64,000 bases of DNA, from contig JBMYNR010000004.1 of NCBI GenBank assembly GCA_049598495.1, positions 18,911 through 82,910 of the forward strand, written 5' to 3'. Below are positions 1 to 64,000 of this stretch, piece by piece; the first letter of the stretch is position 1; every line of letters begins with the position of its first letter. The DNA comes from Opitutales bacterium (lineage in GTDB: Bacteria > Verrucomicrobiota > Verrucomicrobiia > Opitutales > Coraliomargaritaceae). The notes below the pieces were generated by a model. The model saw nothing but the letters and a program-made list of their open reading frames with translations. It was not told the origin of the DNA and did no database searches. Both the position numbers and the translations under genes were made by a program.

Positions 1-2667
1 CACCTGTTCCGTGCTGATTTTACGCAGACGCATTGGATATTGGTCAATATATTCTGGGTCGAAGCCACGTCGCATGAAGCTGCTCAACTGTCCGGCAACC
101 GCAGCGGTGGTAGAAAGTCCTACGAGGTAGGCACCGTTGAGGGTCTCGATCGCACGGGCCACTTCCTCATCCGTGACACCCTCGTCATACCACTGAGTAA
201 GGACTTCTCGTGTCGCTTCCAGACCCTGGCTGAGCATGGAGGGTGCGAAACTCGCCGACAATAACCAGTTGCCTGGAGTCACAATGTCTCCTTGGTGGCG
301 GCTGCGAATGTCGTAGGTCAGTCCCTGGTTCTTGCGGATCTCTGTCATGAGACGCGAATGGAAGCTTCCGCCCAAAATATAATTGCCCAGCATGAAGGGG
401 AGGTAGTCGTCGTCGGTGCGCTGAAGCTCTGTGTTGTAGGCGAGGCGAACGGCAACACTGGTTTTGTCTTCGATGTAGATACGTTCCGAAAGTGGCCGAT
501 TCTCCAGCTGTTCTGTCTCGAGTTCTGGATAGGCTTGCCCCCCTGACCAATCTTCGAAGGCGTTGCCGACGGCGGCTCGGAGTTGCTCGAAATCGATGTC
601 GCCGACAAAAATCAAACGCATTGATTCAGTGCCGTAATGGGCGGAATGAAAGGCCTTTAGTTCTTCCACGCTGGTCGCTTCCAAATCATCCAGCAGAGTA
701 TCAATCGGGGTGCTGAAATTAATGTGTGTCTCCGGGTAGAGGAGGCGCGAGAGGAGAGCACCCGCCCGGTAGTCCGGGTTGTCAATGGCTTGTAGAAGGC
801 CGGCCTTTTGACGAATCTTCAGTGTCTCGAAAACATCGGGGTTGAATGTGGGGTTGCGTAGTTGGTCGGCGAGGAGTTCCATCACGGGGCCTGCATCCGT
901 CCTTAGGAATTTTCCAGAGAAACCGAGCGTTTGGGAGTCGGAGCTGAAATGGATGGCCGCTCCCAATGTATCCAACTGCTCCGCAATCTCGAAGCGGTCT
1001 GCCCCCGTGGTGCCCTGATCAAGCATGCTGGCAGTCAGGCTCGCAAGCATCGGTCGATCGAGTGGACTCAGGCTGTCGCCTGCGGCCATACTTCCGACAA
1101 ACGAAACCACGCCTTCGATCGGCATATCGATTGCGATGAGTTCGATGGGGCCGATGTCAGCGCGCTGCATCCGCGAGGAAAAATCAACCACGGCCTCAGA
1201 GCTCGCAGCAGCAGGGGTTCTGTTTGTGGCCTCATGGCTATGTGTCTCGTAGATTTCGGGGTCGCGAAAGAAGTTCGGCCCCGGCATCGAATCGCGACTT
1301 GCGGTCAGGGTATTGACGATCTCGGGAATAAACCAACCCGTTGTACTCGTGTCGGCGACAAAGTATTCGGCAGCGGCTTTCTTGAGGTCTTCCGGACTGA
1401 CGGATTGGATCGCCTGCGGGAGGTTCACGTAGGCGGTCCAGTCACCCATCGCGATGGCTTCATTGATTTCGTCAGCAATTCGGTAGGGGCCATCACGACC
1501 GTAGAAGGTGCTCGCTTCGATGACCGACTTTGCTCTGGCGATTTCGTCAGCGGATACGCCCCCGCTGATGAGTGTTTCAATCTCCTCGAGAATGATGGTC
1601 TCGACCTCTTCATGGGTCGCGTCAGGAGTTAGGTAGGCTCCGAAGATGAAGAGACCTGGGTCCCGAAGCAGCGGGCCAAAGGTAAAGGTCGCATTGGCTT
1701 TGCCCTTATCTTCCAGGGAGCGATAGAGGCGCCCCGTTTTATCTGCGCCGAGAATTTGCTGGAGGAGGGTGAGTGCCGCCCAGTCATCGTGAGTGCCCTC
1801 CGGTACTTTGAAACCAATCATGACAACTCCGGTCTGTCCGGCTCTGCGGATCGTCACGCGGCGGGGTCCGGTCTGCTCCGGTTCACTTGTCTCGACAGCA
1901 GGAATGGCCCGGGGGGCGGCAGGCACGGCACCGTAGTGCTCCGCAATGGCAGCGAGTGTCGCCGCCTTCTCAAATCCACCGATGATTGTGATGTAGGCGT
2001 TTTCCGGCCAATAGTAGGTGTCATAGAATTCGCGCAGTTTTTCAACGGAGGTGTTTTCGATATCTGATCGCCAACCGATCGTTGGATGACTGTAGGGATG
2101 AGCCATGTATGCGGTGGCAAAGAGTTCCTTGATTAGGGTACGAACGGGACTGTTTTCTCCTCGCTCGTATTCGTTGCGCACCACGGTCATCTCCGAGTTT
2201 AGATCTTCCTCGCGGATACGGAGATTACGCATGCGGTCGGCCTCCAGCTTGATCGTCATGGGGACATACTGGCTGGGGAGGGTGGCGTAGTAGTTCGTCC
2301 GATCGAACCAGGTCGTGGCATTCGAACGCGCCCCGATACGCTCCATTTGAGTTGAATAATCATCGCCCTCGGTGCCGTCCTCGCTATTGAAGCGAGGGGT
2401 TCCCTTAAACATCATATGTTCGAGAATATGTGTGGCGCCCGTCGTCCCGGCGACTTCATTGCGTGAGCCCACCTTGTAGGTGACCATGACCGTGGCCACA
2501 GGGAGAACCTCATTTGGCATAAGCAGGATGCCCATTCCATTCGAGCTGAGCCGGTATTCTTCCACATGACCGCATGTTTGGACGTGCTCGACGCCCTCAG
2601 GTAGTTCATTGGCAAAGCCAGTTAGTGTGGTCGCAAGCACCAGCAGGGGAAGTCGAAGAAATTTCAT
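1..2667 (-). CDS. M16 family (insulinase/pitrilysin-like) zinc peptidase, secreted; runs off the left edge of the window
   Basis: Not in the ORF track because it has no stop in the window. Manual minus-strand translation from ATG at 2667 gives MKFLRLPLLVLATTLTGFANE (signal-peptide-like), then YKVGSRNEVAGTTGATHILEHMMFKGT (HxxEH motif) and NATTWFDRTNYY. Confidence 0.9.
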   Translation of the reverse strand, partial: MKFLRLPLLVLATTLTGFANELPEGVEHVQTCGHVEEYRLSSNGMGILLMPNEVLPVATVMVTYKVGSRNEVAGTTGATHILEHMMFKGTPRFNSEDGTEGDDYSTQMERIGARSNATTWFDRTNYYATLPSQYVPMTIKLEADRMRNLRIREEDLNSEMTVVRNEYERGENSPVRTLIKELFATAYMAHPYSHPTIGWRSDIENTSVEKLREFYDTYYWPENAYITIIGGFEKAATLAAIAEHYGAVPAAPRAIPAVETSEPEQTGPRRVTIRRAGQTGVVMIGFKVPEGTHDDWAALTLLQQILGADKTGRLYRSLEDKGKANATFTFGPLLRDPGLFIFGAYLTPDATHEEVETIILEEIETLISGGVSADEIARAKSVIEASTFYGRDGPYRIADEINEAIAMGDWTAYVNLPQAIQSVSPEDLKKAAAEYFVADTSTTGWFIPEIVNTLTASRDSMPGPNFFRDPEIYETHSHEATNRTPAAASSEAVVDFSSRMQRADIGPIELIAIDMPIEGVVSFVGSMAAGDSLSPLDRPMLASLTASMLDQGTTGADRFEIAEQLDTLGAAIHFSSDSQTLGFSGKFLRTDAGPVMELLADQLRNPTFNPDVFETLKIRQKAGLLQAIDNPDYRAGALLSRLLYPETHINFSTPIDTLLDDLEATSVEELKAFHSAHYGTESMRLIFVGDIDFEQLRAAVGNAFEDWSGGQAYPELETEQLENRPLSERIYIEDKTSVAVRLAYNTELQRTDDDYLPFMLGNYILGGSFHSRLMTEIRKNQGLTYDIRSRHQGDIVTPGNWLLSASFAPSMLSQGLEATREVLTQWYDEGVTDEEVARAIETLNGAYLVGLSTTAAVAGQLSSFMRRGFDPEYIDQYPMRLRKISTEQV

Positions 2668-2758
2668 AAATCTATACATTGTCCGAAACAGCCAGTGAAT
2701 GTTCCCGATCAGCTAAGGCAAGTATGCTCCTTGAATTTGTAAGCGGGTGTTTTGGATT

Positions 2759-2911
2759 GTAGGGGCGTTGCTTGCGACGCCCGAGTCGTGTTTGGGCGGG
2801 TGCCGCTAGCGACACTCCTGCGGATGTGGGTCATTGTTTTGTAGAACGCTGACGGCAGTCAGTGTTTGGACGCTTGCCAGACGCCCACAACGACTGTCGT
2901 CGTCGTGCTAC
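2759..2911. repeat. Cluster of GTAG-type REP palindromes (two inverted doublets)
   Basis: GTAGGGGCGTTGCTTGCGACGCCC at 2759 and GTAGAACGCTGACGGCAGTCAGTGTT at 2841, with reverse-oriented partners ending about 2821 and 2911 (...GACTGTCGTCGTCGTGCTAC). Confidence 0.65.
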
Positions 2912-3035
2912 GATATAATTTTACCGCGTGGGTATGAAATGCGCCCTTTTAAGTTGGCTCCTTGAATTTGTTCTTGGAACTTAGATCCTAACGATCACTG
3001 TATCGGAGGTCGATTACCCCTTCTGCCTACCTCAT

Positions 3036-3302
3036 ATGGAAGTGAACCACTCTCGTGCGCACTACCGTGCCTGTCTCAAGATCACCCTCATCCTGCTCGC
3101 GTTTTGGTTTTTGATCAGTTTTGCTGCGGGGATCCTTTTTCGCGATTGGCTGGATACTAACCTGCCGGCCGTTGGATCGGCTCCCTTCGGTTTCTGGATG
3201 GCTCAGCAAGGCTCGATCATTGGCTTCATTGTCCTTTTGATTGCCTATGCTTTGTTGATGAACCGGCTCGACTGTAAACACGGTTATACCGAGGAAAACT
3301 AA
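3036..3302 (+). CDS. Small membrane subunit of Na+/solute symporter (DUF4212-like)
   Basis: Two hydrophobic helices and the PFGFWMAQQGSI motif; lies directly upstream of the symporter. Confidence 0.9.
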   Translation: MEVNHSRAHYRACLKITLILLAFWFLISFAAGILFRDWLDTNLPAVGSAPFGFWMAQQGSIIGFIVLLIAYALLMNRLDCKHGYTEEN

Positions 3303-3314
3303 TTCCTTCGTTTC

Positions 3315-5147
3315 ATGGAACAGAGTCATCTCAATTTTATCTTCATCGGGATCAGCTTCGCCCTCTACATCGGCATCGCGATCCGTTCACGCGCCGGTTC
3401 CACCAAGGAATACTACACCGCGGGTGGGGGTGTCTCTCCTTTTGCCAATGGTATGGCCACTGCGGCGGACTGGATGTCGGCGGCCACCTTTATTTCCATG
3501 GCGGGCACCGTGGCTATTTCCGGCTACGATGCTTCTCGCTTCCTCATGGGCTGGACGGGTGGCTTCGTTTTACTGACCGTGCTCATGGTGCCTTACCTTC
3601 GGAAGTTTAACAAAGCGACCGTACCGGATTTCGTGGGCGATCGTTATTATTCGAAACTGGCGCGCGGGGTCGCCGTCGGTTGCGCGATCTTCATTTGTAT
3701 GACCTATATTATGGGGCAGATGCGCGGCGTGGGTGTCGTCTTTTCACAGCTCTTTGGGATCAGCATCACCTCGGGAGTCATCATCGGTGGCGCAATCGTT
3801 TTCTTTTATGCCGGTCTGGGTGGGATGAAGGGCATTACTTATACTCAGGTGGCGCAATATTGTGTGATGGCCTTTGCCTACACCATACCCGCGGTCTACA
3901 TCGCTATGGCTCTCACCGGCAATGTGCTTCCGCAGCTTGGATTGATCGGGGATTACACGGCCAGCCAGCCGGCGATTCCCTTCCTCGAGAAGTTGAACAA
4001 CATCAACGAAGAGCTCGGCTTTCAGGCCTACACCTCGGGCAAGATGTCGACCTTGAATATGTTCTGTATCACTGCCGCGCTTATGTGTGGCACCGCGGGT
4101 CTGCCTCACGTCATTGTTCGCTTCTTTACTGTCAAAGACGTGAAAGCAGTTCGTAATTCAGCCTGCTGGACACTCTCGTTTATTGCCGTGATCTACCTAA
4201 CGGCTCCGACGATTGGAGCCTTCTCCCGCGTCAATCTCATCGAGAAGCTACACAACACGCCGTATCAGGAAGCCCCCTACTGGTTGAAGGAATTTGAAGC
4301 GACGGGGCAGATGGCATGGGTCGATAAAAACGGTGACGGTCGGATCCAGTATTTCGGGCCGGGGAAGTCGAACGCGGGTAGGGACGCGGTTTTCCTGGGT
4401 AAATCGCCCACGTATCCAACCTTTGGGGCAAGCGAGGATCAACTCTTCGGCAAATACGGGGAGCGTCTCCTCGCCAACAAGGCCGACGTCTCCAATCCGA
4501 ATGAGCTCTGGTTCGGTAACGACATCATGGTAATGGCCAATCCGCACATGGCCGGTCTGCCCATGTGGGTGATTGCACTCCTTATGGCGGGCTGTATTGC
4601 GGCGGCGCTCTCCACTGCAGCGGGTCTCCTCCTCGTGCTTTCGACCTCGATCTCTCACGACTTGATGAAGAAGATTTTGAATCCGAATTTAACGGACCGG
4701 GAGGAGGTCAATTATGCCCGTTTTGCGTCCTTTGTTGCGCTGGCCGTGGCCGTCTACTTCGGGATTAACCCGCCGTCCCAGTTTATTGCGAAGACCGTCG
4801 CTTTTGCCTTTGGTTTGGCGGCCTCCTCCTTCTTTCCAACTCTCTTGATCGGGATCTTTTCCAAGACCATGAATAAGCAGGGTGCCATCGCTGGTATGCT
4901 GGCAGGTATCCTCTTTACCTTTTCCTATATTACTTACTTTCAGTTCTTAGGTGGGACTCCGGATCAATACCTATTTGGGATCACCCCCGAAGGGATTGGT
5001 TTTGTCGGTATGCTGATTAATTTCGTGGTCGCTTTTTCCGTGAAGGCCTTCACCGCAGATGCGCCCGAACATATCCGCGAGATGGTCCAAGAGATTCATA
5101 TCCCGACCGGCGCGGGCGAGGCCAAGGGCCACGACTTCGATATTTAG
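3315..5147 (+). CDS. Sodium:solute symporter, ActP-like (cation/acetate symporter family)
   Basis: [42 protein letters not shown] and [10 protein letters not shown] motifs; many TM segments. Confidence 0.92.
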
Positions 5148-5218
5148 CTCGTTCTGCCTTGATGCCGACTCAAGTCGTGCCGCTACGGTCATGCCGAAGC
5201 GCATCGCGCGTTCTGTGA

Positions 5219-5288
5219 TTCGTCTGACTGACTAGGGATGTAGCCCCCTCACCATGTCTCGGCGTGCTCTCAGAGCGAAGACGGATCT
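5219..5288. repeat. Dispersed ~70-bp intergenic repeat A, copy 1 (inverted relative to the copy at 19226-19294)
   Basis: Its reverse complement AGATCCGTCTTCGCTCTGAGAGCACGCCGAGACATGGTGAGG...CTAGTCA matches 19226-19294. Confidence 0.85.
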
Positions 5289-5409
5289 GTGGCGACGCTA
5301 TAGCAGCTAACGCGGCAACGGAATGCCTTGCGCACATTTGATCTAAGGCTGTTTGTGTAAAGCGGGATAAGTTCGCATCGCTTAGTTAAATTATGTGTGT
5401 TCGGGTATT

Positions 5410-5426
5410 TTGGTATGCAGCTTGCT
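5410..5426 (+). promoter_or_regulatory. Putative sigma-54 (-24/-12) promoter of the porin-like gene
   Basis: TTGGTATGCAGCTTGCT: GG(5412-13)-N10-GC(5424-25), 55 bp upstream of ATG 5481. Confidence 0.7.
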
Positions 5427-5480
5427 TCGATGTAGGGGCGCAATTGTTGCGTGAACAAAAAACAAATAAACATACATACT

Positions 5481-6395
5481 ATGAAATACAAAACTACATG
5501 CCTCCTCGCAGGTGCTGCCTTTTTTGGTGCAACTGCGAATGCTGAGATTATCCTGACGGATGAACTGAGTGCTTATGGTTATATCGATATGGCGCTCACC
5601 GATGATGATGGTGCTGGTAATACCGAAACAGCGGTTGCTGAGTTCGAGCTTGGCTTCGCCTTCACACCGGCTGAAAGTGCATGGTCGGCGGTTGCAGAAC
5701 TGTCCTTTGACAGTGAGGACACCGATCCTCAAGAGGAGGAAGACTCTACCGTCGAGTTCGAAACCGTCACCATCAGCTACCAGTACAGCGACGCGCTGTC
5801 GTTCACCTTCGGTAACATCCTGAGCTACCAAGGTTTCGAAACCTTCGATGCCACTGGTCTCTATCAGTTCAGCTATGCCGGTTCAGACAACACGCCTCTC
5901 TATTCTGCAAATTACGCGGTGGGCGCCTCTGCCGACTACAGCGCAGGTGACTTCGATCTCGGCCTATGGGTTGGTGATACGACCAGTTCGGATTTAAGCT
6001 ACGAATACCTCGTTGCTTACAATGGTATTGAAAACCTTACGATTAAGGCGATCTATGCAGATGATCCCGGTTATGAGACCATCAATGTATGGGCTGCCTA
6101 TGAGTATGGCGACTTTACATTCGCTGTCGAAACGGTTGATACAGATGCAGAGGCAGGCAGCACGACTAGGGAAGTAGACGTGCAAACAGCCTTGGTTTAC
6201 TACTCCATGGGTAAAGCAGGTATCACAGTTCGCTATGCGGACGGTGAGTGGGGCGGTGCTGATTATGATAAAATCACAATCTCTCCTAGCTACGCCTTCT
6301 CTGACAACGTGTTCGGTTTGGTTGAGTTCAGCCAGGAAGAACTCGGTGGAGTAGAAAGCGACACTGCTGCAGTCGAGCTGATTTACAGCTTCTAA
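5481..6395 (+). CDS. Putative outer-membrane beta-barrel porin
   Basis: Signal peptide MKYKTTCLLAGAAFFGATANA, alternating aromatic beta-strand pattern, acidic loops and C-terminal ELIYSF. Confidence 0.8.
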   Translation: MKYKTTCLLAGAAFFGATANAEIILTDELSAYGYIDMALTDDDGAGNTETAVAEFELGFAFTPAESAWSAVAELSFDSEDTDPQEEEDSTVEFETVTISYQYSDALSFTFGNILSYQGFETFDATGLYQFSYAGSDNTPLYSANYAVGASADYSAGDFDLGLWVGDTTSSDLSYEYLVAYNGIENLTIKAIYADDPGYETINVWAAYEYGDFTFAVETVDTDAEAGSTTREVDVQTALVYYSMGKAGITVRYADGEWGGADYDKITISPSYAFSDNVFGLVEFSQEELGGVESDTAAVELIYSF

Positions 6396-6427
6396 GCTTG
6401 TTCTACGCTTAAGCGATCTTCATTTCT

Positions 6428-6460
6428 GGGGGCTCGCACATCGTGAGCCCCCTTTTTTTT
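6428..6460 (+). terminator. Rho-independent terminator after the porin gene
   Basis: GGGGGCTCGCACATCGTGAGCCCCC hairpin followed by T8. Confidence 0.85.
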
Positions 6461-6970
6461 ATGAATAGTCATTTTAAGTTTTTTCTACCTCTTTTTTCTC
6501 TGACCGCGCTTGGCTTTAGCCTAACCGCGCAGACCCAGGCGACGGTGACCCGTGCCGAGTATGAGGCACTCGCCGAACGAGTGGCATTGCTCGAGGCACG
6601 CATGAGTAGCGTCCCGGACCAGCAGATGGATGCGCTCACCCAAGAGGTGCTCGCGGCTATGCCGGAGCAGGCCGGGACTGAGGTAAGATTGATTGAATCT
6701 GTTGTTGCTGCGGTCAAACAGCGTGAGCAGGAAGTCAATTTTCCCTGGATGGATATGGCCAAGTGGGCGCCGATTCGTAAGGGTCTAACGCCTGCAGAGG
6801 TCGTGGAGCTTCTCGGAGATCCGACACTGGACGAACCCTCACTGCATCGCCGTATCGATTTTGTCTATACCTATCAAGGCCGTCGCCCCGCGACGAATCA
6901 ACGGGTCGAAGGGAAAATCCGCTTTTATAAAGGCGTCGTCGTTGAGATTGAGCTTCCTGTCATTGACTAG
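6461..6970 (+). CDS. Exported hypothetical protein with coiled coil and a BamE/SmpA-like C-terminal domain
   Basis: Signal peptide and IRKGLTPAEVVELLGDP...YTYQG motif. Confidence 0.65.
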   Translation: MNSHFKFFLPLFSLTALGFSLTAQTQATVTRAEYEALAERVALLEARMSSVPDQQMDALTQEVLAAMPEQAGTEVRLIESVVAAVKQREQEVNFPWMDMAKWAPIRKGLTPAEVVELLGDPTLDEPSLHRRIDFVYTYQGRRPATNQRVEGKIRFYKGVVVEIELPVID

Positions 6971-7000
6971 TCGGTTATTTGCTGCAGAGCATTTATTTAC

Positions 7001-7028
7001 GCGCCCCGCATTTGGGGCGCTTTTTTTT
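7001..7028 (+). terminator. Rho-independent terminator
   Basis: GCGCCCCGCATTTGGGGCGC followed by T8. Confidence 0.85.
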
Positions 7029-7252
7029 GGTTCATCGTCAAAGTGAGGGGAAAGGAGGTGCAGTGAAGCGGTGAATAACTCCTGATACAAAATTGCAATA
7101 GGGATGTCTCCATTGATCCGGGTCGGCTTGGTGCCGGACGCCCTGAAGGGCGCACACCAAGGCTTAGAGCGCATGGAGCTTTGTTGGAGTTCGGCCTTTA
7201 GGCCGTCTTATTCCCTATCTACAAAGCTTTTAATCTCTACACACGGCACAAC

Positions 7253-7627
7253 GTAGCGAACTTGCGCCAGCAAGGTCGATGGACGGACGTCTTCGCCGAT
7301 TCAAAACCCTTTATACGTCGACGCGACTGGCATCGCATCGCTACATCCGGCACGACGTAGCGAACTTGCGCTAGTAAGATCGACGGGCAAGCGCTTCCGT
7401 CTGTTCGGAATGCCAGACAGGCCGACGCGATTCTTATCAGAGTTCGAACTCTTCCCCAGACTTTGACGATGAGCCTTTTTTTTTGGCCCTCATACGTCGA
7501 CGCGACTGGCATCGCATCGCTACATCTGGCATGACGTAGCGAACTTGCGCCAGCAAGGTCGACGGGCGGGCGCCTCCGTCTGTTCGGAACCCCTTGAATG
7601 TCGACGCGACTGGCATCGCATCGCTAC
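7253..7627. repeat. BIME/REPIN-like array of three tandem REP doublets
   Basis: Unit X (GTAGCGAACTTGCGCCAGCAAGGTCGA) starts at 7253, 7357 and 7536. Inverted unit Y (TCGACGCGACTGGCATCGCATCGCTAC) ends at 7344, 7523 and 7627. Doublets are joined by 12-bp linkers. Confidence 0.9.
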
Positions 7628-8020
7628 CCACATTGAAGGGTTTTGGGTTATTATACGGAACGATCTGCGTGGCAGTTACTGGAAGCCCTTCTGTGCTTTC
7701 ATTGAGGCAATATTCGGGCTCGGGCGTTCTGTATGAAGCTAGCCTTAAGTGGATGTTGCATCGGTCAAATACAACGCAGATTGCTTTCGCCTATTTTTTC
7801 GGCTAATACCGAATCTTCGGTGTATAATCTGCATCATCTTGCTGTCTCAGATTTCCGCTAGAAGTGCGATGGCAATTTTGAGCACTCTCCGATAAATGAT
7901 GGTCTATTTTATCTTGATTGTAGCTGTGCTCGTGGATGGCGACGGCCTCTCTTAACTGACGAACACCGTATCTGAGTACATAGTTTGATTAAAAGAATAA
8001 AAAAAGCGACCCGGTAAGCG

Positions 8021-8037
8021 TTGGCATCAGTTGTGCT
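8021..8037 (+). promoter_or_regulatory. Putative sigma-54 promoter of the urt-ure operon
   Basis: TTGGCATCAGTTGTGCT: GG(8023-24)-N10-GC(8035-36), preceded by an AT-rich tract. Confidence 0.75.
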
Positions 8038-8098
8038 ATCAAAGGTTCAGAAGCCACGCTTCATTCTAAATCAGACAACACTCACGATCATTATATAA

Positions 8099-9355
8099 AT
8101 GAAACATTCAGTTAAAAAAATTCTGTCATTAGTATCCGCAGGTGCGATGGCATTGAGCGCATCCTCCCTGCGTGCTGACGATACTGTTAAGGTTGGCGTC
8201 CTGCACTCTCTCAGTGGCACCATGGCTATTTCTGAGACTTCACTCCGAGATATCCTTCTCTTCACTTTCGATGAAATCAACGCCAGCGGTGGTGTTCTCG
8301 GTAAGCAGATTGAGCCTGTTATTGCAGATGGTGCTTCCGATTGGCCTGTGTTCGCTGAAAAATCCGAGCAGCTTCTTGCTCAAGACAAGTGCGCCGCGGT
8401 CTTCGGATGCTGGACTTCGGTGAGCCGCAAATTCGCACTCCCTGTATTTGAAAAGTATAATGGTTTGCTCTTCTACCCGGTTCAGTATGAGGGCGAAGAG
8501 GAGTCCCCGAATATCATTTACACAGCCGAAGCAGTCGGCCAGCAGGCAATTCCTGCGGTGGATTACTTGCTCAAGGAGGGCTACAAGAAGTTCTATTTGA
8601 TCGGCACGGATTATGTATATCCGCAAACAACCAATATAGTCCTTTTTGAATATCTGCTTTCAAAAGGGATCCCGGTCGAAAATATCGGCGGTGGGATTCG
8701 ATATGAAGGTGATGTTGCAGTCTCTGCCGGTAACTACACACCATTCGGCCACACGGACTTCCAGCAGATCGTTGCTGAAATCAAGGATTTCGCAGCGTCC
8801 GGTGACGCCTGCGTGATTAACACCATTAACGGTGATGCGAACGTACCTTTCTTTAAGGAGATCGCGGCTTCCGGTTTAACCTCGGATGATTGCCCGATCG
8901 TTTCCTTCTCACTCTCCGAAGATGAGTTTCGTAGTCTTCCGACCAAGGATCTGGTCGGGCACCTTGGCTGCTGGACCTATTTTATGTCGATCGATACGCC
9001 GGCTAATGAGAAATTCAAGGCAGACTTCCAATCATGGCTCAAAACCAAAGCACCTGATGCTGTCCAAAAGGAAGGTCGTGTGACCTGCTCTCCGATGGTG
9101 CTTTCCTACAATGGGGTCTATCTCTGGAAGGCAGCAGTTGAGAAGGCTGGTACATTTGAGCCGGAAGCTGTTATTAAGGCGCTCGAGAGTGGCATTTCCT
9201 TCGACGGTCCCGGTGGTACGGTGACCAGTCAGAAGAACCACCATGTGACCAAGAGCGTATACATCGGTGAAACACTTGAAGACGGGCAATTTGAAATTCT
9301 TGAAACCATTCCTGACGTCTATGGCGAGCCTTGGTTGAAGGGGTCTTTCAAGTAA
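8099..9355 (+). CDS. urtA: Urea ABC transporter substrate-binding protein
   Basis: [27 protein letters not shown] and [10 protein letters not shown] motifs; operon context. Confidence 0.96.
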
Positions 9356-9500
9356 TCGAAGCGATCGTTCTTCATCGTAAATTGTAGATTGGTTTGTGGG
9401 GCTTGTGGGTTTTTTCCTGCAAGCCCCTCTTACATGAAGAATGTATGAGGTTTTTTGGAGAAATTATAATATCATTTCGAAGTATGTTTACCCTGTTTGA

Positions 9501-9653
9501 GGTAGGGCGGGCTCGCCGAGCGCGCCGTTCGGCAAGCGAGATCACCTGCTCAGATGATCTGGATCGTCTTACGATACCAAACGACGATCGGTGCTTGGTC
9601 CGATCTCTTCAATTCGGCCTTCTTGCCAGCTCGGCACGGCGAAGCCGCCCGAC
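9501..9653. repeat. REP doublet (REPIN) between urtA and urtB
   Basis: GGTAGGGCGGGCTCGCCGAGCGCGCC at 9501 and inverted partner CGGCACGGCGAAGCCGCCCGAC ending at 9653. Confidence 0.7.
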
Positions 9654-9717
9654 AGTGCTCAACCTTTATATATTTCGTATTCATAGGTGTCCGGAGCCAG
9701 ATTTTGGAATTTAAATT

Positions 9718-11373
9718 ATGGTAACTTTATTGTGTAATAGACTATCAAGGGCGTGGATTCCATTGCTGCTGTGTGTCTTTTTTAACACTTCTGGTGCGGC
9801 TGAAGAGCGTGCTGCGCGTGTGGTTTTTGCTGAATTGATTCTTGCTGAACCATCGGCACAGTCCGCGCTAATTGAGGAGTTGTCCAACTCGGGCGACCAA
9901 GTAATTGCTGAAATCTACAATGCATGGCGCACGGGGGGGATTTATACTTTGTCGGATAACGATGAATTGAAATTGCTACAGTTGAGCGAGAAGCAGGAGT
10001 GGTCGTTGGTGGCGAGCGGAGAGGTACTATCGCTCTCGGACGAGCAAGCTGCTCGCGCAAGAAAAGAGCGTGCGTCGCGAAAGACGAGGAAGTTGATGAA
10101 GGGTATCATTGATACACTTGGCTTGAAAGCGGATGAACCATCTGTAAGGATCGACTCCGCGATGAAGATGGGGCTGAGCCAGAAGCCCGAATTTATTGAT
10201 GCGCTGCAGGCACGGATCGAGGTGGAACCGTCAAAAGAAGTTCTGCAGGTGTTTAAGGAAGCGCTGGCAATTAATCTGTTGAAGAATGGATCGGAAGAAG
10301 AGGTCCTTTCGGCGGTCGAAGAGTTGTCAGAGCTCAAATCCATTGCTGCACGCGGCTTTATTGAGAAGCTGCTACAGACAGAGCAGGAAGCGGAGCGATT
10401 CGGGAGTGCATTGGCAGAGGCGTGTCAACGTGCTTTGACTACAATCGAATCACATATCAATACGCTGGAGTTTTTTGGCAGCTTCTTCCGTGGTTTTAGC
10501 ACCGGTTCCGTCCTACTGATTGTTTCTTTTGGTTTAGCGATTACCTTTGGCTTAATGGGGATCATTAATATGGCCCATGGCGAGTTTGTCGCGATTGGCG
10601 GCTATATTACCTTCATGGTGCAGTCTTTCTTTATCAAGACTTGGGGTATTGGTAGCGCGGTATTTGATTGGTATTTCCTAGTCTCTCTTCCCTTGAGCTT
10701 TTTCGTGGCCGCATCGTTCGGTTTATTGCTGGAGAAATCGATCATTCGCTTTCTCTATCGTCGTCCACTTGAGTCGCTTTTATGCACCTGGGGAATCTCG
10801 ATGGTGATGCAGCAATGCTTCCGCCTTATCTTTGGCGCGGCCAATGTGCAGGTGAACAATCCGGGTTGGTTAATGGGCAGTCTCAGTCTCGGCGGCTTTA
10901 GTATGAGTTATACACGACTCTTTATCATGCTGCTTGCGCTGATTGTAGTGATGATGACCTGGTTCCTTCTTCGAAAGACAAATTTGGGGCTGCATATTCG
11001 TGCGGTCATGCAGAATCGCGGTATGGCAAGTAGTCTGGGGATTCCCGTTTCGCGTGTGAATTCGATGACTTTTGCATTGGGTTGTGGATTGGCTGCACTG
11101 GGAGGTTCGGCTCTGTCTCAAATTGGCAATGTGGGGCCGCTGATGGGGCAGGCCTACATCGTCGATAGTTTTATGGTCGTGGTCATTGGCAGCGTTGGAA
11201 ATCTGCTTGGCGCGGGTCTTTCAGCTATGGGAATCGGTCTGGTCGACCAGTTACTCCAGCCTTCCCTAGGTCCGGTGATGGGCAAGATCACGGTGTTCTT
11301 TGTGATCATTCTGTTCCTTCAGTGGCGTCCCGGTGGCTTATTTCCCACTCGTTCTCGTAGTCTGGATGACTGA
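9718..11373 (+). CDS. urtB: Urea ABC transporter permease with N-terminal periplasmic extension
   Basis: [19 protein letters not shown] and [21 protein letters not shown] motifs. Confidence 0.95.
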
Positions 11374-11392
11374 TTTAAAAAATTGCTTAAGT

Positions 11393-12502
11393 ATGCGTCT
11401 TAACGATAATAAAAAAGAGATTGGTATCCTCGGACTTTTCTTCGGTTTGTTGATGTTGATCCCGACGCTGAACGCATGGGGCCCGGATTCGGGCTTTATG
11501 TCGATCAGTTCATTTCAAGTATCGCTTTGGGGTAAATACCTGACCTATGCGATTCTGGCTATGAGCCTGAATCTACTTTGGGGTTACACGGGGCTACTCT
11601 GCTTATGCCAAAGCCTGTTCTTCGCACTGGGAGGATACATGATGGGGATGTATCTGATGCTGATGATCGGAGAGCGCGGTGCTTATGGAAGTGCCCTGCC
11701 GGATTTCATGGTTTTTCTGGGTTATCAGGAATTGCCGATCCACTGGACCCCATTCTACAACTTCTGGTTTGCGACCGGAGCGGTGCTTTGGGTGCCGGGA
11801 CTGCTTGCCCTCATCTTCGGTTTCCTTGCGTTTCGATCGCGAATCAAAGGGGTATATTTTTCTATCCTTACACAGGCGCTGACCTATGCGTGTTGTTTGC
11901 TGTTCTTTCGCAATGACTTTACCTTTGGCGGTAACAACGGGTTCACAGACTTCAAGGATATACTGGGCATGGATCTAAACTCGGCGAGCACGACTCGCTG
12001 CCTGTATGTCGCGACTGTGCTGTTGCTCTTGCTTACTTACATAATCACATCCGGCTTACTCAAATCTAAGTTGGGCAAGGTGCAGCAAGCGATTCGTGAT
12101 TCAGAAAACCGTGTGTTGTTTTCCGGTTATTCGACAACGAGCTTCAAGCTGATGATCTTTGTGCTCTCAGCGATGATCGCCGGAGCTGCTGGAGCACTAT
12201 ACGTGCCGCAGGTTGGTGGGATAAACCCCAGTGCCATGGAGGCCGCAAAATCGCTCGAGGTGGTCGTTTGGGTAGCGGTTGGGGGTCGGGGAACCAAGTG
12301 GGGGCCGGTGATCGGTGCCATATTGGTCAACTTGCTGAAAAGTTATACCACTCAGGCGTTCCCGGATTACTGGCTGATAATTATGGGCGGGCTTTTTGTC
12401 TTTGTTGTTTTGGTCATGCCGGACGGCCTAGTCGGTGTGTTCAGGCAGGCCAAGAGCTGGATTGCTCAGAAACGTTCACTCCAAACCGAGGCAACTGCTT
12501 AA
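11393..12502 (+). CDS. urtC: Urea ABC transporter permease
   Basis: [34 protein letters not shown] and [10 protein letters not shown] motifs; start codon approximate. Confidence 0.95.
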
Positions 12503-12506
12503 GACG

Positions 12507-13319
<813 letters not shown>

Positions 13320-13325
13320 AGACCA

Positions 13326-14057
13326 ATGATTGTAGAAGACAAAAAACTGCCCGCTGCTCCATTGCTTTCCGTTGAAGCTCTGAAGGCGAGTTATGATGAG
13401 TCGATCATACTACGTGGTATCGACATGGTTGTGCCGCCCAATTCGGTTGTTGCCTTGTTGGGCCGCAACGGAGTCGGAAAAACCTCGCTCTTGCGCAGCA
13501 TTATGGGGTTGATGCCTAGGACTGTGGGAAGGATTACCTTCGATGGAGAACCGATCAGTAATATGCGGGCGGATCAGCGAGCGCGACTTGGCTTAGGCTA
13601 CGTGCCGCAGGGACGTGACATCTTTCCTAATCTCACTGTGCAGGAAAATCTCGAGGTCAGCTTGAGTATTTCCGGAGCTGCGGGTTATGGGCGCCTTGAA
13701 GAGGTGTACGAATTGTTTCCGGTAATTAAGGATATGCTTGGCCGTAAGGGGGGCGTACTATCCGGTGGTCAGCAGCAACAGCTTGCGATTGGACGTGCAT
13801 TGCTGACGAATCCCAAGCTATTGATTCTCGATGAGCCGACCGAGGGTATCCAGCCATCCATTATCGATCAGATTGAGGATGCGATTCACCTGCTGAAGAA
13901 GCAGGGAAGTCTCAGCATTATTCTAGTTGAGCAATATCTTGATTTTGCTAAGGCTGCCAGCGATACCTTCTATATTCTCGACCGCGGCAGTGTCGTTCTC
14001 TCCGGGGAGTCCGGCGAGCTGACGCCTGAAGTCATTGAAAAGCACCTTACTGTCTAG
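13326..14057 (+). CDS. urtE: Urea ABC transporter ATP-binding protein
   Basis: GRNGVGKT, LSGGQQQQLAIGRAL and LDEPTEGIQP motifs. Confidence 0.95.
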   Translation: MIVEDKKLPAAPLLSVEALKASYDESIILRGIDMVVPPNSVVALLGRNGVGKTSLLRSIMGLMPRTVGRITFDGEPISNMRADQRARLGLGYVPQGRDIFPNLTVQENLEVSLSISGAAGYGRLEEVYELFPVIKDMLGRKGGVLSGGQQQQLAIGRALLTNPKLLILDEPTEGIQPSIIDQIEDAIHLLKKQGSLSIILVEQYLDFAKAASDTFYILDRGSVVLSGESGELTPEVIEKHLTV

Positions 14058-14063
14058 ATACCC

Positions 14064-14366
14064 ATGCACCTAACACCTCGTGAACAGGAAAAGCTGATGG
14101 TTGTGGTGGCCGCGGATCTCGCCCGTCGTCGCCAAGGACGTGGACTAAAACTTAATTATCCCGAATCTATTGCGATTATCACCTACGAGATTCTAGAAGG
14201 AATCCGTGACGGCAAGAGTGTCGCCGACCTCATGAGTTTCGGCACGGAAATTCTCAAGCGCGAAGATGTCTTGGAGGGCGTTCCGGAAATGATTCAAGAA
14301 GTGCAGGTCGAGGGCACCTTCCCTGACGGCACAAAACTGGTTACCGTTCATAATCCGATCCGATGA
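14064..14366 (+). CDS. ureA: Urease gamma subunit
   Basis: [11 protein letters not shown]...[17 protein letters not shown]. Confidence 0.98.
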
Positions 14367-14677
14367 TTCCCGGGGAATACAAATACTCTAATCCTAACGA
14401 ATTGCTGGCTGGAAATCCCGGTTTGGTGACTATCTGTATAGAAGTTACGAATGCAGGCGACCGTCCGGTTCAGATTGGTAGTCACTTTCATTTCTACGAG
14501 GTCAATGAGTCCTTGCTGTTTGAGCGAGAAGCGACGAAGGGTTTTCGTTTGAATATCGCTGCCGGCACGGCAGTGCGTTTTGAGCCGGGAGATGTTCGGG
14601 AGGTGGAGCTCGTAGCCCTTGCCGGTGAGCGCCTCGTCTACGGTTTGAATAACAAGGTGGATAGTGCTCTTGATTAA
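14363..14677 (+). CDS. ureB: Urease beta subunit
   Basis: MIPGEY...[13 protein letters not shown]...GTAVRFEPG. Confidence 0.98.
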
Positions 14678-14694
14678 CCCCGCGGATTATTACC

Positions 14695-16428
14695 ATGAGT
14701 CTTGAATTTACACGTCGTCAATACGCCGAGATGTTCGGCCCCACCTTGGGTGTTCAAGTGCGCCTCGCCGATACGGAACTGTTTATCGAGGTGGAGCGAG
14801 ACCTGATTGCTGAAGCTGGAGGGTATGGAAATGAGGTCAAATTTGGCGGAGGCAAAGTCATTCGTGACGGCATGGGCCAATCGCCGCTAGCCGTAGGGGA
14901 GGATTGCCTCGATTTGGTGCTCACCAATGCCACTATCATTGATCCGGTGCTTGGGATCATTAAGGCTGACATCGGAGTGAAGGAAGGCCGTATTGCCGGA
15001 ATCGGGCATGCGGGCAATCCTTTGATCCAGTCAGGGATCACTGAGGGGATGGTGATCGGTGCCGGCACTGAGGTGATTGCGGCTGAGGGGCATATTGTTA
15101 CTGCGGGCGGATTTGACTCACACATTCACTTTATTTGCCCACAACAGATCAACGAAGCCCTCTCCAGTGGAGTGACCACTATGACCGGTGGCGGCACCGG
15201 GCCTGCGACGGGTACGAATGCGACGACCTGCACGCCGGGCAAATGGAACATCCACAAAATGCTTGAGGCGGCCGAAGCCTTTCCGATGAACCTTGGTTTC
15301 ATGGGTAAGGGCAATGCATCCAACCTCGCTGCACTACGTGAGCAGGTCGATGCCGGGGCTATGGGGCTTAAGTTACACGAGGACTGGGGGACGACCCCGA
15401 GTGCCATCGACCATTGCTTGACGGTGGCTGATGAGTTGGATGTGCAGGTAGCAATCCATACGGATACTTTGAATGAGTCTGGCTTTGTAGAAACCACAAT
15501 CGGAGCCTTTAAGGATCGAGTCATTCATACCTTTCACTCTGAAGGAGCCGGCGGCGGCCACGCCCCGGACATTATGAAGGTGTGTGGCTTGCCGAATGTG
15601 CTGCCATCCTCGACAAATCCGACACGGCCTTTCACCGTAAATACCATCGATGAGCACTTGGATATGCTCATGGTCTGCCACCATCTGGACTCCAAAATCC
15701 CCGAGGATGTCGCTTTTGCGGAATCACGCATCCGACCGCAGACGATTGCAGCCGAAGATATCCTGCACGACCGGGGCGCGATCTCTATTATGTCGAGTGA
15801 CAGTCAAGCGATGGGACGTGTGGGCGAAGTGATTATTCGCACATGGCAGACTGCCGATAAGATGAAGAAGCAATTCGGTAAGTTGGAATCCAAGGAGCAT
15901 CCTGCTGCGGACAATTTCCGAGTGTTGCGCTATGTCGCAAAATACACAATCAACCCAGCAATTGCCTGTGGCTGTGCAGCGGATGTCGGTAGTCTCGAAG
16001 TTGGCAAGCTCGCGGATATCGTGATCTTCAAGCCTGCGCTATTTGGCGTGAAGCCGGAGTTTGTGCTGAAGGGTGGAATGATTGCAATGGCCAATATGGG
16101 CGACCCGAACGCGTCGATTCCGACGCCACAGCCAATGTATTATCGTCCGCAGTTTGCTTCCTTTGGTAAGGCTCTCGAAAAAACCTCAATTACTTTCGTA
16201 AGCCAGTCGGCAGTGGATAAGAATGTCGCAGCTGAGCTCGGTTTGGAAAAAATCATACGCCCTGTCATGGACACGCGGAAAATTTCGAAGTACGATATGG
16301 TTTTGAATGATTATTTACCTGAGATTAAGATAGATCCTGAGACCTACACCGTCACCGCCGACGGCGAGATCCTGACTTGTGAGCCGGCGGAGTCTTTACC
16401 TATGGCTCAGCGGTATTTTTTATTCTAG
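14695..16428 (+). CDS. ureC: Urease alpha subunit
   Basis: [27 protein letters not shown] and [12 protein letters not shown] motifs. Confidence 0.99.
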
Positions 16429-16430
16429 AT

Positions 16431-16874
16431 ATGCACCTTGTGACCCAAGCACTCTCCGGATTTCCTGAAGGTTTAAATGTCGTCAAGGTTGAGGTCGATC
16501 GCCACAAGCTATCTCGCCGTCGCTGGCGTGGCACAGCCAAGGATGGCAGCGATTTCGGTTTTGATGTAAACGAGGCGCTCAGTCATGGAGATTGCATCCA
16601 TGTAACGGATACAGAAATCTATGTGATTGAGCAGCAGGCGGAGGATTGCTTTCTCGTGCCGATCAAGGAGGCGAAGAAAGCAGCTTGGGTTGGCTGGATG
16701 ATCGGCAATTTGCATTTTAAGGCAGCGTTTACTGAGGAGGGCGTCTTGGTGCAGGATGATCTCGCAGTGCAGCAGATGTTGGAGCGAGAATATATTCATT
16801 ATCATAGGGTGAAGCAGATCTTTCAACCGGCCAAGCAGGGTGGGCATTCACACGATCATCATCATTCACATTAG
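16431..16874 (+). CDS. ureE: Urease accessory nickel chaperone
   Basis: IGNLH motif and His-rich tail GGHSHDHHHSH. Confidence 0.92.
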   Translation: MHLVTQALSGFPEGLNVVKVEVDRHKLSRRRWRGTAKDGSDFGFDVNEALSHGDCIHVTDTEIYVIEQQAEDCFLVPIKEAKKAAWVGWMIGNLHFKAAFTEEGVLVQDDLAVQQMLEREYIHYHRVKQIFQPAKQGGHSHDHHHSH

Positions 16875-16877
16875 ATT

Positions 16878-17585
16878 ATGATGCCTTCTGAACAGACGGC
16901 AGACTGGGTGCCCGCGCTTTTGCAGTTATCGGATCCCTTGTTTCCCACAGGGGCCTATGCGCACTCTATGGGGTTGGAGCAGTGGGCAGAGACTTGCGGG
17001 TATCGGAACGCGGAGGACTTGATCGAGTTTTTCGAGAACCATGCAGGGCCTTCTCTGTTGCGCTTAGAGTTGCCCTATCTTCGATTTGCGACGATCTTAC
17101 TACGCACTGGCGAGATGGAGGCGCTCTTTGAGCTCGAATCTGAAATCGACGCGTGGAAGTGGGCCAGCGAGATTCGCGAGGCGAGTATCGCTCAGGGACG
17201 TGGACGCTTGCGCCTTCTAAAGAAGCTTTGGGACGGTTCCGAATATATCGATGCGTATTCTCAAGGATTTGCTACCGGACGAGTTCGTGGGCATCACCTA
17301 ATTGTCAGTGCCTTACAGTTTCGGCGTTTATCCGTGCCGGACGAGGCGGCGTTGATGACTTACGGCTATCAGAACTTGGCCAACTACGTCTCAGCCTCAG
17401 TTAAGCTTTTGCGCATCAGCCCCGAGTCGGCTCAGCGAGCACTTCATGCTGGTCTGGAAATGTTGCCGACCTGGGTAGCTGAGTCTCAGTTAGTCGAGCG
17501 GGAAGATGCCGGTTGGTTTGCGCCTGCATTTGATATCGCCTGTGCGCGACACGCTTCGGCTTTCTCCCGTCTTTTTATTTCTTAG
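16878..17585 (+). CDS. ureF: Urease accessory protein
   Basis: [20 protein letters not shown] and C-terminal SRLFIS. Confidence 0.95.
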
Positions 17586-17590
17586 ATTAT

Positions 17591-18226
17591 ATGACTGATA
17601 CAAACACTTCTCGGCCCATTCGTGTCGGCATCGGAGGCCCCGTTGGTTCCGGTAAGACGATGTTGCTGCTCCGCTTGATCGAAGCTCTGCACGAACGCTA
17701 CTCACTCGTTGCCATCACGAATGATATTTATACCAAAGAGGACGAACAGTATCTCGTTAAAAACAGTCCGCTGGAAGGTAGCCGCATCCTCGGCGTCGAG
17801 ACCGGTGGCTGCCCTCACACTGCGATCCGTGATGATACGAGCATGAACGAAGTTGCGATCGAGGACCTCACGATACGCCACCCCGACACGCAGGTAGTTT
17901 TGCTGGAGAGTGGTGGTGATAATTTGTCAGCGACCTACTCTCCAGACCTTGTGGATGCCTTTATTTATGTGATCGATGTTGCTGAAGGTGACAAAATTCC
18001 ACGCAAAGGGGGGCCGGCGATTCGTTTTTCAGACCTCATGATTATAAATAAGACAGAGCTCGCTCCTTATGTGGGTGCAGATCTTGAAGTGATGGACCGT
18101 GATTCCAAGAAGATGCGGGAGGAGCGACCTTATGTGTTTTGCGATCTGAAGAGTTATAAGGGCTTGGATGAAGTGATCGCATGGCTTGAGCAGGAATGCT
18201 TTTTCGCTGTCAAGAGCTCATGTTGA
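17591..18226 (+). CDS. ureG: Urease accessory GTPase
   Basis: [20 protein letters not shown] and ESGGDNL motifs. Confidence 0.98.
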
Positions 18227-19080
18227 TTGAAGGGGTAGAAGCAGTATCCGGACGACCGGCCGTGCATGGTGGGGCTCGCTTACGCTATGAGTTGGCGCCG
18301 GGATTTGGTACGCGCTTGCAAGGACAGTGGGTGCGGCCACCCTTGCATTTGGCTAAAGCATACCACGAAGACGATTGGGCTGTTAGTATAATGACAAGCC
18401 CGACGGCTGGCCTGCTGGATGGCGACTTGCTGGAAGTGGACGCGATTCTTACTGAAGGTGCGAAAGCTGCATTGATCAGCCCGGCCGCTTGTCGCGTGCA
18501 TACGATGGCTCAAGGCTATGCTTCGGTCCAACAGTGCTATCGTGTCGAGTCTGGTGCTGTTCTGGATATATGGCCGGCACCGATGGTCTTGCAGAAGGAT
18601 GCCGCTTTGCGGCAGAGTATATGCCTGCATGTGGCGGCCGATGCGACTGTCTTGTTTTGTGAGACGATCGCCCCGGGGCGTGCTGCCTATGGCGAGCGCT
18701 TTGAATTCCGTGAATGGCGCTCGAAGCTTCGCATATACCGGGAAGAAAATCTACTTGCTTATGAAAACTTCAATTGCTCCCCGAAGAGAGGCGATCTTGC
18801 TGATTGGCGGGCTCTGTATCCGGAGGGTTCTTATGCTAGCTTCTATTACCTAACACGCGAGCCTTTGGGCGATTTGGTTCAAAAGTTGCACGATTTGGAA
18901 ACGCCGAAGGCAAGTATCGGTGCGAGTCCATTGCGTGAGGGGGGGCTTGGTATCAAAATTCTTGCTACGAATGGTGTGCAGTTGCGTAAGCTCGTCTTTC
19001 GAGTTCGAAATCTTCTGATTCCGCACTCGAAACAAGTATTCCCCCGCGCGCTGCAACGCGCTCAAACATTCTTTCATTAA
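18220..19080 (+). CDS. ureD: Urease accessory protein
   Basis: [10 protein letters not shown] and [12 protein letters not shown] motifs; last gene of the operon. Confidence 0.9.
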
Positions 19081-19225
19081 ATCATACCCATTCTACCCGG
19101 TTCAATTGAGTCCATGGGCATCGTTCTCATGGAAGGGGTATTTGGAGCATCTGCCCTAAGATGGACTTAGATCAGGTGTAGCTACGACACTCCGCTACCG
19201 TGGCTGCCTGCACGAGCGCCTCAAT

Positions 19226-19294
19226 AGATACGTCTTCGCTCTGAGAGCTACGCCGAGACATGGTGAGGCGACTATACATCACTAGTCAAACGAA
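19226..19294. repeat. Dispersed ~70-bp intergenic repeat A, copy 2
   Basis: AGATACGTCTTCGCTCTGAGAGCTACGCCGAGACATGGTGAGG...CTAGTCAAACGAA; inverted match to 5219-5288. Confidence 0.85.
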
Positions 19295-19306
19295 GCGTGG
19301 GACGCT

Positions 19307-20218
19307 CTAACTCTTTGGCAGGAAAAAGCCACGTTGTTTTTTGCTGATTTCAAGCCCGCATTTTTGCATCACTTCCATCATGTCTTCCCAGACCATACGC
19401 TTGGTCTTCATCGTGCCATTGCGAAGCAAGTAAGACGGATGAAATGTAATCATCAGGGGGATCTCTGCAAAGCTGGCCCATGTGCCCCTTACGTTCCCCA
19501 TCTTCCGCGTTGGATCGGGGCCGAGCAGGCCGGTGACAGCCGTGTTCCCTAGGGCGACAATAATTTTCGGTCGAATGATTTCAATTTGTGCTTTGAGGTA
19601 GGGTAAGCAGTAACGCATCTCTTCGACGGTCGGGGGGCGATTGCCGTAGGGCTTGTCGTGCTCAGGCCTCCATTTGAGAATATTGGCGATATAGACTGTT
19701 TCGCGGCCGAGTCCCATCGCGTTGATGATTTTGTCTAATAATTGTCCTGCATTCCCCACAAAAGGTTCTCCTGCCAATTCTTCGTCAGCCCCCGGTGCTT
19801 CCCCGCAAAAGAAGATATCGGCGGTGGTGCTTCCCGTGCCGAAGACGACCTTGCCTTTTTCGCTCAAATGCTCGTTGCAGACAGGGCAGGCGAGCACCTG
19901 TTCGCGCAGCCAGCCCAGTTGTTCTTCCGCAGAACCTTCGGGTAACTCCACTGTGGGGGCCGTTTCCGGGATGGGGGCAAATTCAGAAGCGGGCTGAGGT
20001 TTGGCCTTTGATGTCGGCGCTTTTATCGACTGGTTTTGGATCAGTGCCTTAAGATCGCCATGGTCGGCTGGTGTAGCTTTCGGTTCTGCCTTTCCTTCAG
20101 CGCTGTCCTCCTGAGGGGTGAGCAGGCGCATCGTCGAATCTTCGACGAAAACCCGGTTGACTCCATCTCGCTGCAAACGGCGTAGCTCGCTGGCAATTGC
20201 TTCAAGGGCTTCGGACAT
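19307..20218 (-). CDS. Uracil-DNA glycosylase family 4 (Fe-S) with N-terminal extension
   Basis: CPVC, GEAPGADEE...PFVG, NRPP and TFHPSYLLR motifs. Confidence 0.93.
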   Translation of the reverse strand: MSEALEAIASELRRLQRDGVNRVFVEDSTMRLLTPQEDSAEGKAEPKATPADHGDLKALIQNQSIKAPTSKAKPQPASEFAPIPETAPTVELPEGSAEEQLGWLREQVLACPVCNEHLSEKGKVVFGTGSTTADIFFCGEAPGADEELAGEPFVGNAGQLLDKIINAMGLGRETVYIANILKWRPEHDKPYGNRPPTVEEMRYCLPYLKAQIEIIRPKIIVALGNTAVTGLLGPDPTRKMGNVRGTWASFAEIPLMITFHPSYLLRNGTMKTKRMVWEDMMEVMQKCGLEISKKQRGFFLPKS

Positions 20219-20260
20219 AGTCCGAGAGTTGTTGAAGCTGCCTTGCGCGTCGAGTCACTT

Positions 20261-20788
20261 TTAACGATTCATGAAGAAAACGCAGCTTCGGGGAATCACT
20301 GATAGAAAAAGAATGGCTGCGCCGAAAATAAGAAAGACCGTGCTTGGGCCAGCGAGAAAGAGGATCACCATAGCGATCACCCAGCCTAAAAAAACGGTTT
20401 TGTGATATGTGGCTGCTTTGTGTGGAGGGCCTGATACTTGACTTGCTCCGAAGAATAGAGCGGCGATCGACAGCCTCAGGTGACTGTTGTCGATGCTTCC
20501 GATCAGGGCCCAGAGAATAAAAATTGCGGCGACTGCCTTTGCCGCGAAATAGGGGAGGTGTGTATACAGGGAAGCACCCCGATGACCATCGTTCCAATGA
20601 AGACCTCCGTAAACGAGGGTGGCCACTGATGCCATGATGATCGAGAGACCCCATACGTAGGTCAGACTGTTGATGGGTGCTTGATATTTCCGCACCAGAT
20701 ACTCGAGCACAAAGCACTTGGTGAACAGGAGGCCCCATAGAATATAGATGAGCTTTAAGCGACGCTCGGTTTTGGACTGTGGACTCAT
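20261..20788 (-). CDS. Hypothetical integral membrane protein
   Basis: About 5-6 hydrophobic helices; start chosen at MSPQSK. Confidence 0.6.
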   Translation of the reverse strand: MSPQSKTERRLKLIYILWGLLFTKCFVLEYLVRKYQAPINSLTYVWGLSIIMASVATLVYGGLHWNDGHRGASLYTHLPYFAAKAVAAIFILWALIGSIDNSHLRLSIAALFFGASQVSGPPHKAATYHKTVFLGWVIAMVILFLAGPSTVFLIFGAAILFLSVIPRSCVFFMNR

Positions 20789-21127
20789 TTTGAATAGGTA
20801 TGGATCGTTCGCACCCTGTGTCGTTTGTGGGAATGATTTTAGGTAAACATCTGTCACCAAGTAAGTTTTTGGCGGCAAGAGATGTGCCTTGGGTGGAAGA
20901 CGAATCTTTAATCGATCTCAAAACTTAATAGATTGCTGAATTAGGTCAAATTGAGTTGTGTCTTGATAGCGTGAGGAAGTTACACGCTGTCGACTGAGAA
21001 GGATCTACCGGTTCCCGAAGGGCAAAATATAGCGGTGCACACTGGCACACATAGACAGCTCTTGAATGAGAGATCGGCAAATGGATTAGGATTGCCGGGT
21101 GCGGCTGTCTGGATTGAGTTGCGAAGC

Positions 21128-21340
21128 ATGAAGAACGATCAAATTCGTGCCGACTTGGAACGTATCGTGGCCAGGCGCGCTCTACGAGGGGGAGAGACTC
21201 TCTCAGAAGTATTGGGGCGCCTCGACGGCCATGCGGCTTCGGGCGAACTCCCCGGGCGGCTTGAGCACTATCTTCAGAAGAGAAGCTACCAGAAGGCACT
21301 TGCTTGGTTGGATGAACCGGAGGCACCTCATCATCCATGA
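21128..21340 (+). CDS. Small hypothetical protein, translationally coupled to the SUI1-family gene
   Basis: LEHYLQKRSYQKALAWL; ATGA overlap with the next gene. Confidence 0.65.
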   Translation: MKNDQIRADLERIVARRALRGGETLSEVLGRLDGHAASGELPGRLEHYLQKRSYQKALAWLDEPEAPHHP

Positions 21341-21732
21341 GTCGGCGCAACCAGAAGAAGATCGCCACGGATGGGGCATCCGGAGCATTGAGTGGCAACC
21401 CGTTTGCCGCTCTCGATGGTTCCGGGTTGCCGCAAGGCAAGGTCCTACCGATCAAGTCCAAGGAATCGAAATCGCCCGGCAAGTCGAAGGGTCGAGTTGA
21501 GGTGCGTCGGGAAAAGTCTGGGCGCGGGGGGAAGACGGTCACGACGCTGCGGGAGTTTCCCTCTCACATTCCTTTGTCGACGCTTGAGGCCATGGCCTTC
21601 GAACTCAAAAAAATCTGCGCATGTGGCGGCTCGCTCAAGGGGCGGGTCGTCGAATTACAGGGTGATGTCCGTGACCGCGTCTGTGAGGAGCTCAATAGCA
21701 GAGGCTACCATGCGGTTCGTGCCGGTGGCTAG
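21337..21732 (+). CDS. yciH: Translation initiation factor SUI1/YciH family
   Basis: REKSGRGGKTVT, LKKICACGGS and ELQGD motifs. Confidence 0.9.
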   Translation: MSRRNQKKIATDGASGALSGNPFAALDGSGLPQGKVLPIKSKESKSPGKSKGRVEVRREKSGRGGKTVTTLREFPSHIPLSTLEAMAFELKKICACGGSLKGRVVELQGDVRDRVCEELNSRGYHAVRAGG

Positions 21733-21813
21733 GAAATGTCTGTGGATCTGAGCGTTTCACAGTTAATTATACATAGGGCTGTCGGACTTAATACGGTTTC
21801 GATAAAGGGTCTG

Positions 21814-21886
21814 TCCTTATTTTAGGTCGTGCGCGCTCGCCGCTTCGAGCTGGCGACAAGACCGATCCGAAGGAATCGGACCACGC
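21814..21886. repeat. Dispersed ~73-bp intergenic repeat B, copy 1 (inverted relative to 39775-39847)
   Basis: TTTTAGGTCG...AGCTGGCGACAAGACCGATCCGAAGGAATCGGACCACGC matches the reverse complement of 39775-39847. Confidence 0.85.
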
Positions 21887-22191
21887 GTCGTTCGGCGATC
21901 GATATCGTAGGTCTGTATGATGTGGATTGGCCGATATCACCAACTGGCGAATGACGGTTGTTCCGGTCCACATCACGCTCGGCCGTGTCGTCCCGCTTAG
22001 CGGGATACTGAACGGCGAAACCGCCTTACTAGGAGAAACCTTCGTTCATGTGGTATGACAATTCAACAACTATGAACCACTCAACTGCCTGCGGGACTTC
22101 CCGAGTCCGATACGCCCATGTTGTTTTGAGTTTCTATCGATTCTTACTCGGCTTGTTGGATCGCCACCAAGTTGACGGTATACTCTGACGT

Positions 22192-24531
22192 TTAGGGCAA
22201 CTGCCCCTCCAGCCAATTAGCCAGATCCGCCTCAGTATCGATGCGAACAGAGCTCCTATATTCCGGCGCCAGTTCCTCGAAATAGGCGTTGTCAGCGAAT
22301 CGCTCGCCGTGGAGGAGCACCTTTGCCCGATGGCCAGGCGCTCGAACAATTCGTCCAAGTGCTTGATGGACTTTTCGCATCGCAGGACGGATATAAACAT
22401 CTCGAAACGCGGCTTGCCGAGAACTGCCATGATGTTGCTCCAGCTTTGTCTCTTGAATCAGATTCACTTCTGGAAGTGCAGGCCCGACGATCATGATGTT
22501 CTCGATACGTCCCCCCATTTGGTCGATGCCCTCGGCGTAGCTACTACCTAGAATAAGAAAGATTGCGTCGGCTATGAGTAGGCTCTCCTCGATAAACTGG
22601 CTTTGTTCGCCATAGTCGGCTCCACGGGTTTGGATGCGGATACGCATCTCCGGGTGTATTGCCTCTAGATAAGTAAGTACGTTTTGTGCATACTGGTAGG
22701 AGCTAAAAAAAATTGCAACAGGGACCCCGGGACTCGAATGGATACAGGCGGCGACCGTCTGAGCGGTGGTCTCATAGTAGTCTTCGCGTTTATGGTAACG
22801 CGTGTCGACTCTTCGATCAATGGCGACGTCGTAGGCATCTGCGCGCCAGCTAGCTTGGCCAAATGCGTGGGTCGACATTTCGGAACGGAGTCCGCAACTA
22901 GCTTCGAAGGCGTCTAGGGGCTCCAATGTGGCCGACATCAAAATCGTGCTGCTGAAGGGCTCAATGCATTGTTGAATCCAATCACTGGCATCGAGACAAG
23001 TCGCATGGAGACATCCGTTTTTCGCTTTCCAGTTAAGATATTCGTCTCGAGGAGCCGCCAGCGATGTGGCCATTCGGGGAATACTCCAGGCCAGTTCAAC
23101 GGCGAAGGGGGCGATCGAGTCGTAGTCAAAGCTGGCCTCGGTCAGTTGCTTGCTGAAGTCTTCGCAGAGATCCTGTCCGTTGTAGAGGGCGCTTAGGCTG
23201 AGTCCCTGTCCAATGGGTAGGGCGTCTATCCAGCGACAGAGTTCATTGCCTATCGAAAGCAGGCGTCGCGGAGCGCCGTGGCTTCGCAACTCTTCGATGG
23301 CAAAGAGTAAATCGGCGCTGGCCAGAGAGATACTTAGGTTCGCGGCCGTTCGCTCTGGTAAATTGTGTGCTTCGTCAATGACAAGAAGGGTGCGCTCGGG
23401 ATGATACCCTGGTGCATGGTCGAACACGCCTCTGCTTTCAGGTGAAAATATATAATTGCTATCGCCGACCCAGATCTCGGCAAAGGGGAGGCAGGCTTTC
23501 GTGATGGCGTAGGGACAGATTCCTGTGTCGCTTCCTAAGGTGCGGGCCTGTTGCGTTGTTACGGTTCCATTCTTAAACAAATCCGGTGGATGAATATCGG
23601 CTTCTCTCCAGTGTTGGACGATGTCCGTGTTGCATCGAATATCACCCGTGCAACTGTGTCTTGGGGAGTCGATACGATGCTCCGTTCGGTTGCGCATTTG
23701 AAGGAAGTGGATTTGCTCCCCAATCATCCCCTTAAGCTGGCGAATCGTTTCAAGCTGTCCCGTTGATTGACTGCTGAGATAGATGCATCGCTCGTAGAGT
23801 CCGTCCTGCATATGTTTGAGTGCATGCTCCAATACAATGCCGGTCTTTCCGAATCCGGTGGGTGCTTGGAGGAGTACGACTTTAGACTTCAGAGCAGCCT
23901 CATGAAGACTCGAAAAGAGTTCTGCCTGGCCGGGGCGCAGTGTTTCGAAAGCATTGCGGATATCGGCCTTCTTGAGCCGTAGGCGACTCTCTCTTCGCTC
24001 CTCGAGGAAGGGGATCAATGAATCGAGCCGATCGATGAACAGTTGAAGATCCTTGGTTTCGAGGCGGACCGACTGCCGTGCTCCGTTTTCGATATTAATA
24101 AAAAGCAGTTCGGATTCGATCGAATGTTCCTGATAGTCCGGAAGCATCTTGAGGAGAGCGTGGTAAATACTCGTTTGGGCGAAGTGGTCGGGGTAGGCTT
24201 GAAGTAAGCTCTCTCTCGCAGCGGGCAGGTGGCTGCGGATGGTTTTGATTTCGCGGATTAGAAAACCCGTATCTAGGGGAATCAACTGGTCGATACGTCC
24301 AAGTAATTGAAACTCCCAGTCACGGTGCCGCCATGTGGCCTCTACGCTCTGCTCGAACCGCGCCTCGGTGTTTTCCTTACGTGTTTCGACCTCGGCACAT
24401 CGATGCCATTCCTGTCCAATGGCGGCTCTCCAGGCATTGCGGCCATGACCTTGTTCTAGAGCCTGGTTCCGGAAGACTGCCAACTCTCGCACGCTGAGAC
24501 GTACGCTTCGCTGCAAGGGGTCAATTTGCAT
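22192..24531 (-). CDS. DinG/Rad3-family ATP-dependent DNA helicase with N-terminal PD-(D/E)XK nuclease-like domain
   Basis: APTGFGKT, IDEAHN, MSATL and QALGRIVR helicase motifs; N-terminal GRID...EIKT...QxxxY. Confidence 0.9.
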   Translation of the reverse strand: MQIDPLQRSVRLSVRELAVFRNQALEQGHGRNAWRAAIGQEWHRCAEVETRKENTEARFEQSVEATWRHRDWEFQLLGRIDQLIPLDTGFLIREIKTIRSHLPAARESLLQAYPDHFAQTSIYHALLKMLPDYQEHSIESELLFINIENGARQSVRLETKDLQLFIDRLDSLIPFLEERRESRLRLKKADIRNAFETLRPGQAELFSSLHEAALKSKVVLLQAPTGFGKTGIVLEHALKHMQDGLYERCIYLSSQSTGQLETIRQLKGMIGEQIHFLQMRNRTEHRIDSPRHSCTGDIRCNTDIVQHWREADIHPPDLFKNGTVTTQQARTLGSDTGICPYAITKACLPFAEIWVGDSNYIFSPESRGVFDHAPGYHPERTLLVIDEAHNLPERTAANLSISLASADLLFAIEELRSHGAPRRLLSIGNELCRWIDALPIGQGLSLSALYNGQDLCEDFSKQLTEASFDYDSIAPFAVELAWSIPRMATSLAAPRDEYLNWKAKNGCLHATCLDASDWIQQCIEPFSSTILMSATLEPLDAFEASCGLRSEMSTHAFGQASWRADAYDVAIDRRVDTRYHKREDYYETTAQTVAACIHSSPGVPVAIFFSSYQYAQNVLTYLEAIHPEMRIRIQTRGADYGEQSQFIEESLLIADAIFLILGSSYAEGIDQMGGRIENIMIVGPALPEVNLIQETKLEQHHGSSRQAAFRDVYIRPAMRKVHQALGRIVRAPGHRAKVLLHGERFADNAYFEELAPEYRSSVRIDTEADLANWLEGQLP

Positions 24532-24835
24532 CGATCAGTCGCTCACGCTCCGTCGCAGAGTCGCTACCTGTGAATGCGGACTTAAAAACTGGAGTGCGTT
24601 CAAGTTTTGATGGCTGTAGATGTTCTCGATGAATCGAGTGTGTGTTCGGGGAGATTTCTTTGCTCGCGGCGCCGTGGTCGGTTCGACCCCGCCCTGAGTT
24701 CTTGCTGAATGTGCGTTTGGAGGGGATGCTGCAATCAGCACAAGGGTGAGTCGGGGCGGGAACTTTATCGTTTTCATCTCGAGGCGAAATGTATTGTCTC
24801 GCTCTTTTAGTAAATCACAACCTGTTTTCACTCCT

Positions 24836-25771
24836 ATGCGAATACTCATTACCGGAGGTGCCGGTTTTCTCGGTAGTCATTTGTCCACTCGTCTTCTCAA
24901 CGAGGGGCATGAGGTCATCTGTCTGGATAATTTCTTTACTGGGCGTAAGAGCAATATTTTGCCGCTTATTGACCACCCCAATTTTGAGCTTCTCAGGCAC
25001 GATGTGATCGACCCTTTTAAGGCGGAGGTCGACCAAATCTACAACCTGGCCTGTCCCGCATCTCCAATTCACTACCAGTATAATGCGATCAAGACGATCA
25101 AGACTTCGGTCATGGGGGCGATCAACTGCCTAGGCTTGGCCAAGCGTCTGAATGCACGCGTCTTCCAGGCGTCCACTTCTGAAATCTATGGAGATCCCTC
25201 GGTTCACCCTCAGTCCGAATCCTACTGGGGCAATGTCAATCCGATCGGGATTCGTTCCTGTTATGACGAGGGCAAGCGCTGCGCGGAGACCCTTTTCATG
25301 GATTATCATCGTCAGAATGCCGTTGATATACGGATTGTTCGTATTTTTAACACCTATGGGCCGAATATGTGCCCAAATGACGGGCGGGTGGTCTCCAATT
25401 TTATTGTTCAAGCCCTTCAGGGAAAAGACATTACTGTCTATGGCCAAGGCCAGCAAACCCGTTCGTTTTGCTATTGCGATGATCTTATCGAGGGCTTCAT
25501 CCGTCTGATGAACCAGGAAGTAACCATCGGACCAATGAACATCGGTAATCCTAGTGAATTTACCATACTCGAGCTGGCTCAGAAGGTGATCGATCTTACC
25601 GGGAGTGCGTCAAAAATAGTCTATGAACCCTTGCCGTCGGATGACCCCAAGCAGCGGCAACCGGATATTAAACAGGCGAAGAAGATACTCCAATGGGAGC
25701 CGAAAGTCAGCCTTGATGAGGGGCTTAAGCCGACAATCGAGTATTTCGATAAGCTGCTGGCCGAAGGCTAG
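24836..25771 (+). CDS. UDP-glucuronate decarboxylase (UDP-xylose synthase) family
   Basis: [26 protein letters not shown] and DGRVVSNF motifs. Confidence 0.95.
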
Positions 25772-25866
25772 GCCGTGTCTGGAAATTACCGCAAAAAAGG
25801 TTTGCCACAGGGGTGTAAGGACCTAATTTCCGCTCCTTTTTCCAAAATCACCAACCAATTGCAGCC

Positions 25867-26037
25867 ATGCCCAGAGAGCACATCATTTTAGAATGCACCG
25901 AAGCCCGCGCCGAAGGTAAGCCCGTCTCCCGCTACATGTCCACACGCGACAAGAAAAAGCAGCCGGACCGTGTTGAGAAGAAGAAGTATAACAAGTTTCT
26001 TCGCCGCCACACTTTGCACCGCGAGATCAAGAACTAA
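25867..26037 (+). CDS. rpmG: 50S ribosomal protein L33 (form lacking the zinc-ribbon cysteines)
   Basis: Not in the ORF track (56 aa). Manual translation: [56 protein letters not shown]. Confidence 0.95.
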
Positions 26038-26060
26038 TTCCTAGGCTTTGGCTTTTTACG

Positions 26061-26087
26061 AAAACCCGCTCAACGGCGGGTTTTTTT
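26061..26087 (+). terminator. Rho-independent terminator after rpmG
   Basis: AAAACCCGCTCAACGGCGGGTTTTTTT. Confidence 0.9.
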
Positions 26088-26174
26088 GTGGCCTGTCAGA
26101 AGCTGAAATTGCCCGGACGAATGACGATTTCATTTGTCAATCACGGCGCAATCTGGAGTCTGCAGGAACAACTT

Positions 26175-26645
26175 ATGGATAAAGCCGAGTTCTTTCACCG
26201 TCTATTGGCTACACTTCGAGAGGAGGTGCGTCACGCCGTCGATGCCTCCAGGGACGCGGCCGAGTATGCGACCAATGAGGAGTCCCGAGCAGAATCGCAA
26301 TGGGACACACAGGGTTTGGAGGCCTCCTATCTCGCCGCGGGACAGGCGGAACAGGCGAGACAGTGGGCGGATGCCATTGAGGAGCTCCAGTCGGAGCGGG
26401 AAGACCTCCTCAAACCTCGAGAGGAGGTTTCACTGGGTGCACTCTTCAGCTGTGATTTCGGCGACTCGACCGAGCATTTCTTTTTCGCTGGCACCGCGGG
26501 TGGCCAGATCATCCGCATGGAAAATCATGGGGTAACGGTCATAACCGCGCAGTCACCGCTCGCGAGCCGTGTGATTGGGCGTAAAGCCGGTGATGCTTTT
26601 GAGTTGCCGAATGGTTCGATCGGGCAGGTCTTGACGGTGGAGTGA
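26175..26645 (+). CDS. GreA/GreB-family-like protein
   Basis: DTQGLEASYLAAGQ and ITAQSPLASRVIGRKAGD motifs. Confidence 0.8.
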   Translation: MDKAEFFHRLLATLREEVRHAVDASRDAAEYATNEESRAESQWDTQGLEASYLAAGQAEQARQWADAIEELQSEREDLLKPREEVSLGALFSCDFGDSTEHFFFAGTAGGQIIRMENHGVTVITAQSPLASRVIGRKAGDAFELPNGSIGQVLTVE

Positions 26646-26667
26646 TTCTTTATCCGGTTAGAATGGT

Positions 26668-27021
26668 ATGAAGGTTTACACGTATAAAAGCTGCGGTAGC
26701 TGCAAGAAGGCAATAAAGTGGCTACAATCCAAAGGTGTGTCTTTTGAAGAGGTGCCGATCCGTGAGACACCACCTACAGAAGAAGAGTTGCGCCGGATGC
26801 TCGACTACCAGAATGGTGAGATTCGTAAGCTCTTCAATACGGCTGGCAGCGATTATCGTGAACTACAACTGAAGGATCAGCTTGCAAACATGTCTGCATC
26901 GGAGGCAATTGCCCTGCTCGCATCGCGGGGCAACCTAGTAAAACGCCCTTTCTTACTGGGAAGTAGCTATGGGCTGGTCGGATTTAAAGAGGAGCTATGG
27001 GAGGCTGCCGGTATCTGCTAA
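26668..27021 (+). CDS. ArsC/Spx/MgsR family protein
   Basis: CGSCKKA and LVKRPF motifs. Confidence 0.9.
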   Translation: MKVYTYKSCGSCKKAIKWLQSKGVSFEEVPIRETPPTEEELRRMLDYQNGEIRKLFNTAGSDYRELQLKDQLANMSASEAIALLASRGNLVKRPFLLGSSYGLVGFKEELWEAAGIC

Positions 27022-27023
27022 TT

Positions 27024-27677
27024 GTGAGTGCGATTGAAGATTTGATTAAAACTGTGGCTGCACTTCGCGAACCGGAGACGGGCTGTCCGTGGGATATTGA
27101 GCAAGACCATCAGTCCATCGCTGAATGCCTTGTCGACGAGTGCTGTGAGCTTTTACAGACAATCGACCGCTTGGATATGGATCATATGGAGGAGGAGTTG
27201 GGTGACGTGCTTTTACAGGTAGTCATGCACGCACAGATGGCCAAGGAGGCGGGACATTTCGATTTCGAGAGTGTTTGTCGCGAGGTTAATGAGAAATTGG
27301 TGCGCCGACATCCGCACGTATTCGCTCAGGGTAAACTTTGTGACTCGGAGGCGGTGCTTGCACAGTGGGACCAGATCAAATCTGCGGAGCGCAAGCGTGG
27401 ACCGGAACAGGCCGGCAAGTTCAAGGATTTGCCCAAACAGCTGCCAGCGCTCATGTACGCGAAGGACGTCTACAAACAGATCCAGAAAATGAAGATGGCG
27501 GCCGATGATCTAATAGATCAGAGGGCGATCGATTCTATGGAGGATGCCATCGATGAGGGTTGTCTGGGAAAGCAGCTTTTCGAAATCGCAGCGGCCTGTC
27601 GGGCCAAGGGTCTGGATCCGGAATCAGAACTACGCCGATATGTTCAGTCGATTGTCGATACTCTGGAGTCCAGGTAG
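27024..27677 (+). CDS. mazG: MazG-family nucleoside triphosphate pyrophosphohydrolase
   Basis: GCPWDIEQ, EELGDVLLQVV and KLVRRHPHVF motifs. Confidence 0.92.
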   Translation: MSAIEDLIKTVAALREPETGCPWDIEQDHQSIAECLVDECCELLQTIDRLDMDHMEEELGDVLLQVVMHAQMAKEAGHFDFESVCREVNEKLVRRHPHVFAQGKLCDSEAVLAQWDQIKSAERKRGPEQAGKFKDLPKQLPALMYAKDVYKQIQKMKMAADDLIDQRAIDSMEDAIDEGCLGKQLFEIAAACRAKGLDPESELRRYVQSIVDTLESR

Positions 27678-27679
27678 GC

Positions 27680-28405
27680 GTGGAGATGGAGTTTTTGAAC
27701 GATGCCGGCAAGTCGCTCCCCATTGAGCTGAGGCGACGAAAGGGAGCCAGGCATCTAAAGCTGACGCTTGGGCTCAGAAACCAGATCGTCGTCTCGGCGC
27801 CCTGGCGCACGAGCGATCGTCATGTGCTTCATTTTCTCGAGGCACAGCGGTCTTGGATCGACGCACAACTTGCCGACGCACCCGAAGTATTCACGATTAG
27901 CGAATGGCTTCGTCTGCATCCTCGGGTTTCTGTAAGCGGGGATATCTTATCTGTCCGTGTTGAAGTCGACCCGGGTGCTCGGCATGGCTATTCCTTCGAC
28001 GAGGGCGGCTCGGTTTTGTGCTTAAAGCCGGTTGGCCGAGACGATGCATCACTGTTAAAACTGGTGCGTGAGTTTGCGAGGGATGCGCTCATCTGCCGCA
28101 CCTATTATCATGCGAAACGTGTGCGTGTCCGTATCGGTCGAATTTCGGTTCGTGATCAATCCAGTCGATGGGGTTCCTGTTCGGCATCGCGCTGCATTTC
28201 ATTGAATTGGAGGTTGGTGTTACTTGAGCCCTGTTTGCAGGACTATGTCATACTGCACGAGTTGGCGCACTTGAGTGAGATGAATCACGGTCCGAGGTTT
28301 TGGTCTCTGCTTAAGAGTTACGACCCCGATCGTTTGAAGCATGAGCAGGCTTTGGATGCCGTGAGTTCTTCAATTATGCGAGTGGGGCGTCTTGAAGCGC
28401 CTTAG
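27680..28405 (+). CDS. YgjP/DUF45 (SprT-like) metal-dependent hydrolase
   Basis: SRWGSCS and YVILHELAHLSEMNH motifs. Confidence 0.9.
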   Translation: MEMEFLNDAGKSLPIELRRRKGARHLKLTLGLRNQIVVSAPWRTSDRHVLHFLEAQRSWIDAQLADAPEVFTISEWLRLHPRVSVSGDILSVRVEVDPGARHGYSFDEGGSVLCLKPVGRDDASLLKLVREFARDALICRTYYHAKRVRVRIGRISVRDQSSRWGSCSASRCISLNWRLVLLEPCLQDYVILHELAHLSEMNHGPRFWSLLKSYDPDRLKHEQALDAVSSSIMRVGRLEAP

Positions 28406-28524
28406 CTCAACACATCGATCAACCTACAAAATTAAAGAATGAGCAATGAATAAGTATCATTCTTAGCCTTGCGCGATGGAGTGGGTGCTTTACCTTCAAT
28501 TCAGATTTGACGATAGCGGTGGTT

Positions 28525-29346
28525 ATGAATTCCCGGGAAACACAACGTATATCATTGGGCGCACTCCTACTGGCGTCGATTTCGGGGGCTTTATCGGGGC
28601 TGGTGATTGCCTCCGTTTTAGTGATCCTTGGTGTTTCTGTTGTGGAGGCTGCCCTCTTTTCAACCTTTGGTGCGATCGGAATTGCTTACTTTGTATGGAT
28701 CGAGCGGAGCCTAACAGATACGATTAAGCAAGGTGAACGAGCGCTGAGTCTTGAGACAGAGCGGCGTCTGGAATGGCAAAACCGACTTTATTCAAGCTCG
28801 CTCGCATGTCTCGTTCGTTTCGACACGGGAACCTTGGCTATTGAGCGTGTGAGCCCCGGTTTTATCAGAATGCTCCGGTTGTCTGCGGATACAGATTTGA
28901 GCGGTAAGCGTCTCGATGAAGTCCTTCAAATAAGTCCACTTGTTATCGAATCGTTCGTCGATTCGATCAAAAAGGGAGAGGATTCGCCAACGAAATCAAC
29001 GGTAGAGATTCGCAGTAGCGGAGGATTGGTGGAACGTGCGCACTTAAGTGGGCTTCATTTTCCAAATGAGAATGTGATTGAGGCGGCCTTTTTCGTGCCA
29101 CCGATCAATGATTTAGAGCGTGCGGCTGATCTTGAGAGCACGCGGGAGGATTTGGATCGCTTTCGGAAAGGGGTTTTTCGCAGAGAGACTCGAATTCTGG
29201 AATTAAAGGCAGAAGTCAACCAAGTCTGTCGGGAGGCGGGACTACCGATACGCTACGAGACGGATATCTCCTCAGAAAGCGGAGAGTTCGGGGCTTCTGA
29301 TACGATTCGCTCAAGCAATCGTGAGGATGAGGGAGGTGTGTCGTGA
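28525..29346 (+). CDS. Membrane-anchored PAS-like protein with no output domain
   Basis: Two TM helices, a PAS-like segment and C-terminal RETRILELKAEVN...RYE coiled coil; overlaps the kinase start (GTGA). Confidence 0.65.
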   Translation: MNSRETQRISLGALLLASISGALSGLVIASVLVILGVSVVEAALFSTFGAIGIAYFVWIERSLTDTIKQGERALSLETERRLEWQNRLYSSSLACLVRFDTGTLAIERVSPGFIRMLRLSADTDLSGKRLDEVLQISPLVIESFVDSIKKGEDSPTKSTVEIRSSGGLVERAHLSGLHFPNENVIEAAFFVPPINDLERAADLESTREDLDRFRKGVFRRETRILELKAEVNQVCREAGLPIRYETDISSESGEFGASDTIRSSNREDEGGVS

Positions 29347-31199
29347 TTAAGAAACGCCGGAGTATAGCCAGTGTTATTTCCGTGTATGCGGCTCTACCAG
29401 TAATTGCTGTCGTCATCTTCTTGATTGTTTCGACTGTTTCGTGGGAGCTGAATATCTATCTGGAAGAGCGGGCAAAATTGATCGAACAGTTTAATACAAT
29501 GCTCGCCAATCGCAGTGAGGTAGGCGGCAAGAGCATCGAGGAGATTTCCGACATATGGAGAGAGCGCACAAATGCCCATAGGCAGGAGTTTGTTCGAGGG
29601 ATTTCAATTGCCGGGGCATTTCTTATTTTAGGAATCGCTGTTCCGATCTTCGCAACGAGATACCTTGTGCGCCGTCTGGAGCGTAACTTGGAACTATTGT
29701 CTCAGCGTTTGAGTTGTGCGAGCATGGGTGATTCAGGACGGGCATTAGAAGGCTTTGATTTTGAAGAATTCGATCAACTGACGCAGGTATTGAACCGGAT
29801 TTCAATAAATCGATCTGACTCGGAGGCTCGCTGGAAGCGGGCTGAGGAGGAATTGATAGCCGCCAATTCTGATCTGTTGAAACAGGCAGGTGAGTTGAAG
29901 CAAGGGCGTCAGATCGCCTTGAGTATGATGGAGGATGCTGACAAGGCGCGCGAAGATTTGGAGGGGGCCAATGCAAGGCTGAACGAGGCGATTGAGCAAG
30001 CGAGAGAATCTGCGCGCGCAGCGGACAGTGCAAATCGCGCTAAAAGTGATTTCGTCGCCACGATGAGTCACGAAATAAGAACACCATTAAATGGTATTGT
30101 GGGCTTCATTCAGTTGCTCAACGAGACTTCGATGAGTGAGGAGCAGGAGGAGTTCGTTTCAACGATCCAGAGTAGTGGCGAAGCCCTGATGGCCGTGATT
30201 AATGACATTCTTGATTTCTCTAAGGTTGAATCAGGCAGCCTGACTCTGGAGTCACTCGAGTTCTCGATCTCTTCGTTGATTCAGGAATTGAGTGCGATGT
30301 TCTATCCGCAGGCAATCACGAAGGGGCTGAGTCTGAATATTGATGTGGACGAAGCCGTCCCGCGTCAGGTTAAGGGGGATGAAGCACGCCTTCGTCAGAT
30401 ACTTATCAACCTAATCTCGAATGCGATCAAGTTCACCGAGAAGGGAGCCGTTTCCCTTCATGTAAGCCTGCATTCTCTATCGCCGGAAGAGGAGGTCGCA
30501 GAGGTGGAATTTGAGGTCCGAGATTCTGGGATCGGTATGTCACAGGAGCAGATGAATCAACTCTTCAAACCCTTTTCCCAAGGAGATAGTTCGACCACGC
30601 GAAGATACGGTGGCACTGGTTTGGGCTTGGCTATTTCCAAGCGTCTTGGGGAGGCGATGGGCGGTCGGGTCTGGGCGGCGAGTCGACCGCACGAAGGTTC
30701 CAGTTTCTTCGTGCAGGTCCCCTTTAGTGTGGTCTCTGCGAAAGGCCCGGATGTTCCGATGCCGGTCGACGAGGCGTCCATCCAGGAGGCGCGTGTTGAA
30801 ACAGTGCTTCCTGCGGAAAGTCTGCCCCTAAAAATCGCCATTGCAGAAGACAATAAGGCCAATCAGCGGGTGATTATGATCATGTTGCGCCGGCTTGGAT
30901 GGGAATGCGTCTTCGCCGAGAATGGATACGAACTGATCCAGTTGATCAAGGATCAGGACTACGACCTAATATTTATGGATCTTCAGATGCCCGAGATGGA
31001 TGGCCTTGAGACAACTCGTCGAATACGGGCCGGAGAGGCGGGAGATTCTGTTCGGCACGCAAAAATTATTGCACTCACGGCTAACGCGCTTGTCGGAGAC
31101 GAGAGGAAATGCCTCGAGAACGGGATGGATACCTACCTTAGTAAGCCGATTAAATTAGATGAGCTTAGAGGGGCTATTGCAGGCCTATTCGAAGCTTAA
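29343..31199 (+). CDS. Hybrid sensor histidine kinase/response regulator
   Basis: MSHEIRTPLNG, NAIKFT, DSGIG and YGGTGLGL motifs; receiver FMDLQMPEMDG. Confidence 0.96.
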   Translation: MIKKRRSIASVISVYAALPVIAVVIFLIVSTVSWELNIYLEERAKLIEQFNTMLANRSEVGGKSIEEISDIWRERTNAHRQEFVRGISIAGAFLILGIAVPIFATRYLVRRLERNLELLSQRLSCASMGDSGRALEGFDFEEFDQLTQVLNRISINRSDSEARWKRAEEELIAANSDLLKQAGELKQGRQIALSMMEDADKAREDLEGANARLNEAIEQARESARAADSANRAKSDFVATMSHEIRTPLNGIVGFIQLLNETSMSEEQEEFVSTIQSSGEALMAVINDILDFSKVESGSLTLESLEFSISSLIQELSAMFYPQAITKGLSLNIDVDEAVPRQVKGDEARLRQILINLISNAIKFTEKGAVSLHVSLHSLSPEEEVAEVEFEVRDSGIGMSQEQMNQLFKPFSQGDSSTTRRYGGTGLGLAISKRLGEAMGGRVWAASRPHEGSSFFVQVPFSVVSAKGPDVPMPVDEASIQEARVETVLPAESLPLKIAIAEDNKANQRVIMIMLRRLGWECVFAENGYELIQLIKDQDYDLIFMDLQMPEMDGLETTRRIRAGEAGDSVRHAKIIALTANALVGDERKCLENGMDTYLSKPIKLDELRGAIAGLFEA

Positions 31200-31753
31200 G
31201 TCTCCGTTTTTGGCCTAATTTCTTTGGTTGTAGGTATCGGTGTTCTCAAGCTGAGAATGGCATAGAAAATCGTCCCGATGACGATTCCGCAGTCGGCAAT
31301 ATTGAAGGAAGGGTAGCGTCCTGTCGGCATGACGACCGGAATGGTAAATGGAAAATGGAAGTCGAGAAAGTCGATGACATGTCCATGAATGAGTCGGTCG
31401 ATAAGATTCCCGAGGATGCCACCGATGAGAAGCCCGAATGCCCACTGCATCGATCGCCTGTGTAATTCGAGACGAATCCTAAACTTATAGATAAGCAAGA
31501 GGGCTGCCAGCGCGATCATGGAGAGTAGGCCGCTATAGCCGGATAGCATGCCCCAGGCGGCGCCCTCGTTACCAATATGAACAATGTAGAAGAAGCCATC
31601 AATTATGGTTACGGCCTCGGGTGGGTAATAGCTGCCCAGCTTAAGATTGTGAAAGATCCATGCCTTCGTTGCCTGATCGAGCGCGAAAACGACGATGGCA
31701 GTGATGAACAGCAATTGGTAGTGCTTGAACTTCTGAATAGTGGAAGGGGGCAT
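31196..31753 (-). CDS. lspA: Lipoprotein signal peptidase
   Basis: LDQATK, NEGAAW, GNLIDR..GHVIDF and FNIAD motifs. Confidence 0.95.
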   Translation of the reverse strand: MPPSTIQKFKHYQLLFITAIVVFALDQATKAWIFHNLKLGSYYPPEAVTIIDGFFYIVHIGNEGAAWGMLSGYSGLLSMIALAALLLIYKFRIRLELHRRSMQWAFGLLIGGILGNLIDRLIHGHVIDFLDFHFPFTIPVVMPTGRYPSFNIADCGIVIGTIFYAILSLRTPIPTTKEIRPKTET

Positions 31754-31799
31754 CTTGAAAAATGTGATCAGGGCTTGATTTAGAGATGTGTTGTTAGTC

Positions 31800-32084
31800 T
31801 TAGTTCCTTTCGGGCATATCCCGGTAAAAAACGCCCACCTTGCCGACACTGCCAACGTATTCGCAATTCAGCCTTGGTGGAATTTCCATGCACAGTGCTT
31901 TTACGTTACTGCGGTTGCCCTCGAAGCGAATCTTAATGAGGCCGTTCTTGAGAAGAGCGGTCTCGATCTCAGCGATAACTGTTTCGCTTAAACCTTGCTT
32001 GCCGATATGAACGTGCGGTTTCAACCGCTGCGCGATCCCGCGAAGCTCTTTTTTTTCTGCACTGCTGAGTGGTTCGTTCTCCAT
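31800..32084 (-). CDS. yhbY: YhbY/CRM-domain RNA-binding protein
   Basis: LRGIAQRLKPHVHIGKQG...LIKIRF. Confidence 0.9.
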   Translation of the reverse strand: MENEPLSSAEKKELRGIAQRLKPHVHIGKQGLSETVIAEIETALLKNGLIKIRFEGNRSNVKALCMEIPPRLNCEYVGSVGKVGVFYRDMPERN

Positions 32085-32223
32085 TATTTCGATGGATACT
32101 TTTCGCTGTGGCAATGTCAGTAACAATATTCGCCTTGCGTATTGCCGATTTTCATCGAGTAGCAGGGAACCGAAATAGGGGATCGGTGTTGCTATGATTC
32201 GAAGCTTCGATCAAGGTTCTTGT

Positions 32224-33006
32224 ATGCTAAAGAAGTTCACCTTGCTTATATACTGCCTCGGGTTTCTTATCTGGTTGACCGGCTGTCATACGGTCCCGCA
32301 GACGGGGCGCTCTGCCTTCCATCTGGTATCCTCGGAACAGCTGGCTTCGATGGCTGCCGAGCAGTTTGACCAGCTCAAGCAGGAGACGCCCATCTCCCGC
32401 GACCCGACCTATAATGAAATGCTCCAGAGAGTGGGTGAGCGGATAGCTTATGTGGCTGCGCCGGATATTCCCAACGCTGCGTGGGAATTTGTCGTATTTG
32501 AGGATGATGATCAATTGAATGCCTTCGCTATGCCGGGAGGAAAAGTGGGTGTCTATACGGGTATTTTTAAAGTAGCTAAGACCGATGCGGATCTGGCGAT
32601 TGTGGTTGGGCATGAGATCGCTCACGTGGCAGCTGGGCATGGGAATGAGAGGGTCTCGCAGCAGCTCCTTGCGGCGGGGGGTGCACTTGCTCTGCAGATT
32701 GGCACCAATGATATGGATAGCGATGATCAGGCCCTGGTTATGGCGGCCTATGCTGCAGGAGCGACGGTGGGTGTCATGTTGCCCTACAGTCGTCACCATG
32801 AACGCGAGGCCGATGAGATCGGACTGATCTATGCAGCCAAAGCGGGCTATGATCCGCATGCAGCGATCGGTTTTTGGGAGCGTATGGAAGCGCGGCAAGG
32901 CGCGGCACCACCGGAATTTCTTTCGACTCATCCATCTGGCTCCACGCGGATCCAAAGACTCAACGAGCTCATGCCTAGAGCTTATCTCATTTACCGAACA
33001 CGCTAA
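32224..33006 (+). CDS. M48 family metallopeptidase lipoprotein
   Basis: Lipobox LTGC, NAFAMPGG, HEIAH and FLSTHP motifs. Confidence 0.93.
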   Translation: MLKKFTLLIYCLGFLIWLTGCHTVPQTGRSAFHLVSSEQLASMAAEQFDQLKQETPISRDPTYNEMLQRVGERIAYVAAPDIPNAAWEFVVFEDDDQLNAFAMPGGKVGVYTGIFKVAKTDADLAIVVGHEIAHVAAGHGNERVSQQLLAAGGALALQIGTNDMDSDDQALVMAAYAAGATVGVMLPYSRHHEREADEIGLIYAAKAGYDPHAAIGFWERMEARQGAAPPEFLSTHPSGSTRIQRLNELMPRAYLIYRTR

Positions 33007-33010
33007 ATCC

Positions 33011-34387
33011 ATGCGCAATCCCATTGAAGTCCTTAAGGATTACATTCGCTTCCCTTCCGTTTCCACGGATCCTGCCTATGCCGAGGGCATGCGTGGTGCC
33101 CGCGAGTATGCCGCGGGTCTTCTCGAGGGACTGGGCTTTAAAGTCGAGCTTGTAGAGACTGATCTGCACCCGATTCTTCTCGCTGAGCGACTTGGGGATC
33201 CGGACTGGCCCCATGTGGCCATCTACGGTCACTACGATGTGCAGCCTGCCGATCCGTTCGATCTCTGGACGAAGCCACCCTTCGAACCCGAGGTTCGGGA
33301 TGGCCGGCTCTATGGTCGTGGGGCCGCGGATAACAAGGGGCCGACCATTGTCCATATGGCGGCACTTTCTCGTGTTTTGAAAGCGCAACCTGATTTGCCT
33401 CTCAACATCACTTACGTGATCGAAGGCGAAGAGGAAATCGGTAGCCCCAGCATGCCTAAGTTTTTCGATCAGTATGCCGAGAGGCTCTCGCGGGCAGACT
33501 TTATCCTCGTCTCAGACACTGGTAGTCCCAATACCGAGCAAATCGTGATTACAACTGCTTTGCGTGGTCTGGTCGATCTGGAGATAAAACTACGCGGCGC
33601 AAAAGTCGACCTTCACTCGGGTATACATGGCGGGGCTGTTTATAATCCTCTGCAGGCGCTTTCGGAAATCTGTGCCTCCCTCCACAATCCTGATGGGAGT
33701 GTGAATGTGCCCGGTTTCTATGACGATGTGGTTCCGGTCTATGATTGGGAGCGTGACGAATTGAAGCGATACCCCGAGACGGCAGACAGCTATCGTGAGA
33801 TGTTGGATGTCCCTGCTTTTTCTCCAGCCAACGGATTGAGTCCGCTGGAGGCGGTGCGCTTCGGGCCAACCCTTGAGTTCAACGGCATGGGTGGTGGCTA
33901 CCAGGGCGAGGGTTCTAAAACCGTGATTCCGAGTGAAGCCTTTGCTAAGATTACCTGTCGCTTGGTTGCCAATCAGGATCCACTTAAGATTCAGGACCAG
34001 GTGATCGATGCGATTGAGGCTCGCTGCCCTGAAGGGGTCCGCCTCTCGGTGCGCCGTGGGGGCCTCGCTGAGGCCTATCTGGTGGTGCCTCCGGGGCGCC
34101 CGAACACTCCTTCCGATCAAGTGGATTCCTTGGCTCGCGCCTTCAAGGCGACGGATGGCGCAATAAAGAACTGCTTCGGTCGGGCGCCGATCTATCTTAG
34201 GGAGGGCGGCAGTATTCCCGTGATTGCTGATTTCAAGAAGCGGGCAGGCTTGGATGCCCTTATGGTGGGACTCTTTACCCCGGTGGATAATCTTCACGCA
34301 CCGGATGAGAGTTTCAGCATCGAGCTCATGGGAAATGCGATCAATGCTTTTGAGGAGATCATTAAAAGTATCGCTCTTTCTTGTTAA
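33011..34387 (+). CDS. M20 family dipeptidase
   Basis: YGHYDVQP, GRGAADNKG, EGEEEIGS and NLHAPDE motifs. Confidence 0.93.
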   Translation: MRNPIEVLKDYIRFPSVSTDPAYAEGMRGAREYAAGLLEGLGFKVELVETDLHPILLAERLGDPDWPHVAIYGHYDVQPADPFDLWTKPPFEPEVRDGRLYGRGAADNKGPTIVHMAALSRVLKAQPDLPLNITYVIEGEEEIGSPSMPKFFDQYAERLSRADFILVSDTGSPNTEQIVITTALRGLVDLEIKLRGAKVDLHSGIHGGAVYNPLQALSEICASLHNPDGSVNVPGFYDDVVPVYDWERDELKRYPETADSYREMLDVPAFSPANGLSPLEAVRFGPTLEFNGMGGGYQGEGSKTVIPSEAFAKITCRLVANQDPLKIQDQVIDAIEARCPEGVRLSVRRGGLAEAYLVVPPGRPNTPSDQVDSLARAFKATDGAIKNCFGRAPIYLREGGSIPVIADFKKRAGLDALMVGLFTPVDNLHAPDESFSIELMGNAINAFEEIIKSIALSC

Positions 34388-34418
34388 CTAGAATTCGCCT
34401 GAGTCGCTTTCTCTTTTC

Positions 34419-35564
34419 ATGCTATCGACTCATTCCTCAGATATGCTCGGCGTCTACTGCCATGTCCCGTTTTGCGCATCGACCTGTGATTTTTGTGCTT
34501 TCTATCAGGAGAAGCCGCGTCGTGGCGATTTGGAACGCTATCTTGCCGCCATGGATCGGGAGTTCGCTCAGCTCCCCGTTGATCGTAGGGTGGATACAGT
34601 TTTTTGGGGCGGTGGTACTCCGGGGCTTTTGGCTGCGAAGGACTTGGAGCGTATGGGGAGCTCTTTGCTCGAGCGCCTTTCCGCTACTCCGCGGGAATGG
34701 ACCGTTGAGATGGCGCCCTCGACGGTTAAGGCGGATAAGCTTCAGGTGCTGCGTGATCTAGGCGTGACACGTATCTCCATGGGGGTACAGAGCTTTCAGC
34801 CTGAACTTCTCGAGTCGCTCGGCCGTCTTCATAATCCCAAGCAGATCTATACGGCCTGGGAGCGGGTCTGTTCGGCCGGGTTTCCGCACACAAATCTCGA
34901 TCTTATGTTCGCAATCCCAAATCAGAGTATCGAGCAGTGGGAGTCTGATATCCGGGAAGCCGCCCGTCTAGGGCCAAGCCATTTGTCCACCTACTGCCTT
35001 ACATTCGAGGAGGACACCGCACTTTATGTGAAACTCTCTCAAGGAAAGGTGTCGATTGATGAAGACAAAGAGCTTCGCTTTTATGAGCGGGGTTGGGACT
35101 TACTGGCCGAGCTTGGTTACGATCAATATGAGGTCTCGAATTTTTCGAAGGAAGGCGCGGAATGTGTCCATAATATAAATACATGGAAAATGCATGAGTG
35201 GATCGGATGCGGGCCTTCTGCGGCCAGTCAGTTCAATGGTGCTCGCTACCAGCGGCCCGCAAATCTTGACGAGTGGTGCGAGGCAGTCGAACGGGGAACA
35301 CCCCCGCGGATGGAGGAAGTCTCCCTTAGTGACGCCTTGCTTTTTGTCGACGCGGTGGTTTTCGGCCTGCGTATGAACTGTGGCGTTGATCTGGGCGATT
35401 TATCGATCCGGTTTCCGGAGTCTTCGAAGCGAAGTGAAGTCGAGGGGGTATTGCAACGCTACTGCTCGGAGGGGCTTCTTGAATCCTCGGGCGCGACCTA
35501 TCGCCTTAATCGTCGGGGACGGTTGCTCTGCGATGCAATCGGTAGCGATTTGCTCGCGATTTAA
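34419..35564 (+). CDS. hemW: Radical SAM heme chaperone (HemN-like)
   Basis: [19 protein letters not shown] and YEVSNF motifs. Confidence 0.88.
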
Positions 35565-37009
35565 TCATATCGGCGGCGGAGGTTTGTGGGGAGAATGCCG
35601 AGTTCCTCGCGGTATTTTGCAACTGTGCGACGGGCTATCTTGATATCCTTTTTCTTTAGTTGGTCGACGATGTTCTGATCGCTGAACGGCTTCGTTGAGT
35701 CTTCCTCTTCGATGATATGACCAATCATATCCTTAATCGACTTATTTGAGACGGATTCGCCGTTAGCCGCCTTGTATCCTGGCGTGAAGAAATACTTGAA
35801 AGCAAAGACGCCGTGGGGCGTGCGGATATACTTGTTGGCTATGGCGCGGCTCACTGTCGTCTCATGCACACCGACGATTTCTGCTATGGTGCTCATGGTA
35901 AGCGGTCTCAGTCTCGAGACCCCGACCTCAAAGAACTCGTTTTGGATAGTGAGAATTTCACGTGTGATTCGCTCAATTGTTTGCTGGCGCTGTTCAATCG
36001 AATTAATGAGAAACTTGCCTGAACGCATGCGCTCAAGCATGAATTCCTTTTCGGTTTTCGTAAGTGTGCCTTTGGCCAGCATCTCCTTGTAGGTATTGCT
36101 GATGCGAAGCCTAGGTATGTAATCGTTGTTCAGGATGACTTGCCATTCGTCATACTCGTCTTTGTAGACTGAGACATCGGGATCAATGACACTATTAATG
36201 TCCGGGCTGAAGCGTTTTCCCGGAGCTGGTTCGAGAGTGGAGATTTCTTCAATGGCACTTTGAATGTCCTCTGCGCTGGCGCCGGTCTTTCGCTTTAACT
36301 CAGGTACTCGACGACGGACAAGTAGATTGAAGTGATCTCGGAGAATCCTTGATGCCAGAGAATCGCTGCGCCCACGTAGGTCGAGTTGGGTCGCCAGGCA
36401 GTCCTGCATGTTCTCGCTTCCGATACCCGGTGGATCAAAGGTTTTAAGCGTGCTGGCCGCCTTTTGAACGATGCCGTAGGGGATACGTGCTGTCAGAGCG
36501 ACATTTGAGATCGTTTCCGTGAGATAGCCATTGTCGTCTAGGCTACCTATTAAATGGAGTAGGGCTTCTCGTTCCTGTTTGTCGCAGTCGCTTAGCTCGG
36601 CTTGTTCAATCAGGTGCTGTTGGAGAGAGGCGCTCTCTGTTAGCGAGTTCATGAAATGCTCGCGCCGCTCCTCGTCCTCGTGTGTGTAGGTCTGGCCACT
36701 GTTCTCCTGGGCGTATTGTTCGCGCATGTCTTCGCTCATCTTCTCGAGAGCGCTAAAGTCGTCTGCGTTGAAGTCGAGTTCCTCGTCGGACTCTCGTTCG
36801 TTCTCATTTGGAGTCTCTTTCTGCTCCTCAACACTGATGCTCTCGATTGGCAACTCCTCCAGGAGCGGGTTTGCCTGGAGCTCCTCAAGGATCGAAGAGC
36901 GTAGTTCCATCGCGGGCGCCTGTAGAATCTTGAGTGAATTCCGTAACTGCGGCGCCAGGACGAGCGATTGCGCTTGTTTTTGTAATTGTTGAAATCCCTG
37001 TGAACTCAT
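35561..37009 (-). CDS. rpoN: RNA polymerase sigma-54 factor
   Basis: HETTVSRA and RpoN box [10 protein letters not shown]. Confidence 0.98.
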
Positions 37010-37060
37010 TCCTTTGTCATGAAGTGATGACCGCCGATTTCTCGGAGTCGGTGGTATGAA

Positions 37061-37273
37061 TCAGATTAGTCGATTTCGGGCGCGGTTAATGGACTCGCTC
37101 CTGAATTCTGCGGCGCTGGAGCCCTTATCTCGTGTTGGTTTGAGCGCAGCAGGTCTGGCAAATTCCTTCGCAGCTTTCCGCTCGAACGTGTTGAGGATCT
37201 CTGCCTCGCTACGGGCAATTCCCGCGTGAAGCTGAGCTTGCAGCTCGCTGAATCTCTGTTCTATCCAACCCAT
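37061..37273 (-). CDS. Small hypothetical protein upstream of rpoN
   Basis: 70-aa ORF in the same orientation as rpoN; no recognisable motif. Confidence 0.4.
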   Translation of the reverse strand: MGWIEQRFSELQAQLHAGIARSEAEILNTFERKAAKEFARPAALKPTRDKGSSAAEFRSESINRARNRLI

Positions 37274-37468
37274 TGTTAGTTAGAAAATCCATTTTTAGCA
37301 TTTTTCGCAAGCGGATTTGTTAATCTAGCACAAAAAATGCTTCATATTTAATATACTTATCATTGTGATGGTCTCATGCTCGGTTGTGGCCTCGAGAATG
37401 CGTTCGTATAGGGAGGGTAGGCGGAGGTCGGGTTGACAGATGGAGATTTGCGGTTTTTCGTCATCTCA

Positions 37469-37786
37469 ATGATAACACTGACAGACAGCGCGGTTTCTCA
37501 AATTTGCTCTCTTCAAAAGGAAAAGGCGGCCGAGGGGCAGCTCCTACGGATCTTCGTAGAAGCCGGTGGCTGTTCGGGTTTTGAATATGGAATGTCCTTC
37601 GACGGCAAGCAGGCGGGTGACCATGAGTTGGAAGATAATGGAGTGCGCTTTCTCGTGGATGAGACCAGTTTTGAGTATTTGGACGGTAGTGAGGTCCACT
37701 TTGATGACGGGTTGAACGGAAAGGGCTTCGACATCCGGAATCCGAATGCCAGCAGCACTTGTGGTTGCGGGCGGTCCTTCAATTAG
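37469..37786 (+). CDS. HesB/IscA/ErpA Fe-S cluster insertion protein
   Basis: GGCSGFEY and CGCGRSF motifs. Confidence 0.95.
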   Translation: MITLTDSAVSQICSLQKEKAAEGQLLRIFVEAGGCSGFEYGMSFDGKQAGDHELEDNGVRFLVDETSFEYLDGSEVHFDDGLNGKGFDIRNPNASSTCGCGRSFN

Positions 37787-37797
37787 AGCCGATTGCA

Positions 37798-37896
37798 TAG
37801 AGCCGATTGCATTTAGGTAGAATAACTGGCTGGACGCCTTGCGCGGCTCTTGAAACGGCTCTCACCAGAAGTTCTAACTAAATGCAATCGGCTCTA
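37798..37896. mobile_element. MITE with 25-bp terminal inverted repeats and TA ends
   Basis: Left end TAGAGCCGATTGCATTTAGGTAGAA versus right-end reverse complement TAGAGCCGATTGCATTTAGTTAGAA (24/25). An extra 14-bp copy of the left end lies at 37784-37797. Confidence 0.85.
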
Positions 37897-38082
37897 ATAT
37901 TTTTTGGCTTAGCTCGAAGGAAATTGCGCCTTTGCGCTTGCCATGGGGCATTCGGTTGGTATCCCTCTCCGTTTTCTTGGCCAAGACGGCTGAGAGAAAT
38001 GGGGTAATTCCGCTCCGCAAACCGCAATAAATATAAGAAACACTGTTTCTCCCTGATTGGTTACCAGGGCTTTGAACACAAT

Positions 38083-38952
38083 ATGAATACCACACCAAAA
38101 GACCTCCTCGACGCAGGCGTTCATTTCGGTCACCAGCTTCGCCGGTGGAATCCGAAGTCCAAGCCTTACGTCTACGACAACCGCAACGGCATCTCCATAA
38201 TTGACTTGGAGAAGACCCACGCTCTTCTCGAGCAGGCTTATGCTAAAGTAGAAGAGATTGTTGCTTCCGGAAAAGACGTGCTCTTCATCGGCACGAAGAA
38301 GCAGGCACAGGAAATCGTCCGCGAGGCGGCTAACGCATGCCAGATGCCCTTCTGTGTGAATCGCTGGATGGGCGGTGGTCTGACTAATTTTACAACCATC
38401 AAGAGCTCGCTCGCGAAATACCGCAAGTTTCTCAAGATGGATCAAGAGGGTGAATTGGAAAAGCTTCCCGGCAAGGAAGAGGCGGCCATTCGTCGTCAAA
38501 TGAGCCGGATGAACCGCAACTTCGAAGGTATGCTTGAAGTGAACGAGCTTCCTGCTGCTGTCTTTGTGATCGACACCAAGAATGAAGAGATTGCCGTGGC
38601 TGAAGCCAGTCGTCTCGGTATTCCCGTGATTGGTTTGGTCGACACGAATTCTGACCCAACCGTCCTCGATTACCCGATTCCGGGCAATGACGATGCGGTC
38701 AAGTCGATCCGTATCATTGTGGAGACCATCCTCGAGGCGGCGCAAAACGGTCTTTCCAAGCGAGAGGCCAAAAAGGTTCAAAAGACAGCAGGCCCAATCA
38801 TTCGTGAACAGGTCTTCGAGCAACAGGAGGATGTTGAAGTGACGCTTCCTGCCGGCTACGGCGAAGACGAAGAGAAGCCCGCGCCGGCGGCCGAAGAGGC
38901 TGCGCCTGCCGCTCCCGAGGCCGCACCTGATTCGACCGAGGAATCCAATTAA
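38083..38952 (+). CDS. rpsB: 30S ribosomal protein S2
   Basis: LLDAGVHFGHQ..RWNPK and IPGNDDA motifs. Confidence 0.99.
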   Translation: MNTTPKDLLDAGVHFGHQLRRWNPKSKPYVYDNRNGISIIDLEKTHALLEQAYAKVEEIVASGKDVLFIGTKKQAQEIVREAANACQMPFCVNRWMGGGLTNFTTIKSSLAKYRKFLKMDQEGELEKLPGKEEAAIRRQMSRMNRNFEGMLEVNELPAAVFVIDTKNEEIAVAEASRLGIPVIGLVDTNSDPTVLDYPIPGNDDAVKSIRIIVETILEAAQNGLSKREAKKVQKTAGPIIREQVFEQQEDVEVTLPAGYGEDEEKPAPAAEEAAPAAPEAAPDSTEESN

Positions 38953-38972
38953 TTTCCCATCGATTACATATA

Positions 38973-39566
38973 ATGAGCGTACAAATTAATGCTAAAATGG
39001 TCGGCGAGCTGCGCGAGAGCACAGGCGCTGGACTAATGGACTGTAAAAAGGCCTTGGTAGAAGCCGAAGGCGATTTCGATGCAGCGGTTGAACTCCTTCG
39101 CAAGAAGGGGGTGGCCACAGCTGCGAAGAAGGCCGGCCGTGATGCCAGTGATGGCCTCGTAGATACCTACATCCACCTCGGTGGCAAGGTCGGTGTTCTC
39201 GTCGAAGTTAGTTGCGAAAGTGACTTTGTTGCAAAGACGGACGACTTCAAACAGTTCGTTAAGGACATCGCGATGCACGTGGCTGCAGCTAACCCGGTTT
39301 GCGTCTCTCGCGAAGAGATCGATCCTGCCATTCTTGCCGAAGAGCGCAAGGTGGCCGAAGGCCAAGCCGAAGGTAAGCCAGCGCAGGCGATTGAAAAGAT
39401 TGTCGAGGGCAAGCTGAATAAGTTCCTCAGCGAGTCCTGTCTTCTTGAGCAAGCCTACGTCAAGGATCCTGATCAAACCGTTCAGGAAGTCCTTACTGCG
39501 ATGATTGCCAAGATGGGCGAGAATATGCAAATCAAACGTTTTGCACGCTTCCAGGTAGGCGCATAA
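38973..39566 (+). CDS. tsf: Elongation factor Ts (short form)
   Basis: LRESTGAGLMDCKKAL and ESDFVA motifs; follows rpsB. Confidence 0.98.
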   Translation: MSVQINAKMVGELRESTGAGLMDCKKALVEAEGDFDAAVELLRKKGVATAAKKAGRDASDGLVDTYIHLGGKVGVLVEVSCESDFVAKTDDFKQFVKDIAMHVAAANPVCVSREEIDPAILAEERKVAEGQAEGKPAQAIEKIVEGKLNKFLSESCLLEQAYVKDPDQTVQEVLTAMIAKMGENMQIKRFARFQVGA

Positions 39567-39593
39567 GCATCTTTTCTTTGTTTGTTACAAGGC

Positions 39594-39627
39594 AAAGCCC
39601 CGCACCAAATCGATGCGGGGCTTTTTT
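39594..39627 (+). terminator. Rho-independent terminator after tsf
   Basis: AAAGCCCCGCACCAAATCGATGCGGGGCTTTTTT. Confidence 0.88.
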
Positions 39628-39774
39628 ATCATCGTCGTTTTTCGGGGGAGAATCAGGGAGCATTGCCTGAGCTTGTCGTCGGCCCCGAGCCCATCGAGGG
39701 GCCAAGACCGCCGTTCGCCCTACGGGTTCGCTGGCCATATCTCTATCATATGGGCAATCTCTCTCTCTGGTGCT

Positions 39775-39847
39775 GCGTGGTCCGATTCCTTCGGATCGGT
39801 TTTGTCGCCAGCTTGGGTCGGCGAACGTGCCCGACCTAAAATCAGGA
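39775..39847. repeat. Dispersed ~73-bp intergenic repeat B, copy 2
   Basis: GCGTGGTCCGATTCCTTCGGATCGGTTTTGTCGCCAGCT...CGACCTAAAATCAGGA. Confidence 0.85.
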
Positions 39848-39927
39848 GATACTTTTCTTTGTCGTGCATAAAGAAACCCCACGCTGTGAAGCACGGGGCT
39901 TCGGAGAGAGCAAAGATTCAGTTTTCC

Positions 39928-40245
39928 TTAAGCGAGTTTGGCCTTGAGGTCGTCCTTGGAGGTGAGACCAACGACGGTATCCGCAACTTCGCCATCCTTA
40001 AAGATGAGAATGGTCGGGATCGCGCGGATCTCATACTTGCTGGCGACCTCGCTGTTGTTGTCGACGTTGACCTTGCAGATTTTGACGGCGTCACCAAGTT
40101 CCTCGGCGAGTTCTTCGAGGATAGGTGCGATTGCTTTACATGGGCCGCACCAGGGGGCCCAGAAGTCGACCACCACAGGGGTGGAACCACCGGACACAGT
40201 GGAATCAAAATTGGAGCTATCGAGTTCTGTGATCTTGTCGGACAT
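39928..40245 (-). CDS. trxA: Thioredoxin
   Basis: DFWAPWCGPCK. Confidence 0.97.
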   Translation of the reverse strand: MSDKITELDSSNFDSTVSGGSTPVVVDFWAPWCGPCKAIAPILEELAEELGDAVKICKVNVDNNSEVASKYEIRAIPTILIFKDGEVADTVVGLTSKDDLKAKLA

Positions 40246-40272
40246 AGTCTATCTAGGTTAATTAACTTATTA

Positions 40273-40686
40273 TTATAGAAAAGGCAGAGCATCCTGAACG
40301 ATCAAGACAGTAAATGCGATGGTGATGCTTGCTGAGAGGGCATCGACAACGATCGCGGCAACAGTAGGAGATTCAGGATCTTCATCGATCGAGATGGAGG
40401 AATCTTGAATGGGTGCCGTAGTGGGCTCTTGCTTGGGAGTGAGTGCGGCTTTAACGGGAGTCGGTTGTGGAGCGACGTCGGAAGAGACGTCGGAAGAGAC
40501 GTCTCTATCGGGTTCGGACTGGCCGCTTGGAGACTTTGAATTGTCCGATTCTTCAAAGGAGGATACGAGCTTCACTTTAGGCTTTTTCGGAGGCATTGCC
40601 ATGGGGTCTGTAGCTGGGATGGCCGCTGTCTCGGCAGACTCTTTCTGCGTAGGGGTATTCTCGTTATTGGGATCCGTCATGGTCAC
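40273..40686 (-). CDS. Hypothetical low-complexity protein with C-terminal membrane anchor
   Basis: P/S/T/E-rich sequence, DVSS tandem repeat and hydrophobic C-terminus; collinear with neighbouring genes. Confidence 0.65.
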   Translation of the reverse strand: MTMTDPNNENTPTQKESAETAAIPATDPMAMPPKKPKVKLVSSFEESDNSKSPSGQSEPDRDVSSDVSSDVAPQPTPVKAALTPKQEPTTAPIQDSSISIDEDPESPTVAAIVVDALSASITIAFTVLIVQDALPFL

Positions 40687-40725
40687 GTGGACGTTAATCG
40701 GTCAAGCTAGTCTGTCAAGAAGGCC

Positions 40726-40992
40726 TTATTTCGGGCTGCTGTTTTTGATGATATCTCGTAGTTCTTCCTTCTCGATCGTGTTGATCGACTTGCCCTTACG
40801 GTCAAGTGTTTCGAAAGTCTTGACGACCGTCTCGGTCATGCGTTCGTGCGTCTCCTGCGAGCCGCCGACGATGGAGAAGCGCTCTGCTTGAGTGACCCGC
40901 TTGTGGCCGTCTGTGTTGTCGAGACCAATACCGATGAGATGAGCGGATGGTTTTTCGGGAGTATCCGGAGTCTGCTTGTCTAAGCGATTCAT
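40726..40992 (-). CDS. Hypothetical protein
   Basis: LIGIGLDNTDGHKRVT...VGGSQETHERM; collinear with scpA and trxA. Confidence 0.75.
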   Translation of the reverse strand: MNRLDKQTPDTPEKPSAHLIGIGLDNTDGHKRVTQAERFSIVGGSQETHERMTETVVKTFETLDRKGKSINTIEKEELRDIIKNSSPK

Positions 40993-41020
40993 TGGGTTAA
41001 GAAACAAATATGGACAGGAT

Positions 41021-41767
41021 TTAGTCCACCCGGGCGCAACGAATATCGGCAAAGGCGGCGTCTTGTTGCAATTGGATTTTTCCCAAGCGGGTGAGTTCAA
41101 GAACGGCTAAGAAAGAGGCCACGATCGTTGCGATTGTGGTGGTCGACTCAAAGAGATCGGAGAATAGAAAGCTAGGCTCGTGTTTGATGCGTAGGAGCAC
41201 AACTTCCATGCGGTCAGCCACGGTCACTTGCTCGGCATTGATCTGTCCCTCATCAATACGCTCGGCAAGGCGCCGTAAGACTTGGTTGAAGGTATTCCAG
41301 AGATCGACTCGATCAACGGGCTTAAGTGGACGCTCGACCGCTTCAACGGCATCCTTGGGGCCGATCCGGGCGATCAAATCGTTACTATTGAGAATCAGCT
41401 TACGTATGTCCTCTGCCGCCTCTTTGAATTTTCGATATTCCAGCAACTGTTGAACGAGTTCCCAGCGAGGATCGGTTTCATCGTCTTCAATGTCTTCATT
41501 TGCCCCCTGGTCCTTTTTGGGCAGCAGCATACGACTCTTGATATACATGAGGGTCGATGCCATCACGAAAAACTCACCGGCAATTTCCAAATCGAGAGAC
41601 TCCATCGATCTCATAATCTCGATATACTGCTCTGTTACCTTCTCGATTGGGATGTCGTAGATATCGACTTCACTGCGTCGAATTAGGTAGAGCAGCAAAT
41701 CAAGTGGGCCTTCAAATGCGGGGAGTCGAATTGCAAAATCGTTATCTGGAATGAGTGCTTCTTGCAT
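41021..41767 (-). CDS. scpA: Segregation and condensation protein A
   Basis: FEGPLDLLLYLI, IKSRMLLP and FLAVLEL motifs. Confidence 0.96.
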   Translation of the reverse strand: MQEALIPDNDFAIRLPAFEGPLDLLLYLIRRSEVDIYDIPIEKVTEQYIEIMRSMESLDLEIAGEFFVMASTLMYIKSRMLLPKKDQGANEDIEDDETDPRWELVQQLLEYRKFKEAAEDIRKLILNSNDLIARIGPKDAVEAVERPLKPVDRVDLWNTFNQVLRRLAERIDEGQINAEQVTVADRMEVVLLRIKHEPSFLFSDLFESTTTIATIVASFLAVLELTRLGKIQLQQDAAFADIRCARVD

Positions 41768-41793
41768 AGCTGCCGTTGTTTTTTGAAGTGGTA

Positions 41794-43941
41794 TTATACG
41801 TCGCCCGCGAGGCGTAGTTGAATACGAAACGCGACATCACTTTCACGGCGGGCACCTTCACGGAAGGTAATCGCATAGAGGAGTTCCCATGTGCTGCCGA
41901 TGCGAGAGCGCAGGCCGATACTGAATTTTGTGAAGTCTCCGGTATCGGCGTCGAAGCGGGCATCAGTGAGGAAGGAGTAGCGCTCGTTGATTCGATAGAT
42001 AAAATCGAGGCGGTATTGGTCGATCTGTTGGTTGAGTAGATCGGTGGAGAGGCCCAATTCCCAGATTTCCCCGCTGCGCAGAGTCGTGCGAGTCCGTAGC
42101 TCATCCAGAGTGAAGGATTCGGTCTTGAAGCGACTGGCGAAGTCAAACTTAAGCCATGGCGCTGGGTTGAGTTCGAGTTCAAGCCAAGTGGCATTGAAGG
42201 TGTCCTTCTCTTCGTTATTTAATCCCCGCTCTTTTTCGAGGAGTATATCCTGGTAGAAATTAAGCGCGGCCAGTGTCTTGGATCCATAGTTCTTGGCGCG
42301 GGTTTGAAACAGATTCTCGACCCCGAGGCGAACAAGGTGGGTCTCTGGGATGTCATCAACATGACGAAGATCACTGAGATCCAACCCCGGACGATCCAGG
42401 TCGAAGACAGCGCGCTCGATGGTGGCGATTTCGTTGAGAGCATCAGGGTCGGAGAAATAGCGGTAGCGCAAGACCGTGCGCACAAGGTGGCGGAGGCCAT
42501 TGATTCCCCACGTCTTGTTGACAGTTGGGTAAGTTGCATGCGCCCGTGCTTCGAGGTTGAAACCCGCTTCGTATATCTCACGGGTGAAGCTGCCGTCGAT
42601 GTTTGCAAGGTCGCTCCGCTGGTTGTCGTATTGCGTTAACCGGGCTCCCGCCAGCGGCATCAGGGTCAGCCAGTCCCGGATTAGGATCGGCCGCTGGATT
42701 CGGTAGGTGAGATCGAATCGATCGGATTCACCTTCAGTTGTGATCACCGCGGGATTGTCATCGAAATTCTCCCGTAGTTGGGTGTAGCTCAGATGAGCCT
42801 TGTGGTAGGCACCCGTATTGAAGGCAGGAACCGGTAGGACATCGAGGCGAATTTCGGGAAGGCGCTCTTGGACGAGTTGAAACTCGTTGGGACGGAAGCG
42901 CCCGAAGGCAGATACGATCCAGTTGTTGCCTGCATAACTGGCTTCGACGAAGTTGTCCGGTTGTCGGTTATCGTTAAATACATCCTCTCGGAAATCACGG
43001 GTCACCTCGGAGTCGGACCAGTAACTGGCGACAGCGGTAGCAGTGAAGTGGTCGCCGATATTGTGTTTGTGTCGCCATTCGGCAAAACCCCGCTCCGTAT
43101 CGATAGGGTGGTTGAAGATATCCAGCCCTCGCTCCTTATCACCGCCTTTGTCGTCGATGTAACCAGCGCTGACCGCGCCTACAATTTGCTGCGTCTGAGA
43201 ATTGTATGTATATTGAGCCGTTGGACCGGCGAGGAGGCCGCGCTTCTCGTAATAATCCAAGTTGGCTCCGGCAAGAAGCCAGGATGCTACAGGGAATAGT
43301 GTTGTTGTTTGTAGGTAGACACCGAGGTCTCCGCCGGAGCCCACATCAACATCGGTGTAGTAGGGTGCGTCCGAGACATAGTGACGGTAGGCGGGTAAAT
43401 AAAAGATCGGCAGGCTTCCGATTCGAAAGGTGGCTCCATCCATTGAGACGTATTCGCCACGTGGCTCTTTGAGGTAGCGGACCTCGTTTGAGCTAACGCT
43501 GAGCCCATAGGGCCCCGGGTTTCCGTAGTAAACAGTGGCGCCGTAGATACTGGAATCTTCATTGGTGCCCCCGCCGGAAGCACCACTCACATAGTAGGGC
43601 CATTGGCCGGTTCGAAGAACGTCGACGGAGAAGATATTTTCGTTTGCATCGAAACTGAGGCGATCTGCTATAAGACGTTTGCCCTCGCGAGTGATCGCCA
43701 CGTTTCCAAGAGCATCGGCAAGAGCGAAATTCTTATAATACGTGATCCGATCTGCGCGAATCCGTGTGTTTTCTAAATCGAGTTGGGCATCTCCACGGGC
43801 GACGAGACGTTGCGAGTTTTCATCAAACTCGAGCGGTTCGATCGAACTCAACTCAGGGAGCCTCGCATTCAGCGCCGTAGAAAACCCTGTGGCGAAGGTA
43901 AGGGAGAGAAAGAGTGAGAAATTCCGGGCGTTTCGTAACAC
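41794..43941 (-). CDS. lptD: LPS-assembly protein LptD-like outer-membrane barrel
   Basis: Signal peptide, N-terminal OstA-like jellyroll (IRADRITY, ALGNV), LPIFYLP and ERLPEI motifs. Confidence 0.82.
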   Translation of the reverse strand: MLRNARNFSLFLSLTFATGFSTALNARLPELSSIEPLEFDENSQRLVARGDAQLDLENTRIRADRITYYKNFALADALGNVAITREGKRLIADRLSFDANENIFSVDVLRTGQWPYYVSGASGGGTNEDSSIYGATVYYGNPGPYGLSVSSNEVRYLKEPRGEYVSMDGATFRIGSLPIFYLPAYRHYVSDAPYYTDVDVGSGGDLGVYLQTTTLFPVASWLLAGANLDYYEKRGLLAGPTAQYTYNSQTQQIVGAVSAGYIDDKGGDKERGLDIFNHPIDTERGFAEWRHKHNIGDHFTATAVASYWSDSEVTRDFREDVFNDNRQPDNFVEASYAGNNWIVSAFGRFRPNEFQLVQERLPEIRLDVLPVPAFNTGAYHKAHLSYTQLRENFDDNPAVITTEGESDRFDLTYRIQRPILIRDWLTLMPLAGARLTQYDNQRSDLANIDGSFTREIYEAGFNLEARAHATYPTVNKTWGINGLRHLVRTVLRYRYFSDPDALNEIATIERAVFDLDRPGLDLSDLRHVDDIPETHLVRLGVENLFQTRAKNYGSKTLAALNFYQDILLEKERGLNNEEKDTFNATWLELELNPAPWLKFDFASRFKTESFTLDELRTRTTLRSGEIWELGLSTDLLNQQIDQYRLDFIYRINERYSFLTDARFDADTGDFTKFSIGLRSRIGSTWELLYAITFREGARRESDVAFRIQLRLAGDV

Positions 43942-44001
43942 GGGGCGTGACTATGGGCCTCGTGATTTCTGTGGACAAGTTCTTTTTCCGTGTGCCTCGT
44001 A

Positions 44002-45150
44002 TTAGAGGTCCCGCGCGCCGATATACACACGAGGGACGCGTTTTGTAACGGAGCAAAGGGTTTCCCAGGGGATCGTGCCCGCGAGACGGCTGAATTCAGT
44101 GGTCGTGATCGCCCGCTCCCCGGCCTTTCCGATTAAGACGACGTGCCCGCCAGGTTCAACGGAAGGGCAGTCCGTGACGTCTACAATGGTCTGATCCATC
44201 GTGACCCGGCCAAGGATCGGGCAGCGATGGTTATCAATCAATACTTCGCCGCGGCCGCTTAAGCCAATCGGGATACCGTCTCCGTAGCCCGCTGTTAATA
44301 TAGCGATTCTCGAGTCACGTTTCAGGGTATGCGTTCTGCCGTAGCTGATATGCGTGCCTGCCGGTAGATCCTTGAGTAGGCCGATTCGGGTGTGGAAGCT
44401 GAAGATCGGTTCGACACGCGCACGACCTAGAATGGAATCCGGGTAGGGTGTGACTCCAAATTGAAGGAGCCCGATGCGAACAGCATTGAAAGGACTTTTA
44501 TCGCTGAGTGTTTCGATTCCGGCGGAATTATCGGCATGAACAATGAGCTCACCGTGTAATTTTTGGGCATAATCGAGTACTTGAATGAAGCGTTGTCGTT
44601 GTAGGTCCGTAAATACGCGGTCGGTATCCGCACTGGAAAAGTGAGTGTAGATGCCCTCCAGCTGGATTGCATCCATTTTCGCAATTGCTTCGATCAACGC
44701 CGTCGCGTGCTCATGCCAGACACCAAGCCGTCCCATGCCCGTGTCGATTTTTAGGTGAATTTTGATTTGCTTCTCATGAGTGGTCGCCATTCGCCCGAGG
44801 CGATGGCATTCTTCCATCGTGCTTACCGTAGGGGTAAGATCGTGCTCGAATACTAAGCGGTCTTCCTCTGGGAGGAGAGGGCTTAGTAGCAGGATCGGCC
44901 AACCGGCACCCATGTGTCGTATGTCTGTGGCCTCGGCAACATTTGCCACAGCGAAATAGTCGACGCCACTTTGCATGAGGCGTCGCACGATCGGCGCCAT
45001 CCCATGGCCGTAGGCGTCGGCCTTGACGACCGCCATGTAGCGCATTCGCGCCGGAAGCGCAGATTGAATATGCTTAAGATTCCTCTCGAAGGTTGCGAGG
45101 TCGATCTCCGCCCAGCAGCGTAGTGGCGTGCCTGTTGCTTCCTTGCTTAT
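44002..45150 (-). CDS. alr: Alanine racemase; the true start appears to be upstream of the first ATG (ATA 45150 or ATT 45153)
   Basis: [26 protein letters not shown] and GRVTMD motifs. The conserved [15 protein letters not shown] lies in frame upstream of ATG 45045. Confidence 0.9.
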
Positions 45151-45169
45151 AATTTGCCCGGTTCGAAAT

Positions 45170-45850
45170 TTATGGTGCCGCGCGGTGGCGTGTAGGTATC
45201 CATTTTTGGAAGGTGTTGATGCCGCTGTTGTAGAGTTCGATCTGCCCGGTAGATTTCAAGAGGCTCGGCATCGTGAGTATCCTATTGAGCGTGCATGGTT
45301 TGTAGCTGAGTTCAATCGCGCCCTGGGGCGGTGCCTGCCAACCCTTCCTCTGCGGGAGATGGTAGAGAGGGCGTTCTGATGTTGCCAGAGAGGCCTCGTC
45401 GACGACCTCGATTGGAGCCATCTTGCCGTTTGTGATCGAGATCGAATTCCAGGCCCCCTTCTTCCAGTCGGCGACGATGAGTGCCTCATCGATATCGGGT
45501 GCTTCAACCAGGAGGTTGGCGGCCGCTAGGTGCAAACTGTTATAGCTGAAAAGATTGGCTGAATCCGGAAAGAGGCGAGTCCATGTCTCGATGGCCATCG
45601 CACAGAGTCGGAGGCCCAGAATCGAGCCCGGTCCCTCACAATACAGGAAGCTTCGGATGTCGGCGAACTGCAGTCCTGCTTGCTGAAGACTGTCTTCGAC
45701 ACTTGGGAACAGACCCTCGAGGGCGGGGACGTCCAGCTCTGATTTTGCCAGCCACTCGCCCCTCGCGCCAAGCACAGCTGTGAAGATCGAAGTGCCCGAG
45801 CCGTCAACGACCAGTGCCGGGAAATGAACTGTGTTCTCTTCGGTGCTCAC
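45170..45850 (-). CDS. tsaB: tRNA t6A biosynthesis protein TsaB-like
   Basis: LVVDGS and [11 protein letters not shown] motifs. Confidence 0.8.
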
Positions 45851-46248
45851 GTGAAAGACGGGGTCTCTTTAAAATGTGTTATATGAGTTCTCTTGCTATG
45901 ACCTTATACGACTGTAAAGCACAGGTGTATTCGGCATAGTAGAGAGTGGATTTTATAGATACGATAGGTCCGCCTCCAGTCTCGTTGGAGGTAGCAGGTA
46001 TGTTTCGCGATACATTCCTCGATATTTCTCATATGCTTCAGTGGTAAATAGGCCGCCTGTTGCCGTTTTAGGCCGCCTGTTGCCGTTTTCGGCTGTGGAT
46101 TCCACGCTGTGGTAGAAGCCAGCCAAGGCGAAGTGTAATAGGAGTTTCATGTATGCTGTAAGGTGAATTTTCGAACTGTTTGGATGATTTGCTTTGTTTC
46201 GGTCGAGGCAAGACAAAGCCTTTTTAAAAGCATCTGAACGGTCGGGCG

Positions 46249-46264
46249 TGGTAAGAGTCTTGCA
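46249..46264 (+). promoter_or_regulatory. Putative sigma-54 promoter of glgB
   Basis: TGGTAAGAGTCTTGCA: GG(46250-51)-N10-GC(46262-63), about 32 bp upstream of GTG 46296. Confidence 0.6.
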
Positions 46265-46295
46265 TGTTGGCAATGATTGTCTTCACATTCAAATC

Positions 46296-48506
46296 GTGAA
46301 AATTACTGAAAAGGAGACCGAAGCGATTACATCGGCAAGATGTGCTAACCCGCACGGCATCCTCGGGATGCATCTCCATAAGAAAGGGAAGAAGGGCTGC
46401 CTAATTGCACGGGCCTTCCTTGATGATGCTAAGAGTTGCGAGTTGGTCGATGTTACGAATGCCGATGCACCTCGCTATAAAATGAAGCGTTTGACCGAGG
46501 ATGGTCTCTTTGAGGGAGTGATCGAAGATCGCAGCGAGGTTTTTAAATACCGCCTTCGCATCGAGCGTTATAATGGCGAGATTCGCCAGTTCTACGATCC
46601 CTACAGTTTTCTGCCTACTCTGTCGGAAGAGGATGTGTATCTCTTCAGTGAGGGGAGTGACCACTTCGTTCATCACAAGCTTGGTGCGCATATCAAGACG
46701 ATCGACGGAATCGTGGGCGTAGCCTTCGCGGTTTGGGCACCCAATGCTATGAGGGTCTCTGTGGTCGGTGAGTTTAATCATTGGGACGGACGCTACCATC
46801 CGATGCGCAGTCTTGGGGCCTCCGGTATTTGGGAGGTTTTCATACCTGGCTTGGAAGCCGGAATGAAATACAAATACGAGATCGGTTCGCGTCAGGGCTT
46901 CCCGCTATTAAAGACGGATCCCTACGGGACGTATTTTGAGGCGCCGCCCTATAACGCATCGATTATTACTCCAGTCGATGATTACCAGTGGAACGACGCC
47001 GACTGGATAGAAGCCCGCTCTTCGACGGATTGGGTGAACCAGCCTATCTCCATTTACGAAATGCACCTTGGCTCATGGAAATCTGTGGTCGAGGATGCGG
47101 CTCGTCCGCTCAGTTACCGGGAAATGGCCAACGAGTTGGTCGAATACCTCAAGAGCATGCATTATACGCATGTCGAGTTCATGCCTTTGTCCGAGCATCC
47201 CTTTGCGGGCTCTTGGGGTTATCAGGTCACGGGATTCTTCGCGCCGACTCACCGTTTTGGTTCGCCGGATGATTTTAAGTTTCTCGTCGATACTCTGCAC
47301 CAAAATGGAATCGGTGTGATTATGGACTGGGTTCCGGCTCACTTTCCGACCGATAGTTTTGCCCTGGCACAGTTCGATGGAACCGCGCTCTACGAACACG
47401 CAGATCCTCGTCAGGGCTTTCACCAGGATTGGGGTACACTGATTTTTAACTATGGGCGTAATGAGGTGCGCGGCTTCCTGATTGCATCGGCCATTGCCTG
47501 GGCGGAGCGGTATCACATAGATGGTTTGCGGGTCGATGCAGTTGCATCCATGCTGTATCTTGACTACTCTCGTAAGGAGGGCGAATGGATTCCAAACCAG
47601 CATGGCGGCCGTGAAAATTTGGAAGCAATTGATTTTCTGCGCGCGACCAACGACCTCATGCATAAGTATTTTCCGGGCACATTGATGATTGCCGAGGAGT
47701 CTACTGCTTTCCCGGGGGTGACACAGCCGACTTCGGAAGGGGGGCTTGGTTTCGATATCAAATGGAACATGGGCTGGATGCATGATACACTCGAATATTT
47801 CCGAAAGGATCCCATTTATCGGAAGTATGAGCACCACCAGCTCTCATTTGGCATGCTCTATCAGTATTCCGAGAATTTCACACAGGTCTTCTCGCACGAC
47901 GAGATTGTTCATGGTAAGCAGTCGATGTTAATGAAAATGCCGGGTGAGCCGATTTCGAACAAGGCGCATCAGCTTCGTCTCCTTTATGGATTGATGTGGA
48001 TGTGGCCGGGGAAAAAGACCCTATTTATGGGCAGTGACTTTGGCCAGTCCGCGGAGTGGAACTACAACAAGAGTCTGGACTGGCACCTGTTGCAGTATCT
48101 CGATCATGAAGGTGTCCAAATGGTCGTTCGTGATCTCAACAAAATCTACCAGGAGATTCCCGGTCTTGGGCAGAGCGACAATTCTCCGGACGGTTTCGAG
48201 TGGATCAACTGCACGGATGCCGACAACAGCGTGCTTTCATTTTTGCGCAAGGGCCGCGTGATCACAGATGATGTGGCTGCGGTGGGTAATTTCACTCCTG
48301 TGTTGCGGGAAGGTTTTCGGGTCGGCGTGCCGCACGCTGGTTTTTGGAAAGAGATTTTGAACACAGATGCCAAGGAGTATGGTGGTCTCGGATTTGGCAA
48401 CAACGGTGGTGCTGTTGCCGAATCGGTGGAGTGGGATGGACGTCCGTATTCGATCAAGTTGGATCTACCTCCACAGTCGATGAGCGTATTTCGTTTTCAG
48501 GGTTAG
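46296..48506 (+). CDS. glgB: 1,4-alpha-glucan branching enzyme
   Basis: FAVWAPNA, SWGYQVTG, DGLRVDAVASM, IAEEST and SHDEIVHGK motifs. Confidence 0.98.
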   Translation: MKITEKETEAITSARCANPHGILGMHLHKKGKKGCLIARAFLDDAKSCELVDVTNADAPRYKMKRLTEDGLFEGVIEDRSEVFKYRLRIERYNGEIRQFYDPYSFLPTLSEEDVYLFSEGSDHFVHHKLGAHIKTIDGIVGVAFAVWAPNAMRVSVVGEFNHWDGRYHPMRSLGASGIWEVFIPGLEAGMKYKYEIGSRQGFPLLKTDPYGTYFEAPPYNASIITPVDDYQWNDADWIEARSSTDWVNQPISIYEMHLGSWKSVVEDAARPLSYREMANELVEYLKSMHYTHVEFMPLSEHPFAGSWGYQVTGFFAPTHRFGSPDDFKFLVDTLHQNGIGVIMDWVPAHFPTDSFALAQFDGTALYEHADPRQGFHQDWGTLIFNYGRNEVRGFLIASAIAWAERYHIDGLRVDAVASMLYLDYSRKEGEWIPNQHGGRENLEAIDFLRATNDLMHKYFPGTLMIAEESTAFPGVTQPTSEGGLGFDIKWNMGWMHDTLEYFRKDPIYRKYEHHQLSFGMLYQYSENFTQVFSHDEIVHGKQSMLMKMPGEPISNKAHQLRLLYGLMWMWPGKKTLFMGSDFGQSAEWNYNKSLDWHLLQYLDHEGVQMVVRDLNKIYQEIPGLGQSDNSPDGFEWINCTDADNSVLSFLRKGRVITDDVAAVGNFTPVLREGFRVGVPHAGFWKEILNTDAKEYGGLGFGNNGGAVAESVEWDGRPYSIKLDLPPQSMSVFRFQG

Positions 48507-48512
48507 GAGCGC

Positions 48513-48725
48513 ATGACGGAGTCGAATGCAGCCCTGGAGACGCGAATTGCCTACCTTGAGAAGCACATCGAGGAGCAGGATGCGGAGATTTTCCAGTTGG
48601 CGAAGCGGATTGATCAGCTCGTCCAGCTCGCCAAGGATCAAAAAGCCCAGTTGGCAGCTATGGCAGAATTGAATTCGCAGTCGGCTGGGGAACTACCGGC
48701 TGATGAGAGGCCGCCGCATTATTAG
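48513..48725 (+). CDS. slyX: SlyX family protein
   Basis: LETRIAYLE coiled coil and C-terminal DERPPHY. Confidence 0.9.
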   Translation: MTESNAALETRIAYLEKHIEEQDAEIFQLAKRIDQLVQLAKDQKAQLAAMAELNSQSAGELPADERPPHY

Positions 48726-48773
48726 GCCGTCCAAAGTTGTCATTGCCTTATTTTTCGTTCTACTCCTTGCATC

Positions 48774-49607
48774 ATGAATTGGAAAAAGGTTCGGGAGTTT
48801 AATGATATAATCTATGAGAAATGCGATGGGGTCGCCAAGGTGACGATCAATCGCCCGCACCGTCGTAACGCCTTTACCCCGGATACGGTGGCCGAGATGA
48901 TTGAAGCCTTTTCCGATGCGAAGGATGACACGACGATTGGGGTCGTTCTTCTTACCGGATTCAACCCCCAGACCGATGGTAAATTTGCGTTTTGCGCAGG
49001 AGGTGACCAGAAGATACGTGGTCACAAGGCAGGTGGCTATGTGGGTAAGGATGGGGTTCCGCGGCTCAATGTCTTGGATCTGCAGAAGCTGATTCGCTCC
49101 ATGCCAAAGGTGGTCATCGCCCTTGTGGCCGGTTACGCGATTGGTGGGGGACATGTTCTTCATGTTGTTTGTGATATGACAATTGCGGCCGATAATGCGC
49201 TCTTCGGCCAGACGGGGCCGAAAGTGGGCAGTTTCGACGGAGGTTTTGGGTCCAGTTATCTCGCCCGAATTGTGGGCCAGAAAAAGGCGCGCGAGATTTG
49301 GTATTTGTGCCGCCAATACAATGCGCAGGAAGCCCTTGAGATGGGCTTGGTCAATAAGGTCGTTCCCTATGAGGAACTCGAGAGGGAGGGGGTCCAATGG
49401 GCGCAGGAAATCCTGCAACACAGTCCACTTTCGATTCGTTGCCTGAAAGCGGCCTTCAATGCGGATGTTGACGGCCAGCAGGGTCTGCAGGAGCTCGCGG
49501 GCAATGCAACACTGCTCTATTACCTCACTGAAGAAGGTGAGGAAGGGCGGAAGGCGTGGAACGAGAAGAGAGCGCCCGAATACAAAAAATACCCATGGCT
49601 GCCCTAA
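48774..49607 (+). CDS. menB: 1,4-dihydroxy-2-naphthoyl-CoA synthase
   Basis: [20 protein letters not shown] and [14 protein letters not shown] motifs. Confidence 0.97.
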
Positions 49608-51076
49608 AGCGTTTTTTTCTCTGTCTATATTTTTTGCTGGTTTTTGTCATTGGCTCTGCCTGCTCACTGGCCGATGAACCTGAGTCGGTTCGTTTCACCG
49701 TTGTGACCTACAATGTGGAGAACCTATTCGATGCGGATGGTGTTGCCATGTTTGACGACTACAAGCCGAGGGGCTACACACGGGCCAAGTTTTACACCAA
49801 GCTGAAGAACACCACACGTGTGCTCCGGACGATTAATCAAGGCGCCGGACCCGAGATCATTCTCTTTCAAGAGTTGGAGGCCGATGTGACGCCGGACTCG
49901 ACGGTTGAGGATTATGCTGCCTTTCTCGAAAGTTATAAAGGCACCACCGTGGAGGCGATGCTTGGAGCCGAGTGGTCGGATGAGTATGCGGGCTACCCCG
50001 CGTCGGCCTGGCTTTTGAAGACACTGTCCGATTTCGGCCTCAAAGACTATGAGGTGGCGACGGTTCCATCTCGGGGTCTCGACTCGGGCATCGCGCACAC
50101 CAATGCGGTCTATTCCAGGTTCCCGATTCGTTCGGTGAGTATCCACCCACTTGTAGAGGCGCGCGACATTCTTGAAGCGGAGCTCGATGTGGCAGGCCAT
50201 CCGTTGCATGTGTATGTGAATCACTGGAAATCAGGCGCCTCAAATCCGCAACGTGAGCCCATTCGGGTGGAGAACGCCCGCGTGCTACGTGCCCTGCTCG
50301 ACGCCCGCCTAGCGGAAGACCCCAATGCCGATATTCTTGTCGCGGGGGATCTTAACGCCCATTATAACCAGTCCATGCTCTTTCCCGATATTGAGACTGG
50401 GATCAACGACATCCTTGGTTCGGCAGGGGCTGAAGATTTTAGCGAGAGCGACCTCTATAACCTCTGGTTTGAGCTTCCGCCGGAAGAGCGTTACAGCGAA
50501 GTCTGGCGGGGGCGCCGAGGAAGCCTCATGCATCAGCTTATCACTCAGGGACTCTATGATGATTCGGGTATTAGCTACGTGGACGGGAGTTTTGACAAGC
50601 TTGTGATCAAAGGTCTGAACGCGGATGCAATCGGTCGACCGATTGATTGGAACCCATGGGGTGACGTGGGTAGTGGCTTTTCGGATCATTTCCCACTGGT
50701 GGCGAGGTTTCAGCTCGGTCCGTTTGAAGCAAAGGGAGCTTTAAGTAAGGGGAGCGATATGCCCAGTATTGAGATGCCCCTCCGCTATGCCGAGTTTGCA
50801 TCCGAGCTTACGCTTGAAGACGGTGGCTTCCTATCGGAACTTGAAGACGCAGAGCTGGCCCAACATATGGGGCAAATATTCTCGATAAGCGGGAAAATCT
50901 CCCCGCGTCGACCGACGAGCCTGCTTGTGAATGGGAAGGAGTGGCCAGTCTATCTCCCGGATCCGGCGCTTCGAAAATTTTTCTTTCGTTTGGCAACCGG
51001 TTCTCGGGTCGAGGTGGTGGCCACTTTGGGGACTTATCGAGGCAAGGCGCAATTAGTGATTGAAGCGATGAATTAA
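49595..51076 (+). CDS. Exported endonuclease/exonuclease/phosphatase family protein
   Basis: [19 protein letters not shown] and SDHFP motifs; signal peptide. Confidence 0.9.
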
Positions 51077-51125
51077 TCCCGCGCTTGCGCCTCCTCGGGA
51101 AATCTCCCAACTTCTTCCGTTTTCC

Positions 51126-52661
51126 ATGAGTAAGAAGTTCTATATCACCACCGCAATCGACTACGCCAACGGCTCGCCGCACCTCGGGCATGCCTATGAA
51201 AAAGTGCTGACGGATATCGTCGCCCGCTTTCGTCGAATGGTGGGCGATGATGTCAAATTCCTTACGGGGCTCGATGAACATGGTCAGAAGGTTCAAATGT
51301 CGGCTCAGAACGAGGGCGTTCCACCAATTGAAGTCTGCGATCGTCTCGCAGTTGAATTTCAAGGACTCTGCAAGGCATTGAATATTTCCAACGACGATTA
51401 CATTCGCACCACGCAAGCGCGTCATAAGAAGGTCGTTCAGGAAATTCTCCAGAAGCTTTATGATAAGGGTGAAATCTATAAGGCCGACTACAATGGCTAT
51501 TACAGTGTCCGTCAGGAACAATTTGTGACTGAGAAGGAGAAGATCGACGGTAAATGGCCGGAGATCTACGGAGAGGTCGTCGAAGTCACCGAGAGCAACT
51601 ATTTCTTCAAGCTGGCGCAGTATCAGGATTGGTTGGTTGAAACGATCAAGAGTAACGAGCAGATGATATACCCGCGCTTCCGCAGCGCCGACGTGCTCCA
51701 GTTCCTCAAGGAGCCGCTCAATGATCTCTGTATTTCTCGCCCAAAGGAGCGTTTGGAGTGGGGGATCGAACTGCCTTTCGATGAGGGCTTCGTCACTTAT
51801 GTTTGGTTTGATGCGCTGACCAACTATATCACGGCAGCCGGTTACGGTAGCGATGAATTCGCTGAACATTGGCCGGCGGACTACCATGTCATTGGGAAGG
51901 ATATTCTTGTGCCGCCACACGCCGTCTACTGGCCCATCATGCTCAAGGCGCTGGATATTGAGCTGCCAAAGCATTTTCTTGTCCACGGTTGGTGGTTGAG
52001 TTCGGGCAGCAAGATGTCCAAGAGCACGGGTGACGTGGTCAACCCACTCGACCTGATCGAACAGTTTGGCGCCGATGCCTTCCGCTACTTCGTGACGCGC
52101 GAAATGAATGTCGGGCAGGACTCAGAGTTCTCCCTGGACTTGTTCATGAGCCGCTACAATAGCGATCTGGCCAACGATTTAGGTAACCTTGTCAGTCGAC
52201 TGCTCAATATGGGCGGACGCTATACCGAGGGTGAGGTGCCGGCTGCGGAGATCGAGGAGGCGCCCGAAAAGGAACTCAAGCAGCTCTGGACGGATACGCA
52301 AAAAGAGCTCCTGCCACTTTTTGAGGACTTCCAGTTCCATAAGGCGCTCGATCGCATCTTTACATTTGTTTCCGGAATCAACCGCTATGCGGAGACACGC
52401 GCGCCCTGGAAACTGGCCAAATCGGATGCGCCTGAAGATCAGGTCGCACTGCGCACCTCGCTTGCGACTATGGCCGAGGCACTGCGCCTTGCGGTGGTGC
52501 TGCTGACCCCGGTCATGCCTGAAATCTCCTCTAAGATCCGCGCCCTCGTTGGGGCTGAGGATTTTGAACTCCTCGATGGCCAACTCGAGTGGGGCCACTC
52601 ACTCGATGGTAAATCGCTCGGCGAAAAGACCATTCTCTTTCCGCGGCCTGAGCGGAAGTAG
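51126..52661 (+). CDS. metG: Methionyl-tRNA synthetase (short form, no C-terminal tRNA-binding domain)
   Basis: HLGH, YVWFDAL and KMSKS motifs. Confidence 0.98.
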   Translation: MSKKFYITTAIDYANGSPHLGHAYEKVLTDIVARFRRMVGDDVKFLTGLDEHGQKVQMSAQNEGVPPIEVCDRLAVEFQGLCKALNISNDDYIRTTQARHKKVVQEILQKLYDKGEIYKADYNGYYSVRQEQFVTEKEKIDGKWPEIYGEVVEVTESNYFFKLAQYQDWLVETIKSNEQMIYPRFRSADVLQFLKEPLNDLCISRPKERLEWGIELPFDEGFVTYVWFDALTNYITAAGYGSDEFAEHWPADYHVIGKDILVPPHAVYWPIMLKALDIELPKHFLVHGWWLSSGSKMSKSTGDVVNPLDLIEQFGADAFRYFVTREMNVGQDSEFSLDLFMSRYNSDLANDLGNLVSRLLNMGGRYTEGEVPAAEIEEAPEKELKQLWTDTQKELLPLFEDFQFHKALDRIFTFVSGINRYAETRAPWKLAKSDAPEDQVALRTSLATMAEALRLAVVLLTPVMPEISSKIRALVGAEDFELLDGQLEWGHSLDGKSLGEKTILFPRPERK

Positions 52662-52701
52662 GTGATCGACGTGCCCGAGCAAAAAAAAAAAGGGCCGCTC
52701 C

Positions 52702-52754
52702 AACTGATAGGAATTTGCTTTTTGGCGGCGTCAGCCGTCGGGGGTTAGGGTTGA
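52702..52754. mobile_element. 53-bp oriIS-like (IS91-family-like) mini-element, copy 1
   Basis: AACTGATAGGAATTTGCTTTTTGGCGGCGTCAGCCGTCGGGGGTTAGGGTTGA; 49/53 identical to 63550-63602; truncates the Zn-dehydrogenase gene. Confidence 0.7.
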
Positions 52755-53049
52755 GCTTGCCAAATGGATCATGTCGAAAACAGTGAATATCCGTTCCGCA
52801 AATTCCGCAGGCCTGGACTTTCACCAAAATCTCATCATCTCCAAGATCTCGAATGGGAAACTCCTGGATCTGCAAATTCTGTTTTTCAACTAAAACAGCC
52901 GCCTTGGATCGTTGTGGAATTTCACTAGGCGAAGCCGTCTCGGGAGTAGATGCAATTTTGTCTCCATGATCCTTCGCAGGAACTTTCAAACCTCGTCGAG
53001 CGAGTACCTCGCTCACAATATCCGCAATTTGATCTTCAGGAAGGTTCAT
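52755..53049 (-). pseudogene. 5' fragment of a zinc-dependent (MDR) dehydrogenase with an N-terminal amphipathic extension
   Basis: ILVKVQACGICGTDIH present; the sequence breaks before the expected GHE motif, at the mini-element. Confidence 0.85.
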
Positions 53050-53093
53050 AGCGCAAATACTTTGAGTTTACCTTAATAACGCCACCCACAGCC

Positions 53094-54571
53094 TTACTGC
53101 TGAAGCAGCTCGCTGAATCGTTTTGAAGCAGCCTCCCAATCGAGGCTTGAATCTGGATTGAAATGCTGGAGCTCAAAGGAAGCTCGGATGATGTCCCTTC
53201 CTGAATGTATGCTTTCAATCTCTCCATCAGCCTTCAATTGCGCCATTATGTTGCCCAAGCCACTTCCTTCAACCGGTCCAGCGGTTACATCACAACCTGT
53301 TGCGTCCGCAGTGAGTTGATTCAAAAATCGATTCTGGGAACCACCGCCAATGATATTGATCTTCTTCAGGGATTTACCAGTTACCTTTTCGAGACCTTTT
53401 AAGACCGTTCGATAACTCAACGCCAATCCTTCGAAAATGGCTCTGCACACGACGGCAGGCTCCATATCAACAGCTTGGCCCGTGCGATCGAAGTATTCGG
53501 CGATACGCTGCAGCACATCCCCCGGTTGTTCAAAAGTAGGGTCATTTGGATTCAAGAAAGCTTTAAATGGTTCCGACTGAATCGCCAACTCACGGAGCTC
53601 ATCGTATCCGAGCCCAAGTTCCTGTTTGTCCCAATCGCGTTTGCATTGTTGGAAAATCCAAAACCCACTGATGTTTTTCAGCAATCGAGTCGTTCCCTCT
53701 ACTCCCCGCTCATTCGTCAATTTCATCGCATTGGCGATCGAGTCAGTTGAGCATTTTCAGATTCAACCCCCATCAATGACCAGGTTCCGGAGCTAATGAA
53801 GATGGACGTTTCATCCTTCGGCAATGGGCATGCCGCAACTGCAGCAGCGGTATCATGGGAGGGAGTTGCAACCACTTTTAGGTCAGCCTTGCCCACTTCA
53901 TCCGCGATTTTCTCAGTTATCTTGCCAAGAACATCTCCCGGCTCAGAGAGCTCATTGAGAATCGACTTCGGGATTTCAAAGCATGTCAGCAGATGGTCGG
54001 ACCATTGACCATTTTTTGCACTCAACATCTCACTGGTGCTGGCGATGGTGACCTCATTTGCTTTCACTCCACTCAACCAGAAGTTAATAAGGTCCGGAAT
54101 AAACAAAAGGGTTTTTGCCTTCGCAAGATTATCTCCTTTTTGTTTCTCCGCCAGCAACTGGTAGAGTGTATTAAAATGCAATTGCTGAAGACCTGCTTCA
54201 ACATACCTTGCCGATTGTGGCAGGATTTTTTCCGCCGCATCGATCATTCCATCGGTGCGATTATCACGGTAGCAATATGGAGTTTCCAACACACTGTCGT
54301 TTTCATCCAAAAGCGCATAATCTACTCCCCAGGTATCGACTCCGATGCTCTTGACATCATCACCATAACGATCCACGGCAAGTTTGACTCCTTTGATGAT
54401 TTCCTGGAACACACCTTCGATGTCCCATTTCAAAGAACCTCCCACCTCTTGTGGTTGATTGTCAAAGCGACACAATTCTTCGAGAGCAATCTTTCCGTCA
54501 GAATACACTCCCGCCAGAACTCTGCCACTCCCGGCCCCAATGTCTGCGGCCAAATAAACTTTACGGCTCAT
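53094..54571 (-). pseudogene. rhaB: Rhamnulokinase, frameshifted near 53740 (split into ORFs 53723-54571 and 53094-53726)
   Basis: AADIGAGSGR, DTWGVDY and SSGTWSLMG in one frame; TNERG..RLLKNISGFW in the other. Collinear with the intact paralog at 60282. Confidence 0.88.
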
Positions 54572-54595
54572 ACCCATTCCATCCACTCTGCTTTA

Positions 54596-55288
54596 TCAAC
54601 GTAGGCTCAAAGTATCCGCTTCGTATTTTTTCACGGTCTCAAGCCAACTTTGTTCTCCAATGACATCGTTTCGCTCGCAGAACTCGTCCCAAACGGCACC
54701 CCATGGCAATGATTTAACGTTCTCCAAAGTCGCCAATCGTGAAGTGAAATCACCCGCTTCTTCGAATGCTTGAAGTTGTTTAACGGGCTGAAGTAACGCC
54801 CGTAATAATGTTTTCTTTGCGGCGCGGGTTCCGATCACCCATGCTGCGATCCGATTGATACTGGCATCGAAAAAATCAAGCCCAATGCGGGTATTGTCGA
54901 GGTGTCCACCCTGGACCAATGCTTGCATGACCGCGAAAGTTGCATCGTCGTTGAGAACTACATGATCTGAGTCCCAACGAACTCCACGACTCACGTGTAA
55001 AAGCACGCCGGGAACAAAGCGTTGAATTGAACTGATCTTGTCGGACACGTCCTCCGTTGGATGAAAATGCCCCATATCCAAACAAAGCCACTTTTGGTTT
55101 TTCACCGCATAGCCCATGTAAAACTCATGTGACCCTACGACAAAACTCTCAGATCCAATTCCAAAAAGCTTACATTCTACCGCATCGATATTGAATGTTC
55201 CCAAATCTTCGGAAAGAACTTCGTCCAACGACTCATTCAATCGGGCACGATAGTGATCCCGGCCCACTGGGATATCTTTCATTCCATC
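54596..55288 (-). pseudogene. rhaA: L-rhamnose isomerase, 3' part only (5' part removed at the IS3 left end)
   Basis: [43 protein letters not shown] and [11 protein letters not shown] motifs. Confidence 0.92.
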
Positions 55289-55356
55289 TGCCAGGGGCCC
55301 CTGAATTAAGTCCAGCTTGAGTGATAGGATTTTCCAGCTAAGAAAGGAAAATCCCA

Positions 55357-55620
55357 ATGAAGAAGACACGAAGAACGACCGAACAGATCATCCGCATCCT
55401 CCGCGAAAGCGAAGGGCTGAGTGTGGACGAAGCCTGCCGCAAGCATGAGATCAGCGCACCGACCTATCATCGCTGGAAAGCGAAGTATGGAGCTATGGGC
55501 ATCAAGGAAGCCCAGCGACTGAGGGATCTTGAAAAAGAGAACACGGAGCTGAAGAAGCTGCTGGCCGATCAGATGCTCAAGTCGAAGGCTCTTGAAATTG
55601 CCTTGGAAAAAAACCTCTGA
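55357..55620 (+). CDS. IS3 transposase OrfA (HTH)
   Basis: EQIIRILRE...[20 protein letters not shown]7C slippery site at 55607-55614 for a -1 frameshift. Confidence 0.93.
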
Positions 55621-55640
55621 GCCCGGAACGCAGGCGTCGC

Positions 55641-56555
55641 ATGGCTATCAAAGTTCAAGAGACGCTTTCGTGTTCCGGGCGATCGGTTTGTCGCTGGCTG
55701 GGGTTGAACCGCAGCACGCTGCGTTACGTCCCCAGAACAGTGCCAGAGAAGAAGAAGCTTCTTGAATCGGAGATGGTGAAGATGTCTAAGCGATATCCCT
55801 GTTTCGGTTACCGCAAGATCACACGCAAGCTGATCGAGCAAGGCTGGGGCGTTGGCAAAAAGCTGGTGCAGCGTGTGCGCCGAGAAGAGGGTTTGCAAGT
55901 GCCTGCTCCCAAGCCGCGCAAACGCCGCCAGGGGCTCTCTACAGGGCTTCCCCAAAAGGCAAAGCATCGTAATCATGTCTGGGCCTGGGACTTAGTGAGC
56001 GATCATACCGTCCGTGGCGGGAAGCTCAGGGTGTTCAATATGATCGACGCGTTTACCAAGGAATGCCACTGCATCCACTCCGACCGTGCCATTAAGGCAA
56101 CGGACGTCTTGGCCGTGCTCGAAGAAGCGATTGAGGAACATGGTGCCCCCGAGTATATCCGCTCGGACAACGGGCCTGAGTTTATCGCTACAGCGATCCA
56201 GCAATGGCTCAGAGATAAAGGCATCAAAACCATTTACATTGATCCGGGCTGTCCCTGGCAGAACGGCTATGTGGAAAGCTTCAACGATAAGTTCCGCAGG
56301 GAGTGCCTTAACCGTGAGCTAATCTACACGCTCAGTGAATCCCGTGTTATCTTCGCCGACTATCGCCATCTGCATAACTATGAAAGGCCGCATCGCTCTC
56401 TGGGCTTGCTCACGCCAAAAGCGTATGCCAAACAACTTACCTGCCTATCTGGCTCCGGTCGGGCTACGCCCTCCCTCCGCCAGATAGGCGATCAACCGCA
56501 ACCTGAACCACAAGAAACCACCAACAATAAACCGCTTGGAAACCTATCACAATAA
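55641..56555 (+). CDS. IS3 transposase OrfB (DDE integrase core)
   Basis: WAWD, RSDNGPEF, PWQNGYVESFN and RPHRSLG motifs. Confidence 0.95.
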   Translation: MAIKVQETLSCSGRSVCRWLGLNRSTLRYVPRTVPEKKKLLESEMVKMSKRYPCFGYRKITRKLIEQGWGVGKKLVQRVRREEGLQVPAPKPRKRRQGLSTGLPQKAKHRNHVWAWDLVSDHTVRGGKLRVFNMIDAFTKECHCIHSDRAIKATDVLAVLEEAIEEHGAPEYIRSDNGPEFIATAIQQWLRDKGIKTIYIDPGCPWQNGYVESFNDKFRRECLNRELIYTLSESRVIFADYRHLHNYERPHRSLGLLTPKAYAKQLTCLSGSGRATPSLRQIGDQPQPEPQETTNNKPLGNLSQ

Positions 56556-56581
56556 GTGGACCGAAAAGGTGGACTCAGGCA

Positions 56582-57099
56582 CAACCAGCTCCGCCTTTAC
56601 GCTTGATAACTTCCGCACCGCTTCCACGAGTGCGCTCAAACATCGCTTTTTCGAAATTTGGAGAAACTTGAGGATACCCTTTCAAAGGCAATCCCGCAGC
56701 GGTCGCACTGCTCCAGATCGGAACGATGCTATCCCCATGTTCTCCCAGAATCAAAGCCTTCACCTGAGAGCTGGCGATACCCAACTCAGCAGAGATAAGA
56801 GAACGGAATCTCGCGGTATCCAACATCGTTCCCAAACCAAAAACCTGACAGGGATCAAGGTTTAAAGTCTGAGCCGCAATATGCGTCAAAATATCAACCG
56901 GGTTGGAAACCACAAAAACTTTTGCACAACTTTTGTATCCCGCCTGCTGGATGCTATCCAAAATCATCTTGAAGAGGGACACATTGCGGTTGATCAGATC
57001 CAAACGGGATTCATCCGGTTTGCGACGCAACCCGGCAGTGATGACAAACATGTCTGAATCCTTTGCACGGTCATAATCCCCTGCATAAATGCGTTGATC
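56582..57099 (-). pseudogene. Internal fragment of a lactate/malate dehydrogenase family gene, truncated at both ends
   Basis: DQRIYAGDY..VITAGLRRKPDESRLDLINRN, VSNPVD, LDTARFR and GEHGDS present. No GxGxxG N-terminus; C-terminus cut by the IS right end. Confidence 0.88.
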
Positions 57100-57157
57100 T
57101 CACAAAATGTGCGGCACGGACACCCGAAAATTCACTTAGTGATAACCAGATAACGAT

Positions 57158-59356
57158 CTAGCGCAGGAAGGCTTCATGCAAGCCGCCATCGACATTGAAG
57201 ACCAATCCAGTCGTCTTGGAAGACTTATCACTGGACATGAAGAAAATTGCTTCCGCCTGATCTTCAGGCGTGATCGGCGCATTCGTCAATGTGCGGCTAG
57301 CATAAAATTCTGCCAACTTCAGACGCAAGTCCTCGGTCGACTCTTCTTCGCTGTAAGCGATAGCGTATTTGGCCAAAGAGGCCATGACGCGATCGCGCGG
57401 GAACATCAATGAACCCTTGACCACCGTGGCAGGTGCCACCGCATTGACCCTTGCATACGGCGCCAACTCTACAGCCAATTCGCGCACAATATGGTTCGCA
57501 GCGGACTTCGAGGAGTCATAAGCGACAGAGCCCTTCTTCGAAACGACACCATTCACGGAAGTCGTGATCACCACAGCACTCTTCATGTGCTTGCCTTGAG
57601 CCACAAAGATGGGCTTAGCCGTGTCGGCAACCAAGTAAGGACCGACAGAATTGATCTTGAAGACCAACTCCCACTGCTTGACCGAGAATTCACCGTCCAC
57701 ATTAGGCGCGAGGAAGATACCAGCTGTCAGCGCAACCACATCGATACCACCGTAGGCGTAGATCACCTCATCGTAACACGCTTGAATGCTGGCTGCATCG
57801 GTGATGTCCATCTGGCAGGCAATCACATTACCGCAGCTCGAAACACCCGTACCGGCTACTCCGATTCCCATGCCAACCTTCGCAGAAATTTCATCGGCAG
57901 TGGCTTGTGCTGCTGCCAGATCTAGATCAGCGCAGACCACGTGCGCACCCTCTTCAATATATCGGAAGGCCGCTTCTTTGCCGATACCCGAACCAGCACC
58001 AATCACGACAACCACCTTGCGCGCAAATTCCTTTTCCTTTGGCATGCGCTGCAGTTTGGCTTCTTCTAGCAACCAATACTCAATGTCAAATGCCTCTTGA
58101 CGAGGCAAGCCGATGTACTCATCGATCGCTTCCGCACCGCGCATCACGCCGATGGCACAGTTGTAAAATTCGGCTGTTACGCGCGACTCTGACTTGTTCT
58201 TACCAAAGGCAATCATACCCAAACCAGGGATCAAGATCACAGTTGGGTTGGCATCCCGCATTGCAGGCGAGTTGGCATGTTTGCACGCCTCGTAGTACTC
58301 GGCATAGTCCACACGGTACTGCTCAAGTGCCGATTGAATGCTCGCCTTGAGTGCGTCCACATCGCCCGAAGTAGGATCCCACGCAACATACATGGGCTTA
58401 ATCTTAGTGCGCAAGAAGTGGTCTGGGCAAGAGGTACCAATTTCAGCGAGTCGTTCAGCATCGTTGGAATTTACAAACTCCAAGACGGCGTCGTCGCGGT
58501 GGACAGTCGCAATGAAGCGCTTACTTTGAGAGACTTCTCCGCGCAAGTAAGGCAGCAAGTCAATGGTCATCTCACGGGCTTTGTCAGCATCCACCACCGC
58601 GTACTTCTGCCCACCGAAAGTGTCCGCACCGCGGTCTTTCGATTCGATATAACGGCCCGCTTTTTCAATCAATTCGAGCGTCAAATCATAGCAGGCTTTG
58701 TCATCATCATTCCAGTTGATCAAACCGTGCTGCCCCATGTTGATGCCCACACAGTCCTTGTTTTCTTGATACACCGCCTGCATCTTCAACCCCAAGTCAA
58801 AGCCTGGACGCTGCCAAGGAAGGTAAGCAAGTTGATCGCCGTAAATCTCTTTCGTCAGCGCCTCAGAATTTTTACAAGCGGCAATGGCAATGAAAGAGAT
58901 CGGGTGCATGTGATCTACATGCTTGGCGCCAATGAAGCTGTGCAAGGGCGTATCGATCGATGAGGGACGCGGGTTCAAATTGAAGGTGGTGTGCGGGTAC
59001 ATGTGCACCATCTGATCTTCAATCTCAGTCTTCACACCATTGGGTGTGGTCGCCGCGTAAATCGACTGCAAGTCAATCAACTTCTCCTGGTACAGCGAAG
59101 AGAAGTTTGCCACCTTAGAGGTGCGCAAGTCACCGCCGGATCCTTTGACCCAGAGCACCTCTACTGACTCTCCATTGAGCGGATCCGTCTCATTGACCTT
59201 CGATGAGGTGTTGCCGCCTCCGGTATTCGTGATGCGCTGGTCGGATCCTAAAATATTGGAACGGTATACTAAGCGCTCAACGGGTGACAAAGTTGCTGCG
59301 TGCGCCTCATCCCACTCATAGTTAACGTGTTTGAAGTCGGATTTTTCCTTACTCAT
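57158..59356 (-). CDS. Bifunctional rhamnulose-1-phosphate aldolase/short-chain dehydrogenase (RhaEW type)
   Basis: TNTGGGNTSSK, GTSCPDHFLRTK and FDIEYWLLEEAKL motifs; SDR GAGSGIG and YDSSK motifs. Confidence 0.95.
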   Translation of the reverse strand: MSKEKSDFKHVNYEWDEAHAATLSPVERLVYRSNILGSDQRITNTGGGNTSSKVNETDPLNGESVEVLWVKGSGGDLRTSKVANFSSLYQEKLIDLQSIYAATTPNGVKTEIEDQMVHMYPHTTFNLNPRPSSIDTPLHSFIGAKHVDHMHPISFIAIAACKNSEALTKEIYGDQLAYLPWQRPGFDLGLKMQAVYQENKDCVGINMGQHGLINWNDDDKACYDLTLELIEKAGRYIESKDRGADTFGGQKYAVVDADKAREMTIDLLPYLRGEVSQSKRFIATVHRDDAVLEFVNSNDAERLAEIGTSCPDHFLRTKIKPMYVAWDPTSGDVDALKASIQSALEQYRVDYAEYYEACKHANSPAMRDANPTVILIPGLGMIAFGKNKSESRVTAEFYNCAIGVMRGAEAIDEYIGLPRQEAFDIEYWLLEEAKLQRMPKEKEFARKVVVVIGAGSGIGKEAAFRYIEEGAHVVCADLDLAAAQATADEISAKVGMGIGVAGTGVSSCGNVIACQMDITDAASIQACYDEVIYAYGGIDVVALTAGIFLAPNVDGEFSVKQWELVFKINSVGPYLVADTAKPIFVAQGKHMKSAVVITTSVNGVVSKKGSVAYDSSKSAANHIVRELAVELAPYARVNAVAPATVVKGSLMFPRDRVMASLAKYAIAYSEEESTEDLRLKLAEFYASRTLTNAPITPEDQAEAIFFMSSDKSSKTTGLVFNVDGGLHEAFLR

Positions 59357-59470
59357 GTGGATTTATGTGGATTTTTATGGTTTTGTGGTTGAAATTGGGC
59401 CCATAAAACCACACCATTGCATAATTCCAAGCTTTTAATTGTAAATTTTCGGTTGCTATCATTCCACATT
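59354..59470. promoter_or_regulatory. Divergent promoter region with repeated TGTGG/CCACA boxes (candidate DeoR operators)
   Basis: ATGTGGATTTATGTGGATTTTTATGGTTTTGTGGTT (about 10-bp period), plus inverted AAACCACA and ATTCCACATT. Confidence 0.6.
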
Positions 59471-59484
59471 GTCTGCCCTCATCT

Positions 59485-60249
59485 ATGCTCGCCTCCGAAA
59501 GACAGGATCACCTAGTGCAACTGATTGAAAGCCAAGAAGTGGTACGGACATTGGACTTGGCAGAATTGTATCAGGTCTCGGCCGAAACGATTCGACGCGA
59601 CTTTCTCTTGCTGGAGCAAGCCGGTAAACTGCGCCGCATTCATGGCGGGGCACAAAGCCTGACTACCCGCAGCCAGCTTCAGTCCTTTACCCAACGGGAA
59701 AACATCCAAACTAAGCAAAAGCAAGCCATCGCGCGCACTGCGCTGCAACTCATCCACGCAGACTCAATATACGGCTTCGATAGTAGCACCACCGCGCTGG
59801 CACTGGTCAACGAGCTCCCGGATTTGGCCTATCGCGCCATCACGAATTCCCACCGCGTCCTTGAGCACCTCACCCACTACCATCAAGTAGAGCTGATCTC
59901 CACTGGTGGGCGCTATCAAAGTAAAACCCAAACCTATGTTGGGGGGGACAGCATCAATACCCTCCGGCACCACAACATTAATATCAGCTTCCTCTCCTGT
60001 GTCGGATTCGACCTCCAAAGAGGTGCCAGCGAAAGCTTTGAGCAGCAGGCCACATTTAAGGAACGACTGGTTGAATACTCCGAAAAAATCGTTCTGCTGG
60101 TTGATTCCAGCAAGTTTAGCCAACAGTCCGAGTATTTTTTTGCGGAGCCTAAAAAAATTCATCAAATCATCACCGACCAAGCGATTGATCCGGCCATAGC
60201 GCAAGCCATCCAAGAACGCGGCATTGACTTAGTCATCGCCGATAGCTGA
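59485..60249 (+). CDS. DeoR/GlpR-family transcriptional regulator (rhamnose locus)
   Basis: VSAETIRRD, RIHGGA, DSSTT and LVDSSKF motifs. Confidence 0.94.
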   Translation: MLASERQDHLVQLIESQEVVRTLDLAELYQVSAETIRRDFLLLEQAGKLRRIHGGAQSLTTRSQLQSFTQRENIQTKQKQAIARTALQLIHADSIYGFDSSTTALALVNELPDLAYRAITNSHRVLEHLTHYHQVELISTGGRYQSKTQTYVGGDSINTLRHHNINISFLSCVGFDLQRGASESFEQQATFKERLVEYSEKIVLLVDSSKFSQQSEYFFAEPKKIHQIITDQAIDPAIAQAIQERGIDLVIADS

Positions 60250-60281
60250 ATGCATTTAGTCGAAAAAGAAATTTTGTCACG

Positions 60282-61757
60282 ATGAAACAAAAGAAAATCT
60301 ATCTTGCCGTCGATCTCGGCGCTGGCAGCGGCCGCGTCATCGCGGGTGAATTTGACGGACAGCGCATCGAGCTGCACGAAATCAATCGTTTCGACAACAC
60401 CCCCGTCGAGCTGCCCAGCGGCTGGCACTGGAACCTAACAGCGCTCTACCAAAATATTTTAGATGGCATCCGACTGGCAGCGGATCGGTACGGAGATGCG
60501 ATTGTTAGCCTCGGCATCGACACTTGGGGCGTAGATTACGGTCTGCTCGACAAAAAGGGCGCACTACTGGGACTGCCTTACCAATACCGCGACGGACGCA
60601 CGCAGGGCATGATGGAGGCCGCCTACGAATTGGTGGACAAGAAAGCCATCTACCAGGCGACCGGCATTCAGTTCATGTTTTTTAATTCCATTTATCAGCT
60701 ACTCTCAGAGCTGAAACACGACAGCGCCGCCCTGAAACAAGCCGAGCACTTGCTCTTTATCCCCGACCTGCTGGCCTACTGGCTGACCGGAAAAATGAGC
60801 CAAGAGCGCAGTATTGCCAGCACCTCTCAGCTCTACAACCCGCAGACCAAGGACTGGGACTACGCGCTAATCGAAAAGCTGGGTCTACCCCCAAAGCTCT
60901 TTAAACCGCTCTGCGATGCCGGCGATCCGCTGGGTCCGCTGACTGAAAGTTTACAAAAAACCACCGGACTGAAGCAACTGCAAGTGATTACCGTGGGTGG
61001 GCACGACACCGCCAGCGCAGTGGCGGCCGTACCCAGCCAGGCCCCAACACCCGCCTACCTCAGCAGTGGTACTTGGTCGCTGATGGGGCTGGAAGTCGAC
61101 GAAGCCATCATCTCGGAGGCCTCCTTTGAAGATGCCTTTACCAACGAAGTCGGCGTGTGCGACAAAATCCGCTTCTTGAAAAACATCTGCGGGCTGTGGC
61201 TGATCCAAGAGTCCAAGCGCTACTGGCACAGCCAAGGGATCGACATCCCCTACGCCAAGATGGCCGCATTAGCTGATGAGGCGACCCCCTTCCGCTCTTT
61301 AATCTTCCCAGATGCGCCCTGCTTTGCGGAGGCGGGCAACATGCCACTCAAAATCCAAGACTACTGCCGTGAGACAGAACAGCCCGTCCCCGAAACACCC
61401 GGCCAAATCATCCGCTGCATTTACGAGAGCTTGGCCCTACGCTACGATCAGGTCTGGCAGCATCTCACCAAATACGTGAGCGAGCAACCCAGCACCCTCC
61501 ACATTGTAGGCGGTGGCTGCCAAGATCGCCTGCTCAACCAATTTGCCGCCAACGCTATCGGGATCACGGTTGCGGCCTGCCCAGTGGAAGCCACTGGATT
61601 GGGTAATATTACCGTACAAATGCTGGCCGACGGCGTGATCGCCGACCTCACCGAGGGCCGCAAAATCGTCCTCAACTCCTCGCTGGTGGAAACCTTTGAG
61701 CCCCAAGATCAGACCACTTGGGATGCCGTCAAAGCGCGCTTCGCCACCTTAAGTTAA
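60282..61757 (+). CDS. rhaB: Rhamnulokinase (intact)
   Basis: AVDLGAGSGR, DTWGVDYG, HDTASA, SSGTWSLMG and LKNICGLW motifs. Confidence 0.92.
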   Translation: MKQKKIYLAVDLGAGSGRVIAGEFDGQRIELHEINRFDNTPVELPSGWHWNLTALYQNILDGIRLAADRYGDAIVSLGIDTWGVDYGLLDKKGALLGLPYQYRDGRTQGMMEAAYELVDKKAIYQATGIQFMFFNSIYQLLSELKHDSAALKQAEHLLFIPDLLAYWLTGKMSQERSIASTSQLYNPQTKDWDYALIEKLGLPPKLFKPLCDAGDPLGPLTESLQKTTGLKQLQVITVGGHDTASAVAAVPSQAPTPAYLSSGTWSLMGLEVDEAIISEASFEDAFTNEVGVCDKIRFLKNICGLWLIQESKRYWHSQGIDIPYAKMAALADEATPFRSLIFPDAPCFAEAGNMPLKIQDYCRETEQPVPETPGQIIRCIYESLALRYDQVWQHLTKYVSEQPSTLHIVGGGCQDRLLNQFAANAIGITVAACPVEATGLGNITVQMLADGVIADLTEGRKIVLNSSLVETFEPQDQTTWDAVKARFATLS

Positions 61758-61788
61758 CTCTCCTAGCTCACTCATCCTACAGATCACC

Positions 61789-63288
61789 GTGAAAACTTCC
61801 AAAACCATCGAAAACCCAGACGTCATTCTCATCGGCAGCGGCATTATGTCCGCCACCTTGGGCACCATGCTCAAAGAGCTAGACCCCGCGCTGAAAATCC
61901 AACTCTACGAAATGACGGAGAGCTTCGCGCAAGAGGCATCGAATGGCTGGCACAATGCCGGCACGGGACACGCGGGCATTTGCGAGTTGAGTTACACCCC
62001 CGACTATGGACCCGACGGCAAGGTCAAAGTCGCCAAGGCCATCGAGATCTTCCAACAATTTGAGCACTCCAAACAATTCTGGGGCTACGCCGCGCGCAAG
62101 GGCATCCTCAAAAATAGCCGCGAGTGCATCAACCCCGTCCCCCACCTCAGCTTTGTCTACGGGCAAGCGCAGGTAGACTTCCTCAAATCGCGCTTCGAGG
62201 GCATGCAGGCCCACCACTTCTTCAAGGACATGGAATACACCGAAGATCGCGAGCAGATTAAAGAGTGGGCCCCGCTGCTACTCGCCGGTCGCGATGACAC
62301 GCCGATTGCCGCAACCAAGATGGAGCCCGGCACCGACGTCAACTACGGCGTCCTGGCCAGTAAAATGATCGAGTGGTTGGGCGCACAGCCCGGCGCCGGC
62401 TATGCCACCTCCCACCGCATCACCAATCTCACCAAAGTCGGCGATCGCTGGGAAGTCGAGGGCGTCAACCTCAAGACCAAAGCACGCTTCAAAAACTCCG
62501 CAAAGTTCGTCTTCATCGGCGCGGGCGGCGGCAGCTTACCCCTCTTGCAAAAGTCCGGCATTCCCGAGAGCAAAGGCTTTGGCGGCTTCCCGATTGGCGG
62601 CCAATGGTTAATCTGCGACAAACCCGAAATCGTCGAAAAACACATGGCCAAAGTCTATGGCATGTCCCCCGGCGCGGCGCCGACCATGGCAGTCCCGCAC
62701 TTGGACACCCGGATTATCAACGGCAAAAAAGCCATCCTCTTTGGACCCTACGCCGCCTGGACGACCAAGTTCTTGCACGTGGAGGGCAAATTCACCGATC
62801 TGCCCAAGTCGATCCGCACCGACAACATTGCCTCACTGATCAAAGTCGGCCTGCACAATATCCCACTGGTGCGCTACCTGATCCAGCAAGGCACCCAGAG
62901 CATGCAAACTCGCATGAAAGAACTGAAGGCCTTCTTCCCCGACGCTCAGACCAGCGATTGGAAATTGATCGATGCCGGTATCCGCGTCCAAGCGATCAAA
63001 AAAGAAGACGGCGACGCCGGCATCGTGCACTTTGGCACCGAAATCCTCACCTCTGCCGACAACTCCATCTCCGCCCTACTGGGCGCCTCCCCCGGAGCCT
63101 CCGTCTCCGCCAACGTGATTTTAAACATCATCAAGCGCTGCTTCCCAGAAAAGCTGGCCAGCGAAGAGGGCCGCAAAAACATGCAAGCCATGATCCCGTC
63201 CTACGACGAAGACCTTTCGCAACCCGAAATGGCCAGCCGCCAACAAGCGCTCAGCGAACAAGCCTTCGCCTCACTGGATTGTTTGTAG
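61789..63288 (+). CDS. mqo: Malate:quinone oxidoreductase family flavoprotein
   Basis: LIGSGIMSATL, NAGTGHAGICELSYT, VPHLDTR and LLGASPGAS motifs. Confidence 0.92.
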   Translation: MKTSKTIENPDVILIGSGIMSATLGTMLKELDPALKIQLYEMTESFAQEASNGWHNAGTGHAGICELSYTPDYGPDGKVKVAKAIEIFQQFEHSKQFWGYAARKGILKNSRECINPVPHLSFVYGQAQVDFLKSRFEGMQAHHFFKDMEYTEDREQIKEWAPLLLAGRDDTPIAATKMEPGTDVNYGVLASKMIEWLGAQPGAGYATSHRITNLTKVGDRWEVEGVNLKTKARFKNSAKFVFIGAGGGSLPLLQKSGIPESKGFGGFPIGGQWLICDKPEIVEKHMAKVYGMSPGAAPTMAVPHLDTRIINGKKAILFGPYAAWTTKFLHVEGKFTDLPKSIRTDNIASLIKVGLHNIPLVRYLIQQGTQSMQTRMKELKAFFPDAQTSDWKLIDAGIRVQAIKKEDGDAGIVHFGTEILTSADNSISALLGASPGASVSANVILNIIKRCFPEKLASEEGRKNMQAMIPSYDEDLSQPEMASRQQALSEQAFASLDCL

Positions 63289-63365
63289 CTTTTTTGGGGA
63301 TGCGGTTATGATAGTGCCCGCTAATCGATAGCGCATTTAATGTGGAATCCATTGGAAATGATTTG

Positions 63366-63549
63366 ATGAATTTGGATGCTGACACCTACTGAAAACTTGT
63401 GGAGCTTGCGCTCGCTCTCGACGACAAAAGCAGCTTCTACTGGAATTTCTATGTCGTCGCTAACATTGCTATATTGGGCTGGATATTATCGAACGGTCAC
63501 AAAATCTTAGGCAAAGCTAGAGCCGTTGGGATTTTAGGCTATCTTACTA
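63366..63549 (+). pseudogene. Remnant of a membrane-protein gene (in-frame TGA at codon 9; cut by mini-element copy 2)
   Basis: ATG at 63366 reads MNLDADTY*KLVELALALDDKSSFYWNFYVVANIAILGW, then runs into the repeat. Confidence 0.45.
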
Positions 63550-63602
63550 AACTGATAGGAATTTGCTTTTTGGCGGCGTCAGTCGCCGGGGGAGAGGGTT
63601 GA
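63550..63602. mobile_element. 53-bp oriIS-like mini-element, copy 2
   Basis: AACTGATAGGAATTTGCTTTTTGGCGGCGTCAGTCGCCGGGGGAGAGGGTTGA; same orientation as copy 1. Confidence 0.7.
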
Positions 63603-63772
63603 TCCTCGACTATTTCGGGTGGTTCCTCGAACTGGGCCTCATCGGGAATGATATACTTAACCATGGTGATGCCACCGAGGATGAATAAGCCTACAGCGTG
63701 AAATACAGCACTTATTATTAAAACGTTAAGAAGGAGCGGATTGAATTTTTTCTTTTTCTGACCCGAAATCAT
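63603..63772 (-). pseudogene. 5' fragment of a membrane-anchored Pro-rich protein gene truncated by the mini-element
   Basis: KKKKFNPLLLNVLIISAVFHAVGLFILGG..EAQFEEPP (TonB-like anchor SxxxH); the last ~20 codons are read from the element. Confidence 0.6.
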
Positions 63773-64000
63773 TTATGTCTGCGGTCGATGCCTTCTAACT
63801 TGCTCTGTAATTTTAACAATCTTAGGACGGTAAATCATTGAGCCATTGACATGAAGGACGCTTTTGTTGCTTTCTCTTGTGAGTAGTCAAAGAAGTGGAC
63901 AGTCCTCGGCTGGCGAGAATCGGTGTGGAATATTCTCTGCCTGGACCGAAACCCCAGAAGAGAAAGAAATGAAAAATTTGAAATATAAAATTTGGGTGGT

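Follow-up and report, generated by a model that had tools for sequence, protein, structure and literature searches.

The transposases of IS91 proper (IS91, IS801, IS1294) have two catalytic tyrosines, arranged as Y-x3-Y. Elements of the wider IS91 family have neither terminal inverted repeats nor a target duplication. For IS91 proper, the targets are tetranucleotides of the CTTG/GTTC type (PMC13181058). Another account (PMC6218425) places the variable cargo of ISCR elements next to their ori end, with most of it facing outward; according to the same text, transposition had by 2018 yet to be demonstrated for any ISCR, and the variable genes of ISCR1 sit on the ori side, whereas one-ended rolling-circle transposition carries terIS-side DNA. 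Miniature ori-end fragments of IS801, with a length of 229-679 nt, were trapped as plain insertions (Bardaji et al. 2011, PMC3189936), and in the ori-ori 'sandwich' of ISCR28 two successive oriIS enclose a gene that is thereby mobilised (Yuan et al. 2024, as cited in 10.1101/2025.01.22.634252).

The repeat described here is, judged from sequence, the outermost 52 bp at the oriIS terminus of an IS91-family element of the ISCR type. Because copies of this tip in related marine bacteria separate gene-sized foreign blocks, on one side of the origin and in an order that changes, its enzyme likely works as a gene-collecting platform that is somewhat integron-like.

The repeat and its surroundings

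The window, i.e., the whole stretch of 64,000 nucleotides that was analysed, carries two copies of the repeat on the same strand (52702-52754 and 63550-63602), identical at 49 of 53 bases and, up to a first mismatch at position 34, over 33 bases, exactly as the initial annotation had stated; in the 1.75-Mb genome the match of the second copy reached a BLAST E value of 1e-16. The repeat proposed as a 53-bp unit is real, while its true length is 52 bp, starting at 52703 and 63551. Nor are the two copies the only ones, as three further copies and one half copy reside on contigs C2 and C3. By sequence comparison, copy 1 (52703-52754, plus strand) starts with ACTGATAGG, followed by a T run, a hairpin, a G tract and the fixed inner end GGGTTGA, and copy 2 (63551-63602, plus strand) heads the next block. 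The 6-bp GC hairpin of copy 1 (52724-52739, plus strand), indicated by folding and by conservation across rows, is also present in copy 2 (63572-63587, plus strand), where folding yields five of its pairs; each 3' arm shows one C>T substitution, and the position of the resulting G:T pair differs between the copies, so that the stem substitutions merely shift this pair, as had been noticed before. The five inner pairs are kept in 32-36 of 34-37 rows, covariation is modest (score reached in 18 of 500 shuffles), the folding energy of the repeat is unexceptional (z 0.18 and -1.74), and neither an outward promoter nor a terminator was detected inside the tip.

Contigs of runs X4 and X6 bridge copy 2 in full (in one X6 contig from another study) and copy 1 at its inner junction. 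At the outer junction of copy 1, the overlap in X4 and X8 amounts to 28-29 bases, slightly below a 31-base rule. This speaks against assembly chimeras, the refutation that had been envisaged. Contigs from three runs of another study display a different flank joined at 52703. That the repeat is an IS3 end, an unrelated REP sequence or an assembly artefact is scarcely credible: a stretch near the left end of an IS3 element (55321) does match 12 of 14 core bases, but the repeat is in fixed linkage to a HUH transposase, has neither an inverted partner in the repeat comparison nor an Rfam match, and forms arrays inside megabase contigs.

Left of the array lies the host gene metG (51126-52661, plus strand, from domain annotation), and the empty site behind it is not fixable, since the gene downstream of metG is unconserved among 17 relatives. 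An A run plus GC arm (52681-52702, plus strand) is possibly half a terminator cut by copy 1; a partner arm is absent elsewhere in the assembly. Block 1 (52755-63550), a piece of a rhamnose operon with later insertions according to its annotation, is with 10.8 kb far longer than the typical block and has genes on both strands. It begins with the 5' 98 codons of a Zn-alcohol dehydrogenase (52755-53049, minus strand), truncated where copy 1 stops on its inner side; the open frames at 22 homologous loci comprise 376-475 aa, and the remainder of the gene was not found in the assembly. On the minus strand follow a rhamnulokinase-like FGGY kinase in two frames (53094-54586) and the 3' part of rhaA (54596-55290; Pfam 186-417 of 417), cut beside an IS3-family element (55316-56581, plus strand, left end approximate) that is unrelated to the ori units; ADH-rhaB(-rhaA) linkage occurs in 6 of 22 homologous loci. 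Domain annotation further revealed a lactate/malate dehydrogenase fragment (56575-57051) and an aldolase/short-chain dehydrogenase fusion (57158-59356), which we take to be rhaD-like, both on the minus strand, as well as a DeoR regulator (59485-60249), a second FGGY kinase (60282-61757) and a malate:quinone oxidoreductase (61789-63288) on the plus strand.

A putative gene, recognised from its frame only (63393-63550, plus strand), enters copy 2. Of the ORF said to be cut there, the open frame indeed meets the junction, while its status as a gene is unproven, the frame (63393-63551) having no Pfam match and no homologue in 100 family genomes. Block 2 (63603-64000, minus strand) runs off the contig end and holds, judged from homologues, the first 57 codons (63603-63772) of a gene of about 460 aa, cut near residue 60, and its upstream region. 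The lengths of homologues thus agree with the initial annotation in that a minus-strand gene is cut right of each copy, and the idea that each copy heads a cargo block is supported as well; the copies do not bracket a rhamnose island, given that copy 2 heads the next block, which leaves the contig end.

The cognate transposase

In 8 of 10 clade loci, the repeat was found 29-647 nt downstream of a single-tyrosine HUH transposase frame (of the other two, one is without DNA and one is truncated with the ori 2.3 kb on), a linkage that confirms the suspected IS91-family oriIS, and it was found beside other IS91-type enzymes of the same order in none of five informative loci. An oriIS with conserved core and hairpin downstream of the transposase gene is likewise the arrangement of the IS91 family and the ISCR group. 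This transposase lies within 4 kb of 21 copies, on the inner side and the opposite strand in 19 and at an unexpected place or strand in two. The window itself contains no HUH transposase, as had been observed, and the full-length cognate that was to be searched for exists on other contigs of the source genome, making movement of cargo in trans plausible. The C31 enzyme, encoded outside the window, matches PF14319 and PF04986 (Zn domain, HUH motif; E values of 8e-19 and 8e-25) and carries an HPHIH motif. Its catalytic motif YFLRA has one tyrosine and no Y-x3-Y as in IS91 proper, so instead of the predicted two-tyrosine (Y2) enzyme it is of the ISCR type, and it groups with ISPps1 and other single-tyrosine plasmid enzymes. 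The best match among plasmid proteins is 36% identical and others are at about 27-32%; the ATAGGAA core ends three plasmid relatives too, one of them annotated as ISPps1.

A terIS-like shared end is present about 75-80 nt upstream of the transposase in C31, G010 and L110, and partly in C3, with a related upstream end in G040 and L091; two units that lack a transposase employ this terIS end again. In three long-read genomes the core matches number 13-32 while a PF04986 match is absent, so that many arrays are relics today.

Outer and inner junctions

The unit has two sharp boundaries. At the outer end, AC is the element's own terminus, and natives at 99.6% and 91% identity show that it is not host DNA, so the CAAC/AAAC formerly taken as a GAAC-type (NAAC) target dissolves into a weak TT preference (64/180), with the commonest preceding 4-mer at 11/180 and nothing like the specific CTTG/GTTC-type tetranucleotide of IS91 proper. 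Perfect repeats of their own first 6-50 nt precede 12 of 181 copies (chance about 0.04 for 6 nt), and the position of the outer junction shifts by 7-16 nt from one relative to another.

For the inner end, 38 of the 181 copies had no recognisable terminus and were excluded from the counts. Short units end at a fixed point, which is the same base for the majority of 111 short copies: information drops to about zero two bases past GGGTT, the last two bases vary by lineage, and the second base after the junction is C in 55/111. Long copies run on beyond GGGTT into a conserved G-rich stretch (among the 32 'long' copies, 5 fit the class only loosely, four having a repeat inserted before the G-rich tail and one being a tandem short copy). 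A G-quadruplex at this junction is no more than a lead, as just 6/32 long copies have a canonical motif. Frames of at least 100 codons cross 26/100 inner and 41/143 outer junctions, where 50% would be expected at random, and partial domains were found at block ends.

A tyrosine-recombinase crossover of integron or dif type at the inner end, hinted at initially for the right side, is very improbable. The conserved GTT near the inner end and the integron-like array geometry would suit it, but the junction lies two bases past GTT, no second half-site is seen in the cargo and blocks end inside genes. Matches to the genome's tyrosine recombinases lie within 4 kb of 1/181 copies and 0/32 long copies, although distant integrases could escape this count; the one found is 88% identical to the genome's own recombinase and likely the host XerC/D.

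It is unlikely, though less strongly so, that the arrays are debris in which full-element insertions, ori-adjacent deletions and RecA recombination between 50-bp repeats built mosaics, the transposase making the outer junction only. Bardaji et al. attribute most IS801 fragments to reorganisation (PMC3189936). Tips before the same block that differ in their outer half between genomes would fit a crossover inside the tip; there is possible microhomology at copy 2, with GGTT in register in 7/13 homologues, one contig matches the copy 2 region from 63597, and five bases are common to both sides of one deletion junction. Most of the 111 short copies nevertheless stop at a single base, as random deletions would not, and three near-identical natives (99%, 94% and 92%) have no GGTT at the inner junction, on which ground obligate microhomology was discarded.

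Arrays across Opitutales

In Opitutales, 181 copies were counted by a strict scan that overlooks degenerate tips, some of them within the long-form tail, after dropping chance or cut-off matches (L007, L021, L083 and plasmid loci) and four truncated duplicates; as the loci were selected by presence of the motif and their genomes are related, p values overstate. A metagenome pattern scan returned only 2 loci. Short units separate blocks of the same orientation with a median of 1.7 kb, which stack outside a long-form ori near the transposase. These polar, shuffling arrays beside a transposase gene escaped the initial annotation, and our literature search, which covered few subscription papers and does not establish absence from print, found no description of them. 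The window would represent the two outermost units of an array of this kind, with the long-form ori and transposase beyond the contig end or lost. The longest frame points the transposase's way in 44/51 blocks, long copies have a same-strand neighbour outside in 16/24 and inside in 4/21 cases, and opposite-strand neighbours of copies amount to 3/126 and 2/124. A sigma-70 outward promoter explaining this bias, comparable to the cassette promoter in an integron platform, gave no match in four regions; a TTGAC stretch is conserved in the long-form tail of one clade. Capture of lagging-strand pieces was rejected, GC skew being negative in just 19/51 blocks.

Blocks are reordered between genomes, reading X-A-B-C in G061, X-B-A-(long ori remnant)-C in G062 and B-C in G388 at 93-98% identity, and about eight further groups combine the same flank with different cargo or the same cargo with a different flank. 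Tandem tips occur without cargo. Whole ori-cargo-ori-terIS units lacking a transposase were found in G011 and in G061, the latter at a site that is empty in G062 and G063 (about 84% identical and too distant for reading a target duplication). From their sequences, blocks can apparently move whole, from the outermost ori to terIS.

A two-step route relying on known chemistry is possible but doubtful, in which hairpin and G tract act as a leaky inner terminator, the 52-nt mini-IS inserts alone, and later one-ended transposition carries inner-side DNA to the nick site of another ori or deletes the outer flank. It gains from the in vivo mobility of the 229-679 nt IS801 ori-end minis (PMC3189936) and from IS91, which misses its terminator in 1-10% of events and whose derivative mini-IS91 is mobile with the enzyme in trans (PMC13181058); similar weak preferences at both junctions (TT before; C as second base after, 55/111) and the 7-16 nt shift of outer junctions agree with it, as does the L361 block, which is colinear with G061 over more than 6.8 kb (98-99%) and may have arisen by insertion with later left-side loss. 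Against it, clean insertions with contiguous flanks, as for a MITE or free mini-IS, were seen at none of 12 cut domains, which never rejoin across the tip, at none of three copies with natives on both sides, and in none of 5 regions set against those of close relatives, a comparison that was uninformative for 3. All six pairs annotated on both sides of a tip differ; the Pfam test is blind between genes and of low power there, 37/49 frame pairs having no cut domain. Moreover, the IS801 minis vary in length and have a target-like tetranucleotide as their terminus, whereas here the end is fixed with lineage-variable last two bases, and one-sided stacking is not explained by the two-step route alone.

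Proposed route of capture

To the reading we prefer we give about an even chance: the transposase would leave one new oriIS tip for each foreign piece spliced in at the origin, and blocks would stack outside, swap and travel together. The enzyme would nick before ACTGATAGG, and the free 3' end would be extended by about 50 nt across hairpin and G tract, so that the old tip is displaced. A foreign strand, cut at a weak site of the TT type, would then be linked to the extended end, and the far end of this piece would attack the enzyme-bound old tip and reseal, giving flank / new tip + cargo / old ori. A cargo-free run of these steps would produce tandem tips, as observed; later, blocks would swap places at tips and move jointly from the outermost tip to terIS. 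Several points weigh against capture: no intermediate, circle or transcript came to light; many arrays are relics; simple insertions may be unseen since they were purged, arose in another cell or lie between genes; the L361 block may be an insertion with left-side loss; block 1 is 10.8 kb long and carries genes in both directions; at two copies the transposase is misplaced or on an unexpected strand; no outward promoter was found for the orientation bias; and hairpin covariation is only modest.

More tentatively, and with a probability well short of even, the system may be a HUH-transposase integron, in which an ISCR-type enzyme uses its own origin as attachment site, captures arbitrary pieces of 1-4 kb by reverse strand transfer with a 52-bp origin duplicate marking each capture, and reorders blocks by ori-to-ori excision and re-entry. 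If true, this reaction would also account for the acquisition of ori-side genes by ISCR elements. The arrays record ori-side capture at base resolution, with a 52-bp site, a cognate enzyme, and empty, tandem, single-block and reordered states, and may serve as a small and harmless marine test system for gene collection by ISCR-type elements; for Opitutales they would be a route to assemble sugar- and sulfate-ester-degrading islands.

Comparison with known systems

With ISCR1 and other ISCR elements, the system shares a HUH transposase with one tyrosine in the catalytic helix, an ATAGGAA core at the ori end and cargo on the ori side; it differs in its many-block array, each block closed by a fixed 52-bp ori-tip copy, in reordered blocks and metabolic cargo, and in that no outward promoter was detected in four regions. 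Helitrons, eukaryotic rolling-circle HUH elements with a Rep-helicase, similarly gather gene fragments; to our knowledge, a repeated ori tip between captured fragments has not been described for them. The IS801 minis are likewise transposase-less ori-end pieces of an IS91-family element, whereas the present unit has 52 nt, one fixed end base and was never found as a plain insertion. In ISCR28, as cited, one gene lies between a remnant and a full element, in contrast to the serial minimal tips, one-sided build-up and shuffling found here. As in integrons (IntI, attI, attC), an enzyme gene sits beside a platform site, arrays persist without the enzyme, and same-direction cassettes are parted by short hairpin sites in an order that changes between strains. 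Unlike integrons, the arrays have a HUH enzyme and, within 4 kb of their copies, no IntI-type tyrosine recombinase was found; their blocks have arbitrary ends and partial genes, whereas integron cassettes are complete genes bounded by defined ends, and the array itself lies within a transposable unit.

Identity of the repeat and its transposase

The two repeat copies that the initial annotation had described in the window (52702-52754 and 63550-63602) were recovered in the same orientation at a distance of 10,848 bp; they agree at 49/53 positions and first differ at position 34, and each indeed cuts a minus-strand gene on its right. The genome (G000; 1.75 Mb in 73 contigs) holds three further ori copies at C2:5224, C2:6999 and C3:4843, together with a half copy at C3:62620. 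Both copies on contig C2 carry an extra REP-like repeat inside the ori hairpin loop; insertions of this kind, in the loop or next to the inner end of certain long copies, were also noted at L133, L210 and L207.

The postulated cognate IS91-family transposase is present, as a PF04986 search of G000 returned two genes, one on contig C31, whose frame of 475 codons is still open where the contig stops, and a truncated one on C3. The last 94 bp of C31 recur at C3:62191, followed by the final transposase codons and a long-form ori (tip plus conserved G-rich tail) without its tip. At C3:62492-62866 a long-form ori devoid of its outer tip has taken the place of the start of an antitoxin-like gene.

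In relatives, the repeat is located downstream of the same transposase, and a tree built from 24 rows places the ori-linked enzymes in one group (88/92). The ori lies at most 650 nt from the transposase in 8/10 loci of this group, and in 0/5 informative loci where the order's other IS91-type enzymes are encoded. The ori-linked transposase has a Zn domain, HPHIH and a single tyrosine (YFLRA), a single-tyrosine layout that ISPps1 and a further plasmid enzyme of the tree also have; a single tyrosine is a mark of the ISCR group. The ATAGGAA core of the ori also occurs at the ends of three plasmid relatives, and a common end 75-80 nt upstream of the transposase gene behaves as terIS, the opposite element end. 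A 17-base core was present in 18/61 relatives and its reversed control in 0, at least one one-mismatch match being due to chance, while a 26-base pattern gave 86 loci, with Verrucomicrobiota in 73/80 among the matches listed. The window repeat is almost certainly the ori of an IS91/ISCR-family element, and the oriIS identity proposed at the outset is borne out by its position downstream of a HUH-type transposase in relatives and by the core common to plasmid relatives.

Some neighbouring observations concern related elements. Genome G064 has about 30 near-identical copies of another IS91-type transposase (L152-L171), with this ori in none of those checked. On a Trichlorobacter plasmid from a cultured strain (L247; NZ_CP058410.1), 14 places match the transposase, and the one examined ends in a closely similar ori. 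At L012, L027, L129, L143, L145 and L150 the outer side of the usual tip is immediately adjoined by a second unit of 71 bp, in one case as a tandem; this unit has a hairpin of its own, begins like an ori and is perhaps the tip of a sister element.

The transposase promoter region (C31:1430-1490; L039, L110) contains TGTTCAC half-sites resembling those upstream of recA and lexA on C7 and C13, and the element of G010 has 14 identical bases in common with the G000 recA promoter. SOS control of the ori-linked transposase is possible on this likeness. Just beyond terIS, four elements of the clade carry toxin-antitoxin-like pairs, named from translation appearance alone (C31:1500-2300, C3:700-1400; L039, L111).

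Boundaries and junctions of the short unit

The unit (52 bp; 52703-52754 and 63551-63602 in the window) starts at ACTGATAGG (GC, AA or AT in some lineages), because known host sequence diverges two bases before TGATAGG (natives, that is, uninterrupted relatives, at 99.6% and 91%), because directly before 12/181 copies stands an exact duplicate of the copy's initial 6, 7, 13, 15, 48, 49 or 50 bases, in every case beginning at this same point, and because a different flank is joined at 52703 in three runs. The NAAC target suggested earlier dissolves into a weak TT preference (64/180) plus the element's own AC. The inner end lies two bases past GGGTT. Beyond it, the information content of short copies is close to nil (55/111 have C at the second base), and long copies continue through the G-rich tail, which gives way to the transposase gene, to what remains of it or to an insertion of later date. 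In 6/32 long copies (L111, L073, L101, L116, L012, L078) a canonical G-quadruplex pattern of four G3+ tracts straddles the inner junction, which falls in the middle loop.

The junctions were also examined for signs that the unit inserts as a free mini-IS. From 96 short copies, 49 open-frame pairs were searched on both sides with Pfam, which reaches insertions within genes; 0/12 domains cut at the junction continued across the tip, and in all six pairs with matches on both sides the families differed. A translated search, likewise reaching insertions within genes, found natives on both sides for three copies, and a contiguous pair in none. In a 99%-identical native, an intact sulfatase-like gene spans the inner junction without likeness to the tip, and two further natives agree.

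In the window, copy 2 is bridged by a contig of run X6 from another study. The inner junction of copy 1 is bridged by a contig of run X4, from the same study as a possible source run, and its outer junction is crossed by 28-29 bases in X4 and X8. GGTT stands in register at the copy 2 inner junction in 7/13 homologues, and one contig matches from 63597; judged from these alignments, this junction may differ from the three native-compared cases. Between the copies lies a degraded part of a rhamnose operon that includes an IS3 element, together with deoR, mqo and a second kinase. An X4 contig joins the IS3 right end (56581) to the block-2 gene (63597), and on C69 the C-terminal part of this gene family adjoins an IS3 end. 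Block 2, which is headed by copy 2, may be a second copy of a resident gene's 5' end. A stretch at 55321-55334, close to where the IS3 element begins on the left, matches 12/14 bases of the ori core, taken as coincidence. The window further contains a repeat of 60-80 bp scattered in either orientation (9570-9653, 21809-21909, 39774-39852), a 123-bp triple repeat (7204-7609), inverted ends 14 kb apart (5241-5306 with 19208-19274) and an Rfam match to 5_ureB_sRNA on the minus strand (14859-15157; 63.6 bits).

Probable cassette arrays and a proposed model of block capture

Copies of the ori cluster on one strand. Long copies had a same-strand neighbour on the outer side in 16/24 cases versus 4/21 on the inner side (Fisher p 0.002, a significance inflated by kinship and selection). 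For tips separated by at most 7 kb, the median block length is 1.7 kb, and the longest frame of the block runs parallel to the transposase in 44/51, compared with 811 vs 689 for random G000 pieces. Long frames cross junctions about half as frequently as random positions. Pfam matches, in 42/56 block frames, revealed complete dehydrogenases, phosphatases, transporters and carbohydrate-binding proteins, and an incomplete neighbour frequently lies at one end. Block order is X-A-B-C in G061, X-B-A-(long remnant)-C in G062 and B-C in G388, and one flank leads straight into a long ori in G063, whereas in G062 it precedes cargo headed by a short tip. A 3.6-kb unit of G061 (tip, cargo, second ori and terIS, without transposase) is absent at this site in G062 and G063, and G011 has a similar one. 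Three genomes assembled from long reads contain 32, 30 and 13 matches to the core (0-1 for controls) and none to PF04986. Very probably, these arrays are cassette-like.

In the established IS91-type chemistry, a nick is made in the ori strand, which is then displaced and joined via enzyme-bound 5' ends (PMC13181058). As the tandem tips demonstrate, resealing can connect an extended 3' end to the displaced tip. Extension might halt at the fixed inner site, whereupon the 3' end would take up a foreign strand before resealing; each event would thus add one new tip, giving one-sided growth without a free mini-element. We give this capture route about an even chance. The main rival, in which a free 52-nt mini-IS comes first and one-ended transposition second, draws on the reported mobility of mini-elements with the enzyme in trans (PMC13181058), is faced with the frame and native comparisons at the junctions, and appears rather unlikely. 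Under foreign-strand capture, reordering could follow from excision between tips and re-entry at the nick site, by the enzyme or RecA. GC skew does not account for the direction bias of the blocks, and no outward promoter was found in the regions searched; selection for read-out from the element is our guess.

Comparison with known systems

IS801 minis have already been described (PMC3189936), as have cargo on the ori side and outward promoters for ISCR1 (PMC6218425), SOS control of ISCR transposases for ISCR1/2/8 (PMC13393415), ori-ori sandwich capture (as cited in 10.1101/2025.01.22.634252) and a circle formed between two IS91 copies (PMC5737581). The literature searched, whose coverage was incomplete, yielded no account of reordered cassettes separated by ori tips of fixed length. 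Although the arrays work like an integron in layout, the window element is not an integron; membership of IS91 proper is likewise rejected. The system is a member of the IS91/ISCR family.
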